Shown: piece after piece, positions 1 through 64,000 of the stretch
Layout of the letters: the number at the start of each line of letters is the position of its first letter
Position numbering within the stretch: position 1 is the stretch's first letter
From: Gammaproteobacteria bacterium
Lineage (GTDB): Bacteria > Pseudomonadota > Gammaproteobacteria > Natronospirales > JAJUFS01
Assembly: GCA_036381175.1 (NCBI GenBank)
Contig: DASVDI010000015.1
Coordinates: forward strand, 14,980-78,979
Reading direction: 5' to 3'
DNA length: 64,000 nt
Notes under the pieces: model-generated
Database searches by the model: none
What the model was told of the DNA's origin: nothing
Seen by the model: the letters and a program-made list of their open reading frames with translations, nothing else
Made by a program: the position numbers and the translations under genes

Positions 1-90
1 CCCATAAGCGGGGACGTTTAGAGTTAGGGTGAGAGGAGCGAACACCAATGCCGCGATGTCCCAGCCTGCGACAGGAAAGATCGAAGAAAG

Positions 91-129
91 CTCCCTCTTT
101 CCTGAGGGGAGAGGGTTGGGGTGAGGGGG
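91..129. repeat. REP-like palindromic element (CCCTCT...AGAGGG-TTGGGGTGAGGGG type)
   Basis: ctccctctttcctgaggggagagggttggggtgaggggg; a related copy lies at 23968-24005. Confidence 0.6.
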
Positions 130-142
130 CTCATCCAAAAAC

Positions 143-170
143 AAAAAAGGGACTTCTCTATTCCCCTTTT
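143..170 (-). terminator. Probable intrinsic terminator of frmA-fghA
   Basis: Imperfect hairpin followed by a T-run on the minus strand, just after the fghA stop. Confidence 0.45.
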
Positions 171-175
171 ACTCC

Positions 176-1033
176 TTACGAAGCGTCGAATCGCAACGCT
201 TCGGCATGATGCCGCAAGTGATCCCCGATGAAACTCGCGATGAAGTAATAGCTGTGGTCGTAGCCTTCCTGCATGCGCAGCGTCAGCGGATGCCCCGCGG
301 CGTCGCACGCCGCCTGCAGGCGTTCGGGTTTGAGCTGTTCGGTGAGAAAGTTGTCGCTGGTTCCCTGGTCGATAAGCAGCGGCAGGCGTTCATCGGCCGT
401 AGCGATCAGTTCCGAGGCATCCCAGGCTTTCCAGGTGTCGCGATCCGTTCCCAGATAACCCGTGAATGCCTTCTGGCCCCAGGGCGATTCGACGGGATTA
501 ACAATCGGCGCGAACGCGGACACTGATCGATAGCGTCCCGGGTTGCGAAGTGCGGCGACGAGCGCGCCGTGTCCGCCCATGGAATGCCCGCTGATCGCGC
601 GGCGGCCGGAGACGGAAAAATTTGATTCCACGAGTTCGGGCAGTTCGCGTACCACGTAATCATGCATGTGGTAGTTGCGGTCGTACGGTGCGCGCGTGGC
701 ATTGAGATAGAAGCCGGCGCCAAGTCCGAAATCCCAGCCGCCTTCCGGATCGCCGGGTACGTCCGGTCCGCGCGGGCTGGTATCGGGCGCGATGATGGCA
801 ATGCCGAGTTCGGCGGCGATGCCGAGCGCGCCGGCTTTCTGCATGAAGTTTTCGTCCGTGCAGGTGAGGCCCGACAGCCAGTACAGCACCGGTACGCGCG
901 CGCTTGCGGCCTGCGGCGGCAGGTAAATCGCGAACACCATGTCGCAATCAAGACTCGTCGAATGATGGCGGATGCGTTTGTGCCAGCCGCCGAAGCATTT
1001 GTTTTCCGCGACGGTTTCCAAAGTGTTACTCAT
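176..1033 (-). CDS. fghA: S-formylglutathione hydrolase
   Basis: ENKCFGG N-terminus, WLSGLTC, GHSMGG nucleophile elbow, YDHSYYF; ATG at 1033 preceded by GGAG; downstream of class III ADH. Confidence 0.95.
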   Translation of the reverse strand: MSNTLETVAENKCFGGWHKRIRHHSTSLDCDMVFAIYLPPQAASARVPVLYWLSGLTCTDENFMQKAGALGIAAELGIAIIAPDTSPRGPDVPGDPEGGWDFGLGAGFYLNATRAPYDRNYHMHDYVVRELPELVESNFSVSGRRAISGHSMGGHGALVAALRNPGRYRSVSAFAPIVNPVESPWGQKAFTGYLGTDRDTWKAWDASELIATADERLPLLIDQGTSDNFLTEQLKPERLQAACDAAGHPLTLRMQEGYDHSYYFIASFIGDHLRHHAEALRFDAS

Positions 1034-1066
1034 GCGTGAATTCTCCATTGAACATCAACAACACCA

Positions 1067-2284
<1,218 letters not shown>

Positions 2285-2429
2285 TCATGGGCAGGCCTTG
2301 CCCGCGAAAACGATCCGCACCTGCGGTGCCAAGAGCAACCTGAAAAGCTGTCGCAATAATTTTGAAGCACCCTTTTCTACTGATCTCTTTTTTCCCGACG
2401 TGTGACATGAAGAAAGATCAAAGCGGTTC

Positions 2430-2830
2430 CGGCCGCCCCTCCGCTGCGCTCCGGCGCTTGGCCGAATCCCTTTTGTTTCGGCAAAAGGAATCAAAACCAT
2501 CTCGCCCGGTCGGCTGTTATTCATTCAAAGGTGGTCTCAGGCGCTCGCCGTGTACGGGCCACTCGCGAACTCGCCGGTCGTGCCTTCTCTACGCTGCGCT
2601 TCGCTCGGCCCGCCTCGGTCTCGCCACCGCTCGTTGCTACGCGACGGATCCGCGGATTCTCGTTTCGCTACGCTCAACTCCGATTCCGGATCCTGCTTCG
2701 CACCCGTACCCGCCATCGCGCCTTCGGCTGCCTCCGACGGGCGGAAAAGCGAAAAGCAAAAGCGCAGGGCTGCTTGATTCGGGGGTGAAGCAAGCAGTAT
2801 TTCCTTCTTGCGATAGTCGGCGTTTCTTGT
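2430..2830 (-). repeat. Long structured intergenic repeat, left copy (inverted relative to 7820-8215)
   Basis: Aligns by eye to the reverse complement of 7820-8215 (e.g. acgggccactcgcgaactcgccggtc vs acgggtcactcggcaactcgccggtc; ctacgcgacggatccgcggattctc vs ctacgcgacggaaccgcggattctc); ends approximate. Confidence 0.8.
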
Positions 2831-3048
2831 CCGATCCCTCGAATAGATTGCGATTGATTGATGTTTCAAGAGATGTTTAGAGCCTTACGCTTTGAGCGTC
2901 ATGGTTGCGCAAGGCGTAAGACTTGACCCAAAATCTTCTTCGCGTTGTGTCCCCCTCTCGCGGCCCCCGATCCTACTTTCTTACGGCTTTGCTATGTTCA
3001 ATTCAAGGTCATGCACAGCTAAAAAGGGTACTGACCGCTTTTTTCCCC

Positions 3049-3162
3049 ATGGAACTCATTCGCGACACAAACCCAGGAAAGTCCAAGCGGGTGATGGACG
3101 CAATGATGAAGATGGTGAAACTCGACGTCGCGGAATTGGAGAGAGCATACAAAGACGCATAA
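3049..3162 (+). pseudogene. 3' remnant of a VOC/PhnB-like (3-demethylubiquinone-9 3-methyltransferase-like) gene
   Basis: PGKSKRVMDAMMKMVKLDVAELERAY resembles the C-terminal helix of this family; no upstream part of the gene in frame. Confidence 0.55.
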
Positions 3163-3233
3163 GATACGACACGCAAGAAAGCCTTACCAAACGCCGCTGC
3201 GATTTTGGGGCGTGACAGAGCCGGAGAAACACG

Positions 3234-3953
3234 ATGAAAAAGATTCGTACTTTTACAGAACTCCATGATGTTTTCGGAAGCTACCGAAAGGACAACAGAT
3301 GGATGTTTAGAGGAGAAGCGAACTCAAGGTGGAAGACAATTCCAAAAGCTGGTCGCACCCCGTACTCGGCTCGAAATGACCTTGAATATTTAGAGGCGTG
3401 GAAACGAAAGGCTGTTGAGTTCATAGCAAGCGCTCCAAAGGACGATTGGGAGTGGCTGGCGCTCGCTCAACATCATGGACTTCCAACGCGCCTTCTCGAC
3501 TGGACGTACAACCCGCTGGTGGCCGCGTATTTTTCATGCTGTGGAGAACAAGAGCACGACGGCGTGCTGTTTTGCTATAGACCACAATGGACTGCTGTTA
3601 CAGATGCCACATCACCAAAAAACCTAACGAGAGTAGTGAAATTCAAACCACGCGTCGTAGCGCAACGTATTGGCCGTCAAAGCGGCTTATTTACAGTTCA
3701 CCCAGATCCGAAATGCGAATTACAGGACAGTCTTGACGACGAAGACACGCTAGACATTTATTTGTTAGATAAAAAGTATAAAAAGCAGCTTCTATTTGAA
3801 CTGAGCCACTATGGAATCAATGCCGCCACATTAATGGGTGACTTGGACGGGTTATCCGCCCATATGCGCTGGTCGTTGGAGAACCGTAGTTTCTGGGTCA
3901 ACGGCGACGCTCTATCGCTTGACGTTGAAATGGAATCGCCTCCTTTAACATGA
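3234..3953 (+). CDS. FRG domain protein
   Basis: MFRGE motif and [27 protein letters not shown] signature; GGAG RBS; AT-rich composition. Confidence 0.88.
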
Positions 3954-4013
3954 AACAACGCCACCTAGATTGGGCATCGGAATTACCTTCAAGCAAATCA
4001 AAAGGAAAGCCTC

Positions 4014-4775
4014 ATGTCATTTAAGAGTTGGCGAGCCTTCCGAGAATTCGAGCATCACGTGAAAACAGAATTCCGTTTTTCCTTAAATCCAGAGTCTAAA
4101 GAATTCTTAGCGGAACTCGCTCGTACCAGCTCATCTAGAGAAAAACTGATTAAAAAGGGAAGCTTCCTATGGCGAGCACAACTCGGCCATGGCTGGCATA
4201 CGGAAGATCACGGAGAACTGGAGTTAGAAGTTCCAGGCCCATATAGCGCGGAAAGAATGAAGCCGGTGCTGAGAAGAGCTAAAGAAGGCCGGGTAAATCC
4301 AAAAGGAATTCCGTTCTTATACTTGTCGACCGACAGAGATACCGCTATGAGTGAAACCCGACCGTGGATGGGAGAAACTGTCTCGGTTGCTCAGTTCGAA
4401 GTAAATAACGACATCGAGGTAATCGATTTTTCACAGGACGCCGAAATCAAAAGTATCCTCGAATGGTACTTCGAAGAACCCGACGAAGATGTACGAGAGC
4501 AATCTATATGGGCTCAAATTAACCATGCGTTTTCAACCCCAATAACCGTAAGCGATAACAGCGCCGACTACGTCGTTACTCAGCTTATTGCCGAAGTTTT
4601 CAGAGCCAAAGGGTTTAAAGGGATTGCTTATCGATCAAGCTTAGGAGAAGGAACGAACGTGGCCTTGTTCGACCTTTCTTCGGCCGACCCCGTTAACTGT
4701 TTTTTGTATGAGGCTAGAGACATTCGATTCGAATTCAGCGAAGCCGCGAATCCATGGTTTTTGGCGAAGAGTTGA
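4014..4775 (+). CDS. RES domain protein (NAD+ phosphorylase / ART-like family)
   Basis: LWRAQ (R), GRVNPKGIPFLYLS, TAMSETRP (E), GIAYRSS (S). Confidence 0.88.
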   Translation: MSFKSWRAFREFEHHVKTEFRFSLNPESKEFLAELARTSSSREKLIKKGSFLWRAQLGHGWHTEDHGELELEVPGPYSAERMKPVLRRAKEGRVNPKGIPFLYLSTDRDTAMSETRPWMGETVSVAQFEVNNDIEVIDFSQDAEIKSILEWYFEEPDEDVREQSIWAQINHAFSTPITVSDNSADYVVTQLIAEVFRAKGFKGIAYRSSLGEGTNVALFDLSSADPVNCFLYEARDIRFEFSEAANPWFLAKS

Positions 4776-4818
4776 TAACAATCGGCCCGTCCTTACTAAT
4801 CAATTGTATAGCGAAGAT

Positions 4819-6036
4819 TTATTGAGTCGATCGCATTCCAGCCAGCCATTCGAGAAGCCTTTCGAACCATACAACTCGCGTGTATTCCAGATAAAGATTA
4901 AACGCCATAAAAAACACGAATATCACAACGGCCGCGACGATCAAAAGCACAGCCAACTGCACCCGATACTTCGCCGTTAATTGTGAGTACGTGCCGGAAA
5001 CATGCTGTTCATCAAGTTTCTTCAGGTAATTGCACTTCAATTCATCTATATCCTCCTTAAGATGGCGGAGGGTCACATACTGAGCAGTAATCATCGTCAG
5101 CATAATTAAAGCGAATACTGCAGCACCAACCATAATAATATGATTTCTCATTCCACCATCGTCGACGAGCTGGCCAGCAATCAAGATATACGCCAACGGT
5201 ATAGCCAAAAGCTTGGCCGAAACATCGTGAAGCACCGCACCCAATCGTTTCGCTTGCTCTATTTTTTCCCTATCCAGATCTGCAACTAGCGATGAAAATG
5301 AAAAATCCTTCGCGTATAGCTCGTAATCCCTTCGATATCGCGCGTATATTTCATCAAGGCGGCACAGAATCACAGCGAGTCGTTCACTTTCCGGGAATGC
5401 TTCAGCGACTTCGATCACCTTCCCTATAAATATTTCTCGACGACGCTCTGCGTGCGCATCGGAGTCGACTGGAAATAGTTCGGCACAAATTTCATTGACC
5501 CTTTCAAGCTGGGATCTGCTCAACTCACTCCGTGAAATCCTCAGATCAACATCCACTCGGTTTCGGTTTAAAAAACACAACCGAGGACCCAAATCAACTG
5601 TCGAGAGCGTTTCAAGGACACCCACGATCTTCGTCAGTAACAAATACTTCTCGATCAACTCGGAAGAACTCTTCGGATATTCGATATCTTCGTGAACCAG
5701 GTAAAAACTGTCAGGCGCTTTTTTATAAAGATCGGGGCTTCGCAGCAATCCATCAATATCGGAAAAAATATAACCACCATACTGCTGCCCACTCGGAATT
5801 TTGATCTCGTATTCAACAACGTCTCTACACGTTGAGATGCCCTGACTCGAAAGAGCCTTTCCGTTCTCCACTACGTCGATTACGAATTGCGCATTGTATA
5901 GCGCAGCAAGTACACCGCTCGTGGTTTCATCCAACTCAATAGACCCAATCAAGACGCCGTCATTAAGCTGTACGTGCGTCGATTTACGGCACACTTCAAT
6001 AGCGGCGTGAAACAGGTCGGATGCAGCGGCGTTCAT
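4819..6036 (-). CDS. Unknown protein, soluble N-terminal region plus about three C-terminal hydrophobic helices
   Basis: 405 aa ORF; hydrophobic runs LLAIPLAYILIAG, IIMVGAAVFALIMLTMITA, LAVLLIVAAVVIFVFFMAF; ATGA overlap with the upstream gene. Confidence 0.8.
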   Translation of the reverse strand: MNAAASDLFHAAIEVCRKSTHVQLNDGVLIGSIELDETTSGVLAALYNAQFVIDVVENGKALSSQGISTCRDVVEYEIKIPSGQQYGGYIFSDIDGLLRSPDLYKKAPDSFYLVHEDIEYPKSSSELIEKYLLLTKIVGVLETLSTVDLGPRLCFLNRNRVDVDLRISRSELSRSQLERVNEICAELFPVDSDAHAERRREIFIGKVIEVAEAFPESERLAVILCRLDEIYARYRRDYELYAKDFSFSSLVADLDREKIEQAKRLGAVLHDVSAKLLAIPLAYILIAGQLVDDGGMRNHIIMVGAAVFALIMLTMITAQYVTLRHLKEDIDELKCNYLKKLDEQHVSGTYSQLTAKYRVQLAVLLIVAAVVIFVFFMAFNLYLEYTRVVWFERLLEWLAGMRSTQ

Positions 6037-7031
6037 TTTATTGCTTCTATTTCGTTTTTAAGTGTTTCTGGAATATTTCGAATAACAAGACTTCCATCTT
6101 TAAGTGCGACATTGTCACGAACGTACTGCGCGGACATTCGTATCGAAAACTTTCCTTCTTGGAAATTGACTCCAATCAGACGAGAAAGGCTAGCTTTTTC
6201 CACATGAAAGTACGCGTTCATTGCGTACGTCTCTTGCGCGGCGAAATGCTGAAAAATTTCTGGGTCATCTTCGAAGAGTCGCGTCGCGATGGCAGCAACC
6301 GATGCTTCTTTCTTGTTTTTCGCACACTCTAGTAGATATTCTGCGACTGTTTCTCGAGCTTTATGTTTTTGTTCGCCTTTCCAGCCGTTCTCTCGGATGA
6401 AGTCGTTCACGATGTTTATTATTTTTTCAGTCGATTCCTTCGGCTTTGTTAGAGCGGTACAGCCAATAAAGTCCACGAAGTACTCAGACACCTCTCTCTT
6501 ACCGCGTACAAAACTGACGTATTTATGTTCTTCGCCGTCATTCTTGACCTGCAGCCACTTAGTGACATTTATACGAGCAGCGACGTATAGCTTGCTGAGG
6601 TCGAGATGCAGGGTGTCTTTCAGTTTTAGGTCGCTGGTTACCGACGCGCCCACTTTGTCGTTCAGCATTAAGACAAATAGGAAATCTTGATCAGCTTCGC
6701 TGTATCTCAGAAATAGCACGTATCCACCAGCCGATGCCTGCTTCTGACGCATTCTATCTTCCAAGTGCTCCATCGCCTTCGTGGAGAAACCCATAAAATC
6801 TTGCCACTCGGCCTGAACGCACTTTTCGAGAATTTTTTGAAACCAATAGACATCGCTGTTTTCACGAAACAATCCGTAAACAGCAGACCCTCCATAGATT
6901 TTTCGAACCTCACCACCAACTCTCGCCACCGTGTCGTTCAATGGCAAAAGGCCTGGCGCGAGAGTTACCGCTATGTCGGTGCTTGCGGCCTCTTTGGCGA
7001 TTTGGTGGATGACAGCAGCTTTAACTTCCAT
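6033..7031 (-). CDS. Nucleoid-associated protein, NdpA/YejK (NA-37)-like, divergent accessory copy
   Basis: VIHQIAKE N-terminus, ASAGGYVLFLRY, HLDLSKLYVAARINVTKW, YVSFVRGK..VSEYFVDFIGC match the YejK family pattern; 332 aa; GGAG RBS. Confidence 0.82.
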   Translation of the reverse strand: MEVKAAVIHQIAKEAASTDIAVTLAPGLLPLNDTVARVGGEVRKIYGGSAVYGLFRENSDVYWFQKILEKCVQAEWQDFMGFSTKAMEHLEDRMRQKQASAGGYVLFLRYSEADQDFLFVLMLNDKVGASVTSDLKLKDTLHLDLSKLYVAARINVTKWLQVKNDGEEHKYVSFVRGKREVSEYFVDFIGCTALTKPKESTEKIINIVNDFIRENGWKGEQKHKARETVAEYLLECAKNKKEASVAAIATRLFEDDPEIFQHFAAQETYAMNAYFHVEKASLSRLIGVNFQEGKFSIRMSAQYVRDNVALKDGSLVIRNIPETLKNEIEAIK

Positions 7032-7203
7032 TTCCAGAGTCTCCTTCGCGTCGAGGCCACGTTTAGAAATTGTGGCAACTTAACCCATTGTTGAGGTTAT
7101 GTCTTGTCAGCAAATGCTGATTCTGTTCGCAATTTCAGGGCTGTCCGGATAGCGGAAAATCGAGAAAAAGCTAGAGTTATCAGGCCTTTCGAGGCAACGG
7201 GGA

Positions 7204-7322
7204 TTGACGTCTTCGTGGAGCAAACTCCTTGTTAGTTAGCAGTTTGTCGGGCGTGGGCGAATACAAGACCCTTCGGGGGAATCAGCCCGCCGTGCTCCAC
7301 GGGACGTCAAACACCCGACATT
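7204..7322 (+). promoter_or_regulatory. Structured leader / putative cis-regulatory or antisense RNA upstream of a small ORF
   Basis: Interleaved inverted repeats 7204-7222/7293-7310 and 7245-7254/7311-7320; CCC-TTCG-GGG tetraloop at 7269-7278; TTGACG at 7204. Confidence 0.5.
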
Positions 7323-7353
7323 TATCAAAACCGACGTCATTTGGAGAATCAAC

Positions 7354-7692
7354 ATGAACAAGAAGGACACTTCCTACCGCATGCCGGAAGGTTTCAATCC
7401 GTTCTCTGCAATCGATGCAGCGCGAGGGCTCGCTGACGCGATCCACTGGATGCATTTCGACGGGCCAGGCGCTGAAGAAACGATGGAGTTCGGCGACAAG
7501 GTGTCGCTGGATGCGCTGGTGGAGATGCTGAGAACGCGCGTGCATGAGCTGCACGATTACATTCACGAGATCAGCAACAGTACTTCACTGCACCTGCCGA
7601 TGAACGACGCCGATTTCGATGTCTTGCGCTATGGCGCTCCCAACGGCGGGGGGTTCATCCGCGAGGAATCACCGCTCTACGCAGTTCGATAA
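7354..7692 (+). CDS. Small hypothetical protein
   Basis: 112 aa ORF with GGAG RBS and a strong terminator after it; ends in IREESPLY. Confidence 0.7.
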   Translation: MNKKDTSYRMPEGFNPFSAIDAARGLADAIHWMHFDGPGAEETMEFGDKVSLDALVEMLRTRVHELHDYIHEISNSTSLHLPMNDADFDVLRYGAPNGGGFIREESPLYAVR

Positions 7693-7727
7693 TCCGCATC
7701 CACTGCGGATCGCGATCCGCCCTACGC

Positions 7728-7757
7728 AAAGCCCCCGAAGCGGGGCTTTGTTTTTTT
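7728..7757 (+). terminator. Intrinsic terminator
   Basis: aaagcccc-cgaagc-ggggcttt followed by a T-run. Confidence 0.85.
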
Positions 7758-7819
7758 GTGTGCTGGCTTGATGCTCGAAGTCACGGCGCGCGGCATTCGA
7801 AAGCCGAATTCGACCGCGA

Positions 7820-8215
7820 GATGAAGAACTGTGCCGGAGCGACATTGAAATACTGACTGGCGACGATTGACCGCGAAGCAATCAAAGGTCTTCGCTTTTC
7901 GCTCTTGCTTTTGAACCCGTTGAGGCCACCGAGGAAGTGAAGACGAACGCGGGTACGGAGCAGGAACCGGAATCGCAATGAAGCGCAGCGAAATGAGAAT
8001 CCGCGGTTCCGTCGCGTAGTAACGAGGAGTGGCGAGTCCGAGGCGGGCCAAGCGAGTGCAACGAGCGAAGGCTTGACCGGCGAGTTGCCGAGTGACCCGT
8101 GTTCGTCGAACTCCGCAGGCTCCTTTGAATAAACAAGAGGCCGATCGGGAAAGCGTTTTTGGTTACTTGTGTCGCGACAAAAGTGACTCGCCCCCGCGCA
8201 GCGGGCGAAACCCTC
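7820..8215 (+). repeat. Long structured intergenic repeat, right copy
   Basis: Reverse complement aligns to 2430-2830; contains the hairpin at 8162-8187 and gggcgaaaccc; ends approximate. Confidence 0.8.
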
Positions 8216-8520
8216 TTCGAAAAGAAAAAGAAGTTGATGGCCGCGCCATTCTTCGCGGCAGGATGCCGCTCCCACACAGCTTCGATTGACACTCTCGCAA
8301 GAAAAAAGTGACCCGTGTTCGTCGAACTCCGCAGGCTCCTTAAATGAACAAGAGGCCGATCGGGAAAGCGGTTTTCTCCCCTTTTGACAAGACAAAAGGG
8401 GATCGCTCCGCGCAGCGGGCGAAACCCTCTTCGAAAGAAAAGGAAGTTGATGGTCGCGCCAATCTTCGCGGCAGGATGCCGCTCCCACATAACTTCGATT
8501 GACACTCTCGCCAGGAAAAA
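8092..8520 (+). repeat. Tandem direct repeat, two ~216 bp units (8092-8307, 8308-8520), each carrying a REP half-site
   Basis: Both units begin gtgacccgtgttcgtcgaactccgcaggctcctt and contain cttcgcggcaggatgccgctcccaca (8251-8276, 8464-8489). Confidence 0.92.
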
Positions 8521-8546
8521 TATGTTCCGCGTTCGTCTAGCTGCGC

Positions 8547-8773
8547 CGGCCAACTCGCCGGTATTTCGGCCACGAGATCGGCCAATTTGAAAACGAAATG
8601 TCATTTAAGGCCAATTAAAACAGTAATTTACGATTCTGCATCATCGGCCATTGCGCTTTGCTGGCGGCGGGTGCATGCTTGCGCGGATCGGCCAAAAAAT
8701 CGGCCAAATCGACGGTCTATCTTGTCTTAAACTTTTTTAAATCAATAGTTTATATTATCGGGGAATCGGCCAA
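8547..8773 (+). promoter_or_regulatory. Iterated (ATC)GGCCA(A) motifs upstream of the Fic gene
   Basis: Copies at 8547, 8566, 8577, 8608, 8643, 8687, 8699 and 8765, the last overlapping the ATG. Confidence 0.55.
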
Positions 8774-9969
8774 TGAGTCAGCCAGAAATGCCATCCCGTA
8801 TCGAACCCGCTCGCATCGAGCAGATCACCGAGCGGCTGGCGGACGCCATCGCCCGGCTGGTACGGCCCGCTTCGATCCTGGGTAACGCGCTGCATCCGCA
8901 CACGGCGGCGAGTCTCGCTGACGTCGTTCGCGTCATGAACACTTATTACAGCAATCTCATCGAGGGGCATGACACGCGCCCGCGCGACATCGAGCTGGCC
9001 CTGGCAGGGGAGCTGGATAACGAGAATGCGCGTCGCCGGAACCTGCAACTGGAAGCCGCTGCGCACGTACGGGTACAGCGCCTGATCGATGAACAGGCGA
9101 TGGCGGGTACCTTGCCGGAACCGGCGTCGTGCGAATTTCTGCGCTGGGTCCACCACGAGTTTTATCGTGATGCCCCCGAGGAATTGTTGATCGTTCATGG
9201 AGCGGGCCGCGAGTTTCGCATGCAGCCCGGCGAGTGGCGCAGTCGACCGGAACACGATAACGCTGTCGGCCGCCATCAGCCGCCTGCGAGCAAACGTGTT
9301 GACGATTTCATGCGCTATTTCGAGACGCGTTTCGCTTTCTCTGCGATGGGGGAGTCCGCAAGGATTCTTGCGATCGCTATCGCGCATCACCGTTTCAATT
9401 ACATCCATCCCTTTCCGGATGGTAACGGACGTGTAAGCCGCCTGATGAGTCACGCGATGGCGCACAAGGCCGGCGTGGGAGCGCACGGGCTGTGGTCGGT
9501 ATCGCGCGGTCTTGCACGCGGTTTGGCCAGTCGCACCGAGTACAAGGCGAACATGGATCTGGCAGATTCGCCGCGCCATGATGATCTCGACGGGCGAGGA
9601 AATCTTTCTCTCGCTGATCTCAACATGTTCGTGGAATGGTTTCTCGACGTGTGTATCGACCAGGTTACGTTCATGGCGGAGATGTTCGATCTCGACGGGC
9701 TCCGGAATCGTTTTGAAAGACTTGTTCATGCGCTGGACTTCAAGCCGGAGTCGAAATACCTGCTCGAAGCGGCGCTTCTGCAGGGTGAGTTCGAGCGCGG
9801 TGAAGCATCCCGATTGACGGGTCTGCCGGAGCGTTCAGCACGTCGCGTGTTGAAGGATCTTGTTGATCGCGGCTTGCTGGGGTCGGATGGCGAAAAGCGA
9901 CCAGTTTCATTGAGGTTTCCGGCCGACTCCCTGGATTTGCTGTTTCCGAGACTCTATCCGTCGACCTGA
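8773..9969 (+). CDS. Fic family protein with C-terminal helix-turn-helix
   Basis: Canonical HPFPDGNGRVSR motif; SNLIEG intramolecular inhibitory motif; C-terminal ASRLTGLPERSARRVLKDL HTH-like segment. Confidence 0.93.
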   Translation: MSQPEMPSRIEPARIEQITERLADAIARLVRPASILGNALHPHTAASLADVVRVMNTYYSNLIEGHDTRPRDIELALAGELDNENARRRNLQLEAAAHVRVQRLIDEQAMAGTLPEPASCEFLRWVHHEFYRDAPEELLIVHGAGREFRMQPGEWRSRPEHDNAVGRHQPPASKRVDDFMRYFETRFAFSAMGESARILAIAIAHHRFNYIHPFPDGNGRVSRLMSHAMAHKAGVGAHGLWSVSRGLARGLASRTEYKANMDLADSPRHDDLDGRGNLSLADLNMFVEWFLDVCIDQVTFMAEMFDLDGLRNRFERLVHALDFKPESKYLLEAALLQGEFERGEASRLTGLPERSARRVLKDLVDRGLLGSDGEKRPVSLRFPADSLDLLFPRLYPST

Positions 9970-10219
9970 AATGAGTGCTTGCCCAGAACGAACAAGCTTC
10001 TGTTGATTGTTGTGATCTTCCTTTCGGCGTGCACGACGATGCTTGCCTGGCGCCGTCATTGCGAGGTGAAGGCAGAACATATCCAGCCGATGCCTGGCCG
10101 CATTTCATGTCAGTCAGTGAACGCGCGCCAGGTGTTGAAGAAGCCGCGTGTTTTGCCGATAGTCTGCTTGCCGCCGCCGGACTGATGGCAATTCGTTTCC
10201 AGTCGATTTCAAGGGTTCT

Positions 10220-10708
10220 GTGATGCGTATTCTGTTTTCTGCACTGTTGTTGTTGCCAATGCTGTCCGCCTGCGCCGAGGAGGAGGCGCCAGCTCCGCCA
10301 CCGGTGCCTGATCCCGCGGTCGTGGCGTTACTGGAAGCGCTGGAATACGACTGGGAAAGTGAAGACAACGGCGATTTTCGCCTGTTGTTCGATGTGGACG
10401 GCACGCGCACGCAACTGGTGTGGATTCGCAATCGCACCTATGAGCGTGACGATGTGGTCATGCGCGATGTCTGGTCCACGGCGCTGGAACTCTCCGGCAA
10501 GTACGCGTCCGTCAAGCTCGCGGACCTGCTGTTGCGAAGCAACTGGGAGCGCATCATCGGCACCTGGGCGCGCGAAGGGAACCGCATCGTGTACATGGTG
10601 AAACTGCCGGTGAACGCGACCTCCGAGCAGTTGGATGCCGCCATTGGCGTAGTCATCGACGAAGCGGACCGGCTGGAGAAGGAGCGCGGCTACGGCGACA
10701 AATTCTGA
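10220..10708 (+). CDS. Putative lipoprotein of unknown function (possibly YbjN-like fold)
   Basis: Hydrophobic signal with LSAC lipobox, Pro-rich linker and globular domain; fold is a guess. Confidence 0.65.
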   Translation: MMRILFSALLLLPMLSACAEEEAPAPPPVPDPAVVALLEALEYDWESEDNGDFRLLFDVDGTRTQLVWIRNRTYERDDVVMRDVWSTALELSGKYASVKLADLLLRSNWERIIGTWAREGNRIVYMVKLPVNATSEQLDAAIGVVIDEADRLEKERGYGDKF

Positions 10709-10801
10709 GCGCCGCGCGTTCCCCGGCGGCCTTGACTTGCCCGGCATCAGCCGCCAAAATCCCGCCTCTTTCCGGGCCAGCCCCGGGAAATCCTGTCTTC
10801 T

Positions 10802-10878
10802 GGCTACGTAGCTCAGCTGGTTAGAGCGCGGCACTCATAATGCTGAGGTCGGTGGTTCGAGTCCACCCGTAGCCACCA
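10802..10878 (+). tRNA. tRNA-Met(CAT), elongator type
   Basis: GGCTACG/CGTAGCC acceptor stem, CTCATAA anticodon loop, GTTCGA T-loop, encoded CCA. Confidence 0.95.
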
Positions 10879-10952
10879 TCTTCATTTTGTTTTTCAAATA
10901 CTTGCGTCGTCGAGTGCGTCCGACCTCAGCTGGCGGACGGCCTTGCCAATTG

Positions 10953-10989
10953 TGTCCGTAATGACATTGGCGTTACGCCCTCGTATACT
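10953..10989 (+). promoter_or_regulatory. Sigma70-like promoter with overlapping inverted repeats (probable TA operator)
   Basis: ATGACA (10961-10966), 17 bp spacer, TATACT (10984-10989); IRs tgtc-cgtaat-gaca and ggcgt-t-acgcc. Confidence 0.6.
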
Positions 10990-11029
10990 GCCAGCCGGCA
11001 TGGACCGGACATGACACAGGTATCAGCAA

Positions 11030-11326
11030 ATGGCCACAACACAATCCAGGCAGCCCCGCAAAACCAGAGAAACGTTGAATCTTCGCATTCGAGCGGAAGA
11101 TCGGGCACTGATCGATCATGCGGCGAAGGCGCGTGGCAAAACGCGAACGGATTTCATTCTGGACACCGTTCGGGTAGCGGCTGAATCGGCATTGCTTGAG
11201 CAAGCGTATGTTCAGGCGAGCCCGGCCGCCTTCAAGAAATTTCTTGAACGCCTCGATGCGCCGCCGAATCCCGGTGCGCGATTGAAGAAGACAATGCAGA
11301 CACCAGCACCGTGGGAAAATGAATAG
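11030..11326 (+). CDS. DUF1778 ribbon-helix-helix antitoxin (TacA/AtaR-like)
   Basis: RETLNLRI..EDRALIDHAA..G.TRTDFIL pattern; F..FLERLDAPP.P C-terminus; overlaps the toxin start. Confidence 0.92.
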   Translation: MATTQSRQPRKTRETLNLRIRAEDRALIDHAAKARGKTRTDFILDTVRVAAESALLEQAYVQASPAAFKKFLERLDAPPNPGARLKKTMQTPAPWENE

Positions 11327-11847
11327 TGCCGCTGTCGGCACCGGAGCCCTTGCACGGCGAGCACGATATCAGCCAGTTTTCATGCGGCAAGGAGAGCATG
11401 GACCACTGGTTGAAACACGTCGCCCTGAAGAGCCAGGCGGGCGGCGCAAAGACGTACGTTACTGCGGATAATGGTCGAGTCGTCGGCTACTACTCCCTTT
11501 CGGCGGGATCAGTCAGCCGAAAGGAAACCAACGGACGTTTCCGTCGCAACATGCCGGAACCGATACCTGTTGTGCTGCTGGGCCGCCTCGCCGTTGATCA
11601 ACAGTTTCAAAAACAAGGCATTGCGAGAGGGCTGATGCGCGACGCCGCGTACCGTGTCCTGGAAGCAGCGGAAACCGTTGGTATTCGCGGCATCCTGGTG
11701 CATGCCCTGGATGACGATGCGCGGGACTTCTATAAGACCTTGGGTTTCGAGGCTTCTCCGCTCGATACGCACTCACTCTTTATTGCGCTTCAGGATATTC
11801 AAAAGGCTGCCGAAAAAGAGCGGGAGGAGACGGTGAACCATGAATAA
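11326..11847 (+). CDS. GNAT acetyltransferase toxin (TacT/AtaT-like)
   Basis: FSCG..SMDHWL, VVGYYSL, PVVLLGRLAVD, QGIA acetyl-CoA loop, ILVHALDD, FY..LGF; GTG start overlaps the antitoxin stop. Confidence 0.92.
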   Translation: MPLSAPEPLHGEHDISQFSCGKESMDHWLKHVALKSQAGGAKTYVTADNGRVVGYYSLSAGSVSRKETNGRFRRNMPEPIPVVLLGRLAVDQQFQKQGIARGLMRDAAYRVLEAAETVGIRGILVHALDDDARDFYKTLGFEASPLDTHSLFIALQDIQKAAEKEREETVNHE

Positions 11848-12023
11848 AGAAGCGGCCCCGTTTCTTTGAGCAGCGCAGGCTGATTTCTCGCAATTGCATG
11901 ATGGTCACGTCCACACGTCTCTCCTTTTGATTCAATTGCTTGTGACGCCGATCTTCTTCTGGATCGGCTTGCACCATTCATTCTGACCATTTCGCCGCAC
12001 TGCGCCTTGCGCCATCCTTGGTA

Positions 12024-12039
12024 CTGTATGAATATACAG
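12024..12039 (+). promoter_or_regulatory. LexA (SOS) box
   Basis: CTGTATGAATATACAG = CTGT-N8-ACAG directly upstream of imuA. Confidence 0.9.
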
Positions 12040-12064
12040 TGACTATGGCGCGCTGCCGGAGCAC

Positions 12065-12715
12065 ATGGTCGGCATGATTCCTGATGAAAATCCCATGAAC
12101 CTGGATCCCAACCCGGATCCCATGAACCTGGACAAGCTGCCCGGGGTCTGGCGTGGCCGGACGCCGCGCAGGCTTTCGGGTGAAACGGTCGCGACGGGCT
12201 TCGATGCACTGGATGCGGCGCTGCCGGGTGGCGGCTGGCCGCTGGGTTGCGTCACGGAAATCCTGAGCCGGCGAACCGGAATGGGCGAGTTGTCGGTGCT
12301 GCTGCCGGCGCTGGCAAGACTGAGCCAGGAAGGCCGCTGGGTTTCGTGGATTTCGCCGGCGCACATTCCGTATGCGCCAGCGTTGTCGGCAGCGGGCCTG
12401 CGGCTTTCCCGGATGCTGCTGATTCACCCGCCACACATTGCCGATCGGCTGTGGTCCGCCGAGCAGGCGCTGCGTTACGGCCACGGTTCCGTTGCGTTGA
12501 TCTGGCTGGTGCATTGCCATGAACGCGCAATCCGGCGTTTGCAGATCGCCGCCGCCGAGAGTGGCAGCTGGGGAATTCTCCTGCGCCCGCAACGTTACGC
12601 CATCGTGCATTCACCGGCCGCGTTGCGGCTGATCGTGGAAAAGCACCGCGACGGATTTCTCGATATCGACCTGCTCAAGTGCCGCGGTGGCCGCCCAGTG
12701 AGATTGCGTGCATGA
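12065..12715 (+). CDS. imuA: Translesion synthesis protein ImuA
   Basis: TGFDALDAALPGGGWP..CVTEIL, GELSVLLPAL, RRLQIAA; first gene of imuABC; exact start uncertain. Confidence 0.9.
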   Translation: MVGMIPDENPMNLDPNPDPMNLDKLPGVWRGRTPRRLSGETVATGFDALDAALPGGGWPLGCVTEILSRRTGMGELSVLLPALARLSQEGRWVSWISPAHIPYAPALSAAGLRLSRMLLIHPPHIADRLWSAEQALRYGHGSVALIWLVHCHERAIRRLQIAAAESGSWGILLRPQRYAIVHSPAALRLIVEKHRDGFLDIDLLKCRGGRPVRLRA

Positions 12716-14226
12716 AACAGACGCAGCAATCCCTGTTTCCTTCCTTGCCGCCCGCGAAACCCGCGCTGCCGCGGCTGCGCGCGCCGCATCCTGTTCGCCT
12801 GCCGCGACACGAACCCTTGTGGCTTGCGGTGCATCTGCCTTCGCTTGCACTGGAAACGTTGACGCGCGGGCAAATGCTGTCTTCACCGTGCGCTGTGATT
12901 GATACGGCGCATGTCGCGCGCGTTCACGCGATGAACACGCGCGCCAGTGATGCCGGTGTTCGCCCGGGCATGACGCTGGCCGCCGCCTGGGCCTTGCTGC
13001 CTGGACTCGATGTGCATGAACGCGATGCCGCGCGTGAAGACCGGATGCTGCATCGGCTCGCGGCCTGGGCGGTGCGTTTCACGCCAACGGTTTGCGTTGA
13101 CGAACAAACGCTGCTGCTGGAAGTGCGCGGTTCGCTGCAATTGTTCCAGGGTGCAGCGTCACTGCGCGATGCGGTGCAGACGAACATTCATCGGCTCGGC
13201 TTTGATGCGCGCATTGCGCTGGCGCCCACGCCGCGCGCCGCAATATGGCTCGCGCGCGCGGGCAGGGATGTTCATGTCGATCACATCGACGCCTTGCCCG
13301 GCGCGCTCGGTTCATTGCCGATTTCCGCGATCGGTTTCGATGCCAGGCTGCTTGAGAAGTTTCACGGCATCGGCGCGCGCCGGCTGCGCGATCTCATGCG
13401 ATTGCCGCGCGATGGTTTTGCACGCCGATACGGCGTTAAGGTATTGCGCGAACTGGACCAGGCATTGGGACGCGTTCCTGATCCGCGTCGCCCGCTGCTG
13501 CCACCGAAAACGTTTTCCGCGCGCATCGATCTGCTTTATGAAGTCAGCGATACGGATCGCCTGCTGCTTCCCATGCAGCAGTTGTTGCGCGAGCTGGATG
13601 ATTACCTGCATGTAACGCAGCAGGGCGTCAACCGTTTGCGCTGGCAGTTTCAGCATCGCGACGGCAGCCATACCGAAATGCTGCTGGGTTTCGTGGAAGC
13701 GACGCGCGATGCCGTTCGTATCCAGGACCTCGTGGCGCAGAAACTGGAATCATTGACGCTGTCCGCGCCTGCGCTTGAAATCATCCTGCAGGCAAAAGAA
13801 CTCACCGCACTCGCCGGAACTGATCGTGCATTGTTCATCGAGCAGCGCGATGACGATGACTGGCCGCAACTCGTGGAACGTTTGCGTACGCGCTTGGGCG
13901 CGAAGGCGGTAAGCGGATTTGACGCCTCAGCAGATCACCGGCCTGAGCGGGCATGGCAAATCGCCGCTCCCGGATCCGCGTTGACGCAGGAAAAAACCGC
14001 ACGTCGTCCGCACTGGCTGCTTGCAGAACCGCAGGCATTGAAAGCGCGTGATGGAAAACCGTGCGAACTTGAAATGTTGCGCGGCCCCGAGCGCATCGAA
14101 ACCGGCTGGTGGGATGACGACGATGTTGTGCGCGATTACTACATCGCGCGCGATTCGCATGAGCGCCACTTGTGGATTTTCCGCGATGCGTCCGGCTGCT
14201 GGTGGCTGCACGGAATCTTCGGTTAA
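12712..14226 (+). CDS. imuB: Y-family polymerase-like ImuB
   Basis: WLAVHLP, GVRPGMTLA, LLLEVRGSLQLF, C-terminal GPERIETGWWD..RDYY; ATGA overlap with imuA. Confidence 0.92.
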   Translation: MKQTQQSLFPSLPPAKPALPRLRAPHPVRLPRHEPLWLAVHLPSLALETLTRGQMLSSPCAVIDTAHVARVHAMNTRASDAGVRPGMTLAAAWALLPGLDVHERDAAREDRMLHRLAAWAVRFTPTVCVDEQTLLLEVRGSLQLFQGAASLRDAVQTNIHRLGFDARIALAPTPRAAIWLARAGRDVHVDHIDALPGALGSLPISAIGFDARLLEKFHGIGARRLRDLMRLPRDGFARRYGVKVLRELDQALGRVPDPRRPLLPPKTFSARIDLLYEVSDTDRLLLPMQQLLRELDDYLHVTQQGVNRLRWQFQHRDGSHTEMLLGFVEATRDAVRIQDLVAQKLESLTLSAPALEIILQAKELTALAGTDRALFIEQRDDDDWPQLVERLRTRLGAKAVSGFDASADHRPERAWQIAAPGSALTQEKTARRPHWLLAEPQALKARDGKPCELEMLRGPERIETGWWDDDDVVRDYYIARDSHERHLWIFRDASGCWWLHGIFG

Positions 14227-14228
14227 CC

Positions 14229-17200
14229 ATGAACGCGTTGCCTGAATACGCGGAGTTGCATTGCCTCTCCAATTTCACCTTCCTTCGCGGCGCGTCGCAT
14301 CCGGAAGAACTCATTGCGCGCGCGAAAGCGCTTGGCTATCGCGCCATCGCCATTACCGATGAATGTTCCGTTGCCGGCGTGGTGCGTGCGTGGGAGGCGG
14401 CGCGCGAGCAGGCGATGCATTTGATTGTCGGTGCGGAGTTTCGCATCAGCGATGGTCCGAAACTGGTCGCGCTCGCGCGCGATCGAGAAGGCTACAACAG
14501 TCTTTGTCGTGTCATCACGCGCGGGCGCCGTGCGGCTGCGAAGGGCGAGTACCGTTTGACGCGCGCGGATTTCGCGGACGGATTACCCGGTTGCTGGGTG
14601 CTGTGGGCGCCGGGCGAGATCATCGATATGGAAACCGGGCGCTGGGTGCGCGGCAGTTTCGGCGAACGCGCGCGCATCGCCGCTGAGTGGTTCAACGAGG
14701 GATTGAATGAAAATGATCGCCATGCACGGTTCGCGCAATTGCAGGCTGTGGCAAACGCCGTTCAACTGAACATTGTTGCCACCGGCGATGTGCACATGCA
14801 CGTTCGCGGCCGCCGCGCCTTGCAGGATGCCGTGACCGCGATTCGTTTGCGCACGCCGCTCGCACTGGCCGGTTACGCCTTGCACCAGAACGGCGAGCGG
14901 CATTTGCGAACGCGTGAACGCCTGGCGGAAATTTATCCGCGCGACTGGCTGGCGGAATCCGCAGCGCTCGCCGAGGCATGTCATTTCCAGCTTGACGAAC
15001 TGCGTTACGAATACCCGGAAGAGCTCGTGCCGGATGGTGAAACGCCGGCCAGTCATTTGCGCAAGCTTGTTTTCCAAGGCATGAACGTTCGCTGGCCGCA
15101 GGGCGCGAAACCACAAGTCATGCAGCAGGTCGAGCGCGAACTTTCACTGATCGAAACGCTGCGCTACGAGCCGTTTTTTCTCACCGTGCATGACGTGGTT
15201 GGGTTCGCGCGCTCGCGCGGCATTCTTTGCCAGGGACGCGGTTCGGCGGCGAACTCTGCGGTGTGTTATTGCCTCGGCATCACGGAAGTCGATCCGGCGC
15301 GCCAGTCGATGGTATTCGAGCGATTCATTTCTGCGGAACGCAATGAACCGCCGGATATCGATGTCGACTTCGAGCACGAACGGCGCGAGGAAGTCATTCA
15401 ATACATCTACGAAAAATACGGCCGCGAACGGGCTGCACTTGCGGCGACCGTTATCACTTATCGGCCACGCAGCGCCGTGCGCGATGTCGGCAAGGCGCTG
15501 GGATTGGCGACGGCGCAGATCGAGAACATGGCGAAGGCGATGCAATGGTGGGATGGCAAGACGGTGAACGAAGCGCGCATTCGCGAAGCAGGATTTGATC
15601 CTGCGAGTCCCGTGATCCACAAGCTGTGCGTGCTGGTGAATGAACTCGTCGGTTTTCCGCGGCATCTTTCGCAGCATGTTGGCGGTTTCGTGATCGCGCG
15701 AAGTTCACTCGATGAACTGGTGCCGGTCGAGAACGCCGCGATGCCGGAACGCACTGTCATTCAATGGGACAAGGACGATCTCGAATCGCTTGGCCTGCTG
15801 AAAGTCGATGTGCTCGGTCTCGGCATGCTCACGGCAATTCGTCGCGCGTTGAACCTCGTCAATGATTTTCGTGGCACCGACTGGACGATGGCGACATTGC
15901 CACCCGAGGATGCGCAGGTTTACGAAATGATCCAGCGCGCGGACACCATGGGCGTTTTCCAGATCGAATCGCGCGCGCAAATGGCGATGCTTCCAAGGTT
16001 CAAGCCGAAGACGTTCTACGATCTTGTGATTGAAGTCGCGATCGTGCGCCCCGGCCCGATACAGGGCGACATGGTGCATCCGTATTTGCGAAGACGCTGC
16101 GGCGAGGAAGCCGTGAATTATCCGAGTGACGCCATACGCGGCGTGCTGGAGCGAACGCTGGGCGTGCCGATCTTCCAGGAGCAGGCGATGAAAATTGCCG
16201 AGGTTGCCGCGGGCTTTTCGCCCGGTGAAGCCGACCAGTTGCGTCGCGCGATGGCAGCCTGGCGCAAGCGCGGCGGCATCGAGCCGTTCGAGCAGAAACT
16301 GGTCGGCGGCATGTTGGCACGCGGTTACGAAGAAGAATTCGCGCGGCAGATTTACCGGCAATTACAGGGTTTCGGCGAGTACGGTTTTCCGGAAAGTCAT
16401 GCAGCGTCGTTCGCGTTGCTGGTTTATGTTTCCGCCTGGCTGAAACATCACGAGCCCGCGGCATTCTGCGCGGCCTTGCTGAATTCACAACCGATGGGTT
16501 TTTATGCGCCCGCGCAGTTGGTGCAGGATGCGCGCCGTCATGGTGTTGAAATTCTTCCCGTGGATGTGCAGGCGAGCGATTGGGAATGCGCGCTGGAACG
16601 CAATCCGCAAGGAGGCGCGTTAGTGCGCCTGGGATTGTGCGTCGTGAAGGGATTCAATGCGGATGCCGCAGAACGCATCCAGCAAGCGCGGATGCAGAAT
16701 GGCTTCATCGATGTCGCGGACCTGGCTCGACGCGCACAACTCGAACAACGTGAACTGGATGCACTGGCCGCGGCCGGCGCGCTGCAATCACTGGCGGGAA
16801 ACCGGCATCGCGTGCGCTGGCAGGTTGCGGGCATCGAGGCAGCGACGCCGTTGTTCGAGCAGCCGCAATTTCATGAAGGCATTCCGATGTTGCGCGCACC
16901 GACGGAAGGCGAGGATATCGTCAGCGATTACGCGCGGCTGGGATTGACGCTCGGCCGGCATCCGCTGGCCTTGTTGCGCGAGCGCCTCGGCACGCTGCGT
17001 TTTCGAACGTCAGGCGATTTGTGGCGCATGAATGATGGCAGGCGTGTTCGCGTCGCGGGTCTTGTCATCAATCGCCAGCGACCCGGCACGGCGAAGGGCG
17101 TGATCTTCATGACGCTGGAAGACGAAAGCGGCCAGACGAACGTGATCCTGTGGCGCAAGATTGTGGAGCAACAGCGCGAGGTGATGCTCAACGCACGCCT

Positions 17201-17321
17201 GCTTGGCGTATCCGGCATCCTGCAACGCCATGGCGACGTGCTGCATCTTGTCGCCGAACGCCTGGAAGATCATTCCGCGTTGCTGGGCTGCTTGGCGACA
17301 CGCTCACGCGATTTTCATTAA
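14229..17321 (+). CDS. dnaE2: Error-prone DNA polymerase III alpha (ImuC)
   Basis: [20 protein letters not shown] domain, [24 protein letters not shown]-terminus typical of DnaE2. Confidence 0.97.
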
Positions 17322-17325
17322 CACC

Positions 17326-18279
17326 TTACGATCGGTTTTTTTCGAGCGCGGCATCGAGCTCCGGCAGGATCTTGAACAGGTCGCCGACAAGACCGATGTC
17401 CGCGATTTCGAAAATCGGTGCATCGGCATCCTTGTTGACGGCGACAATCGTGCCCGCGTCCTTGATGCCGGTGAGATGCTGGATGGCGCCGGAAATCCCG
17501 AAGGCCATGTACAGATCCGGCGCGATGATCTTGCCGGTCTGGCCGACCTGCATGTCGTTCGGCACAAAGCCCGCATCAACCGCCGCGCGCGATGCGCCAA
17601 CGGCAGCACCAAGCTTGTCCGCAAAATCGAAAAGGATTTCGAAATTTTCCTTGCTGCCGACACCGCGACCACCGGAAATCACGATGGGTGCCGTCTGCAG
17701 ATCAGGACGTTCGCTCTTCGACGCTTCCAGTTTCACGAAGCGCGTGTGCGAAGGAATTTCCGCATCAACCGAAACGGATTCGATCGCGGCACTGCCATCG
17801 TTTGCCACAGCCTGGAACGAGGCGATGCGCACCGTGCCGAGAACCTTGCAGTCACCGGAAACCTTCACCGTGGTCAGCACGTTGCCGGCATAGATCGGGT
17901 GTTCGAAGGTTCGCTCATCGATCACTTTCATGATGTCGCTGACTTGCGGCACACCGAGCAGTGCAGCTGCACGCGGCAGCACATCCTTTCCGAATGTCGT
18001 CGATGGCGCGAGTACGTGCGTGTAATCGGCTGCCAATTTTGCGATCTGCGGCGCGAGGCTTGCTGCGAGCGGCTGTGCATTTTCCGCGCGCTCGATTTTC
18101 AGCACCTTTGCGACGCCGGAAAGCTTTGCAGCTTGTTCGGCAACCGCGCTCGCGTCATCCGCGAAAACAGCGATGTGAACGTCGCCATCCAGCGCGGCCG
18201 CGCAGCTTGCCGCTTTTGCCGTCGCGGGATTGAGTTTGCCGTTGGCGTGCTCGGCGATGAGAAGAATTCGGTTCGCCAT
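17326..18279 (-). CDS. etfA: Electron transfer flavoprotein alpha subunit
   Basis: [33 protein letters not shown]. Confidence 0.96.
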
Positions 18280-19025
18280 CAGATCAGCCCCTTTTCTTTC
18301 AATGCGCTTACGAGTTCATCCACCGATTCCACCTTGTGTCCGCCCGTGCGTTTCGGTGGCGCAGCGAAACCTTGCGTTTCCAAAGCGGGCGGCTTCTCGA
18401 CGCCAAGATCGCCGGCCGCAATCGTTTCCAATGGTTTCTTCTTCGCTTTCATGATGTCCGGCATTTTCACGAAGCGCGGCTGGTTGAGGCGAAGGTCGGT
18501 GGTGATGATCGCGGGAAGATCAATTTCAAGCGTTTCAAGACCGGCGTCGACTTCGCGCATCACCGTTGCCTTGCCATCGGCAAGTTCGACCTTCGATGCG
18601 AAGGTCGCCTGCGGACGGCCGAGCAGGGCGGCGAGCATCTGCCCGGTCTGGTTGGCATCGTCATCGATCGCCTGCTTGCCGAGGATGACGAGCTCCGCGC
18701 TTTCGCGTTCCGTAACGGCTTTCAGAAGGCGCGCGGCGTGCAGCGGCTGGATTTCTTCATTCACATCAATGTGAATCGCGCGATCCGCGCCCATGGCCAA
18801 TGCCGTTCGCAATTGCTGTTGCACATCGTTGCCGCCGATGGAAACGACCACGACTTCTTCCGCCTTGCCGGCTTCCTTGATGCGCAACGCTTCCTCGACG
18901 GCGATCTCGTCGAACGGGTTGATGCTCATCTTCACGCCGTCGGTCTGCACGCCTGAATTGTCGCGCTTCAATTGCACGCGGACGTTGAAGTCGATGACGC
19001 GCTTGATGGGTACGAGGATTTTCAT
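18279..19025 (-). CDS. etfB: Electron transfer flavoprotein beta subunit
   Basis: KILVP.KRVID, MSINPFDEIAVEEA, ALAMGADR, GKQAIDDD; alternative start at 19031. Confidence 0.96.
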   Translation of the reverse strand: MKILVPIKRVIDFNVRVQLKRDNSGVQTDGVKMSINPFDEIAVEEALRIKEAGKAEEVVVVSIGGNDVQQQLRTALAMGADRAIHIDVNEEIQPLHAARLLKAVTERESAELVILGKQAIDDDANQTGQMLAALLGRPQATFASKVELADGKATVMREVDAGLETLEIDLPAIITTDLRLNQPRFVKMPDIMKAKKKPLETIAAGDLGVEKPPALETQGFAAPPKRTGGHKVESVDELVSALKEKGLI

Positions 19026-19045
19026 TCGCATGCCTTTTACGTTCT

Positions 19046-19096
19046 TGTAGGAGCGCCTTCAGGCGCGAATCTTTCGCGCCTGAAGGCGCTCCTACA
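19046..19096. repeat. GTAG-type REP doublet (perfect 24 bp inverted repeat, 3 nt loop)
   Basis: tgtaggagcgccttcaggcgcgaa-tct-ttcgcgcctgaaggcgctcctaca. Confidence 0.9.
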
Positions 19097-19104
19097 TGGC
19101 TTCG

Positions 19105-20703
19105 TTACAGGTTTTGATAATTCGGTCCGGAACCACCCTCAGGCGTAGTCCAGGTAATGATGGCGTACGGATCCTTGATGTCACACGCCTTGCAATGCAC
19201 GCAGTTCGCGGCGTTGATCTGCAACTGTCGCTTGCCGTCGATCTCGATCATTTCGTACACGCCGGCAGGACAGAAACGTTCACAAGGGTTGCCGTATTCT
19301 TCCGTGCAGCGATCCACGCAGATATTCGTGTCGTGCACTTTGAGATGCGCGGGCTGGTTCTCGTCGTGCGAGGTTGCCGCGAAATAAACCGATGCGAGCC
19401 TGTCCTTCGGCGGCAATTCGCGCGGACCAAACGCCTGCGGAATCTCGCCGGCATTCGCGCGCAACTCCATTTTTTTCCAGTCGTCCTTGTCGTTCTTCAG
19501 CGTCCAGGGCGTGTGTCCGGCGGTCACTGTTTCGAACGCCGCGTTTGCAAGCCCCAGCCACAAGCCTTTCTTGAAGCCCGGCGCGATGTTGCGCACCTTG
19601 TGCAATTCCTTCGCGGAATCCGATGCGCGCCACGCGGCATCGAAGCCTTCCGCCTTGCCGTGTTCGGCGTAATGATCCGCGGCGAGCATGCCGGAACGTA
19701 TCGCCATGTGCATGCCCTTGATCTTCGCGAAGTTCAGCTTGCCCGCCGCATCGCCGATCAATATCGCGCCCGGCATTTCAAGTGTGGGCAAGGATTGAAT
19801 GCCGCCTTTCACCACCGTGCGCGCGCCGGCGGAAATGATTTCGCCGCCTTCCAGCAGTTTTTTCACCGAGGGATGATTCTTGAATTGCTGGAACGCCTCG
19901 AAGGGCTTGAAATCCGGATGCGCGTAATCAAGCCCCGCGATGTAACCGACATACACGCGATCTTCATCGAGATGGTAGAGAAACGAACCGCCGTAGGTGT
20001 CCGGTGCGAGCGGCCAGCCAAGCGAGTGCTGGATCAGGCCTGCCTTCGCGCGGCCTTCCGGCAACTGCCAGAGCTCCTTGAAACCGAGCGCGTAACTTTG
20101 CGGAGCAGAATCCGCATCGAGCGCGAAACTCGCGATCAACTGTTTTGAAACCGAACCGCGGCAGCCTTCACCGAGCACGGTGAGATTCGCGCGAATATCG
20201 ACGCCCGGCGCGTAGTTCGGTCCGGGACTGCCATCCTTTTCCACGCCCATGTCGCCGCAGCGAACGCCGACGACGCGATTGTTTTCGATCAACGGCGCTG
20301 CCGCCGGAAAGCCGGGGAAGACATCGACGCCTTCGGCTTCGGCTTTTTCCGCCAGTTTCTGGCAGAGGCTGCCGAGCGAGATGATGTAGTTGCCGTGGTT
20401 GTTCTGTTGCGGCGGCGTCGGCAGCTTTACGCGGCCTTTTTCGGTGAGCAGCAGGAATTCGTCTTTCTTCGCGGGAACACAGATGGCGGGCGGGTTCTCC
20501 TGCCACTCGGGCCAGAGTTCTGCGAGCGCGTCGGCCTGCAGCACGCAGCCGGAGAGAATGTTCGCGCCGACCTCCGCGCCTTTCTCGAGAACGCAGACGT
20601 TCAGCTCGGATTTTTTCTGCTTGAGACGGATGGCGCATGCGAGACCCGCAGGACCCGCGCCCACGACGACGACGTCGTATTCCATCGTTTCCCGTTCTGT
20701 CAT
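19105..20703 (-). CDS. ETF-ubiquinone oxidoreductase
   Basis: DVVVVGAGPAGL FAD motif, KIKGMH.A..SG, C-terminal CPAGVYE...CVHCKACDIKDP [4Fe-4S] motif. Confidence 0.96.
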   Translation of the reverse strand: MTERETMEYDVVVVGAGPAGLACAIRLKQKKSELNVCVLEKGAEVGANILSGCVLQADALAELWPEWQENPPAICVPAKKDEFLLLTEKGRVKLPTPPQQNNHGNYIISLGSLCQKLAEKAEAEGVDVFPGFPAAAPLIENNRVVGVRCGDMGVEKDGSPGPNYAPGVDIRANLTVLGEGCRGSVSKQLIASFALDADSAPQSYALGFKELWQLPEGRAKAGLIQHSLGWPLAPDTYGGSFLYHLDEDRVYVGYIAGLDYAHPDFKPFEAFQQFKNHPSVKKLLEGGEIISAGARTVVKGGIQSLPTLEMPGAILIGDAAGKLNFAKIKGMHMAIRSGMLAADHYAEHGKAEGFDAAWRASDSAKELHKVRNIAPGFKKGLWLGLANAAFETVTAGHTPWTLKNDKDDWKKMELRANAGEIPQAFGPRELPPKDRLASVYFAATSHDENQPAHLKVHDTNICVDRCTEEYGNPCERFCPAGVYEMIEIDGKRQLQINAANCVHCKACDIKDPYAIITWTTPEGGSGPNYQNL

Positions 20704-20722
20704 GAGGCGTTTCGCTTTTCAG

Positions 20723-20758
20723 AAAATCGCAGCCCCCGGTGAACGGGGGCTGCGGTTT
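20723..20758 (-). terminator. Intrinsic terminator after the M16 pair
   Basis: cgcagccccc-ggtgaac-gggggctgcg hairpin with a T-run on the minus strand. Confidence 0.7.
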
Positions 20759-20824
20759 GGCCGAGCGGCCATTTTAACGGATTCCCGGATGTTGCGCTTG
20801 CGGCGCAATCTCGTGGTCAGGCAA

Positions 20825-22237
20825 TCATTTGAGATCGCCTTCGCGAATCCAGTCGAGTTCCTGGAGCTGCGGTTTCACCGTTTCCAGGTCGCCGACCACG
20901 ACCAGGGTCAGGTCATCGATGGGCAGGTATTCGCGCGCCATCGCGCTGACCGTCTCGGGCGTCACCGCGTTGATGCGCTGCACGAGCGTCGACAAATAAT
21001 CCTCGGAAAGACCATGCAGCTCGATGTTGCGCAACTGGCCGATGATGCTGCCGCGGCTGGAATTCTGCAGCACGAACACGCCGGAGAGATAGTTCTTGAT
21101 GCCGTCCAGTTCCGCTTCCGGCGGCGGCTCTTTCTGCAGGCGCTGTATTTCCTTGAGGATTTCGTGGATGGAATCCGCCGTGTGCGCGGTCGTGACATCC
21201 GCGTACTCCGCCCAGGTCGCCACGCGGTAGTTGTCCTGCAGCGTGCTTCGCGGCGAGTAGGTGTAGCCCTTGTCCTCGCGGATGTTCGAGGTGATGCGCG
21301 AGCCGAACGAGCCGCCGAGCAGGGCGTTCATCACTTGCAGCGGCACGAAATCCGGATGGCTGGGATCAACCACCGGCAGGCCGAGGATGAGCGTGGATTG
21401 CGGCGCGCCCGGGCGATCGACAAGGATCACGCGATGTTCGGGCGTTGATTCCGGCACGTTCACCAGGACTTCCGGACCCGGTTTCCAGTCGCCGAATGCC
21501 TCGCGAATCGCTTCGCGCACGGCGGCCTCGTCGAACACACCGGCCACGTAGACGTGCGTGCGTTTTGCGCCGAATTCCTGTTCGTGGAATTCGCGCGCGT
21601 CCGCCGCCGTGTAGCCCTGCAATTGTTCGGCTGACGGGAAAATATCGCCGTAGGGATGCTTGCCGTACGTGCTTTCCGAAAATGCTTCCTGCGCCGTTGC
21701 CTGCGGCTGGCTTTGCATTACGTCCAGTTGCCGCAGGAGATCCCCGCGGATGCGCTCGGCTTCGGATTCCGGGAACGCGGGCGAACGCGTGATTTCCGCG
21801 AGCAGCTTGATGAGGTCGGGTGCGAATTCCGCCAGCACGTCGCCGCCGATGACGGTTTCATCAACGCCGGTGCTGACGAAAATCTCGCCGCCCATCGCGG
21901 CCACGGCTCCGGCAATTTCCTGCGCGCTGCGATTTACCGTGCCTTCCTGCAGCAATGCGGAGGTGAAATCCGCCAGCCAGCGTTTTTCGCCTTCATTGAG
22001 ATTGCCGGTACGAACCGCGACTTGCACGGTGACTTTCGGCAGGCTGCCGTAAGGCACGAGTGTGGCTTCGAGACCGTTGTCGAGCTGCATTTCCATCGTC
22101 TCGGGCAGCGTGAACGGTTTCGGCGGCGCGGGCTCGGGTGGCTCGGCTGCTGTGGCCGCCGTGGCGGCTTGCGCAAGGCCGAGGCCTGCCAGCAGGACGA
22201 TCAGGCGGAAAGGTGAGTTGAAGGTTTTCATGATCAC
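20825..22237 (-). CDS. M16 (pitrilysin-family) peptidase, non-catalytic subunit, exported
   Basis: Signal peptide; LDNGL; lacks HXXEH; LLGGSFGSRITSNIREDKGYTY. Confidence 0.88.
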   Translation of the reverse strand: MIMKTFNSPFRLIVLLAGLGLAQAATAATAAEPPEPAPPKPFTLPETMEMQLDNGLEATLVPYGSLPKVTVQVAVRTGNLNEGEKRWLADFTSALLQEGTVNRSAQEIAGAVAAMGGEIFVSTGVDETVIGGDVLAEFAPDLIKLLAEITRSPAFPESEAERIRGDLLRQLDVMQSQPQATAQEAFSESTYGKHPYGDIFPSAEQLQGYTAADAREFHEQEFGAKRTHVYVAGVFDEAAVREAIREAFGDWKPGPEVLVNVPESTPEHRVILVDRPGAPQSTLILGLPVVDPSHPDFVPLQVMNALLGGSFGSRITSNIREDKGYTYSPRSTLQDNYRVATWAEYADVTTAHTADSIHEILKEIQRLQKEPPPEAELDGIKNYLSGVFVLQNSSRGSIIGQLRNIELHGLSEDYLSTLVQRINAVTPETVSAMAREYLPIDDLTLVVVGDLETVKPQLQELDWIREGDLK

Positions 22238-23664
22238 TCTCCCTTCTCGCTTGAAGCGGCTTCAGGATTCTGATCCTGCACGAGCTTCAAGACGGTGCGA
22301 TTGGTTGGCCGCAGGTATTCCTGCGCGGTCTTCTGGATCAGCGCGGGTGTGACTTCACGGAACTCGGCTTCGAGTTCGTTGATGCGCGCCGGGTTGTCGT
22401 CGAACAGCGCGAACGCGGCGAGCAGGTCCGCGCGCCCGAAGCCGTAAAAACCGCCGAGCGTGTCATAAAGGCTGGAGCGCATTTTCACCAGCGCGCGATC
22501 CAGTGTTTCCTGGTCGACCGGTTCGGTGCGTAACTTCTCGATGACTTCGTTTGTCGCTGTCATGATCGCTTCGGGATCGACGTCGGCGTCGTGAATCAAT
22601 GAAGCCGTCCACAGCATCGGGCCGTTGTAATTGAACATGTTGCCGAGCAGGTTGATGCCGCCCGAAACCTCGGCGGTGTAGCCTTTTTCCTGCACGAGTT
22701 TCTGCACCAGCAGCGCATCGTCACCCTGCAACAGGATCTGATCGATCAGCCCCATGGCGTAATATTCCGGCGTGTTGCGTTCGGGCATGTGGTAGGAAAA
22801 GGCGAGCGCGGGACGATTGATGAGCGGGTCTTCACGCACCGCGATTTTTTCTTCCGTCTGCTTCGGTTCGGAAATGTCAGGAATCGGCGGCACGTCGGCG
22901 GAAGGAATGTCGCCAAAATATTTTTTTATCCACGCCAGCGTCTGCGCGGGATCGACATCGCCGGTGACGACAACAACCGCGTTGTTCGGCGCGTAGTAGG
23001 TGTCGAAGAAATCCTGCACGTCGTCGAGCGTGGCGGCGTCGAGATCGTCCAGCTCGCCGTAGAAATTATGCGCGTTGTACCAGTTCACGTTCGCGTACTG
23101 CGGCATCCACAGCCACGGAAAACCGCCATAAGGCTGGTTCAGCACGTTCACGCGAACTTCGTTCTTCACCACGCCTTGCTGGTTGGTGAGATTTGCCTGC
23201 GTGATGTCGAGGCCGCTCATGCGATCGGCTTCCGCCCACAGCATGGTTTCGAGCGTGTTCGCGGGAACGATTTCGAAATAATTCGTGAAGTCGAAGCGGG
23301 TGGAACCGTTGAGCACGCCGCCGTTGCGCTGGATCAGTTTCACGAATTCCATCTTGCCGAGATTCTCGGAGCCCTGGAACATCATGTGCTCGAACAAATG
23401 CGCGAAGCCGGTGCGGTTGCGCGGCTCGATGCGGAAACCGATGTTGTAGTAGACCGCGACGGTCGCAATCGGCGCCGTGTGATCTTCGGAGATGACGACC
23501 TTCAGGCCGTTGTCGAGCGTGTGGTATTCGACGGGAACGGAAAAGCCGGCGGGAACACCGGTTTTCTCCGTGGTGGTTGTCGCGGTTGTGTCCGCCGGGC
23601 CGCTGCATGCAGCGACGAAAAACAGCGATACGGACAGGGCCGCGCCACGTAGCAGTGTGCGCAT
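22234..23664 (-). CDS. M16 zinc peptidase, catalytic subunit (lipoprotein)
   Basis: GFAHLFEHMMF (HXXEH), NGSTRFD.TNY, VVKNE; VAAC lipobox; start set at MRTLLRG. Confidence 0.92.
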   Translation of the reverse strand: MRTLLRGAALSVSLFFVAACSGPADTTATTTTEKTGVPAGFSVPVEYHTLDNGLKVVISEDHTAPIATVAVYYNIGFRIEPRNRTGFAHLFEHMMFQGSENLGKMEFVKLIQRNGGVLNGSTRFDFTNYFEIVPANTLETMLWAEADRMSGLDITQANLTNQQGVVKNEVRVNVLNQPYGGFPWLWMPQYANVNWYNAHNFYGELDDLDAATLDDVQDFFDTYYAPNNAVVVVTGDVDPAQTLAWIKKYFGDIPSADVPPIPDISEPKQTEEKIAVREDPLINRPALAFSYHMPERNTPEYYAMGLIDQILLQGDDALLVQKLVQEKGYTAEVSGGINLLGNMFNYNGPMLWTASLIHDADVDPEAIMTATNEVIEKLRTEPVDQETLDRALVKMRSSLYDTLGGFYGFGRADLLAAFALFDDNPARINELEAEFREVTPALIQKTAQEYLRPTNRTVLKLVQDQNPEAASSEKGE

Positions 23665-23868
23665 GGTGTTTCCCCTTTTGTTGTTGAGGTTCGCTGCTTG
23701 GAGCCCCGTCACCCCGACGAGTTCCCCGGTCAGCGTTTGGCTAGCGTGTGGCCAAGGTTGGCCAGCGATCGAATTTACCGGTTCAGGCGATGGATGCAAG
23801 GGGAAAAAGAAACACGAAGATAGTTTTGAGAGTTTCCAGACGCTTATTTAATGACAGGTGGTAACAAT

Positions 23869-23894
23869 AAAAAACGCCCCGTGAACGGGGCGTT
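23869..23894 (-). terminator. Intrinsic terminator
   Basis: aacgcccc-gtgaac-ggggcgtt with a T-run on the minus strand. Confidence 0.75.
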
Positions 23895-23911
23895 GTCGAA
23901 GGTAAGGAGGC

Positions 23912-24046
23912 GGTTATTTCGGCTGCATCCGGATCGCGCCCGAAAATAAACAGCGAAGCACTTGCGCTCCCTCTCCCCGCTGGGGAGAGGGCCGGGGTGA
24001 GGGGGAATACGCGAGAAGGTTATTTCGGCTGCATGCGAATCGCGCC
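23912..24046 (-). repeat. 29 bp direct repeat of the SDR gene 3' end (23912-23940, 24018-24046) flanking a 77 bp insert with a REP-like palindrome
   Basis: ggttatttcggctgcatccggatcgcgcc vs ggttatttcggctgcatgcgaatcgcgcc; insert contains ccctctccccgctggggagaggg. Confidence 0.88.
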
Positions 24047-24787
24047 ATCCAGCCGGATCGTCTCGCCATTGATCATGGTGTTCTCGTAAACGGACGCGAC
24101 AAGTTGCGCGTATTCCTCGGGCTTTCCAAGGCGTGACGGGAACGGCACCTGCTTGCCGAGCGATTCCTGGATTTCCGGCGGCATGCCTTCCATCATCGGC
24201 GTCCAGAAAATGCCGGGCGCGATGGCGACAACGCGCACACCGATGCGTGCGAACTCGCGCGCCATCGGCAAGGTCATGGCGACAACACCGCCTTTCGATG
24301 CCGAATACGCCGCCTGGCCGATCTGGCCTTCGAACGCGGCAACGGACGCTGTATTGATAATGAGTCCGCGCTGGCCGTCGGCGTCGGCATCATTGGATTC
24401 CATCGCGGCGGCGGCGGCCTTGCCGAGATTGAAGCTGCCGAGCAGGTTCACGTGCAGCACTTTCGCGAAGAAATCGCTCGCCATCGGGCCTTGCTTGCCG
24501 AGCACGCGGCCGGCGCCGAGGATGCCCGCGCAATTCACCGCGAGCGTGAGGCCGCCGAAAGCCGACTTCGCTTTTTCGACAGCGGCATTCACCTCGGCTT
24601 CGTTTGAGACATCCGTCCTGATGAACAGCGCGCGCTCGCCGAGTTTCTGTACGGCGGCCTTGCCGGCTTCATCGTTCACATCAAGCATCGCGACGTGCCC
24701 GCCGGCGTTCACCAGTCTTTCCGCCACGGCAAAACCGAGACCGGAAACTCCGCCGCTGACGATGGCCTTGGCGCTTTCAAATTTCAT
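24020..24787 (-). CDS. SDR oxidoreductase, 3-hydroxyacyl-CoA dehydrogenase type II (HSD10-like)
   Basis: SGGVSGLG, VNCAGI, NTASVAAFEGQIGQAAYSASKGG, NGETIRLDGAIRMQPK. Confidence 0.92.
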   Translation of the reverse strand: MKFESAKAIVSGGVSGLGFAVAERLVNAGGHVAMLDVNDEAGKAAVQKLGERALFIRTDVSNEAEVNAAVEKAKSAFGGLTLAVNCAGILGAGRVLGKQGPMASDFFAKVLHVNLLGSFNLGKAAAAAMESNDADADGQRGLIINTASVAAFEGQIGQAAYSASKGGVVAMTLPMAREFARIGVRVVAIAPGIFWTPMMEGMPPEIQESLGKQVPFPSRLGKPEEYAQLVASVYENTMINGETIRLDGAIRMQPK

Positions 24788-24810
24788 GTGCAACTCCTGG
24801 ACTTGATGAT

Positions 24811-24860
24811 GAAATCCCCCCGCTGCACGGCGTGCAGCGGCCCCCTTTTTCAAAGGGGGC
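24811..24860 (-). repeat. Half copy of the composite palindromic repeat seen at 39651 and 44262
   Basis: Reverse complement gccccctttgaaaaagggggccgctgcacgccgtgcagcggggggatttc. Confidence 0.75.
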
Positions 24861-24939
24861 CGCGTTGTTCTCGCCACATTCAACGGTGGAAGTTGTTCGT
24901 GATTATACGTGGCGCGCCCAGGCGCGACACGTCGTCCGC

Positions 24940-25833
24940 TCACGCCTGCCGGTCAACAACCCACGCGGCGAGCTCACGCAATATGTCAGCGCGCGCGCCG
25001 AAAACATCGAGCGCCGCGAGTGCTTCATCGGCCAGCGCCGCAAGCCGCCGGCGGGATTCCTCAACGCCGAGCAGCGCGGGAAACGTCGCCTTGCCGTGGA
25101 TGGAATCGCTGCCCGCGGTCTTGCCGAGGGTTTCGGTGTCGCTCTCCACATCCAGCAGATCGTCGCGAACCTGGAAGGCGAGCCCTACGCGCTCGCCGAA
25201 TCGCGCCAGTGCCTGCTTGCCTTCGGTATCGAGTTTCGGCGCGAGGGCTGCGCTCATCATCACGGCGGCTTCGAGCAGGCGGCCGGTTTTCAGTTGATGA
25301 ATGGTTTCCAACTCCGCGACATCGATGGCGCGGTTCTCCGCGGCAAGATCCATCGCCTGGCCACCCGTCATGCCGCGCGAACCGCCGGCTTTTGCGAGCA
25401 ATGCCACGAGTTCCAGGCGGCGTGCGGGCTCCGCGGGCAGGTCGCGATCGGTGGCGAGCATGTCGAAGGCCAGCATTTGCAGTGCATCGCCGACAAGAAT
25501 TGCCGTCGCCTCGTCGAACTGCCGGTGCGTGGTGGGCCGGCCGCGGCGCAGATCGTCATTGTCCATCGCCGGGAGATCGTCGTGCACCAGCGAATAACAA
25601 TGAATCAGCTCCACGGCGGCGGCGGGCGGGTCCAACTGGATCGCCGGTACGCTGAGCATCTCGCCGGTTGCGTAAACGAGCAGCGGCCGCAGGCGCTTGC
25701 CGCCGTTCAGCACGGAGTAGCGCACGGCCTCGTGCAGCCGGGCGGGGCGCTCGGTGGCGTGCGGCAGGCTGCGTTCGAGCTTGCGTTCCAGGCGTTCGCG
25801 CCAGGCATCCAGCTGTTCGGTGGTGCTTGTCAC
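24940..25833 (-). CDS. ispA: Farnesyl/geranylgeranyl diphosphate synthase
   Basis: GGKRLRP, SLVHDDLPAMDNDDLRRGRPT, GQAMDL, FQVRDDLLD; GTG start inferred. Confidence 0.92.
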   Translation of the reverse strand: MTSTTEQLDAWRERLERKLERSLPHATERPARLHEAVRYSVLNGGKRLRPLLVYATGEMLSVPAIQLDPPAAAVELIHCYSLVHDDLPAMDNDDLRRGRPTTHRQFDEATAILVGDALQMLAFDMLATDRDLPAEPARRLELVALLAKAGGSRGMTGGQAMDLAAENRAIDVAELETIHQLKTGRLLEAAVMMSAALAPKLDTEGKQALARFGERVGLAFQVRDDLLDVESDTETLGKTAGSDSIHGKATFPALLGVEESRRRLAALADEALAALDVFGARADILRELAAWVVDRQA

Positions 25834-25961
25834 TCTCGATCCTGTTCTTGAAAAGAGGGCGAAGCTTACCGGAAGGCATCCGGCCTGAACACGCTGAGAC
25901 GGCCGCGCGCTTGCGGTAGAATCGCGCTTTCGCGCACACGAATCGCAACAGGGAATCCCGC

Positions 25962-26948
25962 ATGCCTCCCCAGGCCGAAGCGACCGCACGGGCCAACATC
26001 GCCTTGATCAAGTACTGGGGCAAGCGCCGTCATGACGACGAGGTATCCCTGAATCTTCCTGCCGTGGGCTCGCTGTCGATCACCCTCGACGCGCTTTCAA
26101 CGCGCACGCGCATCCGCTTCGACAACTCGCTTGTAAAAGACAGCCTGCGCCTGAACGGCCGCGAAGACAGCACCGCGCGCCTGTCGCCGTTCCTCGATAT
26201 TTTCAGGCGACGTGCGGGACGTGAAATATTTGCAGCGGTCGAAAGTGACAACAATTTTCCGACCGGCGCGGGACTCGCCTCATCCGCCTCCGGTTTTGCC
26301 GCACTCGCCGCCGCCGCAACAGGCGCGCTGGAACTGCAAATGCCTGCCACGGAACTGTCCGCGCTCGCGAGACGCGGCTCTGGTTCCGCGGCGCGTTCGA
26401 TTTTCGGCGGATTCGTGGAATGGCACCGGGGCGAGCGCGAAGACGGCAGCGATTCTCACGCCGAACCCCTGGCGAATTCGGATCACTGGCCTTTGCGCGT
26501 GCTGATCGCGGTGACCGACGAAAGCCAGAAACCGGTTGGCTCCACCGACGGCATGACGCGCACGGAATTCACCTCGCCATATTTCGACGCCTGGGTTGAA
26601 GGCCAGGAAAACGATCTTGCCGATGCGCGCGCCGCGATTCTCGCGCGCGATTTCGAAAAGCTCGCGGATGTGAGCGAGTTTTCCTGTCTGAAGATGCATG
26701 CGTCGGCAATCGCCGCGCGCCCCGGTGTTGTCTACTGGAACGGTGCGACGGTGGATGCATTGAACGCCGTGCGCGCCTTGCGCGCGAAAGGTGTTCCGGT
26801 GTTTTTCACCATCGACGCCGGCCCGCAAGTGAAAGCGGTTTGTCTTCCGGAAGCGGAAGTTGCCGTGCGTGAAACACTGGCGGCGGTGAGCGGCGTGAAA
26901 CGTGTCATCGCGAGCGGACTTGGCAATGGAGTGGAGGTGAAGGTTTGA
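25962..26948 (+). CDS. mvaD: Diphosphomevalonate decarboxylase
   Basis: ANIALIKYWGK, PTGAGLASSASGFAAL, RRGSGSAARS, TIDAGPQV. Confidence 0.95.
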   Translation: MPPQAEATARANIALIKYWGKRRHDDEVSLNLPAVGSLSITLDALSTRTRIRFDNSLVKDSLRLNGREDSTARLSPFLDIFRRRAGREIFAAVESDNNFPTGAGLASSASGFAALAAAATGALELQMPATELSALARRGSGSAARSIFGGFVEWHRGEREDGSDSHAEPLANSDHWPLRVLIAVTDESQKPVGSTDGMTRTEFTSPYFDAWVEGQENDLADARAAILARDFEKLADVSEFSCLKMHASAIAARPGVVYWNGATVDALNAVRALRAKGVPVFFTIDAGPQVKAVCLPEAEVAVRETLAAVSGVKRVIASGLGNGVEVKV

Positions 26949-27970
26949 AAACGATTACGGCGTCCGCGCCCGGAAAATTGTTCATCACTGGCGAGTACGC
27001 CGTGCTGGATCGCGCGCCTGCCTTGCTCGCGGCGGTGAATGTGCGCGCGGTGTGCAAGCTGCATCCCGCGATCGGCGATGCCTGGCGCATCGTCACGCCG
27101 CCGCTGTCGTCGTCGCCCGCGGTGTTTCGCATTGTCGATGACCTGCCGGAATGGGAAGACGAACCGGTCGCCTTGTTTGATGCCGCGTGGCGCGCGTTGA
27201 GCGAAGCGCAGCGCGCCGAGCTCGCGAAATCCGCGTGGAATATTTCGCTGGATACGTCGGCATTTTTCCTGAAAGAGAAAAAACTCGGCCTCGGTTCCAG
27301 CGCCGCCGCGCTCGCGGCATTGACCGGTGCGTTGTGGGCGGCGGTCGGCGAGCTGCCAGATGAAGCGAGCGCATTCGACGCGCTGAAAACTGCGCACACC
27401 GCCTGGCAAGGCGGCGGCAGCGGCGCGGACCTCGCGGTCACGCTCGCCGGCGGCAACATTCTTTACCGGCGCGATCCGCGCATCGCAGCGCCTGTTGCAT
27501 TGCCGGATGCGCTCGACATCCTGCCCGTGTGGAGCGGCAAGCCGGCGTCGACCGGCGAATTTCTGCGCCGGCTTGCGGATTTCCAGCAGAAGGATCCCGA
27601 GCGCTTCCGCGAGCGTTTCGCGGTGCTGGAGCAGGAAGCCGAGGAGGCCGCGATCGCGGCGAGCACCGGCGATTCGGTCGCGTTCCTTGAAGCCTTCGAT
27701 GACTGCGGTGCTGCATTGCGCGCGCTCGGTGAGGCCGCGGAGCTGCCGATCTGGAGCGAGGATCACGAGCGGATCGGCGAGATCGTTCGCGCCGAGGGCG
27801 GCTGCTACAAACCGAGCGGCGCGGGCGGCGGCGACATCGGCATCAGCGTGATCCGTTCAGGCGACGAGGAGACAGCAGAAAGGGTAAAATCCCGGCTTTC
27901 GTCAGCGGGTTACAGCATCCTGCCGCTCTGTTTCGGCGCGCGTGGCCTGCATGTTTCAAAGAGTACGTAA
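26945..27970 (+). CDS. Phosphomevalonate kinase (GHMP family)
   Basis: SAPGKLFITGEYAVL, KLGLGSSAA, GSGADLA, KPSGAGGGD; position in the MVA operon; TTG start overlapping the mvaD stop. Confidence 0.85.
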   Translation: MKTITASAPGKLFITGEYAVLDRAPALLAAVNVRAVCKLHPAIGDAWRIVTPPLSSSPAVFRIVDDLPEWEDEPVALFDAAWRALSEAQRAELAKSAWNISLDTSAFFLKEKKLGLGSSAAALAALTGALWAAVGELPDEASAFDALKTAHTAWQGGGSGADLAVTLAGGNILYRRDPRIAAPVALPDALDILPVWSGKPASTGEFLRRLADFQQKDPERFRERFAVLEQEAEEAAIAASTGDSVAFLEAFDDCGAALRALGEAAELPIWSEDHERIGEIVRAEGGCYKPSGAGGGDIGISVIRSGDEETAERVKSRLSSAGYSILPLCFGARGLHVSKST

Positions 27971-30229
27971 TTGATGGATCGTTCCCGCATTCCGAGTTTC
28001 TACAAATTGTCCGTGCCCGAGCGCGTGCGCATCATGCGCGAGCGCGGCCTGCTGTCCAACGAGGATTACCTCGCGCTGTCCTCGGGACAGCACACGCTGG
28101 ATGTCGATTCCGCCGACAAGATGATCGAGAACGTCATCGGCGTGATGGGATTGCCGGTCGGACTAGCATTGAATTTTCTCGTCAATGGCAAGGACTACGT
28201 CGTTCCATTGGTTGTCGAGGAACCGTCGATTGTCGCCGCGCTTTCATCGGCCGCGAAAACCATTCGCAACGCCGGCGGTTTTGAAACATCCAGCACCGAT
28301 CCAATTCTCATCGGCCAGGTGCAGGTGGTCGAAGTACCGCACATTGCGAAAGCGCAGGCGGCGATCCTGCAACGCAAGGATGAAATCCTGAACCTCGCGA
28401 ATTCGCTGCACCCGAAAATGGTCGCGCGTGGCGGTGGTGCGAAAGATCTCGAAGTGCATGTGCATCCGAGCGAGTACACGAAGTCGGACATGCTCGTCGT
28501 GCACTTGCTGGTCGATACACGCGATGCGATGGGCGCGAATCTCGTCAACACGATGTGCGAAGGTGTTGCATCGCTGGTCGAGAACATCACCGGCGGAAAA
28601 GTCTTCCTGCGCATTCTTTCCAATCTTGCTGATCGTTCGCTCGCGCGCGCGCGTTGTGTGATTCCGCCGGCAGCACTCGCGAAGGGTGGCTTCGACGGCG
28701 AACAGGTGCGCGACGGCATCATCATCGCGAACGAGTTCGCGGTTGTTGATCCGTACCGCGCGGTCACGCACAACAAGGGCGTGATGAACGGCATCGATGC
28801 GGTCGCCCTGGCGACGGGCAACGACTGGCGCGCGATCGAAGCGAGTTGTCATGCCTGGGCGGCGCGCAGCGGACGTTATTCATCATTGACGCGCTGGTAC
28901 AAGGACGATGCGGGCAATCTTGTTGGCGAACTGGAATTGCCCTTGAAGGTCGGTATTGTCGGCGGTTCGCTGCAATCGAATCCGACGGTGGCAATGAATC
29001 ATCGCCTTGTCGGCGTGCAGTCTGCGACTGAACTTGCCGAGCTGATGGCCGCCGCGGGACTCGCACAGAATTTTTCCGCCATTCGCGCGCTTTCCACGGA
29101 AGGCATCCAGCAGGGACACATGACATTGCACGCGCGCAGCGTCGCGGCAACGGCGGGAGCTGCGGCGGAAATTTTCGATACCGTCGTTGATCGTTTGATC
29201 GAGTCCGGCGAGATCAAGGTGTGGAAGGCGCGCGAAATCATTGCAGAAGTATCGCGCCAGTCGAGCGCACCGGCGGTGGCGAGCGCGACACCTTCCGAAG
29301 ACAAGGAACCGCTCGCGGCGGGTTACGGCAAGATCATTTTGTTCGGCGAACACGCGGTAGTTTATGGCCGCCACGCACTTGCAGCTCCCGTGCCGCTCGC
29401 GATCCAGGCGAAAGTCGAGGATGCGAACGATGGCGTTGAAATCATCATCCCGCGCTGGAATGTCGAGGCGCGGTTGCATGAACCGGCAAACCAGCGCCAG
29501 GGTTTTCACAAGCAGTTCGGCATCATTCTCGATGAGCTCGGCCTCGAAAAACGGCCGATGAAAATCGAGATATTCCCGAATGTGCCGCGTGCGATGGGAC
29601 TTGGCGGTTCGGCGGCGTTCGCGGTTGCAGTCATTCGCGCGCTTGATCGTCATTACGGCCTGAAGCTCTCCGACGAAGACGTCAACAATCTCGCGTTCGA
29701 ATCCGAAACCGTTGCGCACGGAACACCGAGTGGCATCGACAACACGATGGCGACTTTCGGACGGCTCATGTTGTATCGCAAAGGCAATCCGCCGCTGCGT
29801 GATTTCCTGACGGCGAGCGAACCGGTTAAATTCGTCGTCGGCATGACCGGCGTGGAAACGCTGACGCACAAGATGGTCACGCGCGTGCGCCAGAACTGGG
29901 AGCGCAACACGGCGCTTTACGAACGGATTTTCAATGAGATTGATGCGCTCACCTTGCAGGGCGTGAAAGCGCTCAAGGAAAACGACCTCGAGCAGATGGG
30001 CGATCTCATGAATGTCTGCCAGGGATTGCTGAACGCCTTGCAGGTATCCAGCTGGGAGCTGGAAGAACTGATGCAGATCGCGCGCGACAACGGTGCGCTG
30101 GGCGCGAAGCTTACCGGTGGTGGCGGTGGCGGCGCGATGATCGCGCTGTGTCCCGACAATGCCGAAACCGTGAAACGCGCGATGCAGGCGGCAGGTTACC
30201 AGGCCATGGAGATTACCGTCGGCGGCTGA
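27971..30229 (+). CDS. Class II HMG-CoA reductase fused to mevalonate kinase
   Basis: N-terminal ENVIG, EEPSIVAA, DAMGAN, HNKG, GIQQGHMTLH; C-terminal GKIILFGEHAVVYG, GLGGSAA, PSGIDN, GAKLTGGGGGG in one ORF. Confidence 0.93.
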   Translation: MMDRSRIPSFYKLSVPERVRIMRERGLLSNEDYLALSSGQHTLDVDSADKMIENVIGVMGLPVGLALNFLVNGKDYVVPLVVEEPSIVAALSSAAKTIRNAGGFETSSTDPILIGQVQVVEVPHIAKAQAAILQRKDEILNLANSLHPKMVARGGGAKDLEVHVHPSEYTKSDMLVVHLLVDTRDAMGANLVNTMCEGVASLVENITGGKVFLRILSNLADRSLARARCVIPPAALAKGGFDGEQVRDGIIIANEFAVVDPYRAVTHNKGVMNGIDAVALATGNDWRAIEASCHAWAARSGRYSSLTRWYKDDAGNLVGELELPLKVGIVGGSLQSNPTVAMNHRLVGVQSATELAELMAAAGLAQNFSAIRALSTEGIQQGHMTLHARSVAATAGAAAEIFDTVVDRLIESGEIKVWKAREIIAEVSRQSSAPAVASATPSEDKEPLAAGYGKIILFGEHAVVYGRHALAAPVPLAIQAKVEDANDGVEIIIPRWNVEARLHEPANQRQGFHKQFGIILDELGLEKRPMKIEIFPNVPRAMGLGGSAAFAVAVIRALDRHYGLKLSDEDVNNLAFESETVAHGTPSGIDNTMATFGRLMLYRKGNPPLRDFLTASEPVKFVVGMTGVETLTHKMVTRVRQNWERNTALYERIFNEIDALTLQGVKALKENDLEQMGDLMNVCQGLLNALQVSSWELEELMQIARDNGALGAKLTGGGGGGAMIALCPDNAETVKRAMQAAGYQAMEITVGG

Positions 30230-30393
30230 GGTCGCATCTGTTCCCGGAATACCGGGACCTTGTGCGCCTTGGCTGTGTTGCAAGCGGTCCCTCGCTGCTC
30301 ATTTACCTTTTGTAAACTCCGCTGCTCGGAACCACTTGCGCCTTGCCAGCGCATCAACAGCTGCAACCTCAGATAGCGCAATCAAGGATCGAC

Positions 30394-30954
30394 ATGAATC
30401 AACCCCGCCACGAAAACGTCTCCAGCGAAAGCGAAGCGCTGATTCTCGTTGATGAAAACGACAATGAGATCGGCACGATTTCAAAAGCCGACGCGCACGA
30501 TGCGAACGGAACGCTGCATCGCGCATTCTCGCTGTTCATTTTCAATGACAAGGGCGAATTGCTGTTGCAGCAGCGCAGCGCGGAAAAACGCCTCTGGGGC
30601 GGCTACTGGTCGAACTCCTGTTGCTCGCATCCGCGCGCCGGCGAAAAAATGGATGAAGCGATTCATCGCCGCCTCGAACAGGAACTCGGCATGAGCGCCG
30701 AGCTCGAGTTCGTCTACAAGTTCACCTACCAGGCGGACTTCGGCGAACACGGTGCCGAGCACGAACTGTGCTGGGTGTACGTCGGCCGCGCGATGAGTGA
30801 AGTGCAAGCAAATACATCGGAGATTTCCGACTGGCGCTGGATTGCTCCCGCGGCTCTGGACAAGGAAATGGCGACGAATCCGGAACGCTTCACGCCCTGG
30901 TTTCAATTGGAGTGGGAACGGTTGAAACAGGATTTCGCGGAGCGATTGCCATAG
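30394..30954 (+). CDS. idi: Isopentenyl-diphosphate delta-isomerase, type I
   Basis: LHRAFS, LLQQRS..K, WSNSCCSHP, RRL.QELG, EHELC, FTPWF; start set at MNQPRHE. Confidence 0.95.
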   Translation: MNQPRHENVSSESEALILVDENDNEIGTISKADAHDANGTLHRAFSLFIFNDKGELLLQQRSAEKRLWGGYWSNSCCSHPRAGEKMDEAIHRRLEQELGMSAELEFVYKFTYQADFGEHGAEHELCWVYVGRAMSEVQANTSEISDWRWIAPAALDKEMATNPERFTPWFQLEWERLKQDFAERLP

Positions 30955-30993
30955 CGATGGCCATGGCGCTATTCAGAACAATCAATTGAAACA

Positions 30994-32343
30994 ATGAACG
31001 GGGGGTTCAAGGTGGAAGGAAAGAAGAAGAAAAAGATCGGCAAACGGATTTTGCTTTCGGTTGCCTCGCTCGCAGTTTTCGCTGTAATTGCAGCATTCAC
31101 TCTCCTGTCTTTTGCAACCGTCGAACTGACGGCTGCCGGCGCGCCTAACCGCTTGCGCATTCCTGTATTGCCGGGAATCGGCGATGCCGCGATACCGATA
31201 TTCGTGAAGACCGGGGACAAGCTCTCCATCCCCGGATTCCTCGACGGTCCGATTGTTCGCATGAACAAGGACGGTTCCTGGTCCGCCACGTGGTTCTGCG
31301 AGGACAGGGCAGTGAGCGCGCAGGGCCGCGCTGCCGTGTTGCAGATCGAATGTGCGGGTGAATCCCGGTCGTTCACTTTGAAATCGACGGGAACACCGGC
31401 GGCGGTCGCGCCGATGCCCGAAAAAGTCGTCGTACTGAGCGACCTCGAGGGCAACATTGTGTTTCTCGATGAAGCGCTGCGCGAGCTCGGAATCGTCAAT
31501 GACGCCGGCGACTGGCAATACGAAACAGGACACCTCGTGATACTCGGCGATTCCGTTGACCGGGGCCGCGACGTTTTTGCCGTGCTCTGGTGGCTGCATG
31601 ACCTCGCGGTGCAGGCGAGCGCGTCGGGTGGCGCTGTGCATGTCGTGCTCGGGAATCACGATCAGTACATGCTGCGCACGAATCCTTCCAAGGCAAATCG
31701 CGATCACATCTACGCGCTGAACATGATGGGCGGTTACCAGCAGGCCTTCGCCGATGAGACCGTCATCGGGCATTGGCTGCGACAGCAACCCGTGCTGTTG
31801 AAACTGGGCTCCGTTCTGTTTGCGCACGGCGGTGTGAGTCCCGACGTTGTTCGATCGGGGCTTTCGGTCGAGGAGATCAACAGCGCGATGAAGGCGTACT
31901 GGAATACGCCGCGCGAAAAACAGCAACGTTCTGCAGCGCTGGATGCCGTGCTCGGTCATACCGGCGTGACTCAGTACCGCGGATATTTCAAGGGAATCGA
32001 GGGACGCTATCCGGCGGCGAGCGATGCCGAAATCGAGCAGGTGCTGGAGCACTTCGAGGCGAGCCAGATCGTTGTTGCGCACACGGTTGTCGAGCAAGTC
32101 AAAAGCCTTCGCGATGGTCGAGTTTACGCGGTGGATGTGAACAGCGATGAATCCTTGCCCCAAGTGCTGGCGTTCGAAAACGGCATCGCAAAAGTCATCA
32201 ATATCGGTGTTTCCAGGAACATCGGTGAACAGGATGCCGCCACGCTTCGAGAGTTCAGTCTCGGCAACGCCGCTGATCGGAAAATGCTTCTCGACATGTA
32301 CAAGGACATCGGCAGGTTGTCCGCTCTGCCGTATCCCTATTGA
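30994..32343 (+). CDS. Membrane-anchored metallophosphoesterase (Shewanella-like phosphatase type)
   Basis: SDLEG, LGDSVDRG, LGNHD, FAHGG, VVAHT motifs; N-terminal hydrophobic anchor. Confidence 0.85.
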   Translation: MNGGFKVEGKKKKKIGKRILLSVASLAVFAVIAAFTLLSFATVELTAAGAPNRLRIPVLPGIGDAAIPIFVKTGDKLSIPGFLDGPIVRMNKDGSWSATWFCEDRAVSAQGRAAVLQIECAGESRSFTLKSTGTPAAVAPMPEKVVVLSDLEGNIVFLDEALRELGIVNDAGDWQYETGHLVILGDSVDRGRDVFAVLWWLHDLAVQASASGGAVHVVLGNHDQYMLRTNPSKANRDHIYALNMMGGYQQAFADETVIGHWLRQQPVLLKLGSVLFAHGGVSPDVVRSGLSVEEINSAMKAYWNTPREKQQRSAALDAVLGHTGVTQYRGYFKGIEGRYPAASDAEIEQVLEHFEASQIVVAHTVVEQVKSLRDGRVYAVDVNSDESLPQVLAFENGIAKVINIGVSRNIGEQDAATLREFSLGNAADRKMLLDMYKDIGRLSALPYPY

Positions 32344-32434
32344 CCGTGAAACAATTTCGTTGAAAAACCGCGGCTGAAACCCTGGAATAAGGAGTATTCA
32401 TTATTCTTCTTCCATGACCGCCCGCTATCATTGA

Positions 32435-33244
32435 ATGCAACAGCCACACGCATTCAAGGTGCGCGCCATGCCCGAATCCCGGTTACCACTTCATATCCAG
32501 GCTTGCTACATCGGCTCGCGCATCGATACGCGGGAGATGGAAAAACGCGATGCTGTGCTGCTCGCGCCGCTGGTGCTGCGCGCGGGCAATCGCGGTCATG
32601 CGGTGGTGTTCCGTTTCGGTGTGGTCGTGTTCATCGACATGGTCGAAGTCGAACGGCAGGAACTGATCGAACGCCTGAGATCGCGGATCATCAATCCCGT
32701 CACCTTGCCGTCATGCGAGGATCTTGACGCGACGCTCGGCGAGGACGACAAGCTCGATTCCGAGGGACGATTGGTGTTGCGCGATGCGAGTCCGGAGCGC
32801 CTGCAAGTGGTTGCAAGCGTGCTGGCGAAGAGTGCGGTGCTCGGTTACTACGAACTCGCCCTGAACCAGGTGTTCGACCGCATCGAACATCTTGCTGACA
32901 AGTTTCGTGCCGGCTCCTACCGTGTACGCGACCGCGAACTGTTGCGCGAGATCGGCGACGTGTTGCTCGCGCAGACGAAAATGGTCGGCCGTGTGGAAGC
33001 CGCGGAAAAGCCGGAGATCACCTGGGATAATCCCGAGTTCGATCGCCTTTACGAACGGCTTGCCGTGGAATACGAATTGCGTGATCGCGACAAGGCGCTG
33101 ACCCGCAAGCTGGCAGTGGTGTCCGATACCGCACACACGCATCTCGAGTTGCTCTACAACCGCCGCACACTCCGGGTCGAGTGGTACATCGTCATCCTGA
33201 TCGTGTTCGAGATCGCCCTGACGCTGTTCGAAAAACTGGGCTGA
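32435..33244 (+). CDS. RMD1/DUF155 family protein
   Basis: VVFRFGVVVFI, LAKSAVL..YE, LY.RL..EYEL..R, LEWYIVILI.FEI C-terminus; start uncertain. Confidence 0.85.
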   Translation: MQQPHAFKVRAMPESRLPLHIQACYIGSRIDTREMEKRDAVLLAPLVLRAGNRGHAVVFRFGVVVFIDMVEVERQELIERLRSRIINPVTLPSCEDLDATLGEDDKLDSEGRLVLRDASPERLQVVASVLAKSAVLGYYELALNQVFDRIEHLADKFRAGSYRVRDRELLREIGDVLLAQTKMVGRVEAAEKPEITWDNPEFDRLYERLAVEYELRDRDKALTRKLAVVSDTAHTHLELLYNRRTLRVEWYIVILIVFEIALTLFEKLG

Positions 33245-33462
33245 CAGCGGAATTTCCGGAAACTTTTTGCCCTCCGCGCGCTCAAACGTTTCTTGAGTCA
33301 TGGGGGCATTGTTGGTTCCGTGACGCCCTTGAGCATGTTGCGGGATGAGGGTCGCAATTTCGCCCGCGTTTCCTGCTCGTTGTTGGCGCATTCGCCAGAA
33401 TCCGCTGCATCACGTATAAGGTCGAATGCCTGATCACCCAGGCGCCGACCAGAGGAGCTTCT

Positions 33463-35175
33463 ATGCGTATTAAAAGAATATTGCCGGGAATACTGCCGGT
33501 TTTCTGCATTGCCGTGCTGGCTGCCTGCCAGCCGCAGGAAAAGGCGCCGACGCCCGTTGAAGTGGCGGACCGCATTGACGCGCAGAACATTCGCGCGCAC
33601 ATGGAATTTCTTGCCGACGACCTGCTGGAAGGGCGCGACACCGGCGAGCGCGGCTACGCCATCGCGGCGCAATATTTTGCGACGCAGTGCAAGCTGATGG
33701 GTCTTGAGCCGGCCGGCGATGCCGGTTCGTATTTCCAGCAGGTGACATTCCGTCGCAGTACATTCGATGGTGGCGAAGCGGCGTTCACTCTGAACGGAAA
33801 GACGCAGCAGCTCTCGGTTCCCGATGACATCGCGATTAGCGGCAGCTACAACGCGAAAGAAGAAAGTGTGAGCGGCGGTATCGTGTTTGTCGGCTTCGGC
33901 ATCAGCGCGCCGGAATTCGGCTACGACGATTACGCCAATGTCGATGTCGAGGACAAGATCGTCATGCTGGTGCGCCGCGGTGCGCCGGAAAGTTTCCCGA
34001 GTGACGAACGCGCGTATTACTCATCTTCCAGCTACAAGCTCGGCGAAGCGGTTCGCCGCGGCGCGAAAGGCCTGTTGCTGGTGACAACGCCCGAGGCACA
34101 GGAGCGTTATTCCTGGGAACGCCTCAAGGGTTATGCATCGCGCGGCGGACTGGAATGGATTTCTCCCGATGGCAGCGTGCCGAACGCGCATCCCGAGTTG
34201 AAAGTCACGGCCGTGCTCAACTACGAGCTGCAGGCGAGCGTTTTCGAAAACGCGCCGATGCCGCTGGCCGACATCCTGGTGAAACTCGAGGCTGGCGAAC
34301 CGGTGAGTTTCGAGCTGCCCGCGTCGCTTGATGTGACACGCCGTTCGGCCTGGGAAGAAATCACGTCGCCGAATGTTGCCTGCGTGCTGCCCGGCAGCGA
34401 CCCGGCACTTCAAGACGAATACGTGCTGTTCAGCGGTCATCTTGATCACGTCGGCACCGATGATAGTGATAATCCGGAGGGGGAAGGCGAAGATCACATC
34501 TACAACGGCGCGTATGACAACGCGACCGGCATCGCGATAATGCTCGAAGTTGCGCGCGTTTATTCGTCGATGCCCGAAGCGCCGAAACGTTCGTTGCTGT
34601 TCCTCGCCGTCACCGCGGAAGAAAAAGGTCTGCTGGGTTCCGAATACTGGGCGGCAAACCCGACGGTGCCGATCGAAAACGTTTCCGCGAACGTGAACCT
34701 CGACATGCCGGTGCTGACTTTCCCGCTCGCGGATGTGATTGCTTATGGCGCGGAACATTCCGAGCTGGGCGAGATCGTGCGCGAACAGTCCGCGACGCAG
34801 GATCTCGCGCTCACGCCGGATCCGTGGCCCGAGCAGGTCATTTTCGTGCGCAGCGACCAGTACAGCTTCGTGAAGGCCGGCGTGCCGGCGGTGTTCCTCG
34901 TGCCGGGCTGGACGTCAACCGATCCCGCGATCGACGGTGAGGCCGAGATGGCCAGGTTCATGGAAGAGAACTATCACGAACTCAGCGACGATCTTTCGCT
35001 GCCATTCGACATGGACTCCGCACAGCGTTTCGCGGCGGCGAATTTCCTCATCGGTCTTGAAGTGGCCAACCGCGCCGACATGGTGAAGTGGAAAGCCGGT
35101 GATTTCTTCGGCACGCGCTTTGCGACCGAGGACAGGATGCTCAAGGCGACCGCGACACTGGAGGCGGGCAAGTAA
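33463..35175 (+). CDS. M28 family metallopeptidase with PA domain (lipoprotein)
   Basis: LAAC lipobox, LADDLLEGR, GHLDHVG, GAYDNATG, AEEKGLLGS, RSDQYSF. Confidence 0.92.
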   Translation: MRIKRILPGILPVFCIAVLAACQPQEKAPTPVEVADRIDAQNIRAHMEFLADDLLEGRDTGERGYAIAAQYFATQCKLMGLEPAGDAGSYFQQVTFRRSTFDGGEAAFTLNGKTQQLSVPDDIAISGSYNAKEESVSGGIVFVGFGISAPEFGYDDYANVDVEDKIVMLVRRGAPESFPSDERAYYSSSSYKLGEAVRRGAKGLLLVTTPEAQERYSWERLKGYASRGGLEWISPDGSVPNAHPELKVTAVLNYELQASVFENAPMPLADILVKLEAGEPVSFELPASLDVTRRSAWEEITSPNVACVLPGSDPALQDEYVLFSGHLDHVGTDDSDNPEGEGEDHIYNGAYDNATGIAIMLEVARVYSSMPEAPKRSLLFLAVTAEEKGLLGSEYWAANPTVPIENVSANVNLDMPVLTFPLADVIAYGAEHSELGEIVREQSATQDLALTPDPWPEQVIFVRSDQYSFVKAGVPAVFLVPGWTSTDPAIDGEAEMARFMEENYHELSDDLSLPFDMDSAQRFAAANFLIGLEVANRADMVKWKAGDFFGTRFATEDRMLKATATLEAGK

Positions 35176-35192
35176 GACGTTTTGACGCAATG

Positions 35193-35226
35193 AAAAAAGC
35201 CGGGAATCTTTCCCGGCTTTTTTTTT
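35193..35226. terminator. Bidirectional intrinsic terminator
   Basis: aaaaaagccgggaa-tct-ttcccggctttttt between convergent genes. Confidence 0.88.
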
Positions 35227-35229
35227 GCT

Positions 35230-36819
35230 TCACGCTTCGAGTGGCAAGGTCTGCGCGAAATACCGTTCAAGATACTCATCGAAGCTGAGCGTGTCGGCGG
35301 CTTCGATGGCGCGTTGTTCGACGAGCGAACGTTCGGCGGTTTCACGGAAGAAGGTTTCGCGTTCCGGCGCGAGCGGTTGCGCGAGATACGCGTCGCGATG
35401 TTCGACGGATTTGCGCATGGCGAAGTCGAAGAAGGATTCCTCGTTGCTGCGCATTTCATCGAGCATGCGTGCCGAGGGTGTCTGTTCCGGATCGCGTGCA
35501 ATCAGGCGTTGCGCGGCAAGCGCGGATGAGTAGCGGCGGTCCGGTTCGCAGCCATCCAGGATTTCAGCAACGGATTGCATGGCTTCGAGCGCTTCGTCCG
35601 CCCAGTCGCGCAGTTCGACGTCCTGGCCGTTGTGGCGCAGTTTCAATCCGGGTTCGCGGCCGCGCGTCGCGACCTGTGTCTGGTTGTAATCGATCTCGGC
35701 CTGCTCATCTGCGCTGATCGGCGGGCTTGCGCTCAACAGGCAGAAGGCGAGAAACACTTCCAGGAAATAAAGCTCGGGCAGGTTCACGCCGGCGGGATCG
35801 AAAGCGGAAACATCCAGCGCGCGCACTTCGATGTAACGCACGCCGCGGCGCTTGAGCGCGAGTGTCGGCTTTTCGCCAGAGCGCGTGATGTTCTTCGGGC
35901 GAATGAAACTGTAGTACTCGTTCTCGATCTGCAGGATGTGGTCGTTGAGTTGCCGCCAGCCATCGGGCGTTTTCACGCCGATCTTCGAGTAGGGCGGCCA
36001 GGGCGTGCCGATGGCGCGCGCGAGGCTCGCGACGTAACTGTCGAGATCGTTGTACGACACGTTCAACGCCGCCTGCGCCGCCTTGTTCTTGTAGCCGATG
36101 TCGCTCATGCGCAGCGATGTCGCGTAGGGCAACCAGGCAGTGTGTGAATCGTTGATTCGGATTCCCGGAAGATCGCCGCCGCTGGCATCGAGAAAACTGC
36201 GGCACACCGCCGGGGATGCGCCAAACAGGTACGGAATGAGCCAGCCGAGTCGCTGGAAGTTGCGCACCAGGCCAAAGTAGGCCGTGTTCTTCACCGCTTC
36301 CGGACTTTCCCCGCCAAACCGTTCGCGCCACGCCGGCCAGAATTCCTCGGGCAGCGAGTAGTTGAAATGCACGCCGGAAATGGTCTGCATGCGTCGTCCG
36401 TAGCGGTGCCCGAGCCCGTGCCGATAAATGTGTTTCATGCGCCCGACATTCGAGCTGCCGTAAAGCGCGATCGGAATGTCTTCATCGCGCCCGAGCTTGC
36501 ACGGCATGCTCGTCGCCCACAGCAGCTCGTCGTTCATGTTCGCGTAGGTGTAGCGCTGCACGTCATGCAGGAAGTCGAGCGTGGCGCGGGCGTCGGTGTG
36601 CGGCGGCGTGATGAATTCCAGCAGAACCTCTGCGTAATCCGTCGTAATGAACGGATGAGTCAACGTTGCGCCAAGCGATGCCGGGTGCGGCGTGTGCGCA
36701 AGTTTGCCATCCGCGCTGACGCGCAGGCTTTCCTTCTCCAGGCCCTTCAGACCGCCGTGAAAAAGGCAGCCGCCGGCACGGCCGAGGGCATCAAGCGTCG
36801 CGGTTTCAGGATATTGCAA
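35230..36819 (-). CDS. gshA: Glutamate-cysteine ligase
   Basis: GLEKESLRV, ITTDYAE.LLEFITP, MQTISGVHFNYS, ATSLRMSD.GY, QIENEYY..IRPK, YIEVRALD. Confidence 0.96.
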   Translation of the reverse strand: MQYPETATLDALGRAGGCLFHGGLKGLEKESLRVSADGKLAHTPHPASLGATLTHPFITTDYAEVLLEFITPPHTDARATLDFLHDVQRYTYANMNDELLWATSMPCKLGRDEDIPIALYGSSNVGRMKHIYRHGLGHRYGRRMQTISGVHFNYSLPEEFWPAWRERFGGESPEAVKNTAYFGLVRNFQRLGWLIPYLFGASPAVCRSFLDASGGDLPGIRINDSHTAWLPYATSLRMSDIGYKNKAAQAALNVSYNDLDSYVASLARAIGTPWPPYSKIGVKTPDGWRQLNDHILQIENEYYSFIRPKNITRSGEKPTLALKRRGVRYIEVRALDVSAFDPAGVNLPELYFLEVFLAFCLLSASPPISADEQAEIDYNQTQVATRGREPGLKLRHNGQDVELRDWADEALEAMQSVAEILDGCEPDRRYSSALAAQRLIARDPEQTPSARMLDEMRSNEESFFDFAMRKSVEHRDAYLAQPLAPERETFFRETAERSLVEQRAIEAADTLSFDEYLERYFAQTLPLEA

Positions 36820-36937
36820 GTGGCTGTCTCTTCTGTGGACTGGAAATCGGGGGAGTATGCCGCGTCATGCGGGAGAGCGGGCCGGCGCATTATGCCGAAA
36901 GATTGTCCGACCTTGAACCAATTACGGGTTTTCTCGC

Positions 36938-39643
36938 ATGCCGCGAAGAAAAAAACCGGGGTTTCTACTGAATTATGACTTGCCAGCAGTTATTCTTTGT
37001 GGGAGCAATGGTCCCACATATACTAAAAAGCGATTTCCGGGGGCGGTTGTAGTGCGTCATTCGAGCAGGAACAACAGCAGGAATACGGTCAATACCGATC
37101 TGGTTCGCCGGGCAGCTGGCTGGAGCCTGCTCGTGTGCGTCCTGACGATTTGCCTGTTGCTCCCCGTTTCACTGAATCAATACCAGCGCAATGAAGCCGA
37201 TCTTGCCGCGGCCACCCAGGTGCAGGCGGTTGAGACCGCCGTTCGCCTGCAACAGGAAATCGATCATCACCTGAAACTGCTTGCCGTGTTGCGCGACAAG
37301 CTGCAACGCCGCGACGGTTTCGACATGGCCGATGTCATGGCGGAAGCGGCTGTGATGACGCAGGCCTGGCCGGCCTTCCAGGCCATCAACTGGGTCGGCG
37401 CGGACGGCCGCATGCTCGCCGTCATGCCCGAGGCCGGCAACCTGCCCGCCGGCAGCATGAACGTGCTGGACGTGCCGTTGGCCGCACCCGCGTTCCGACT
37501 CGCGCTGGAAAGTGGCGCGCTTACGGCCACGCCGCCGCTGGAATTGCGCCAGGGCGGGCGCGGCGTCACCACGTATCTCGCTGTTCGCGAAGCCGGTCAC
37601 GTGCTTGGCGTCATCAACGGCGTTTTTCGCCTGGAGCCGCTGTTCAGCGGTTTGCTCAGCGGCGGGCTGATGGAGCGGTACGCCATTCGTGTCATGGACG
37701 AGAACATGCTCGTTTATGCCGCCGGCGAAATTCCCGAACGCTTCCAGGACGAACCGGTGGTTACCGTCGCTTTCGATCAGCGCCTCTGGCAGGTGCAGCT
37801 CGCACCGCGCGCGGCGAGCGTTGCGAATTTCGCGGCACAGTTCCGTGCCGAGTCGGCGATCATTTTCGGCATCGCCTTGCTGGCTGGCTTGCTCACCGGC
37901 CTGCTCAGCTACAAGCAGATGTGGCTGCGGCACACCGAACGGCGTTTCCGCGAACTCAACCGCCTGTTGCCCGACATGGTGCTGGAATGCGACGAGCATT
38001 GGCGCGTGACTTACCTCAATCACCTCGCGCAGCAACAACTGGGTTACGCGGACATCGAGATTCATGAAGGCCTCGCGCTGAATGAACTGCTGAACATGGA
38101 AGACCTCGAGGCGTCGTTCGCGCACTTGCGCGAAGAGGCGGGCGGTCAACCCGTCACGCGCATCTGTGACGTGCGCCGCCATGACGGTGAAATGATTTCC
38201 TGCGAGATCACCCTGGGTGCGATCGAAGACCAGGCCGGCCATTTCCGCGGTGCGCGTGCCGTGCTGCGGGATATCACCGAGCGGCTGGAAGCGGAGCGCG
38301 CGATGAATCGTCTCGCGAATTTCGACCCGACCACGCAGTTGCCGAATCGCGCAATGTTCCTGCAGGTGTTGAGCCATGAAATCCGCCAGGCCGAAGCCGA
38401 GGGGCGCAAGCTCGTGCTGATGGTCATTGATCTCGACAACTTCAAGAGCATCAACGATCGCCTCGGTCCGTCCATGGGCGACCTGCTGCTGCGTGAAGCG
38501 GCGCAGCGCTTGCGTGATGCGCTGAACCGGGAAGAAACCGTGTTTCGCACCAGCGGTGATGAGTTTGCGGTGTTGTTCGACAGTCTCGAATCGCGCGAAG
38601 AAATGGAGCAGATGGCGCAGTTCCTGTTGACGACATTGCGCCAGCCATACAATTTGCGTGCGACCGCCGAGGAGATCATCAACGCGACTGCCGGCATCAG
38701 CGTGTTTCCCGATGACGCGACCGATTCCGAGCAGCTGTACATGAATGCCGATGTCGCTGTCTGCGAAGCAAAGGCCGAAGGCGGCCGGCGCTTCCGCTTG
38801 TTCACGCATGAAATCAGCCGGCAGTTGAGCGAGCGCAAGGATTTCGAGGAATCGTTGCGCCATGCCTTGCAGCGCGATGAATTCCGGCTGGTGTACCAGC
38901 CGGTCGTGAATGCAGAACTGGGCAAGGTCATTGGCGTGGAAGCGCTGCTTCGCTGGCAGCATCCCGAGAAAGGGTTACTTACGCCGGTGCATTTCATACG
39001 GCTCGCCGAGGAAACCGGCCTGATCGACAGCATCGGTGCGTGGGTGTTGCACGAGGCCTGCAGGCAGATGGGTGTGTGGGACAGCATCGGCGTTCACGTG
39101 CCGCAAGTTGCCGTGAACGTTTCCGCGCACCAGCTTGAAAGCGGCGTGCTCGGCAACGACGTGCGCCGCGCCCTGCGCAACAGCGGCATGGCGGGCGATC
39201 GCCTGGTTCTCGAACTCACCGAATCGTTGTTGATGCGCGATGTGAATTTCGCGACGCGCATGTTGTCCGGTTTGAAGGAACATGGTGTGCGCACGGCGGT
39301 CGACGATTTCGGTACCGGTTATTCATCGCTCGCGTATTTGAATCGCCTGCCGATCGATACGCTGAAAATCGATCGCGCGTTCATCGCGCCGATTGCCGAG
39401 CCCGGTGGAGACACTCGGGTCACCGAAGCGGTCATTGCGTTAGGTCGCCTGCTGAAATTGCACATCGTCGCGGAAGGCGTCGAGCAGGCCGCGCAGGCGG
39501 ACTTCCTGCTGGAGCAGGGCTGCGTTTCCATGCAGGGATATTATTTCACCCGACCCGTGCCGCCGCTTGAGATACCGGCATTGATCGCGAAGGACTGGCG
39601 TTCGATGGTTGTGCAGCGAAGGGTTTCGTTGCGGGTGCAGTAG
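36938..39643 (+). CDS. Membrane sensor with PAS, GGDEF and EAL domains
   Basis: Two TM segments around a periplasmic domain, PAS, DLDNFK.IND, SGDEF variant, VEALLRW, DDFGTGYSSL; true start probably downstream of 36938. Confidence 0.9.
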   Translation: MPRRKKPGFLLNYDLPAVILCGSNGPTYTKKRFPGAVVVRHSSRNNSRNTVNTDLVRRAAGWSLLVCVLTICLLLPVSLNQYQRNEADLAAATQVQAVETAVRLQQEIDHHLKLLAVLRDKLQRRDGFDMADVMAEAAVMTQAWPAFQAINWVGADGRMLAVMPEAGNLPAGSMNVLDVPLAAPAFRLALESGALTATPPLELRQGGRGVTTYLAVREAGHVLGVINGVFRLEPLFSGLLSGGLMERYAIRVMDENMLVYAAGEIPERFQDEPVVTVAFDQRLWQVQLAPRAASVANFAAQFRAESAIIFGIALLAGLLTGLLSYKQMWLRHTERRFRELNRLLPDMVLECDEHWRVTYLNHLAQQQLGYADIEIHEGLALNELLNMEDLEASFAHLREEAGGQPVTRICDVRRHDGEMISCEITLGAIEDQAGHFRGARAVLRDITERLEAERAMNRLANFDPTTQLPNRAMFLQVLSHEIRQAEAEGRKLVLMVIDLDNFKSINDRLGPSMGDLLLREAAQRLRDALNREETVFRTSGDEFAVLFDSLESREEMEQMAQFLLTTLRQPYNLRATAEEIINATAGISVFPDDATDSEQLYMNADVAVCEAKAEGGRRFRLFTHEISRQLSERKDFEESLRHALQRDEFRLVYQPVVNAELGKVIGVEALLRWQHPEKGLLTPVHFIRLAEETGLIDSIGAWVLHEACRQMGVWDSIGVHVPQVAVNVSAHQLESGVLGNDVRRALRNSGMAGDRLVLELTESLLMRDVNFATRMLSGLKEHGVRTAVDDFGTGYSSLAYLNRLPIDTLKIDRAFIAPIAEPGGDTRVTEAVIALGRLLKLHIVAEGVEQAAQADFLLEQGCVSMQGYYFTRPVPPLEIPALIAKDWRSMVVQRRVSLRVQ

Positions 39644-39650
39644 AGGAAGA

Positions 39651-39801
39651 AAAATTCCTCCCCGGCCCTCCCTTTGAAAAAGGGAGGGAGCCCTTCGTTC
39701 GGTTTTGTCGAAATCTGACTAACGATGTCTTGCGGTAGTGCTGACGAAGAAAGCCCCCTTTCTTGAAGGGGCCGCTGTGCGCAGCACAGCGGGAGGATTT
39801 C
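39651..39801 (+). repeat. Composite two-hairpin repeat (MITE/REP-like), copy 1
   Basis: aaaattcctccccggccctccctttgaaaaagggagggag ... gccccctttcttgaaggggccgctgtgcgcagcacagcgggaggatttc; matches 44262-44418 at both ends. Confidence 0.82.
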
Positions 39802-40402
39802 AACGCCTGAAAATTCTTCTTCCGAACACCGCATTCATCAGGATAGGCAATCCGTCGCGCACCACACTGATGCGTGAGAAAACCGTGTTGTAAAGCTTTT
39901 CGTAAATGTCGCCGTGCTTGAGCAGGTCAGCGCCAAGGTTGGAGCGGTATTCGCGCACGCTGGCCATGCCGTCGATCATCAGGTGCAGGATTTCGAGCAG
40001 GTCGTCCACCACGGGCTGCAAGGCGCGCAGCGCGATGTCGTCGTTGTCTTCATCGGAACGCGCCAGTGTTTCGAGATCGTTGTAGACCCGCGTGAATCGT
40101 TGCAGCATCTCCGTGCGCATCTCGCAGATGCGGTCGTAGGGCCGCGCATACAACTGGTCATAGATCAGGCCGCGGCCGCGCAGCTCTTCTTTCAGGTCGG
40201 GGCGCTTCTCGCGCAACTCCTGCATCGATTCCTTCATGGTCAGCAGCAGGCCGAGCAACTCTGAGCTGATTTTCGCGCGCACGGCGTTGGCACGCTTGCG
40301 ATCTTCCAGCAGCATCTGCAGCCGGATCTTGCGGCCCATCTCCCGGCTCAGGCCGGCGTCTGAATTGCCCGGGTTTTCCGAATTTTTATCGCCGTCATCC
40401 AT
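39800..40402 (-). CDS. Hypothetical helical protein with an internal repeat
   Basis: About 200 aa ORF with host-like codon usage; two ungapped ~45 aa repeats; start set at MDDGDK. Confidence 0.7.
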   Translation of the reverse strand: MDDGDKNSENPGNSDAGLSREMGRKIRLQMLLEDRKRANAVRAKISSELLGLLLTMKESMQELREKRPDLKEELRGRGLIYDQLYARPYDRICEMRTEMLQRFTRVYNDLETLARSDEDNDDIALRALQPVVDDLLEILHLMIDGMASVREYRSNLGADLLKHGDIYEKLYNTVFSRISVVRDGLPILMNAVFGRRIFRR

Positions 40403-40532
40403 GCGAATCTCGTTTCCTGTGGTGTCCCGACTTTCCGGTTGCAAGATAACTGTTTGGCTGTGTGCCGGGCAACGGCTTTACATAATGGTTTTGCCGAATG
40501 AATGCAAACCGGAAGGGCAAAAGGCGAGGTTT

Positions 40533-41627
40533 TCAATCGAGGCGCTTGCGGAAACGAATGATGGCCAGCAACAACATGACGGCGGTGAAGGCGGACAGCG
40601 CGAGCAGTTCCGTGCCCATGGTGAGAATGCCGATGCCGCGAATGGCGATGCCGCGCACCAGCCGGATGAAATGCGTCAGCGGAAGAATCTCGCCGATCCA
40701 GCGGGCGGCCAGTGGCATACCGTGGAACGGAAACATGAAACCGGACAGCAGGATGGATGGCAGGAAGGTGAACACGGTGAGCTGCATGGCCTGGAACTGC
40801 GTTTTTGCGAGCGTGGAAATGGTCAGGCCGAGTGCGAGTGTCGCGACGATGAACAACGCCGCGGCGAGATAGAGGTCCAGCAGCGAGCCGCGCACCGGCA
40901 CGTCGAACAGCCACGCGCCGGCAAGGAGAATGATGCTGACCTGCACAAGACCGATGAGCACGTAGGGCAGGATCTTGCCGAGCATCAGCTCCGGCGTGCG
41001 CACGGGTGTGGTGATAAGCAATTCGAGATTGCCGCGTTCGCGTTCGCGCACAATGGCAATGGCGGTGAACAGCACCATGGTGAGATTGAGAATGACGCCG
41101 ATCAGGCCGGGAACAATCTGCACTTGCGAACGGTGTTCGGGATTGTAATAAGTGCGTGCTTCGAAGACGGCCGACGAAACTGCTTCTTTCGCGAACGGCG
41201 GCGGCATGCGCACCAGTTGCCGCGCGATGCGCGCAATGGTCGGATCGCTGCCGTTGATCAGCAGTTGTACGGCTGGCCGGGATGCATCCTGCAAGCGGCG
41301 TTCGAAGTCCGGTGGAATGAACAGGCCGACATCGATGTCGCCGGCATCAAGCTGGCGTTTCAGTTGCACGGGTCCGCCGGCAACAGCGATGACATCGATC
41401 AACTGGCTCGCTTGCGCGGCGCGCACCAGTTCACGCGAGGCGCTGGTGTTTGCCTGGTCGGCAACGCCCGCGCGCAGGTGGCGCACGTCGGTGTCAATGG
41501 CGTAGCCGAACAACAGGATCTGCAACAACGGCACGCCGATGATCATGCCGAAAGTGAGGCGGTCGCGGCGCAACTGCTTCACCTCCTTTCGAGCTATGGC
41601 CGTGAGCCTTTGCAAACGCGCCTTCAT
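40533..41627 (-). CDS. ABC-2 type transporter permease (YbhR/S-like)
   Basis: LQILLFGYAIDTD, IVPGLIGVIL, RERERGNLELL..TP, SGFMFP..GMP. Confidence 0.92.
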   Translation of the reverse strand: MKARLQRLTAIARKEVKQLRRDRLTFGMIIGVPLLQILLFGYAIDTDVRHLRAGVADQANTSASRELVRAAQASQLIDVIAVAGGPVQLKRQLDAGDIDVGLFIPPDFERRLQDASRPAVQLLINGSDPTIARIARQLVRMPPPFAKEAVSSAVFEARTYYNPEHRSQVQIVPGLIGVILNLTMVLFTAIAIVRERERGNLELLITTPVRTPELMLGKILPYVLIGLVQVSIILLAGAWLFDVPVRGSLLDLYLAAALFIVATLALGLTISTLAKTQFQAMQLTVFTFLPSILLSGFMFPFHGMPLAARWIGEILPLTHFIRLVRGIAIRGIGILTMGTELLALSAFTAVMLLLAIIRFRKRLD

Positions 41628-42589
41628 GCGACCGCCCCCTCACCACGTTCTTCTTCCTTCAGTCGCGTTGCGGCAACAAACACATCTTCGAGGTTCGCGC
41701 CGACGGCTTCGACACGCGCATCGATTCCGGATTCGCGCAAGCGGCGCACGATGATTTCCTGAGCGTCTTCCATGTCTTTCACGAGCAGCGCATGCAAGCG
41801 CGTTCCAAGTTGCGCGACGCTGCGCACGCCGTCCTGTTTTGCCAGTTCGCGCCGCGCGTCAAGTGGCCTTTCGGTTTCGATTTCCAGCACCTGCGCATCG
41901 ATGTCGCGCATCAATCGCTGCGGCGAACCTGATGCAACCAGCCGGCCGCGATCAAGGATCGCAAGTTCATGGCAGCGTTCGGCTTCATCCATGTAATGCG
42001 TTGAAACGAGAATGGTCGTACCGCGTCCGACCAGCTCGAACAGCTTGTCCCAGAAATCGCGCCGGCTTTGCGGATCCACGGCACTGGTGGGTTCGTCGAG
42101 GATCAGCAAGTCGGGTTCGTGCAGCGTCACGCCTGCAAGCGCGAGGCGTTGTTTCTGGCCGCCGCTCAAGGTGCCGGCGAGCTGTCCTCGACGCTCAGCG
42201 AGAAAATAATTTTCCAGCGCATCCTCGATGCGCGTGCTGCGTTCTCGCCGCGGCAGCGCGTACACGTCGGTCAGGAATTCGAGGTTTTCCTGCACGGTGA
42301 GGTCTTCGTAGAGCGAGAACTTCTGGGTCATGTAGCCGATGCGCCGGCGCACCGCTTCGGCATCGCGCGGCACCTTGAAGCCGAGCACTTCGGCTTCACC
42401 GTCACTCGGTTTCAGAAGACCGCACAGCATGCGGATGGTGGTCGATTTGCCCGATCCATTCGGCCCGAGAAAACCGTAGATCCTTGCGGCGGGAATATCG
42501 AGATCGACATGATCGACAGCGAGCAGCGATCCGAAACGGCGTGTGAGGCCGCGCGCGCGAATGGCCATATTGGCTGTATCGCGTGTCAT
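41624..42589 (-). CDS. ABC transporter ATP-binding protein
   Basis: GPNGSGKST Walker A, LSGGQ signature, ILDEPT Walker B, STHYMDEAE; ATGA overlap with the HlyD gene. Confidence 0.94.
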   Translation of the reverse strand: MTRDTANMAIRARGLTRRFGSLLAVDHVDLDIPAARIYGFLGPNGSGKSTTIRMLCGLLKPSDGEAEVLGFKVPRDAEAVRRRIGYMTQKFSLYEDLTVQENLEFLTDVYALPRRERSTRIEDALENYFLAERRGQLAGTLSGGQKQRLALAGVTLHEPDLLILDEPTSAVDPQSRRDFWDKLFELVGRGTTILVSTHYMDEAERCHELAILDRGRLVASGSPQRLMRDIDAQVLEIETERPLDARRELAKQDGVRSVAQLGTRLHALLVKDMEDAQEIIVRRLRESGIDARVEAVGANLEDVFVAATRLKEEERGEGAVA

Positions 42590-43539
42590 TGCGTCTCGTC
42601 TTTTGCTGCGAAGACTTCGACGGGCAAACCGGCAGGCAGTTTTGCTGCCGCTTCGCCGCTGAGGTCGATTTCCGCGGCATAACTTAACCGGTCGCGGTCG
42701 TGTTCCGTGAGCGCGAAGTAAGGTGTGAACGCCGCACTCGCCGACACCCAGCGAACCTGTCCCGGGAAATTTCCAAAGCCCGGCACGTGAACGGTCACTT
42801 TTGATCCGGTAGAAAATTGTTCGCGCCACGCGGCAGGAATGTACGTGCGTGCGTAAGGCGCACCTTCGGCGAGAAGGATCACAACTTCGGCGCCTGCGGA
42901 TGGTTGCGCGCCGCGTTCGAAGGGAATCGCTTCGATGCGTCCGTCGCGCGGTGCTTCAACGGACAGGCGTTCGATGATGAGTTCCTGGATGTGCAGCGCG
43001 GCGCGCGTTGCGTCGAGTTCTGCGCGTGCCTGGTCGAGTTCTTCGACGGTCGTGCCTTCAAGCAGCACCTGCAGGGCAGCGCGCGCCGCGTCGTAGTCGC
43101 CCTGGCGCGCGTCGCGTTGTGCACGTGCCGCGTCCAGTGCGGCAACACTTGCGAGATTTTCCGAACGCAATTGTTGCAGGCGTCCGTATTCATTCTTCGC
43201 GTTCTCCAGCAATCCTTCCGCTGACGCCAGCCGCGCGCGTGCTTCACGAATGCTTTCCTCGCGCGGTCCGCGCACGAGTTCATCGACACGCCGTTCGGCC
43301 TGCCACATGAGTGCGGCAAGGCGTTCGCGTTCCGCGAGCGCGCGTGACGGATCAAGTTCGAGGATGAGTTCGCCTTTTTCGACGCGTTCGCCTTCGTTCG
43401 CGTGCACGGCGATCACCGGTTCGGAACGTTCAGCGAGCAGGGTGATGCGATCACGCTCCAGCGTGCCGACGAGATGCGCGCCGTTGTTTTCGCAAGCGAC
43501 GAGCATCAGTGCCACGAGCACGAGGCGGAGTTGTTTCAT
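42586..43539 (-). CDS. HlyD family membrane fusion protein (YbhG-like)
   Basis: LVAC lipobox, V..GERV..GELI..LD, coiled coil, A.FTPYFALT..DR.RL.Y. Confidence 0.88.
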   Translation of the reverse strand: MKQLRLVLVALMLVACENNGAHLVGTLERDRITLLAERSEPVIAVHANEGERVEKGELILELDPSRALAERERLAALMWQAERRVDELVRGPREESIREARARLASAEGLLENAKNEYGRLQQLRSENLASVAALDAARAQRDARQGDYDAARAALQVLLEGTTVEELDQARAELDATRAALHIQELIIERLSVEAPRDGRIEAIPFERGAQPSAGAEVVILLAEGAPYARTYIPAAWREQFSTGSKVTVHVPGFGNFPGQVRWVSASAAFTPYFALTEHDRDRLSYAAEIDLSGEAAAKLPAGLPVEVFAAKDETQ

Positions 43540-44195
43540 CGATGTCCCTCCCGGCTCGCGCCGATGTGGAAAAGCTGCGCGGTGTGTTCGGCAAGCTGTT
43601 CGATCATCGCGTCGTCGTAGGCGAGCCCGAGCACTTTTTCCGCGACTGGCCGCGCGATGAACGGGAAAACCGCCATGCTCATGAGTGACAGCAAAGCCAG
43701 CCGCGGATCGAGATCGTCGCGCAAATGTCCGGCGGCGAAATCACGTTCGAGGATGGCGCGCATTGCGCCTGCGCCACGCGTGGCGATGTCGCGAATGAAG
43801 GTTTCGCGCATCACGCCGTCGGCGGCGAGCACGTCGCGCATCAGCAGGGCGGGGAGTTCCGGCGTGCGCGCGAGCTGATGCATGTAGCTGTACAACGCGT
43901 CACGCAGTGAACCGGGCTCGCCGTCCGCCGCGAGCTGCTCCAGCCGTTGCAGGAGCGGACGCGCCGTTTCCTCCAGCATCGCCAGGTAAAGGCCGCGCTT
44001 GTCGCCGAAGTGGTAGTGCACCATCGCGGGCGTGACGCCGGCGCTGTCGGCGACATGTCGCACCGTTGTGCCGCGAAAGCCGTGTTTCGCGAACTCCGCA
44101 CGCGCCGCCAGCAGCAATTCGTGGCGGGAGTCGACTTTGCCAGCGTCCTGGGTACGACGGCCGGGACCGGGCTTTTGCAGGGATTTGCGTTTCAT
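43536..44195 (-). CDS. TetR/AcrR family transcriptional regulator
   Basis: AARAEFAKHGFRGTTVRHVA..AGVTPAMVHYHFGDKRGLY. Confidence 0.93.
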   Translation of the reverse strand: MKRKSLQKPGPGRRTQDAGKVDSRHELLLAARAEFAKHGFRGTTVRHVADSAGVTPAMVHYHFGDKRGLYLAMLEETARPLLQRLEQLAADGEPGSLRDALYSYMHQLARTPELPALLMRDVLAADGVMRETFIRDIATRGAGAMRAILERDFAAGHLRDDLDPRLALLSLMSMAVFPFIARPVAEKVLGLAYDDAMIEQLAEHTAQLFHIGASREGHR

Positions 44196-44261
44196 GGATG
44201 TTAATTAAACAGATAATTAATTAAAAATCAAGGGAAAGATGAAAAACGAAGGGAGGGAGAG

Positions 44262-44418
44262 AAAATTCCTCCCCGGCCCTCCCTTTGAGAAAGGGAGGGA
44301 GTTCTTCGTTCAGCATTCAGTCAGTCGAAGCCGAACCATGAGTTCTTGCAACAATGCCAGGAGAAATCAGCCCCCTTTGGAAAAGGGGGCCGCTGTGCGC
44401 AGCACGGCGGGGGATTTC
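44262..44418 (+). repeat. Composite two-hairpin repeat, copy 2
   Basis: aaaattcctccccggccctccctttgagaaagggagggag ... gccccctttggaaaagggggccgctgtgcgcagcacggcgggggatttc. Confidence 0.82.
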
Positions 44419-44462
44419 CTGCGGTGAACGTTCCGTGACAACCAGCAACCGGAAGACGTTTT

Positions 44463-45278
44463 TCAGTCTTCCAGCAACTCGATGGTGTGCGTCAGTAGTT
44501 GTGCATCCCCCGGCAAACCGTGGCCGGGAATGACCTGCTGCGCTTCGGGGTAGCGGGCGAGGGCGCGGCGCAGGGCGAGCGGCCAGGATTGTTCATTGGC
44601 GTCGCCGGTGAAACCGAGCGTTTCTGCGTGACGGGATTTCACCATGCAGCCGCCGAACAGCACCTTGTCGTCGGGAAACCAGGCGATGATGTTGTCCAGC
44701 GCGTGCGCGGGACCGGGATAGAACAGTTCGACGGCCTGCTCGCCGGACCGCAGCGGCAGATTCCCGTCGAAGACGAAATTCGGCGCCGTCCAGCCTTTCT
44801 TGCGCGCGATCTGGGCGGTGTTGCGCTGGCTGTAGATCGGAATTCCGCGCTCAGCGAACACATCGATGCTGCCCATGCGGTCATCGTGCGCGTGCGTGAT
44901 GACCAGGCGCTTGACCTTGCCGGGGAAATTGCTGTCCAACCAATCGAGCAGCTCGTAAGCGGCGGCGGCAGTCCACGGCGCATCAATGATCGTGATGCGA
45001 TCGGTGCCGATCATCAGCATGCCGTTCGCGTGCAGGCGCTGGCTGCCGAGATCGAAATAACTGCGGTAAACGTGGAGATTGTCGCTGACGGTGAAAATAT
45101 GCAGATCGTTCAGCACCACGTCCGGCTGGATGGCGCGTTTCTGGTTCAGCATCTGCATCGTCTGGCGGTAGTCGGCCGGATCAGGCTTCTCGGGGGGAGT
45201 GGCGCAGGCGGACAGCGCGACCGCCGCTGCGATTGCGATCAGCATGAACGGACGAGCAAGCCCCCGGAGCATGTTCAT
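44463..45278 (-). CDS. Subclass B1 metallo-beta-lactamase family lipoprotein
   Basis: THAHDDRMG (H116/H118/D120), GPAHALDN (H196), FGGCMVK (C221, K224), IPGHG (H263); LSAC lipobox; start 45278 or 45272. Confidence 0.88.
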   Translation of the reverse strand: MNMLRGLARPFMLIAIAAAVALSACATPPEKPDPADYRQTMQMLNQKRAIQPDVVLNDLHIFTVSDNLHVYRSYFDLGSQRLHANGMLMIGTDRITIIDAPWTAAAAYELLDWLDSNFPGKVKRLVITHAHDDRMGSIDVFAERGIPIYSQRNTAQIARKKGWTAPNFVFDGNLPLRSGEQAVELFYPGPAHALDNIIAWFPDDKVLFGGCMVKSRHAETLGFTGDANEQSWPLALRRALARYPEAQQVIPGHGLPGDAQLLTHTIELLED

Positions 45279-45495
45279 TATTTGATCCTTGTAAACCCGA
45301 TTCTTGTCATGACGCCGTGGCGAAACCGATCGGCTTTGAATTCCCCGCCTTGAGCGCACCCTCATGTGCTCGCCGCCGGTCGCAGCGTTGCCGCTGCTTT
45401 GGCCGGCATGATACTCCAGCGATATACTGCCCGCACGTTCAAGACCGTCCAACAAGAATAGACAAGAAATTACCTCTTTTTCTTTTGCCGTCCGA

Positions 45496-48195
45496 GTGAT
45501 GAATCCAGCGACCGCCGAACAGATGACTGTCGTCACCGCGTCCGACCGCCTTGCGCGGCATTTGCACGACCGCGTGGCAGACGCACAACTGGCCGCTGGC
45601 CGGCAGGCGTGGGAGCGGCCGGACATTCTGACGGCGGCGGCATTCTGGCGGCGGCTGGCGGGCGAGCTGCAACAGGAAGCGGCGACTGTGTTCGCGACGC
45701 GCCGGCTGTTGTCGCGCAACGCGATGTTGTGCCGCTGGGAAATGCTCATCGCCGCGGCCTTCGCGGACAATCCCTTGCTGCACATCCAGGGAACGGCGCG
45801 CACGGCACTCGATGCCTGGCTGTTGTGCCGTGACTGGCAGCTGGATATCGACGCACTCGCCGACGATCCACTGGAAGAAACCCGGTTGCTCATCGCCTGG
45901 GGGCGCCGCTTCGAGAAGGAATGCGCCGACGCCGGCTGGTTGCCGGACTACGCGCTGCCGGAAGCCGTGCTCGCTGCGCTGGAACAATCAAAAAGCGCGC
46001 GCCGTTTTCTGCCGAAAAAAATCCAGCTCGCCGGTTTCATGGAAATCACGCCGCGCGATGCGGCGCGCTGGGAGGCGCTGCGTGCGCTCGGTGTTACGGT
46101 CGAGAATTTTCCGCAGGCAGAGTCCGGCACTGAGATGCGCCGCCTTGCATGCAATGACGCGCGCGGTGAAGTGCTTGCCGCTGCGTCCTGGGCGCGAGCG
46201 CTGCTGAACGAAAATCCACGGCAGCGCATTGCCATTGTCGTTCCCGATCTCGCCGCGCGCCGCGCATCGCTGAAGCGCGAACTCACTGAAGCGTTGGCGC
46301 CGCACGCACTGACAAGTTTCGATCGCGCGCCCCTGCCGTTCAATTTCTCGCTTGGCGAGGCGCTGGCATCGAACGCGCTGGTGGCCGACGCGCAGGCGCT
46401 GCTCGCGCTCTCGAATGATCGCATCGAATTTCCGCTGGCCGCGCGCCTCTGCCGTTCGCCGTACCCCGCACCGGAGCTGGATGCGTTCGCACGGTTGCGA
46501 CTCGAAGCGATCATGCGTCGCAATGGTTACGCAGAGTTTCCTCTCGGTGACTGGCAGTTTCTTGCTGCGCGAAACCAGTGTGCTGTGCTTGCTGATGCGC
46601 TGGAGAAATTTCGTGAGGACGTGAAACGCGATTCCGCGAATTCGCTGCCGTCGGAATGGGCGCGACGCTTCAACCATTGGCTGGAAATCTTCGGCTGGTG
46701 CCGTGGACGCGCACTGGATAGCGATGAATACCAGGCGCGTGAAGCCTTCCAGGAACAACTCGCACGCCTGGTTGAACTGGATGCCGTGCTCGGCAAATGC
46801 AATCGCGGCGTGGCGCTCGCATGGCTGAACCGGTTTGCGAACGACACACCGTTTCAGCCGCGTTCCGCAGACGTGCCCGTGCAGGTGCTGGGCCTGCTTG
46901 AAGCCACCGGCATGCATTTCGATGCGCTCTGGGTCATGGGCTTGACCGACGATGTTCTGCCGTCCGCACCGCGCCCGAATCCGTTTTTGCCGATTGCCGT
47001 GCAGCGCGCGAAGAATCTTCCGCAATCCTCGGCGGCGCGCGAGCAGGCGTTCGCAAGGCAATTGTTCGAGGGTTTGTGCGCGTCTGCGCCGAACGTGATC
47101 GGGAGTTACCCCGCGCGAGACAAGGATGCGGAGCTCGGACCGTCGCCATTTCTGCAAGAACTTGAGGCAGCGACACCGCCACCTGCGTTTAGGCCCATCA
47201 GCGAACAATGGTTTGATCGCGTTGCACTGGAAACCGTGATCGACAACAACGGTGCTGCGCATGCAGGTGGCGAGACGCGCGGCGGCATGTCGCTGTTGCA
47301 GGACCAATCGCATTGCCCGTTCCGCGCGTTTGCGGTTCATCGCTTGCACGCGGATGACTGGCCAACCCCGCAACCAGGACCGGACGCAATGATTCGCGGC
47401 CTGCTCGCGCATCGCGTGCTCGAAAGACTCTGGATGCAATGGCGCGATCGTTCACGCCTCGAAGAATTGCATGTGGCTGGTGAACTTGAAGATGTCGTGC
47501 GCGCGATGGTGACGGAAGTGCTGGAGGAGAGTGTTCGCGGACAACGGCATCGTTGGCGCAGGAGCCTGCGCGAACTGGAAGTGACGCGCCTCGCGAGTGT
47601 CCTGATGCGCTGGTTCGAAAATATCGAATTGCCGCGTCCGGATTTTCGCGTTGTTGAAGTCGAAGGTCATCGCGCAAATGACAGTGACATCGAAACACTC
47701 GTGCACGCAGGACCGTTGATCCTGCGCGGCAAGCTTGATCGTGTTGATGTCTTGAATGACGGCAGCGAACTCATCATCGACTACAAGACCGGTGGCGCCC
47801 CGGCCAAGAATGATTTTTTCGGCGACCGTCCGCGCGCGCCGCAGTTGCCCGCATACCTGCTCGCGCGTAAACAGGCGGGCCGGAATATTCCCGCCGGCAT
47901 TGCCGTTGCGAGTCTCAAGACAGGAATGGAGTCCTTGCAGGGCGTGATGAGCGTTGATGACGACAGGACTGATCCTGGTATTGCCGGAATCGTGAATGTT
48001 GCGAAGACAAAACAAGTCAGTGACTGGAATGAGGCGATAGAACACTGGGAGCGGACGATCGGCGCGCTGGGCGACGCATTTGCTTCAGGGTATGCGAAGG
48101 TCGATCCTTTGCGCGGTGCCTGTGATTACTGCCCTCTCGCGATGCTGTGCCGTGTTCATGATCGCGAGCGCGAAACGGAGGAAGGTCATGACTGA
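45496..48195 (+). CDS. addB: AddB-like PD-(D/E)XK nuclease subunit
   Basis: Degenerate helicase scaffold, QSHCPF, GKLDRVD..IIDYKTG, CDYCPLAMLC Fe-S cysteines; upstream of an AddA-like gene. Confidence 0.85.
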   Translation: MMNPATAEQMTVVTASDRLARHLHDRVADAQLAAGRQAWERPDILTAAAFWRRLAGELQQEAATVFATRRLLSRNAMLCRWEMLIAAAFADNPLLHIQGTARTALDAWLLCRDWQLDIDALADDPLEETRLLIAWGRRFEKECADAGWLPDYALPEAVLAALEQSKSARRFLPKKIQLAGFMEITPRDAARWEALRALGVTVENFPQAESGTEMRRLACNDARGEVLAAASWARALLNENPRQRIAIVVPDLAARRASLKRELTEALAPHALTSFDRAPLPFNFSLGEALASNALVADAQALLALSNDRIEFPLAARLCRSPYPAPELDAFARLRLEAIMRRNGYAEFPLGDWQFLAARNQCAVLADALEKFREDVKRDSANSLPSEWARRFNHWLEIFGWCRGRALDSDEYQAREAFQEQLARLVELDAVLGKCNRGVALAWLNRFANDTPFQPRSADVPVQVLGLLEATGMHFDALWVMGLTDDVLPSAPRPNPFLPIAVQRAKNLPQSSAAREQAFARQLFEGLCASAPNVIGSYPARDKDAELGPSPFLQELEAATPPPAFRPISEQWFDRVALETVIDNNGAAHAGGETRGGMSLLQDQSHCPFRAFAVHRLHADDWPTPQPGPDAMIRGLLAHRVLERLWMQWRDRSRLEELHVAGELEDVVRAMVTEVLEESVRGQRHRWRRSLRELEVTRLASVLMRWFENIELPRPDFRVVEVEGHRANDSDIETLVHAGPLILRGKLDRVDVLNDGSELIIDYKTGGAPAKNDFFGDRPRAPQLPAYLLARKQAGRNIPAGIAVASLKTGMESLQGVMSVDDDRTDPGIAGIVNVAKTKQVSDWNEAIEHWERTIGALGDAFASGYAKVDPLRGACDYCPLAMLCRVHDRERETEEGHD

Positions 48196-51100
48196 TTTCA
48201 TGCCTTCCGATCAGGCCGCACGTCACGCGGCGCTGGATCCACTTCGAAGTTTCATCGTGCAGGCGCCGGCCGGTTCGGGGAAAACCGGATTGCTGACGCA
48301 GCGTTTCCTCCGGCTGCTCGCCTGCGTCGAGCAGCCGGAAGAAATTGTCGCCATCACGTTCACGCGCAAGGCCGCGGCGGAAATGCGCGAGCGAATCCTG
48401 AACGCGATGCGTGATGCGCGACGGAATGAAACCGTTCCCGGTTCCGCGAACGAAAAACGCACGCGCGAGCTCGCACTCACCGCTCTTGTGCATGACAAAA
48501 AGCATGGCTGGGGTTTACTGGAAAACCCTGCGCGCTTGCGCGTGACGACTATCGATGCTTTCAACGCCATGCTGACGCGCCAATTGCCGATACGCTCCGG
48601 CCTGGGACAACCGCCGTCGATCGCCGAGCAGGCATCGGAGTTGTACCGCGCGGCCGCGCTTCGCCTGCTAGCGGGACTGGACCGGAAGGATGATGTGGGC
48701 GAGGCGATGCGGGCCTTGCTTGCGCATCTCGACAATCGTCTCGACGAACTCACTGACCTGCTCGCCGCGATGCTCGCGCGTCGCGATCTCTGGTTGCGGC
48801 ATCTCGAGATCGGCGGGCTGGATCGCGATGCGCTGGAAAGTGCGCTCGCACGCGAGGTGGAAAACGTCTTGCAGGTTCTTGATGTCGAGTTTCCCCTGCA
48901 TGTTCGTGCAGAAATTCCGGTCATAGCCGAGCGCTGCGCGGTCCATCTTGCCGTGGCTGACCGGGATGCCGTTGACAACGACTGGCTGCGAGACCTTGCG
49001 CAACTGGAAACGTCTCCGGGTTCGCGCGCGCGCGATCTTTCAGCTTGGCAACTGTTCGCGAAATTCCTGTTGACCACGTCAAACGAGTTACGCAAGCCGC
49101 GTGGATTGAACGCGAAAACCGGTTTTCCGTCCGCCAGTGATCGCGGCATTGGCGTGGATGAAAAAGCTGCGCGCGATCAACACAAGGTCGCGATGAGCGA
49201 AGTGCTCGCGGCGCTGGCAGATCGTCCTGTCGTTATCGAGTTACTGCAACGCGTCGCGCAATTACCGACTGTCCGTTACACCGACGCGCAATGGAAGTTG
49301 CTGGATTCGTTGAATCACTTGTTGCCGTACGCTGTGCTGGCTTTGCAGGAAATCTTCCGCGATCGCGGCGAAGTGGATTTCCCCGAACTCGCCATTCGCG
49401 CGCGGGAAGCGCTTGGTGACGCGGAAGCGCCGACGGATCTCGCACTTCGACTCGATCACCAGATCCGGCACTTGCTTGTCGATGAATTCCAGGACACCTC
49501 GCACAGCCAGATCGATTTACTACTTCGCCTGACGCGAGAATGGCAGCCCGGCGACGGGCGCAGGCTGTTTTTGGTTGGTGATCCCATGCAATCCATCTAC
49601 CAGTTTCGTGAAGCGGAGGTCGGACATTTTCTTGCGGTGCGCGATGCCGGTCTTGGTGAGCTCGATCTGCATTCGCTGCGCCTCACGGCGAATTTCCGTT
49701 CGCAGGAAAATATCGTCGCGTGGGTGAACAACGCATTCGCAGAAATATTTCCTGAACGCGACGACATTGCCATGGGCGCGATCTCCTTCGAGCCCTCCGA
49801 AGCCGTGAAGCCGGCGCTGGATGGCGCTGCCATTCACGTTCATGCATTCGCACAACATGCGAAAGATGAAGAAGCCGGATGTGTTGTCGAACAGATTCGT
49901 ACAGCGCTCGCAGATGCTGACAATGCCACCACCGCCGTGCTGGTTCGCGGTCGCGCGCACCTCGCGCGCATTCTTCCCTTGTTGCGTGAAAACGCCGTTC
50001 CGTTCCGCGCCGTGGAACTGGATTCGCTGGAATCGGCGCCGGTGGTGCAGGATCTGCTTGCGCTGACGCGCGCGCTGGTGAATCCGGTGGACACGACCGC
50101 GTTGCTTGCCGTGCTGCGTGCGCCGTGGTGCGGACTGGACTTGCATGAGCTGGCTGCGCTTGCGCGAGGCGGCGATAACCTCTGTCGCGACGTGCTTGAT
50201 TCGCAACACCTGAAACCGTTGTCACCGGCGACACGCGAACGCCTTTCGCGCACCTTGCGAGTACTCGATGACGCCATGGATGCCCGCGGACGCATGCCCT
50301 TGCGTGAACGCGTGGAAACCGCCTGGTACGCGCTTGCCGCACCTGCCGTATTGCGCGAGCACGAAGACTTCGAAAACGCGCGGCTTTATTTCGAACTTTT
50401 GCAGCAGCTTGAAGACGCAGGCGATCTCGATGACGTAAACGTATTCGACGAACGCCTGAAAAAATTGTTCACCGTACCGGACCCCGACGCGGATGAGGCC
50501 GTGCAGGTCATGACCTTGCACAAGGCCAAGGGATTGCAGTTCGATACCGTCATCATTCCTGCGCTGGACCAGGTGACGGGGCGCAAGGACAAGTTGTTGT
50601 TTCACTGGATGGAACGCCCGCAAGCCGATGGCGACGCGCATGTCCTGCTCGGCCCGGTGAAATCGCGTGAGGACGCCGAAGGTGGTGCGATTTACCGTTT
50701 CATCGAAAGGCTCAAGGAAGAAAAGGAATCACTGGAACGCGCGCGCCTGCTGTACGTCGGAATTACTCGTGCCGTTCGCCATGTTCACCTGCTCGGCAAG
50801 GCGCGTTATGCGACCAATCGTGGCGGGTTATCGCTGGCGCCGCCGGTGGCAGGTTCGCTGCTGGAATTGCTGTGGCCGTTGCCGCACGTGCGCGCGGCGT
50901 TCGAAGCGTTGCCGTTGCCCGTGGAAAAGCCGGTGCACGGAATACCGGTTGCCGGCGACAACGTCCTGCATCGCCTGCCGAGTGGGTGGCTGCCACCAGC
51001 GCCGGAACCCGGTCCGGCAGTGAACGTGAAACGGCGCGGTACGGGCAGTGAATCCGGGCAGATCATTTACGAGTGGGCGGGCGACCGCGTGCGGCATGTC

Positions 51101-51607
51101 GGCACGCTGGTGCATCGCGTACTGGAACGCATGGCGCGCGATGGCCTGGAAAACTGGAACGCGGAAAATCTGCAGGCCCTGCCGGTTGAGGCGCAACTCG
51201 CGGCACTGGGATTGCCGGATGCGGATTGCGCACCGGCTGCCGTGGAGGTGCGCGACATTCTTTCCCGTGTGCTCGAATCGAAACACGCAACGTGGATTCT
51301 CGCGCCACATGGGGGCGCGATGACGGAATGGGCACTGGGCGGCATCGATCGTGACGAACGCGTGAGCGTAAGCATTGATCGCAGTTTCGTGGATGCCGAC
51401 GGCACGCGCTGGATCATCGATTACAAGACCAGCACGCATGAAGGCGGCAATATCGAAGGTTTTCTCAATGAACAACAGCGGCGTTATCGCGGGCAACTGG
51501 AACGTTACGCGCGCCTCGTGCATGCGCTGGAAGGCAAGCCAGTGAAAGTGGCGCTGTATTTTCCCTTGCAGGACGCGTTTTGCGCGTGGACGCCGGACCT
51601 GGATTAA
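48188..51607 (+). CDS. addA: AddA-like UvrD helicase/nuclease
   Basis: QAPAGSGKT, ITFTRKAAAEM, LVDEFQDTS, VGDPMQSIYQFR, MTLHKAKGLQFD, LLYVGITRA, C-terminal IDR...IIDYKT. Confidence 0.9.
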   Translation: MTDFMPSDQAARHAALDPLRSFIVQAPAGSGKTGLLTQRFLRLLACVEQPEEIVAITFTRKAAAEMRERILNAMRDARRNETVPGSANEKRTRELALTALVHDKKHGWGLLENPARLRVTTIDAFNAMLTRQLPIRSGLGQPPSIAEQASELYRAAALRLLAGLDRKDDVGEAMRALLAHLDNRLDELTDLLAAMLARRDLWLRHLEIGGLDRDALESALAREVENVLQVLDVEFPLHVRAEIPVIAERCAVHLAVADRDAVDNDWLRDLAQLETSPGSRARDLSAWQLFAKFLLTTSNELRKPRGLNAKTGFPSASDRGIGVDEKAARDQHKVAMSEVLAALADRPVVIELLQRVAQLPTVRYTDAQWKLLDSLNHLLPYAVLALQEIFRDRGEVDFPELAIRAREALGDAEAPTDLALRLDHQIRHLLVDEFQDTSHSQIDLLLRLTREWQPGDGRRLFLVGDPMQSIYQFREAEVGHFLAVRDAGLGELDLHSLRLTANFRSQENIVAWVNNAFAEIFPERDDIAMGAISFEPSEAVKPALDGAAIHVHAFAQHAKDEEAGCVVEQIRTALADADNATTAVLVRGRAHLARILPLLRENAVPFRAVELDSLESAPVVQDLLALTRALVNPVDTTALLAVLRAPWCGLDLHELAALARGGDNLCRDVLDSQHLKPLSPATRERLSRTLRVLDDAMDARGRMPLRERVETAWYALAAPAVLREHEDFENARLYFELLQQLEDAGDLDDVNVFDERLKKLFTVPDPDADEAVQVMTLHKAKGLQFDTVIIPALDQVTGRKDKLLFHWMERPQADGDAHVLLGPVKSREDAEGGAIYRFIERLKEEKESLERARLLYVGITRAVRHVHLLGKARYATNRGGLSLAPPVAGSLLELLWPLPHVRAAFEALPLPVEKPVHGIPVAGDNVLHRLPSGWLPPAPEPGPAVNVKRRGTGSESGQIIYEWAGDRVRHVGTLVHRVLERMARDGLENWNAENLQALPVEAQLAALGLPDADCAPAAVEVRDILSRVLESKHATWILAPHGGAMTEWALGGIDRDERVSVSIDRSFVDADGTRWIIDYKTSTHEGGNIEGFLNEQQRRYRGQLERYARLVHALEGKPVKVALYFPLQDAFCAWTPDLD

Positions 51608-51616
51608 ACTGCTCCC

Positions 51617-52522
51617 ATGTCAAAGAAGCTGAACGAACAACTGGTTGTCGCGATTTCCTCCCGAGCGCTGTTCGACCTGGAGGAAAGTCATCGCATCTTC
51701 ATGGAGAAGGGCGTCGAAGAATACGCGCGCTACCAGATCGAAAACGAAGACGTGCTGTTGGAGCCAGGCATTGCGTTTTCGCTGGTGCGAAAGCTTTTGC
51801 ATCTGAACGACGCCGGTCCGCAGAAAGTCGAGATCATTTTGCTTTCACACAACTCGGCGGACACCGGCCTGCGCATTTTCAATTCCGTCGCGCATTACGG
51901 CATGAACATCACGCGTGCGGCGTTCACCAATGGCGCATCACCGTGGCGCTATGTCGCGCCGTTTGGCGCAAACCTGTTTCTTTCCGCGGAACCGGAAGAT
52001 GTCGTCAATGCGCTGGACGCTGGCTTCGCGGCCGCGACCATCCTTCCCGGCAAGGCGACGGCAGAGGCGGGTGCCGATCAGTTGCGCATCGCCTTCGACG
52101 GTGATGCCGTGATCTTTTCCGACGAGGCGGAACGTATTTACAAAGAGAAAGGCCTGGAAGCATTCGCGTCCAGCGAACGCGAATCCGCACGCAAACCGTT
52201 GTCGGGCGGGCCGTTCAAGGATTTTCTCACCGCCTTGCATCGCATCCAGGCAGAGTTTCCGATGGATGCGTCACCGATCCGCACAGCACTTGTCACGGCG
52301 CGTTCCGCGCCCGCGCACGAGCGCGTGATTCGCACACTGCGTGCCTGGCATATCCGTATCGATGAAGCCCTGTTTCTCGGTGGCATGGAGAAGACGGAGT
52401 TTCTCAAGGCGTTCGGCGCGGATATCTTTTTCGATGACCAGAGCGGGCACGTGGAACTCGCGCGCGAACACGTGCCGTCCGGACACGTGCCGCACGGCGT
52501 CGCCAACCAGAAAGTGAAATAA
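51617..52522 (+). CDS. 5'-nucleotidase (cytosolic cN-I-like family)
   Basis: LVVAISSRALFDL, RIAFDGDAVIFSDEAE, VTARSAPAHERV, FFDDQ. Confidence 0.92.
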   Translation: MSKKLNEQLVVAISSRALFDLEESHRIFMEKGVEEYARYQIENEDVLLEPGIAFSLVRKLLHLNDAGPQKVEIILLSHNSADTGLRIFNSVAHYGMNITRAAFTNGASPWRYVAPFGANLFLSAEPEDVVNALDAGFAAATILPGKATAEAGADQLRIAFDGDAVIFSDEAERIYKEKGLEAFASSERESARKPLSGGPFKDFLTALHRIQAEFPMDASPIRTALVTARSAPAHERVIRTLRAWHIRIDEALFLGGMEKTEFLKAFGADIFFDDQSGHVELAREHVPSGHVPHGVANQKVK

Positions 52523-52535
52523 AAGCGGTTAAGTG

Positions 52536-53129
52536 TTACGCCGAGACGGTAACGTCGAGATCACGCAACAGGCCGTCGCGCACTGAGTAAATCCAGCCGT
52601 GAATGTCCAACGCCTGGCCGCGTGCCCACGCGTCCTGCACGATGGTCGTGCGGCGCAGATTATCCACCTGCTGCACGACATTCAGCTCGCACATCCGGTC
52701 AAGGCGGGCGTCGCCTTCGAGAGAATCCAGCGATGCTGCGTGATCGTGGCAGACATGCTGGATCGGCCGGAGCCAGTTATCGACCAGCCCGTGTCGCTGG
52801 TCTTCCAGCGCCGCGCGCACGCCGCCGCAACCATAATGTCCCGTTACCATGACGTGGCGAACCTTCAACACGTCGACCGCGAACTGCAGCACGGAAAGAC
52901 AATTCATGTCCGAGTGCTGTACGAGGTTTGCGATGTTTCGATGCACGAAGACTTCGCCGGGGCGAAGATCGATGATCTCGTTCGCGGGGACGCGTGAATC
53001 GGAACAGCCGATCCAGAAATACTGCGGCGTTTGCTGTTTCGCGAGCTCGGCAAAGAACTCCGGATCGCGCGCATTGACCTTCTCGGCCCAGCGGCGGTTG
53101 TTATCAAAAAGCTGCTTGAGTGTTTTCAT
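52536..53129 (-). CDS. can: Beta-class carbonic anhydrase
   Basis: WIGCSDSRVP, FVHRNIAN, GHYGCGG Zn ligands; start set at MKTLKQL. Confidence 0.95.
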   Translation of the reverse strand: MKTLKQLFDNNRRWAEKVNARDPEFFAELAKQQTPQYFWIGCSDSRVPANEIIDLRPGEVFVHRNIANLVQHSDMNCLSVLQFAVDVLKVRHVMVTGHYGCGGVRAALEDQRHGLVDNWLRPIQHVCHDHAASLDSLEGDARLDRMCELNVVQQVDNLRRTTIVQDAWARGQALDIHGWIYSVRDGLLRDLDVTVSA

Positions 53130-53178
53130 GGACGACAATTCTGAATGCTGTTTGCGTGCAACTCAAGTGCGGGATGTG

Positions 53179-53781
53179 TCAGGGATTCAGTCGCTCGATG
53201 ATCCAGCCGTTGTCGACTTGCCGGTAACGCAACCGATCGTGCAGGCGATCAATATGGTTTTGCCAGAACTCGATGCTTTCCGGAATCACGCGATAACCGC
53301 CCCAGTGCGGCGGACGCGATACGTCAGCGGGGAATTCCTGTTCGAATCGTTGGAACCGTGCATCGAGCGTTGCACGATCAGGAATGACGCGGCTCTGCTC
53401 GGATGCCCAGGCGCCGATCTGGGAGCGGCGCGGGCGCGTGGCGAAATAGGCGTCGGATTTCGCCGGCGAAATCTTCTCGATGCGGCCTTCCACGCGCACC
53501 TGCCGTCCCGCCGCTGGCCACCAGAACAGCAATGCCGCGTGCGGGTTGGCTTCCAGTTCCGCGCTTTTGCGGCTGCCGTAATTCGTGAAGAACACAAATC
53601 CTTCGGCGCCGTATTCCTTGAGAAGCACGATGCGCGCAGACGGCCGACCGGCAGCATCGGCCGTGGCCAGCGTCATGGCGGTGGGTTCACCGGTCGCAAG
53701 CGGTTTTGCTGCTTCGTACCAACTGGTGAAAAGCGCCAGCGGATCGTGCGGCGCCTCGGATTCGAGAAGCGTATGGGTCAT
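53179..53781 (-). CDS. pdxH: Pyridoxamine 5'-phosphate oxidase
   Basis: MTLATA, PSARIVLLK, FFTNYGSRK, RQVRVEG, RPPHWGGY, EFWQ...RLHDR. Confidence 0.96.
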   Translation of the reverse strand: MTHTLLESEAPHDPLALFTSWYEAAKPLATGEPTAMTLATADAAGRPSARIVLLKEYGAEGFVFFTNYGSRKSAELEANPHAALLFWWPAAGRQVRVEGRIEKISPAKSDAYFATRPRRSQIGAWASEQSRVIPDRATLDARFQRFEQEFPADVSRPPHWGGYRVIPESIEFWQNHIDRLHDRLRYRQVDNGWIIERLNP

Positions 53782-53812
53782 GGCGTATCCGCGAATCCCG
53801 GCGAAGGAAAAT

Positions 53813-53840
53813 AAAAAAAGCCCGCCGATTGGCGGGCTTT
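53813..53840 (-). terminator. Intrinsic terminator after tRNA-Pro
   Basis: aaagcccgcc-gatt-ggcgggcttt with an A-run on the plus strand. Confidence 0.85.
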
Positions 53841-53848
53841 GATGAACC

Positions 53849-53925
53849 TGGTCGGGGTGAGAGGATTTGAACCTCCGGCCCCTACGTCCCGAACGTAGTG
53901 CTCTACCAGGCTGAGCTACACCCCG
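53849..53925 (-). tRNA. tRNA-Pro(CGG)
   Basis: Reverse complement CGGGGTGTAGCTCAGCCTGGTAGAGC...TTCGGGA...GGTTCAAATCC...CCCCGACCA. Confidence 0.95.
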
Positions 53926-53974
53926 CGAAGGGCGGGAAATATACGCAAATCCCCGACTGGATGCAATTCCGGCG

Positions 53975-54394
53975 TCAGCCGGGAATACAGTCGTCGGTCA
54001 CATCGGTTGTACCTTTCCACGCCGTCAGGTCCCCGCGCTGGTTGATCCGGAATTCGTTGCAGTCCGGGTCATTGTGCTGCGGCGAGTCAGGAGCCGCAGT
54101 GGCCGCGATGAGGAAACTGGCGGCGCCGGCATCACGAATTTCCAGGGTGTAATGATCGTTCGCCGTATGGCTTTGTATCTGGAGTTCCGTGAACAACAAC
54201 GTATATGCGCTATTGGAAAGAAAGAATTTCTCCTGTGCCGCGGCGGCCTGCATCAATGCCGAGACCGCTTCCGATCGTCGCGCCTTGGTGATGTATTGCT
54301 GATAACTCGGCACGGCGACGGCCGCGAGAATTGCCACTATCACCGTGACGATGATCAACTCGATCAGCGTAAACCCGTTCATCCCTGTACGCAT
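53975..54394 (-). CDS. pilE: Type IV minor pilin PilE
   Basis: [35 protein letters not shown]; last gene of the cluster. Confidence 0.88.
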
Positions 54395-54443
54395 CGTTCC
54401 GCTCCTTGATTCAGTTTTGTCCTTTGTATGCGATCAATCACCA

Positions 54444-57400
54444 TTATTGTTCTACGCCGTCATCGTCCCTTTGAATATTCCAGAATGTTCTTCGCACTGC
54501 ACCGCCTTTACCGGTATCCGGATGGTAGTCGGACCGGCCGACGAAGGAGACGGTTTCGACTACACCCGTTTCCTCATCTTCAATGAACATGATGGTTACT
54601 GGCGGGGGGATGGTGCCGTGTGGCAGCTCGGTTTCCCGGTCCCCTGGCGGCACGACACCATCGTTGTCCGAGTCGGGTACTCCGGCGTCGATCAAGTTCA
54701 GCGAGTAGAGCCGCGCGGTGCCGGGCTGAGAGTTGCAATCGGTAGCGTTGAGGGGGGTCGGATCGAAGGTGGTGAAGAACACGCGGTAGTCGAAGGTGGT
54801 TGCCTGCGCCAATGCCTTCTCGCCTTCGTATCCGAGTGCAATCATCCAGCCCTCTTTCTGCAGGAGTTCCGCGCGTTCGGCAGCGGCCTGATCTGGATTC
54901 TGGATTGCGTTGTCCGTGGCGTCGTACAGATCGTCGGTCGTGATTCCATAGTTGTAACTCGTCGGCGTGTCGAAGACGTACGGATCCTTGATCGAGAAAA
55001 GGTAATTTTGTGTTGTCATGTTCGACTTCGGTCGTTCACGATCGCCGGAACCAATGTTGATCGCCCAATAGCCCAACCCATCCTTCGCAACCAGCACTAC
55101 GTCCGGCTCATTGAAGAACTTGCGGTTGCCAGCCAAACCGCTGGTGCTCAGTGATGCGATCATGCCGCCCGTGATGGAACCTGAGGCGTTGTCGATGTCG
55201 AAGCGGAAAATTCTTCCGCCGAGGTCAGCGGCGTAGATGAGGTCGTCCAGACCATCGCCATTCTTGTCCTTTATTTCCACGGGGGCCGCGATCGAGCTCT
55301 TCATGTCGGTGAGCGGCAGGTCTCCGCCTGGCCCTGCTTGCCACAGCAAGCTGCCATCTTCGGCGTCCACGATATAAAGCGCGTTACCGATCGTGTCATC
55401 TATATAGCCCAAGGTGGCGTCGTTGCTATCTTGCGTAGCCGCGTCGTAGCCGCCACCGAACACCAGGACAGTGGTTGCCTCGCCGCCGACCTTGATTGTC
55501 GCAATTCGCGGCTCCGACCAGGTTTGCGCCAGGTTCTCGAAGCCTTCCGTTCCGCCCTGAATGCGCCACATGAGTTTTGGAGAAGTCTTGTCAGTCACAT
55601 CCAGGGCGTAGATGGATTGCCCGCCGCGACGCATGCCAAAGAAAAGCCATTTCTTCTCCGTGTTACCCGCGCCTTCGACATGGTGAATGATGGAGCTGTC
55701 AAGGCCATAAGCAAGGCGTGGTTCTTCCGGCGTCTGGTAAATGTCAGCGAAGTTATGCATGACCTCGGTCGGGATGAATGACCAGAGTTCATGTCCCTCT
55801 TCCGCGTCAATCGCGTGCAGGAAACCGTCGTTTGTCGGCGCGTAAATGACCTGCGATGCCGTTGCTTCCTCGCTGCCGTAATTCACTACCGCGGGAATGC
55901 CGTGCGGTGATGCGCCCATGGCTCTGCGTGGTTCGATCGTGTCTTCGTCATTATCTTCATCACGAACGTCGTAGCCGATCATGTAACTGTGGATCTCGTC
56001 GAGTAGATCGGAGTCAACGTCAAGGCCAACTGTCTCGTTCGAGAGATTGCCAAGGGTGAACGCGTTGGTAGTGCTCGTCAGGTCTTTGTTGTTTGGATCG
56101 CCGAACCAACTGTAGGCGTAGTGGATACTACTTGCGCCGGCCGCACCGCCGAGTTTTGTCTTGTTACCGTCCTGACCGCCGTTCGCAATAATCGCGAGAT
56201 CGTTATTTTCGTCAGTCCAGTAGCTGAGCGCATCGATCCGAACGGTACTGGAATCATCATTCAATGCCGGATTGTTTCTTGCATCGACGATGCGATAGTG
56301 GCCGTCAGGCTGCTCTGCCAACCGGTATTTCTTCACGTTGCCCGGCCAGCGCACGGAATCGTAAATCGGATCGAACATGGTGAAGTACAGGCTGTCTTCG
56401 TGCGAAAGCCGGTTGAAGGCGTTCACCGTTACCGCAGGTGATGACTGAGTCTGGTTGCTTGCGATTTCCTCGCGGAATATCACCTGGAACGCGTTCTTGA
56501 GATCTTCGTAATTCGTCACTTGTGTGAATCGGCCACCACCGCGTTCGGCAGCTTCCGTGAGCAAGGCAGAGCCGCCCGCGGTGATGTCGGTGCCGAAACC
56601 CACGGTGTAAGTGGTCACGGTCTGTTCGCCCTCCATGAGCGGTAACAGATCCTCATTGGCCATGTAGTCGGCAACTTCACGAATGCAACTGCGAGTGTCG
56701 ATGGTATTTGGATCGCCGTCGCTGTCGTCGCAGGTTGCGGCGCCATAGTTATCGGCGGCATTCGGCAGATATTGGAAGTGATCGTCAGTGCTCGTGTCGC
56801 CGCTCGGGTCGCCATCGGAAAGGAAAATGACGGCGTTTTTCTGGCACTCGAAGACAATGGGACTTTGATATTGATTGGAATTTCCGGAGCTGCGACTTTC
56901 CGCGACGCTCGATACGTTGACGTGATTCGTCGTGTTGTTGTCCCACGGCCAGACGCTGGGGTCGATGTTCCAGGTTTCCGCGCCATCGCCGAAGATTACC
57001 GATCCACCGCGAAATACCTGCAGTGCCTCGAACAGGCTTTCGCCGAGGGGTGTGCCACCATCATCGGCGGGATCGATTTCATAGACGCGGTCGATCAATG
57101 CCTGTCGATTGGCACTGATGATGGTGTTGCCGTTCTCCTGCGTATTTTCACCGAGCGCGACGAACTCCTTGATCATATAGGCGCCGTCGGAGTCGCCTTC
57201 ATTTATGCTCTCAACCTTGACGTCGAAACGCATGACACCGAGCCGCGTTTCAGGCGGTAGCTCGGCGATGACTTCCTTCAGCGCCGTCTGGACTGCGGCC
57301 AGCCGTGTCTGTGACCAGCGGAAGTAGTTGATGTAGTTGCCGGTGGCGACGAGTCGTCGTGTTATATCGTCAAAGTTCTTGGCTTGGCCTTGAGCACTTG

Positions 57401-58079
57401 TCCAGCCGTTGGTCGTCCCCGAATCACGTGGCCACGGGTAAGATGCAGGGTAGCCGCCACCGCCGTGAACTCCTGCATCCGAAGCGCATTCGCGCCACAC
57501 TTTTTGGCTGTCGATCGTGTCAACGCCATTGAAGTCGTCGCTGAGGGATTCCCATTCGCCATTTAGATCCTTGCCGTTGAACTTGTAATCGCCGTTTGGC
57601 CCCGCAGTTCTCGGCCGGAACTCCCCAAACCGGTCAATGGCAACATGGTTATCCCGCACCGCTCTGCAGGCGTTGGCGGAAAGTGGAAAGTTGTCGCCGT
57701 CACACTCCTCGAAATCGTCGTCTGTGACATCGTCAAGATCAGAGTCACCGTCGCCGTCGTTGTCGGCGCTGAAACTGCTCCAGTAGACGGTGTCGGGATC
57801 GCACGGGCCGGGATAGGTCCGGGCCGCGACATAGGCTTCGCCCCAGTAGGTTTCCGGATCAACCGTAAAACCCAGCATGTCCTCACCGTGCTTCGTCATG
57901 CTTCCGGACGTATCGAGCACGATGAGAATGTTGGCGCCGATTGCCGAACTCGAGTCTTCGTTCGTTGAGTTCAGGTAAAGCTCGCTGAGTTCATCCGCAT
58001 ACACAGGATTGATGAGGGTCGCGGTGCACGAAAGAAATGCGAGCAGGAAGTGAAGGATTTTCGCGGTGTCTTGTTTCAT
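54444..58079 (-). CDS. pilY1: Type IV pilus tip adhesin PilY1 (VWA plus beta-propeller)
   Basis: Signal peptide, VLDTSGSM MIDAS, GGTPL.ESL, NDGFLHAIDA, FGMRRGG, DKNGDGLDD Ca loop; GGAGG RBS before ATG 58079. Confidence 0.9.
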   Translation of the reverse strand: MKQDTAKILHFLLAFLSCTATLINPVYADELSELYLNSTNEDSSSAIGANILIVLDTSGSMTKHGEDMLGFTVDPETYWGEAYVAARTYPGPCDPDTVYWSSFSADNDGDGDSDLDDVTDDDFEECDGDNFPLSANACRAVRDNHVAIDRFGEFRPRTAGPNGDYKFNGKDLNGEWESLSDDFNGVDTIDSQKVWRECASDAGVHGGGGYPASYPWPRDSGTTNGWTSAQGQAKNFDDITRRLVATGNYINYFRWSQTRLAAVQTALKEVIAELPPETRLGVMRFDVKVESINEGDSDGAYMIKEFVALGENTQENGNTIISANRQALIDRVYEIDPADDGGTPLGESLFEALQVFRGGSVIFGDGAETWNIDPSVWPWDNNTTNHVNVSSVAESRSSGNSNQYQSPIVFECQKNAVIFLSDGDPSGDTSTDDHFQYLPNAADNYGAATCDDSDGDPNTIDTRSCIREVADYMANEDLLPLMEGEQTVTTYTVGFGTDITAGGSALLTEAAERGGGRFTQVTNYEDLKNAFQVIFREEIASNQTQSSPAVTVNAFNRLSHEDSLYFTMFDPIYDSVRWPGNVKKYRLAEQPDGHYRIVDARNNPALNDDSSTVRIDALSYWTDENNDLAIIANGGQDGNKTKLGGAAGASSIHYAYSWFGDPNNKDLTSTTNAFTLGNLSNETVGLDVDSDLLDEIHSYMIGYDVRDEDNDEDTIEPRRAMGASPHGIPAVVNYGSEEATASQVIYAPTNDGFLHAIDAEEGHELWSFIPTEVMHNFADIYQTPEEPRLAYGLDSSIIHHVEGAGNTEKKWLFFGMRRGGQSIYALDVTDKTSPKLMWRIQGGTEGFENLAQTWSEPRIATIKVGGEATTVLVFGGGYDAATQDSNDATLGYIDDTIGNALYIVDAEDGSLLWQAGPGGDLPLTDMKSSIAAPVEIKDKNGDGLDDLIYAADLGGRIFRFDIDNASGSITGGMIASLSTSGLAGNRKFFNEPDVVLVAKDGLGYWAINIGSGDRERPKSNMTTQNYLFSIKDPYVFDTPTSYNYGITTDDLYDATDNAIQNPDQAAAERAELLQKEGWMIALGYEGEKALAQATTFDYRVFFTTFDPTPLNATDCNSQPGTARLYSLNLIDAGVPDSDNDGVVPPGDRETELPHGTIPPPVTIMFIEDEETGVVETVSFVGRSDYHPDTGKGGAVRRTFWNIQRDDDGVEQ

Positions 58080-58119
58080 GACGACCTCCGTGTCGTGAAG
58101 CTGGATATTGGGTGAATGG

Positions 58120-58548
58120 TCAGGATCCGCCAGGCGCGAGTATATAAATGCCTTGCCGAAGCTTGATTCGGGCTCTTGCATCAGCGCCCGCAGGTGACGC
58201 GCCATCTGCTTCGATGAGAAAGCGGTAGGTCAGCGTCCCGTCGCTATAGCCGCCGTCCGGAGCGGTGCCACTATTGAGAAACTGGATTCTCGAGCTGCCC
58301 GAAATGTTATCGGGCATGTTGGCGCTGATTTCATTGGATGGTGCTTCGTAAGTTGTCAGGAAACTATTGCTTGCGATCTGCGCTTCGATCGCCGCTTCCG
58401 CTGCGTTCATCGCCTGCACATAGAACTGTTCGTTACCGGACATCAGAAGCTGGAATCGTGCAGATTTCATGCTGGCAACGCCGAGGATGGTCAGCACGAG
58501 CAGAAGAATCAAACCGATAATCAGGGCAGCGCCACGTTGTCTTTTCAT
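58120..58548 (-). CDS. pilX: Type IV minor pilin PilX
   Basis: RQRGAALIIGLILLLVLTILGVASM, A.NAAEAAI; no Glu5. Confidence 0.88.
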   Translation of the reverse strand: MKRQRGAALIIGLILLLVLTILGVASMKSARFQLLMSGNEQFYVQAMNAAEAAIEAQIASNSFLTTYEAPSNEISANMPDNISGSSRIQFLNSGTAPDGGYSDGTLTYRFLIEADGASPAGADARARIKLRQGIYILAPGGS

Positions 58549-58567
58549 GTTGGTCTCCCGTTGTTAT

Positions 58568-59572
58568 TCAGTTGCGAAGCGTTACGGTCGCGCTTACCAG
58601 CAGGCGGCGATACTGCTCCGGGTTGTCTTCTACTTCCGTACCGTTATCAGTCGTTGCATCACCGGGGATGTAGCGCTTGCTGGCATATTCGTAAACGTTC
58701 CGCGAGTCATCGTGACCCGGTTCGGGGGTTTCCGAGCGCACGAGCAGCCACACGCGAGCAGCGACCACACGCGCAGCACCTTCTGTTCCCGGTTCCACGA
58801 AGCTGTCGGGTGTACCGTTGTCATCTGTGTCGATGCCATAGTGAATCTGCAGATCCTGCACGCCGGGAACCAGCTCACGATTGTTGAGGTTGGGCCCGCT
58901 GCCCAGGGTGATCCGGCGCAATTCGGGAATGTTCGAGTCCTTGTCGGGCGCGATGAAGTACACGTGTGCGAGCCAGCGACGGTTGCCTGCCGTTGTGGCA
59001 TCCAATCCCGCAGGCATCGGTGTACCGCCGATAAAGAATGCGCCGCGCATCAGGTCGGAACGGATCAGTGTCCGGTTGGCGTGCGCGGGGTTACCAAGGT
59101 TAAGATCATCGATTGTGCCGACCGCGGCGCGCTTCAAGGCAACGACGTCAGTTGTTGATTGGTAACGCTTCTCGTCAAGGCAGGTCGTTGAGAAGTCGGT
59201 TCCGTTTACGACAGGCGGCTGATTGTTGCCAACGACAAGCAGCGAAGTCATGTCGATATACCACCCGACAGTGCAATCCTCGGTACCGGAGCTGCCGGAA
59301 AGCGCGGGCAACTGGCCCACCACGCCTTGCCGGTTGTCTACCAGTGAGGGATTTGAGCTGTTGCCCATGAAGCCCGCCATGCGCAAGTCGTTGACGATCA
59401 CATGCAGGGCGATGCGTCCGTTCTCCTGCATTCTCGCGGCGGTTTCGCTGGTGCGGTAGATTTCCTTGTTGGCGATATAGACGCTTGCCGTCCCGCCGAT
59501 CAGGATCAGGCCGATAAGCATCGCTGTCATCAGCTCGATGAGGGTCACGCCGGTTTGCGCATGCGGTTTCAT
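58568..59572 (-). CDS. pilW: Type IV minor pilin PilW
   Basis: QTGVTLIELMTAMLIGL, MQENGR.AL..I..DLRMAGF, LV.GV..LQI.YGID; ATGA overlap with pilV. Confidence 0.88.
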   Translation of the reverse strand: MKPHAQTGVTLIELMTAMLIGLILIGGTASVYIANKEIYRTSETAARMQENGRIALHVIVNDLRMAGFMGNSSNPSLVDNRQGVVGQLPALSGSSGTEDCTVGWYIDMTSLLVVGNNQPPVVNGTDFSTTCLDEKRYQSTTDVVALKRAAVGTIDDLNLGNPAHANRTLIRSDLMRGAFFIGGTPMPAGLDATTAGNRRWLAHVYFIAPDKDSNIPELRRITLGSGPNLNNRELVPGVQDLQIHYGIDTDDNGTPDSFVEPGTEGAARVVAARVWLLVRSETPEPGHDDSRNVYEYASKRYIPGDATTDNGTEVEDNPEQYRRLLVSATVTLRN

Positions 59573-60078
59573 AACTGCGTCACCACGCTGACTGACGGCG
59601 CGCCTTCGGTGTCGGCTTCTACAATGCCGTCCGACCAGTTCACGGTTATCGTGTATGTGGGCGGTGATGTCGCGTTGTTGAATTCGATGCTTCCCATGCC
59701 TTGCGGCAAACCGCGTTCCTTGTCGACGAGCGCGGTTTTCCATTCGAAGATGTCGTGTGCGGCGAGCGATTCAACAGTGCAGGCTAGCGGGGTTGCATTC
59801 GTGCTGCTCGCGGAACAGGAGTTATCGGTGCCGTCACCGGTTTGATCGACCGCATAAGCAATTCCCGCCGTTCGATTGGCACGTATGCGTTCCGCCATGT
59901 CCCAGGCGAGTGCAACGGCCTTGGTGCGATAAAACGCGCCGCGTGTGTCTTTCGATGCACCCAGGACCATACCGCCAACACCGAGCATGCCGATGGAGAG
60001 TATGAGCAAGGCAATCATGACTTCGATGAGCGAGTAGCCGGACCGGCTTCTCGAAAAGGGTTGAACGTCCATGTCCAC
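59569..60078 (-). CDS. pilV: Type IV pilus modification protein PilV
   Basis: GYSLIEVMIALLILSIGMLG, LA.DMAERIRAN, LPQG.G, ITVNW. Confidence 0.9.
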   Translation of the reverse strand: MDMDVQPFSRSRSGYSLIEVMIALLILSIGMLGVGGMVLGASKDTRGAFYRTKAVALAWDMAERIRANRTAGIAYAVDQTGDGTDNSCSASSTNATPLACTVESLAAHDIFEWKTALVDKERGLPQGMGSIEFNNATSPPTYTITVNWSDGIVEADTEGAPSVSVVTQL

Positions 60079-60172
60079 CTCCGCGTGTGGGGCAACTCCG
60101 TTTGCAGGTGAGAAGCTCGCAGACGCGTGAAGGTTTCGCTACTGGGGTTTTTACGCTTTCAGGACCAGCGTT

Positions 60173-61141
60173 TTAGTTGCGACGATGAACGGTCAGTTTC
60201 GTGATGGAATGGAGTGCGCGGGTGAAATCGTTTTGTGGCAACGCGCCCAATGCACGTTGCGCGGCGTCTGCGGCGGTCTCGGCTTTCTGTCGGGTGTAGT
60301 CGAGTGCAGTGGTTGAGTCGACAGCGCGCATGACGTCATCAAGACGTTCGATGCCGCCATTTTCGATGGCTTCACGAATCAGCGTTCGCTGGTCCGCATC
60401 ACCTTCACGCATGGCGAAGATCAGCGGCAGTGTGGGTTTGCCTTCGGCGAGATCGTCGCCGACATGCTTGCCAAATTCCTTTTCATCGCCGTCGTAATCA
60501 AGCACGTCGTCAATCAACTGAAAGGCTATGCCGAGTTGCATGCCGTACTCGCGCAGTGCAGCGAGCTGGTCGTCATCCGCTTCAGCAAGAATGCCGCCGA
60601 TTTCTGCCGCGGCTTCGAAGAGTTTCGCGGTCTTGCGTTCGATGACATCGAAGTACCGCGTTTCGTCCGTGTCCGGATCGTGCACGTTGAGCAGTTGCAG
60701 CACTTCGCCTTCCGCGATGCGGTTGGTTGCTTCGGCAAACACGCGCTGAATACGCATGTTGTCGGCACGCACCATCATCTGAAAGGCGCGCGAGTAGAGG
60801 AAATCCCCCACGAGCACGCTGGCCTCGTTGCCCCAGATCGCATTCGCGGAATCCTTGCCGCGGCGCATGTCGGAGGCGTCGACGACATCGTCGTGCAGCA
60901 GGGTGGACGTGTGGATGAACTCGACGACGGCGGCAAGACCGATATGATGCTGGCCGCTATAACCCATCGCGCGGGCCGCCAGCAGGACCAGCATTGGCCG
61001 CAGCCGCTTGCCGCCGGAATTGATGATGTAGTGGCCAAGCTGGTTGATGAGGGCAACGTCGGAGGCGAGTTCCTTGCGGATTTCGGCGTCCACGGCCTCG
61101 AGGTCCATGGCAATAAGGCGGCGGATTTCGTCCAGGGTCAT
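60173..61141 (-). CDS. ispB: Octaprenyl diphosphate synthase
   Basis: SGGKRLRP, LLHDDVVD.S.MRRG, GN.ASVLVGDFLYSRAFQMM, FQLIDD.LDY, DDLAEGKPTLP. Confidence 0.95.
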   Translation of the reverse strand: MTLDEIRRLIAMDLEAVDAEIRKELASDVALINQLGHYIINSGGKRLRPMLVLLAARAMGYSGQHHIGLAAVVEFIHTSTLLHDDVVDASDMRRGKDSANAIWGNEASVLVGDFLYSRAFQMMVRADNMRIQRVFAEATNRIAEGEVLQLLNVHDPDTDETRYFDVIERKTAKLFEAAAEIGGILAEADDDQLAALREYGMQLGIAFQLIDDVLDYDGDEKEFGKHVGDDLAEGKPTLPLIFAMREGDADQRTLIREAIENGGIERLDDVMRAVDSTTALDYTRQKAETAADAAQRALGALPQNDFTRALHSITKLTVHRRN

Positions 61142-61359
61142 GGCTTTGGGGGCTGGCGGGAAAGCGGGCATGCTATGAGGGAGCCCGGGATGAGTCAACT
61201 CCGGCATCCGGTCCATGGAACGCCACAAGCCCTTGGTATCGCGGGCTTTTCGGCCTCGCTTCCGCCACATTCTGCGTTTGACTGGGCGGGGGTTCGGCAG
61301 TAAAATGCGCGCCCTTTGCGGAAGATGATTTTCCGCGTGAAACACACTGGAGAGACGCG

Positions 61360-61677
61360 ATGTACGCGGTCATTGAAACCGGCGGTAAGCAATACAGGGT
61401 TGCCGAAGGCGACACCATCAAGGTCGAGAAGCTGGCTGCCGATGCCGGCGCCGCGGTCGAATTCGACAAGGTGCTGCTGATTTCCGATGGCGACAGCAAG
61501 ATCGTCATGGGCGCGCCCTTTGTCGAGGGCGGCAAGGTGACCGCGACCGTGAAGACGCAGGGCCGTCATCGCAAGGTCGAGATCATCAAGTTCCGCCGCC
61601 GCAAGCATCACATGAAGCGCCAGGGGCATCGCCAGATGTTCACCGAGCTGGAAATCACCGGCATTACCGGCGCATAA
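61360..61677 (+). CDS. rplU: 50S ribosomal protein L21
   Basis: [27 protein letters not shown]. Confidence 0.98.
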
Positions 61678-61693
61678 GCAGAGGTATCAGGCA

Positions 61694-61951
61694 ATGGCAC
61701 ATAAAAAAGCCGCAGGTTCCACCCGTAACGGTCGCGATTCCGAAAGCAAACGCCTTGGCGTGAAAATGTTCGGCGGTCAGAGCGTTGCCGCGGGCAACAT
61801 CATCGTCCGCCAGCGTGGCACGCAGTTCCACCCGGGCGTGAACGTCGGCATCGGCCGCGATCACACGATCTTCGCCACCGCCGAGGGCAAGGTGAAGTTC
61901 GAGACGAAGGGCCCGAAGAACCGCAAGACCATCAGCGTCGTTTCCGAGTAA
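61694..61951 (+). CDS. rpmA: 50S ribosomal protein L27
   Basis: [24 protein letters not shown]. Confidence 0.98.
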
Positions 61952-61968
61952 ACGACGTACGGATGCCG

Positions 61969-61996
61969 AAAAAGCCCCGCTCGGCGGGGCTTTTTT
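61969..61996 (+). terminator. Intrinsic terminator
   Basis: aagccccgc-tcg-gcggggctt followed by a T-run. Confidence 0.85.
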
Positions 61997-62017
61997 GTGT
62001 CCGCAACCCTGCAATAA

Positions 62018-63148
<1,131 letters not shown>

Positions 63149-63175
63149 AACATCCTGTCCATTGCTCTTGAAACA

Positions 63176-63204
63176 AAAAAGCCGGTCATTCGACCGGCTT
63201 TTTT
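63176..63204. terminator. Bidirectional intrinsic terminator (obgE/rpsT)
   Basis: aaaaagccggtc-attc-gaccggcttttt. Confidence 0.85.
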
Positions 63205-63221
63205 ATGTCTGGCGGCTTGGC

Positions 63222-63485
63222 TCAGCTCATCGCGCGCACGTGGCCGTTCAGGCGGCTCTTGTGCCGTGCGGCCTTGTTCTTGTGGATGATCCCCTTATCG
63301 GCCATGCGGTCGATGACCGGCACGGCGGCCTTGTAGGCGGCTTCGGCATCGGCCTTGTTGCCGGCGTCGATGGCCTTCGTGACCTTCTTCATCTGGGTGC
63401 GCATCATCGAGCGCAGGCTCGCATTGTGCTCGCGGTGCGTTTCCGCCTGCCGCGCGCGCTTCTTCGATTGCTTCGTGTTAGCCAA
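63222..63485 (-). CDS. rpsT: 30S ribosomal protein S20
   Basis: [29 protein letters not shown]. Confidence 0.98.
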
Positions 63486-63713
63486 GGTCTTGCTCTCCTG
63501 GGAATCCGGGTGTTTCGCGCCGCGCTGGAATGAGTTCCGGCTCGCGAAAGGCTGCGCATTTTCCGGATTTTTCAGCTTGATGTCAACGACTTGGAGGGCT
63601 CTGTCATCGTCACGACGTTCTGGCGCTGTGCGGCAACGGGTGGCGTCTGTCGTGGCTAAGGCGGGATTGCGCCGGTATCATCAGCCGCCATATTAATAAG
63701 GAATAACGCTCGC

Positions 63714-64000
63714 ATGTCCCGCGCCTTGCTCAGATCGACGTCCCTGGTCGGCGGTTTCACCCTGGTTTCCCGCGTGCTGGGGCTGCTGCGCGATATCGCC
63801 TTCGCGACGTTCGTCATGGTCGGGCCGGCGCTTGACGCCTTTTTCATCGCCTTCAAGATCCCGAATTTCATGCGCCGCCTCTTCGGCGAGGGCGCGTTTT
63901 CGCAGGCCTTCGTGCCGGTCATCTCCGAATACCGCGAAACCCGCGAGACCGCGGAGGTCAAGGCGCTGGTGGATCGTATTGCCGGCACGTTCGGCGCCAT
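63714..64000 (+). CDS. murJ: Lipid II flippase MurJ (5' part, runs off the window)
   Basis: Manual translation MSRALLRSTSLVGGFTLVSRVLGLLRD...DAFFIAFKIPNFMRRLFGEGAFSQAFVPV; divergent from rpsT. Confidence 0.93.
   Translation, partial: MSRALLRSTSLVGGFTLVSRVLGLLRDIAFATFVMVGPALDAFFIAFKIPNFMRRLFGEGAFSQAFVPVISEYRETRETAEVKALVDRIAGTFGA

Follow-up and report, generated by a model that had tools for sequence, protein, structure and literature searches.

How genes are exchanged at hotspots that lack a recombinase is an open question, and defence islands turn over fast. The question arises at an AT-rich island in the DNA analysed here, a stretch of 64,000 nucleotides from an uncultured gammaproteobacterium (the window). 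The island holds an FRG-domain protein that also matches the PADLOC candidate defence family PDC-S15 (3234-3953, +; Pfam FRG 1.9e-26; PDC-S15 5.6e-69; GC 0.48), a RES-domain protein with a toxin-type domain (4014-4775, +; Pfam RES 1.6e-18), a 405-aa protein with no significant family match (4819-6036, −) and a YejK/NdpA-type nucleoid-associated protein (6033-7031, −; Pfam NA37 1.4e-61). An initial annotation had described an inverted pair of repeats of about 400 bp enclosing this cargo. The inverted repeat is indeed present, as a repeat search of the window returned arms at 2601-2734 and 7922-8055 (134 nt, 80% complementary) together with further arms, and the right copy used as a BLAST query matched the left copy with E = 5e-49. 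With the limits refined to 2424-2802 (−) and 7848-8211 (+), the two stretches are copies of one element, 76% identical to each other, and the absence of any coding signal in the element agrees with its description as non-coding.

The element is approximately 335 nt long, with a core of 318-340 nt. The right core (7894-8211, +; 163.6 bits with the covariance model, with consensus structure and covariation) consists of a (GCTTTT)-like tract, a Y-shaped long helix with two branch hairpins, 3′ hairpins and GAAAC, and on its cargo-facing side the alignments place a variable 5′ module with the motif AAATACTG and a hairpin (7848-7893, +). The left core of about 340 nt (2424-2763, −; nhmmer and covariance model, 135 bits), read on its own strand, runs from (GCTTTT)n to ...GGCGGCCGGAACCG, and its variable module (2764-2802, −; from alignments), likewise cargo-facing, combines AAATACTG with a terminator-like hairpin CTGCTTG...CAAGCAG. 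The (GCTTTT)n tract noticed previously is a conserved feature at the 5′ boundary of the core, whereas a gggcGAAAccc loop proposed along with it is not conserved; instead, a GC-rich hairpin with the tip GCGCAGC and a following GAAAC are conserved. Beyond the right element, direct repeats and an nhmmer match reveal a partial tandem re-duplication of the 3′ third of the element (8307-8426, +; model positions ~230-351) with a 92-nt flank, and a degenerate third copy of it lies at 8521-8555; the period in the window is 213-216 (direct repeats D1-D3 and D6), and the 3′ third is duplicated in the same manner at four other loci. Three copies of a hairpin had been reported at this locus, and all three are where they were placed, but the one at 8377-8402 belongs to the re-duplication and not to a third full copy.

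Around 16 copies of the element are found in this 2.8-Mb genome. It also occurs in two sister species and almost nowhere else among the sequences searched. The host is uncultured, and the data are drawn entirely from MAGs and metagenome contigs. BLAST, covariance-model and pattern scans gave no relatives outside the genus, and no element copy was matched by the covariance models of Rfam 15 (E ≤ 1 for the window, E ≤ 0.1 for 15 loci), where the initial annotation had advised a search. The border element is a real and new family of structured elements, although its mechanism has to be inferred; it is undescribed and restricted to one genus of uncultured Gammaproteobacteria. The left copy of the window and the right copy of a unit on another contig (C54:11117-11484), which occupy different loci, are 95% identical over exactly 340 nt (2424-2763), and since the identity stops sharply at both edges, the core is copied as a unit by itself.

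The structural alignment comprises 29 element copies and 56 consensus pairs, and compensatory changes on both sides occur at 37 of the 56. The paired cells amount to 94.3%, compared with 82.1% in shuffles, and the double-change cells number 202 versus 57, values that none of 500 shuffles reached in either case; in a control with the partners slid by 1-3 columns, 29-43% were paired. The originally reported hairpin covaries over the 29 copies (pairs 502-506/554-558, of GC/CG/AU/UA and UA/CG/GC types), and the selection for folding once proposed from it extends to the whole element. A single strand polarity with both copies reading outward, also proposed at the outset, is borne out by the energy of the consensus fold (−58.6 kcal/mol forward versus −25.3 kcal/mol in reverse) and by 104 G-U versus 14 A-C cells, as folding is limited to the strand that reads away from the island. 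This outward strand forms a conserved Y-shape kept by compensatory changes and built from one long helix, a pair of branch hairpins and a pair of 3′ hairpins; in all, the core contains a branch point and 13 helices. Bulged bases that never vary in the helix of highest conservation suggest that the folded form is recognised by a protein.

Complete units, in which two elements face outward around cargo, are present on contigs C15, C54, C40 and C46. In a unit on C8 the right copy is a 5′ fragment only, where the contig stops, a single end is present on C58, and the units on C1, C51 and C32 are cut by contig ends. In all, five loci of this genome count as complete, and two or three more are truncated at the ends of contigs. 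The same layout is seen in genomes G001 and G002 and on one farmland metagenome contig. The innermost pair is always inverted, although on C46 and C15 further copies lie outside it, stacked in one orientation. The GC content of the 2 kb on the inner side is 0.503 versus 0.580 on the outer side and is lower inside for 12 of 13 copies, and elements bound 7 of the 17 low-GC segments of the genome. The outward-facing pairs coincide exactly with the GC step to either side of foreign, low-GC cargo made up of defence, restriction-modification and toxin genes, while the elements themselves have host-like GC. Besides PDC-S15/FRG and RES proteins, the cargo across units includes GmrSD/NsnA, SIR2-STAND, PDC-M49A, an AriA/OLD-type ATPase, RHS, Dcm with Vsr and an MvaI-type restriction enzyme, and a reverse transcriptase (RVT_1) with STM3845-family and AAA_15 proteins, which we read as retron-like; no transposase domain was found among the cargo proteins examined. 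The suggestion that the element marks the cargo holds at many loci in three species. None of the outcomes that the initial annotation had named as refuting applies, as covariation is strong, the link to island borders is systematic and no known family matches; its hedged reading, a folding non-coding element of one polarity that marks the cargo and may be a non-autonomous mobile element, is supported. The gene on the 3′ side is co-oriented with the element in only 7 of 13 cases, so that the element is not a leader.

One site was compared across species. In G003, valS and moxR are 335 nt apart with no element between them, whereas in G000 and G002 an element pair lies between the two genes, around cargo that is unrelated except for a small-gene module of ~490 nt with 82.5% identity. 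Across these three species, one chromosomal site can be empty or hold the pair around different cargo. The element marks both borders of such hotspots almost without exception: the pair is always outward, sits exactly at the GC step and occupies a site that is empty in one species and differently filled in two. This makes it a concrete candidate, open to testing, for the site at which cargo exchange is directed in cis.

The module shared at that site, a leader and a protein of ~110 aa, lies beside one element in about half of the units. In the window, the small ORF (7354-7692, +) encodes a helical 112-aa protein without a Pfam match, which has paralogues beside elements on C54, C51 and C8, and a terminator search places its intrinsic terminator at 7726-7751 (+). 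An sRNA-Xcc1-like RNA motif (RF02221; 7245-7328, +; 43.7 bits, GA 53) makes up the last part of a conserved leader of ~300 nt in the leader alignment. Ten further units have RF02221 at the same position with 46.9-59.2 bits; the matches are full-length throughout, four of them exceeding GA 53 (59.2, 58.7, 56.7 and 54.8 bits) and the seven others, that of the window included, scoring 43.7-52.4 bits. The small ORF is always co-oriented with and immediately 5′ of an element, which lies downstream in every contig fetched; its 14 homologues are all metagenomic, and the AF2 model has three helices (pLDDT 62). In two 'empty' units (L097 and L103) the pair encloses only the module. Elsewhere, sRNA-Xcc1 is known from integron cassettes of Xanthomonas, where it lies upstream of symE (bioRxiv 10.1101/2025.06.18.660453). 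Its placement here before a new small protein family supports the view of this 'sRNA' as a cis-leader of toxin-like genes on mobile cassettes, and the small protein together with this leader is probably a toxin-like addiction module that would stabilise the platform proposed below.

The explanation that we favour, with a probability of roughly 0.4, is that the pair of border elements and the small gene form a resident platform at which foreign genes would be loaded and exchanged, the element working as folded single-stranded DNA and not as RNA. Outward pairs at both ends of swappable islands suggest such gene capture without an own recombinase. If the unit were to turn single-stranded, or to be resected in linear form, the folded element would come to lie at the 3′ end of either strand, where a trans-acting host enzyme, such as a RAYT-type HUH enzyme, XerCD or a primase, might recognise it; alternatively, the folded element could cap or prime that end. 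It is a good deal more doubtful that the platform is integron-like but integrase-less, the folded borders and the toxin-like small gene serving as a resident docking site at which a trans-acting enzyme of the host would load, exchange or rescue defence cassettes of foreign origin. There is no integron integrase in the genome, where the best TIGR02249 match reaches 88.8 bits against a cut-off of 265 and the matches are XerC/XerD-like, and no serine recombinase, as PF00239 has no match anywhere in it. Several findings count against the platform. The four tyrosine recombinases and four RAYT-like genes of the genome are all on other contigs, the small gene is missing from the units on C46, C40, C58 and C1, neither an exact target-site duplication nor a sign of excision or of a circular form was found, partner ends within a unit resemble each other (65-77% identity) no more than random copies do (mean 70%), and the folding energy of single sequences is no better than that of shuffles (z = −0.23 for DNA, −0.04 and −0.30 for RNA).

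In the principal alternative, which we consider rather unlikely, the element would encode a structured non-coding RNA, present in many copies and transcribed towards the outside from each end of an island, and its border position would follow from the site of expression. Such an RNA might serve as a sponge, a scaffold or an antitoxin-type RNA; it might also be a long structured 3′ UTR, blocking exonucleases and thereby stabilising the final transcript of the cargo. Strong strand-specific covariation is indeed what RNA families display, purines predominate on the folding strand over 7801-8250 (GC skew +0.14 to +0.16, AT skew about +0.2), a T-rich GCTTT(T)GA tail follows the GC-rich 3′ hairpin, and a second RNA motif, sRNA-Xcc1, and a small ORF are in tight linkage with the element. 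Moreover, 10 of 13 copies have a co-oriented gene upstream of them, so that a 3′-UTR or other RNA role would fit as well, although no such gene precedes the left copy of the window. Against transcription stand a terminator-like hairpin with a T-tract, which precedes the core and separates it from the upstream gene, and in the window additionally the strong terminator that ends the small ORF; a search for a sigma-70 promoter of the element gave none, no Rfam family matched it, and the RNA folding z-scores are about zero. Finally, the hairpin tips are GNA triloops and not GNRA or UUCG tetraloops of the RNA type. In other bacteria, REPs that carry these tips are transcribed, which counts against a single-stranded DNA form. 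The motif GCGNAGC occurs 87 times on the folding strand of the elements versus once on the complement, at 7.8 per kb compared with 0.70 genome-wide (11-fold); it is a DNA-specific hyperstable mini-hairpin, much weaker in its RNA versions, and is found at ssDNA priming and promoter sites (PMC13037366). These mini-hairpin tips and the lack of a detectable promoter favour, short of proof, folded single-stranded DNA over RNA, and the element may be a new example of DNA acting in this form beside attC, REP and the ends of IS200/IS605.

Improbable, too, is a selfish REP/BIME-like or MITE-like repeat that spreads by itself without a role in cargo exchange and builds up at borders by insertion behind terminators or into AT-rich or recently acquired DNA that tolerates insertions. 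The recent copying of the core alone with sharp edges would suit such a repeat, as would partner ends belonging to unrelated subfamilies, similar flanking strings at both L106 ends, tip motifs common to the element and the REPs of the genome, with tiny hairpins inserting into both, an IS110-family insertion in one copy, and comparable long intergenic repeat families in P. fluorescens (PMC2718517). No exact target-site duplication was found at the elements, but the 5′ GCTTTT tract bears a loose resemblance to the GCTTT(T)GA that lies just beyond the 3′ edge, which could reflect a preference for terminator T-tracts. Nevertheless, passive accumulation leaves unexplained the constant outward facing of the pairs, their position exactly at both GC steps, the same site with a pair around different cargo in two species, the cargo-free pairs enclosing only the small gene, and a structure kept at 65-75% sequence identity; moreover, neither TIRs nor a parent transposase were found. 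The least plausible proposal, in which the pair would be the long inverted repeats at the termini of a transposon, decayed or composite, with which the island arrived as a single piece, can point to the inverted orientation around cargo and to the absence of the whole unit at the empty valS/moxR site, but is largely refuted by the divergence of partner ends, by the lack of a transposase in the cargo and of a target-site duplication, by host-like, genus-restricted elements around foreign cargo, and by a covarying intramolecular structure that transposase binding sites do not need.

Among known systems, REP/BIME/REPIN-RAYT repeats are similarly intergenic, GC-rich and lineage-specific, with tens of copies and hairpins folding on one strand (PMC3116915, PMC3337134). 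The element tips (GAGCGNAGCGAA) are the same as those of the GTAG-type REPs of this genome, which share the tip TGAGCGCAGCGAA and flank a RAYT gene, a further pointer towards single-stranded DNA, and RAYT-like genes are present. The element is, however, ten times longer and has a multi-branch fold, where a REP or REPIN would be an imperfect palindrome of 20-40 nt or an inverted doublet of ~100 nt, and systematic outward pairing around cargo is not a described REP property. The four Y1_Tnp matches (C30, C47, C6 and C14) are flanked by GTAGG...-type REPs on contigs without the element, and the only GTAG of the element (A2 columns 309-312) varies between GTAG, GGAG, GAAG, GCAG and GGAA. A MITE with TIRs is rejected as the 5′ end (GCTTTT)n...CCCGT is not complementary to the 3′ end ...GGGCGAAAC, a composite or long-TIR transposon would require near-identical ends and a transposase, and a serine-recombinase island with inverted att-bearing repeats would require the missing PF00239 protein. 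Integron attC sites, including those of CALINs, also keep structure while sequence varies, fold strand-specifically with invariant bulged bases, and delimit promoter-poor foreign cassettes with many defence and toxin genes, the sRNA-Xcc1 inside the units being a further likeness. Yet attC sites measure 57-141 nt and have an R''/L''-L'/R' layout that the element lacks, its borders are inverted and not direct, and the integrase is missing.

In pdif modules of Acinetobacter plasmids, resistance or toxin-antitoxin genes lie between two inverted sites without an own recombinase, as in the units here, and are thought to be moved by the host XerCD; pdif sites are, however, 28-bp double-stranded Xer sites, whereas the borders here are chromosomal, long and folded, with no dif-like sequence seen in them. 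Correia elements and NIMEs together with the 'minimal mobile elements' of Neisseria likewise combine structured intergenic repeats with strain-variable cargo between fixed flanks. Correia elements measure about 100-155 bp and have both TIRs and a TA duplication, and the cargo there is exchanged by transformation and homologous recombination in flanking genes. Among ssDNA promoters, F-plasmid Frpo is one example. GCGNAGC-bearing initiation sites and promoters, namely the complementary-strand origins of G4, St-1 and alpha3, RSF1010 ssiA/ssiB and the N4 vRNAP promoters (PMC13037366), are strand-specific multi-hairpin structures with mini-hairpins of the kind found in the element, and the RSF1010 sites also lie on opposite strands; the known ones, unlike the element, are on phages and plasmids beside replication or leading-region genes, whereas neither replication nor transfer genes were found here. 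The R26 (352 bp) and R200 (320 bp) families of P. fluorescens, uncharacterised intergenic repeats with 20-47 copies (PMC2718517), are similar in length, GC content, copy number and lack of known function, so that the likeness to Pseudomonas REP-associated repeats drawn earlier is loosely apt, but no sequence similarity was detected by BLAST, covariance-model or pattern scans, and neither a covarying fold nor a link to island borders is described for them.

The IS110-family element inserted in the copy on C1 interrupts the border element and is not its parent. The zinc alcohol dehydrogenase gene outside the left border (frmA-like; 1067-2194, −; Pfam) lies between the left element of the window and another copy in the same orientation (C15:13652-13938) and is therefore probably the cargo of a neighbouring cassette; the DNA with the esterase and frmA is missing in five relatives. 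Outside the right border lies a gene for a Fic-domain protein (8773-9969, +; Pfam Fic), and Fic paralogues are also found just outside elements on C40 and C46.

The two repeats of the window, at 2424-2802 (-) and 7848-8211 (+), were initially annotated as an inverted pair around the AT-rich island, and a repeat search bears this out: the arms at 2601-2734 and 7922-8055 are 134 nt long and 80% complementary, with several more flanking arms, and the right copy used as a BLAST query retrieves the left one at E = 5e-49. The two repeats are members of a multicopy element, not a private pair. The host genome (2.8 Mb, 59.6% GC, estimated 94% complete, 58 contigs designated C1-C58, the window being on C15) holds 13 near-full copies and 8 fragments according to an nhmmer profile built from the first copies, while a 165-position covariance model gives 16 matches; pairwise identity among copies ranges from 65 to 96% with a mean of 70%. 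The left copy in the window and a copy at the unrelated locus C54:11117-11484 are 95% identical across exactly 340 nt, from the GCTTTT tract to ...GGCCG(G/A)AAC, and the sequence beyond either edge is unrelated, which marks this core as the unit that gets copied. Read on its own strand, the element consists of a variable 5′ module, which is either AAATACTGCTTGC with a hairpin or else the canonical terminator GAAGGCCGCGCAAGCGGCCTTC, followed by a (GCTTTT)n tract, a domain of about 250 nt, a CTTTTG...CAAAAG hairpin, a GC-rich hairpin with the tip GCGCAGC, and a 3′-terminal GAAAC.

Mapping of all copies against crude gene calls shows that bracketing of islands by element pairs is the rule and not an accident of the window locus. 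Low-GC genes lie between a minus-strand left copy and a plus-strand right copy in the window's own unit (C15, 17424 and 22827) and likewise on C54 (6522 and 11117), C40 (16540 and 22175), C46 (14518 and 20479) and C8 (29018 and 32000), where the right copy, possibly an assembly artefact, is only a 5′ fragment of about 94-128 nt close to where the contig ends. C58 carries a 10-kb island with the element at one end, and the copies on C1, C51 and C32 are truncated by contig ends. The GC content of the 2 kb on the 5′, or inner, side of a copy averages 0.503 compared with 0.580 on the outer side and is the lower of the two in 12 of 13 copies; 7 of the 17 low-GC segments of at least 2 kb in the genome are bounded by elements, right at the GC step.

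The cargo of the units is conflict-related. In the window it comprises an FRG protein (PADLOC family PDC-S15), a RES-domain protein and a YejK-type nucleoid protein, and in other units GmrSD/NsnA, Dcm with Vsr and an MvaI-type restriction enzyme, a SIR2-STAND NTPase, PDC-M49A (944 bits), an AriA/OLD-type ATPase and PDC-S02. Metagenome contigs add a cluster of RHS toxin type and a probable retron-like system, made up of a reverse transcriptase (RVT_1) together with proteins of the STM3845 family and AAA_15. Outside the innermost pair on C46 and C15, extra copies stack in the same orientation. From left to right, the C46 array runs as a minus-strand copy, MNT/HEPN, a further minus-strand copy, Fic, a minus-strand copy, a restriction-modification cargo, a plus-strand copy and a partial plus-strand one, and the C15 array as a minus-strand copy, a stretch ending in an esterase and frmA, a minus-strand copy, the window island, a plus-strand copy, a partial plus-strand one and Fic. 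The fghA-like esterase and the frmA-like dehydrogenase (window 176-2194, -) thus lie between two copies of the same orientation, the outer one at C15:13652-13938. The pair has host-like GC, and since the DNA is missing in five relatives, these formaldehyde-detoxification genes are seemingly accessory cargo; the genes initially taken for the flanks of the island are therefore probably the cargo of neighbouring cassettes. Three loci (C15, C40 and C46) have a Fic paralogue immediately outside a border element, and in the window a promoter-like TTGACA-16-TATGTT (10/12) at 8499-8526 (+), within a duplicated flank, is directed towards the Fic gene. The entire C15 array sits between two tRNA genes, one at window 10802-10875 (+), about 2.6 kb right of the right-hand element, and the other at C15:9231-9302, about 4.3 kb left of the outermost left copy.

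The covarying hairpin and the outward polarity proposed in the initial annotation both held up in an alignment of 29 copies. The host genome supplied 13 of these, two sister species 8, and metagenome contigs the other 8. RNAalifold predicts 56 consensus pairs, 37 of which show at least one double, compensatory change. Standard pairs occupy 94.3% of 1601 cells, compared with 82.1 ± 0.5% when the 3′ partners are shuffled, with 202 double-change cells against 57 ± 7 and 37 pairs changed on both sides against 22.4 ± 2.3; none of 500 shuffles reached the observed value for any of the three measures, and pairing falls to 29-43% when partners are slid by 1-3 columns. In a long-range helix joining columns 188-200 with 409-421, 10 of 13 pairs carry double changes, with up to five pair types. 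The consensus folds at -58.6 kcal/mol in the forward direction and at -25.3 kcal/mol as the reverse complement, and the alignment contains 104 G-U cells versus 14 A-C cells, which identifies the folding strand as the one that at both window copies reads 5′ to 3′ away from the island. Single sequences have no folding advantage over dinucleotide shuffles with either DNA (z = -0.23) or RNA parameters (z = -0.04 and -0.30), so that the case for structure is comparative and not thermodynamic. Together, the compensatory changes show that the element is under selection for its fold on one strand, and the invariant bulged bases in the most conserved helix are as would be expected for a protein-recognised fold.

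Known families and a coding function do not account for the element. No element copy in the first 11 kb of the window or in 15 related loci matched Rfam 15 even at permissive thresholds, and plasmid and phage collections gave no match either. The 29 copies differ by 81 distinct indel events, 61 of which have a length not divisible by three; stops occur in every forward frame and the reverse frames are open in some copies only; the long antisense ORFs over the element are GC-rich shadows.

Except for one reduced relative, the element is confined to the window's genus, as judged by BLAST against 60 relatives and the covariance model run on all 66 genomes available for the order: besides the 16 matches in the host genome there are 6 and 4 in the sister species G001 and G002 and none in the relative G003. 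The exception, a single 107-nt copy (43 bits) in another family of the order (G009:C23:225950-226056; locus L141, 9950-10056), is devoid of branch hairpin A and lies in a high-GC region with no adjoining low-GC island. When 596 Gb of genomes and the JGI metagenome contigs were scanned by pattern, the only matches were in two Gammaproteobacteria MAGs, a handful of soil contigs, Streptomyces (by chance) and one 2.4-kb contig that had been assigned, probably by mis-binning, to a Devosia MAG from the same sample. The outward-facing layout recurs in both sister species and in a farmland contig with a complete 6.4-kb unit. The most informative comparison is the intergenic site between valS and moxR, which in G003 spans 335 nt with a terminator and a REP and no element, and in the host genome and G002 is occupied by an element pair. 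The two cargos there are unrelated save for a segment of about 490 nt, 82.5% identical, adjoining the right-hand element.

This shared segment is a conserved module consisting of a leader with an sRNA-Xcc1-like motif, an ORF of about 110 codons, a terminator and a spacer of about 100 nt, after which the element follows. The RF02221-like motif always makes up the final ~85 nt of the leader, a conserved stretch of ~300 nt that also contains a TCAGC-N4-GCTGA palindrome, and scores 59.2, 58.7, 56.7 and 54.8 bits in four units and 43.7-52.4 bits in seven others (GA 53). Leader and ORF are found at window 7030-7692 (+) and at related loci L038 (7300-7980), L104 (6500-7106), L106 (5750-6421) and L097 (5650-6350). 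The ~110-aa protein represents a new helical family: a search of 5.8 billion clusters gave only 14 homologues, every one from a metagenome and none with a Pfam domain, and its model is a low-confidence three-helix bundle (pLDDT 62). The element is directly downstream in every contig examined for the homologues. Two units, one in each sister species, enclose nothing except the module and look like unloaded platforms, while it is absent from the units on C46, C40, C58 and C1, and is thus frequent and not obligatory. In Xanthomonas integrons a symE toxin cassette is preceded by sRNA-Xcc1 (bioRxiv 10.1101/2025.06.18.660453), and by this analogy the module may be a toxin-like addiction gene preceded by a structured leader. 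The constant place of the motif at the end of the leader suggests that sRNA-Xcc1 serves toxin-like cassette genes as a leader in cis and is not merely a trans-acting sRNA. Another paralogue of the small protein, at C6:156534-157700, has no border element after it and is followed by GTAG-type REPs and a gene for a RAYT-like Y1 transposase, itself flanked by the same REPs.

As to how the element acts, single-stranded DNA is favoured over RNA. The hairpin tips follow the pattern G-Y-G-N-A-R-C with a free N and covarying Y-R, no GNRA or UUCG tips occur in the element hairpins, and GCGNAGC is found 87 times on the folding strand and a single time on the complement, its density being 7.8 per kb compared with 0.70 per kb across the genome. 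The GCGNAGC motif gives a DNA mini-hairpin of extraordinary stability, far exceeding that of its RNA form, and is known at G4-type phage ssDNA priming sites, RSF1010 ssiA and N4 virion-polymerase promoters (PMC13037366). A promoter scan gave none for the element core, which is preceded by a terminator-like hairpin and T-tract, and the downstream gene is co-oriented with the element in only 7 of 13 cases. Moreover, the tip TGAGCGCAGCGAA is common to the element and to the GTAG-type REPs of the genome, which flank a RAYT gene, and in both of these a tiny hairpin (CGAAGTCCCGGTACTCCGGGA) has entered GCGCA|GC tips, suggesting a common DNA-level process. The insertion (CGAAG-GTCCCGGTACTCCGGGA-GCG) sits exactly in the triloop tips at positions that differ between border-element copies and looks like a nested hairpin-in-hairpin process; it is seen at C40:22283, C46:11011 and 12800, C4:28093, C56:8065, C34:82009, C38:4570 and C1:13484, and in relatives at G2_63, M120, G1_97L and M119. 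Action as RNA is nevertheless a live alternative, as 10 of the 13 copies follow a co-oriented gene and the folding strand is purine-rich, and so is a purely selfish repeat. An origin as a classical transposon is unlikely, since the partner copies of a unit resemble each other no more closely than copies picked at random, and no exact target-site duplication is visible at the outer ends.

With the element acting as single-stranded DNA, its outward orientation would place the folded form at the 3′ end of either strand, whether the unit is single-stranded or a resected linear piece. There it could cap that end, allow synthesis of the complementary strand across the cargo to be primed, or serve as a site for a structure-specific recombinase. 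A resident docking site fits better than a travelling one, because the cargo is foreign while the elements share the GC content of the host and do not extend beyond the genus. To the tentative proposal that the element serves as the cis-site of a cassette platform that has no integrase and is genuinely new, we would give roughly one chance in five.

No recombinase gene is encoded inside the units, and the familiar movers were each rejected: the genome has no integron integrase (IntI) and no resolvase-domain gene anywhere, its four tyrosine integrases, two of them XerC/D-like, are not on any element-bearing contig, its four RAYT-like Y1 genes are all on other contigs and flanked by other REPs, and a composite transposon is countered by dissimilar ends and the lack of a transposase. 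The element is best classed with structured intergenic repeats or folded recombination-type sites. In its presumed working it is closest to attC sites and REP/REPIN hairpins, with which it shares a strand-specific folded DNA whose structure is kept while the sequence varies, and in layout to pdif modules, where cargo lies between inverted sites and a host enzyme acts in trans. It differs from attC, REP/REPIN and the other compared families in their defining features (size, fold, IntI, RAYT adjacency, TIR, direct orientation), and no exact TSD is seen. The long intergenic repeats R26 (352 bp) and R200 (320 bp) of Pseudomonas fluorescens are of similar size and uncharacterised (PMC2718517), with no detectable relation to the element.

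Several copies have been further rearranged. At window 8091-8555 (+), a 214-nt tandem duplication comprises the 3′ third of the element and a 92-nt flank with a REP-like hairpin, GCGGCAGGATGCCGC, in two copies and a degenerate third. Independent re-duplications of the 3′ third, each beginning at model position ~217-236, are seen at C46:20964, in G001 at locus L098 (two extra copies) and at loci L120 and L103. Repeated palindromes are known targets of IS110-family elements, and at C1:13375-14899 (L035, 4376-5900) an element copy is split where its two branch hairpins meet by a single-copy 1.2-kb IS of this family, in opposite orientation and with a 319-aa DEDD-type transposase.

Follow-up and report, generated by a model that had tools for sequence, protein, structure and literature searches.

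At 4819-7031 of the window (the whole stretch of DNA that was analysed, 64,000 nucleotides), a gene for an NA37/YejK-family protein, P0001, overlaps a gene for a membrane protein, P0002, and the question raised by this arrangement is whether the pair serves the chromosome, a mobile element, or the defence of the cell against phage. We favour the last of these, and assign a probability of about 0.78 to the reading that the pair is a two-gene anti-phage module of the abortive-infection type, similar in kind to DS-1 / type II PANGU, that arrived by horizontal transfer on a defence island of low GC content. The initial annotation had described a 332 aa YejK-like gene joined to a 405 aa open reading frame by an ATGA overlap at 6033-6036; direct reading of the sequence confirmed these coordinates and the minus strand, with P0001 encoded first, P0002 second on the same strand, and the TGA of the former overlapping the ATG of the latter. 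The features of the locus are as follows:

7041-7046, minus strand: AAGGAG ribosome-binding site, 9 nt 5′ of the P0001 (NA37) ATG, by direct sequence reading
6033-7031, minus strand: NA37/YejK-family gene P0001, 332 aa, presumed to be the nucleoid-bound sensor, corresponding to DS-1A / Pag2A
6033-6036, minus strand: ATGA stop/start overlap of P0001 and P0002 (translational coupling), by direct sequence reading
4819-6036, minus strand: gene for the partner P0002, 405 aa, presumed to be the membrane effector, corresponding to DS-1B / Pag2B

Only one sequencing run contains the entire stretch, and it is of DNA from a soil metagenome. No tmRNA was found in the MAG.

P0001 matches the Pfam NA37 family end to end (E = 1.4e-61, residues 7-325) and aligns across its entire length with E. 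coli YejK (NdpA; PDB 9be2; E = 2.4e-29; Schumacher et al., NAR 2024, PMC11229321), to which it is equal in length. Among NCBIfam models, it scored 195 bits with the YejK equivalog NF001557, below the cut-off of 341, and 100.3 bits (E = 1.1e-28) with DS1_1_antiphage (NF053868), below the cut-off of 330; by HMM score it is nearer to canonical YejK than to DS-1A. The basic lining of the YejK pore, for which six E. coli residues (R173, R176, K177, R276, R280 and K284) formed the test set, is partly conserved in P0001. Three of the six DNA-binding residues are strictly retained, two in the N-domain triad (K178 and R179) and one in the C-domain triad (K279), and E. coli K177, R280 and K284 are replaced by E180, S283 and G287. 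There are basic residues nearby, at R176 and R284, and the N-domain patch R176-G-K178-R179 is conserved across the clade to which the window pair belongs.

The base composition and neighbours of the pair bear out the earlier description of an island-like, low-GC segment with defence-type genes. GC content is 45-47% over approximately 3000-7000, as compared with 56-64% for the flanking sequence and 59.6% for the genome as a whole, which places the island 14 points under the genome. The pair is flanked on one side by an FRG gene (PADLOC PDC-S15, E = 5.6e-69) and a RES gene (Pfam, E = 1.6e-18), and on the other by a gene whose Fic product matches the SoFic model of PADLOC (E = 7e-29). Neither gene of the pair was found in 40 relatives from the same genus, family or order, none of which has any NA37 gene; the pair is therefore cargo that was acquired, as opposed to a yejK with a housekeeping role. 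A flanking alcohol dehydrogenase, used as an anchor for the empty site, gave no match at E ≤ 1e-50 in the five nearest relatives. Two open reading frames, at 2362-2880 on the plus strand and 7882-8604 on the minus strand, were rejected as genes, being located within non-coding repeats of the dispersed type and matching no family.

These observations bear on the possibility that P0001 has a housekeeping function as a membrane-tethered nucleoid protein, acting in chromosome organisation or segregation and having no role in conflict. Its HMM score favours canonical YejK over DS-1A, and it is the sole NA37 gene of the genome; the separate core yejK that the initial annotation had hoped to see confirmed is not there. 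However, a gene that is missing from all 40 relatives and falls short of the YejK equivalog cut-off (195 vs 341 bits), and that belongs to a pair with deviant GC content, a position in a defence island and counterparts on plasmids and a phage, is a poor candidate for such a role, and we find this explanation barely credible. The combination of being the only yejK and being syntenic in relatives, named at the outset as grounds for giving up a defence role, thus holds in its first half and fails in its second. The accompanying premise that housekeeping YejK stands alone is itself outdated, since 47% of 1.6 million YejK-like genes occur in putative operons (bioRxiv 10.64898/2026.04.06.716658). 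What sets P0001 apart from E. coli YejK is that it is cargo of a low-GC island in a lineage otherwise without an NA37 gene.

A structured repeat of ∼340 nt is present in at least 10 copies in the 2.8-Mb genome, and at no fewer than six other loci it flanks low-GC segments on both sides or lies next to them. Strong PADLOC defence matches occur at three of these loci: PDC-M49A at one, an NsnA-like gene with a type II methyltransferase at another, and an AriA/OLD-like ATPase at the third. Conceivably, the repeat designates a site devoted to the exchange of defence cargo, integron-like although without a recognised integrase. A sub-threshold match to sRNA-Xcc1 at 7245-7328 had prompted the idea that the island consists of integron cassettes; this idea was set aside, as the window has no second match of this sort and its genes do not share one orientation.

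The partner protein has the architecture initially proposed for it, a soluble N-terminal region followed by three hydrophobic C-terminal helices, the first of them a weak hydrophobic segment. AlphaFold2 modelled P0002 with high confidence (pLDDT 95.1, pTM 0.81), and three regions can be delimited:

5359-6036, minus strand: acidic alpha/beta N-terminal domain, P0002 codons 1-226, candidate NAP-binding "DNA-mimic" module, from AF2 secondary structure
5209-5358, minus strand: 50-residue helix leading into the membrane part, P0002 codons 227-276, with motif residues Y238, F245 and S246, from AF2 and conservation
4891-5223, minus strand: three hydrophobic helices (272-291, 297-321 and 358-382), P0002 codons 272-382, from hydropathy and AF2

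Residues 1-265 carry a net charge of -13 (pI 4.9), and the N-terminal part is net-negative in 127 of 128 family members. In the membrane part, hydropathy places segments at 272-291 (the weak one), 297-321 and 358-382, and the AF2 model has helices at 278-288, 296-340 and 343-385, the second and third hydrophobic helices being connected through a helical hairpin; conserved polar residues (Q289, N298, Q319 and Q360) are found at helix ends. P0002 has every invariant residue of its family (Y131, P280, N298 and L323), and the most conserved motif of the family is the stretch YRRDYELYAKDFSFSS... that the initial annotation had singled out, in which Y238, F245 and S246 are nearly invariant. Searches for known relatives returned no Pfam family, with chance-level matches only, no match in a sequence-profile search of the PDB, and nothing at E ≤ 1e-3 when the AF2 model was compared with the PDB and BFVD by Foldseek. 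A likeness to tripartite alpha-pore-forming toxins was set aside, as a Foldseek probability of just 0.06-0.08 is not evidence.

The initial annotation did not recognise the pair as a named system. DS-1, a two-gene system with its NA37/YejK-domain gene first, has since been validated by phage challenge and protects E. coli (DeWeirdt et al., Science 2026, DefensePredictor, PMC13092281); it corresponds to DefensePredictor working code D390, E. coli proteins WP_000355468.1 and WP_000150292.1, and NCBIfam models NF053868 and NF053869. The window locus shares its plan, an NA37 gene followed directly by a partner of ∼400 aa (391 and 404 aa in DS-1). P0002 matches DS1_2_antiphage (NF053869) over residues 88-347 with 79 bits (E = 3.7e-22), below the cut-off of 315, and is 21% identical to DS-1B over 285 aa by BLASTP (E = 2e-9). 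All 40 sampled members of the P0002 family match the same model, the best at just E = 2.9e-36. Aligned with DS-1B by hhalign, the partner family profile gave a probability of 99% (E = 2.6e-18), and the aligned region runs from the second half of the soluble part through the conserved helix into the first TM helices. P0001 and DS-1A are 27% identical over 161 aa, and the 391-aa DS-1A has an N-terminal zinc-ribbon extension that the 332-aa P0001 lacks. The DS-1 genes are separated by a 2-nt gap, whereas those of the window overlap by 4 nt, and DS-1 comes from E. coli whereas the window locus comes from a soil MAG of 59.6% GC. By sequence, the window pair is homologous to DS-1 and is not an equivalog. 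With both proteins matching the DS-1 NCBIfam models, the case for an unnamed, novel pair falls, as an already described system accounts for it; these comparisons identify a distant and divergent relative of DS-1 / type II PANGU, published in 2026, and no new kind of system. Because the scores lie far under the equivalog cut-offs and identity to DS-1B is 21%, function is being carried over a large distance.

The extent of the partner family depended on the search. A word-indexed protein search found one relative when P0002 alone was the query and none further when a 40-sequence profile was used, and a locus search with a 6-sequence family alignment found one locus, in Arenicella; a full HMMER scan revealed 835 representative clusters at 50% identity. 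The partner is present in ∼1% of the genomes sampled from the phylum. As had been anticipated, it is linked to NA37 genes elsewhere: in all 10 other assessable loci an NA37 gene lies directly upstream on the same strand, and this recurrence of gene order in independent loci puts the pairing beyond chance. The two genes overlap by 4-25 nt in 9 of the 10, with a 4-nt overlap identical to that of the window at three (L003, L012 and L015) and one of 8-25 nt at six; at the remaining locus (L007) a stop codon breaks the partner gene. The divergence of the NAP parallels that of its partner (Mantel r = 0.875, a value reached in 0 of 5000 permutations). The NA37 and partner genes are inherited as a unit.

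Carriers of the pair include three plasmids and a temperate Sinorhizobium phage, which raises the possibility of an addiction or exclusion module, in which a membrane toxin restrained by the NA37 protein would stabilise an island, plasmid or prophage. A tight gene overlap is also seen in toxin-antitoxin pairs, and a membrane effector is plausibly toxic. Nevertheless, the NAP gene comes first and at 332 aa is large, unlike typical antitoxins; DS-1 owes its validation to phage challenge (PMC13092281); and in the PANGU systems tested neither gene is toxic alone, and the NAP acts as an activator, not an antitoxin (bioRxiv 10.64898/2026.04.06.716658). We consider an addiction module highly improbable. 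The pair is very probably a phage-defence module, as suggested by the homology of both components to validated DS-1, together with their strict linkage, co-divergence, accessory status, mobile carriers and defence neighbours.

How such a module might work is indicated by type II PANGU, a bicistronic, defence-island-linked system composed of the YejK-like NAP Pag2A and the effector Pag2B, in which an acidic "DMK" domain at the N-terminus is combined with a TM domain at the C-terminus (Li et al., bioRxiv 10.64898/2026.04.06.716658). Both genes are required, the phenotype is Abi-like, Pag2A leaves the nucleoid upon T4 infection and binds Pag2B with a KD of 19 nM, and the proposed trigger is that breakdown of the host chromosome sets the nucleoid protein free (same source). 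P0002 shares the Pag2B layout, an acidic N-domain with a C-terminal TM part, in a comparison made with the published description. By analogy, P0001 would sit on the chromosome as a DNA clamp, in keeping with its homology and its partly retained basic pore residues. Degradation of host DNA by a phage would release it, as shown for the PANGU systems tested in E. coli. Freed P0001 may then bind the acidic N-terminal domain of membrane-anchored P0002, as Pag2A binds Pag2B; we propose this contact because the partner has an acidic domain and because P0001 and P0002 diverge in parallel. Binding would switch the three-helix membrane part of P0002, with membrane damage stopping the infected cell, an outcome presumed for the family as a whole.

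The functional suggestion in the initial annotation, that a repurposed nucleoid protein senses or binds invading DNA and works with a membrane partner, survives in part: a repurposed nucleoid protein with a membrane effector fits the homologous pairs of 2026, but their published trigger is degradation of the host chromosome, not the binding of invading DNA. Phages T1 and T5 also degrade host DNA yet escape PANGU (bioRxiv 10.64898/2026.04.06.716658), so the trigger may be more specific than DNA loss. It is conceivable that the module belongs to the same family and responds to something else, with the NA37 protein sensing incoming phage or plasmid DNA or a phage protein before activating its membrane partner; the distance of the window clade from the tested systems (21-27% identity) and the strict retention of just half of the YejK DNA-contact residues would allow for this. 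The conserved basic patch in the N-domain of P0001 and the clearly acidic N-domain of P0002, which fits the DNA-mimic model, point the other way, and we regard a different trigger as unlikely.

Other known systems resemble the window pair less closely. Type I PANGU (Pag1A with the GRel toxSAS Pag1B) likewise couples a NAP gene to an effector with an acidic NAP-binding domain, but Pag1B is a soluble alarmone synthetase rather than a membrane protein, and P0002 has no similarity to it. The Kiwa system, to which the pair had been likened at first, offers a general parallel of two genes for a membrane protein and a soluble DNA-acting protein, an analogy without support from homology. KwaA is a membrane sensor, whereas the membrane protein of the window locus is a presumed effector, and, to the extent of the comparisons made, the two systems have no fold in common. 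PADLOC v2 (2023), which includes KwaA and KwaB models, matched neither P0001 nor P0002 (a CorA-like match to P0002, at E = 0.039, is at chance level), and Kiwa and every other system of that era were rejected on this basis.

Within PANGU, the window pair could be a member of a NAP-operon cluster other than "Cluster 2", such as the "conserved hypothetical downstream of NAP" clusters. In the window clade, the effector is accompanied by a YejK of canonical appearance, and the hosts have no resident YejK. We are doubtful of a further proposal, that the pair is cargo of an undescribed, repeat-bounded cassette arrangement and that its clade forms a PANGU type of its own, with the NAP of the cargo as the only NA37 protein of the cell.

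DS-1 and type II PANGU are very recent discoveries, and the window locus is by itself an ordinary one. It does offer concrete targets for mutagenesis in P0002 (Y131, Y238, F245, S246, P280, Q289, N298, Q319, L323 and Q360), owing to a high-confidence model (pLDDT 95) and to the small number of invariant residues. The family to which the effector belongs is large and is coupled to NA37 in every locus examined. It also extends to soil bacteria from a lineage that otherwise lacks YejK, which implies that the presumed sensor needs no resident paralog.

Both genes were found as minus-strand ORFs exactly where the initial annotation had placed them (4819-7031), with the overlap it had described:

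6033-7031, minus strand: P0001 gene, a 332-aa ORF for an NA37/YejK-family protein, the presumed sensor
4819-6036, minus strand: P0002 gene, a 405-aa ORF for the membrane protein partner, the presumed effector

The stop of P0001 overlaps the start of P0002 in an ATGA at 6033-6036 (...GCA ATA AAA TGA ACG...), and AAGGAG lies 9 nt before the P0001 ATG. P0001 matches Pfam NA37 over its full length (E 1.4e-61) and can be aligned along its entire length with 9be2, a solved structure of YejK (E 2.4e-29), and a Pfam search with P0002 returned no family. About three C-terminal transmembrane helices had been ascribed to P0002, and hydropathy agrees, with segments at 272-291 (weak), 297-321 and 358-382.

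The pair had been put forward as a candidate for a novel, unnamed system, a view that we abandon: both proteins match the NCBIfam models (release of June 2026) for DS-1. Kiwa is rejected as well, no Kiwa model in PADLOC having matched either protein. P0001 matches NF053868 (DS1_1_antiphage, nucleoid-associated anti-phage protein) with E 1.1e-28 and 100 bits, against an equivalog cut-off of 330, and P0002 matches NF053869 (DS1_2_antiphage) with E 3.7e-22 and 79 bits, against a cut-off of 315. DS-1 corresponds to system D390 of DefensePredictor; the E. coli genes were cloned, phage challenge confirmed their defence activity, and a YejK domain is one of the defence domains listed there as newly validated (Science 2026, PMC13092281). 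Its DS-1A is a 391-aa protein with an N-terminal zinc ribbon, and the gene for the 404-aa DS-1B starts 2 nt after that of DS-1A (supplement of PMC13092281). P0002 shares 21% identity with DS-1B over 285 residues (E 2e-9), a profile of 128 partner-family members detects DS-1B with 99% probability (E 2.6e-18), and P0001 is 27% identical to DS-1A over 161 residues (E 2e-7). The window pair is like DS-1 in the homology of both components and in order, sizes and architecture, but it falls under both equivalog cut-offs and P0001 lacks the zinc ribbon. As judged by sequence, we class it as a divergent member of an already published, DS-1-like kind of defence system.

When 1.84 billion representatives were scanned in full with HMMER, 835 clusters fell in the partner family at E <= 1e-3, and 482 passed E <= 1e-10; among the best 150 of the 835 matches, almost all measure about 370-460 aa, with alignments that cover most of the protein. 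Since all 40 sampled members match NF053869, the validated DS-1B is one branch of a large superfamily. P0002 sits in a small divergent clade (34-38% identical to the five representatives nearest to it, 17-26% to the others) and has all of the invariant or nearly invariant family positions: G31, Y112, Y131, Y238, F245, S246, P280, Q289, N298, Q319, L323 and Q360. An AlphaFold2 model of P0002, built with a 128-sequence alignment, is confident (pLDDT 95.1, pTM 0.81) and contains:

residues 1-225: alpha/beta domain
residues 227-276: 50-residue helix with the conserved Y-x-L-Y-x-x-x-F-S motif
residues 278-288: short hydrophobic helix around the invariant P280
residues 296-340 and 343-385: two long helices

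The hydrophobic halves of the long helices are predicted to form a transmembrane hairpin, and their polar halves a hairpin on the other side. Foldseek found no relative of this model in PDB or BFVD. Residues 1-265 carry a net charge of -13 (pI 4.9), and the N-terminal part is net-negative in 127 of 128 family members. For P0001, the counterparts of the YejK residues that matter for DNA binding (R173, R176, K177; R276, R280, K284; PMC11229321) are, in order, K178, R179, E180; K279, S283, G287; further basic residues are present at R176 and R284, and an R-G-K/R-R patch is kept in its clade. DNA binding by P0001 is plausible but not assured.

A check of whether homologs of the 405-aa protein co-occur with NA37 genes had been proposed, and co-occurrence was seen at all ten assessable loci, where the partner is directly preceded by an NA37 gene of like orientation:

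a Logan contig
an Arenicella MAG, with a TIR-domain gene nearby
three genomes of the host's phylum, in which the linked gene is again the only NA37 gene
Methylobacter plasmid NZ_CP091425.1 (L013)
Pseudomonas plasmid pXWY (L015)
a Sphingomonas plasmid
a replicon of Methylobacterium that is recorded as a plasmid
Sinorhizobium phage phi2LM21

The genes overlap by 4-25 nt in nine of the ten. In the tenth, from a genome of the same phylum (L007/L009, G126:C15:41148-43324), the partner is interrupted by an internal TAA stop and the NA37 gene is intact, so that this is likely a decaying copy. Pairwise identities of NA37 protein and partner covary (Mantel r 0.875, a value reached in 0 of 5000 permutations): the pair has moved between genomes as one unit. 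The L013 and L015 copies adjoin AAA ATPase and helicase genes and IS elements, a defence-island-like setting.

Island-like composition and defence-type neighbours had also been claimed, and both were recovered: GC drops to 45-47% across about 3000-7000, from 56-64% on either side and a genome-wide value of 59.6%, and the pair is accompanied by conflict genes:

3234-3953: FRG gene (PADLOC PDC-S15, E 5.6e-69)
4014-4775: RES gene (Pfam E 1.6e-18)
8773-9969: Fic gene, 398 aa (PADLOC SoFic, E 7e-29, over nearly the full length)

The RES gene starts 60 nt after the FRG gene, encodes an N-terminal extension of ~85 aa, has no adjacent Xre-type antitoxin gene, and is convergent with the P0002 gene, 43 nt away. 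The Fic gene sits between repeats and YbjN/tRNA-Met (10802-10878). A separate core yejK was sought in the genome itself (2.8 Mb, 58 contigs, 93.7% complete), where P0001 proved to be the sole NA37 gene. Neither an NA37 gene nor a P0002 homolog occurs in any of 40 relatives from the same genus, family or order, and 5 of 401 sampled genomes of the host's phylum carry the partner. This phyletic pattern excludes, for practical purposes, a housekeeping role; the absence of both genes from relatives, together with the 14-point GC deficit, identifies the pair as acquired cargo rather than a housekeeping yejK. Just one sequencing run contains the stretch in full, and it comes from a soil metagenome.

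Inverted copies of a ~340-nt repeat flank the island (2425-2780 and 7880-8200), and on the right further ~214-nt units follow in tandem as far as 8555. The repeat is dispersed across the genome at 72-95% identity (contigs C54, C40, C46, C8, C58, C51, C1 and C32) and adjoins low-GC (42-51%) segments at six or more other loci, three of which have strong PADLOC defence matches:

PDC-M49A (E 1.7e-284)
an NsnA/PD-T4-2_A-like gene with a type II methyltransferase
an AriA/OLD-like ATPase

One possibility is that the repeat marks a family of sites for defence cargo. Long ORFs at 2362-2880(+) and 7882-8604(-) are probably not genes: they lie inside dispersed repeats, have R/S-rich translations, and matched nothing in family searches. 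A second multi-copy element (7130-7620; further copies on C51, C6, C8, C44, C4, C54 and C42) lies in the 850-nt spacer upstream of P0001 and includes a sub-threshold Rfam sRNA-Xcc1 match (7245-7328, + strand; 43.7 bits against a gathering threshold of 53, E 3.8e-5 to 2e-4). It precedes the cargo operon in the window, and at C54, C8 and C42 it likewise stands directly ahead of low-GC genes that are read in the direction leading away from it; the copies at C6 and C4 have no such position.

NAP-effector operons of this kind have been named PANGU, type II comprising a YejK-like NAP, Pag2A, and a transmembrane effector, Pag2B (bioRxiv 10.64898/2026.04.06.716658). According to the same study, the acidic N-terminal 'DNA-mimicking' domain of Pag2B binds Pag2A with a KD of 19 nM, defence requires both genes and is abortive-infection-like, T4 infection takes Pag2A off the nucleoid, and the mode of action of Pag2B 'remains to be determined'. 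Compared by description, the acidic N-terminal part of P0002 fits this 'DNA-mimic'. A toxin-antitoxin-like addiction module is unlikely because PANGU components are reported to be non-toxic. The main alternative, a member of the same family that responds to a different trigger, seems to us improbable, though less so than any other. By homology and architecture only, we prefer the published PANGU mechanism for the window pair: P0001 would be held on the chromosome, set free by phage destruction of host DNA, and captured by the acidic domain of P0002; capture would then lead to membrane damage, a step that we infer for the entire family.
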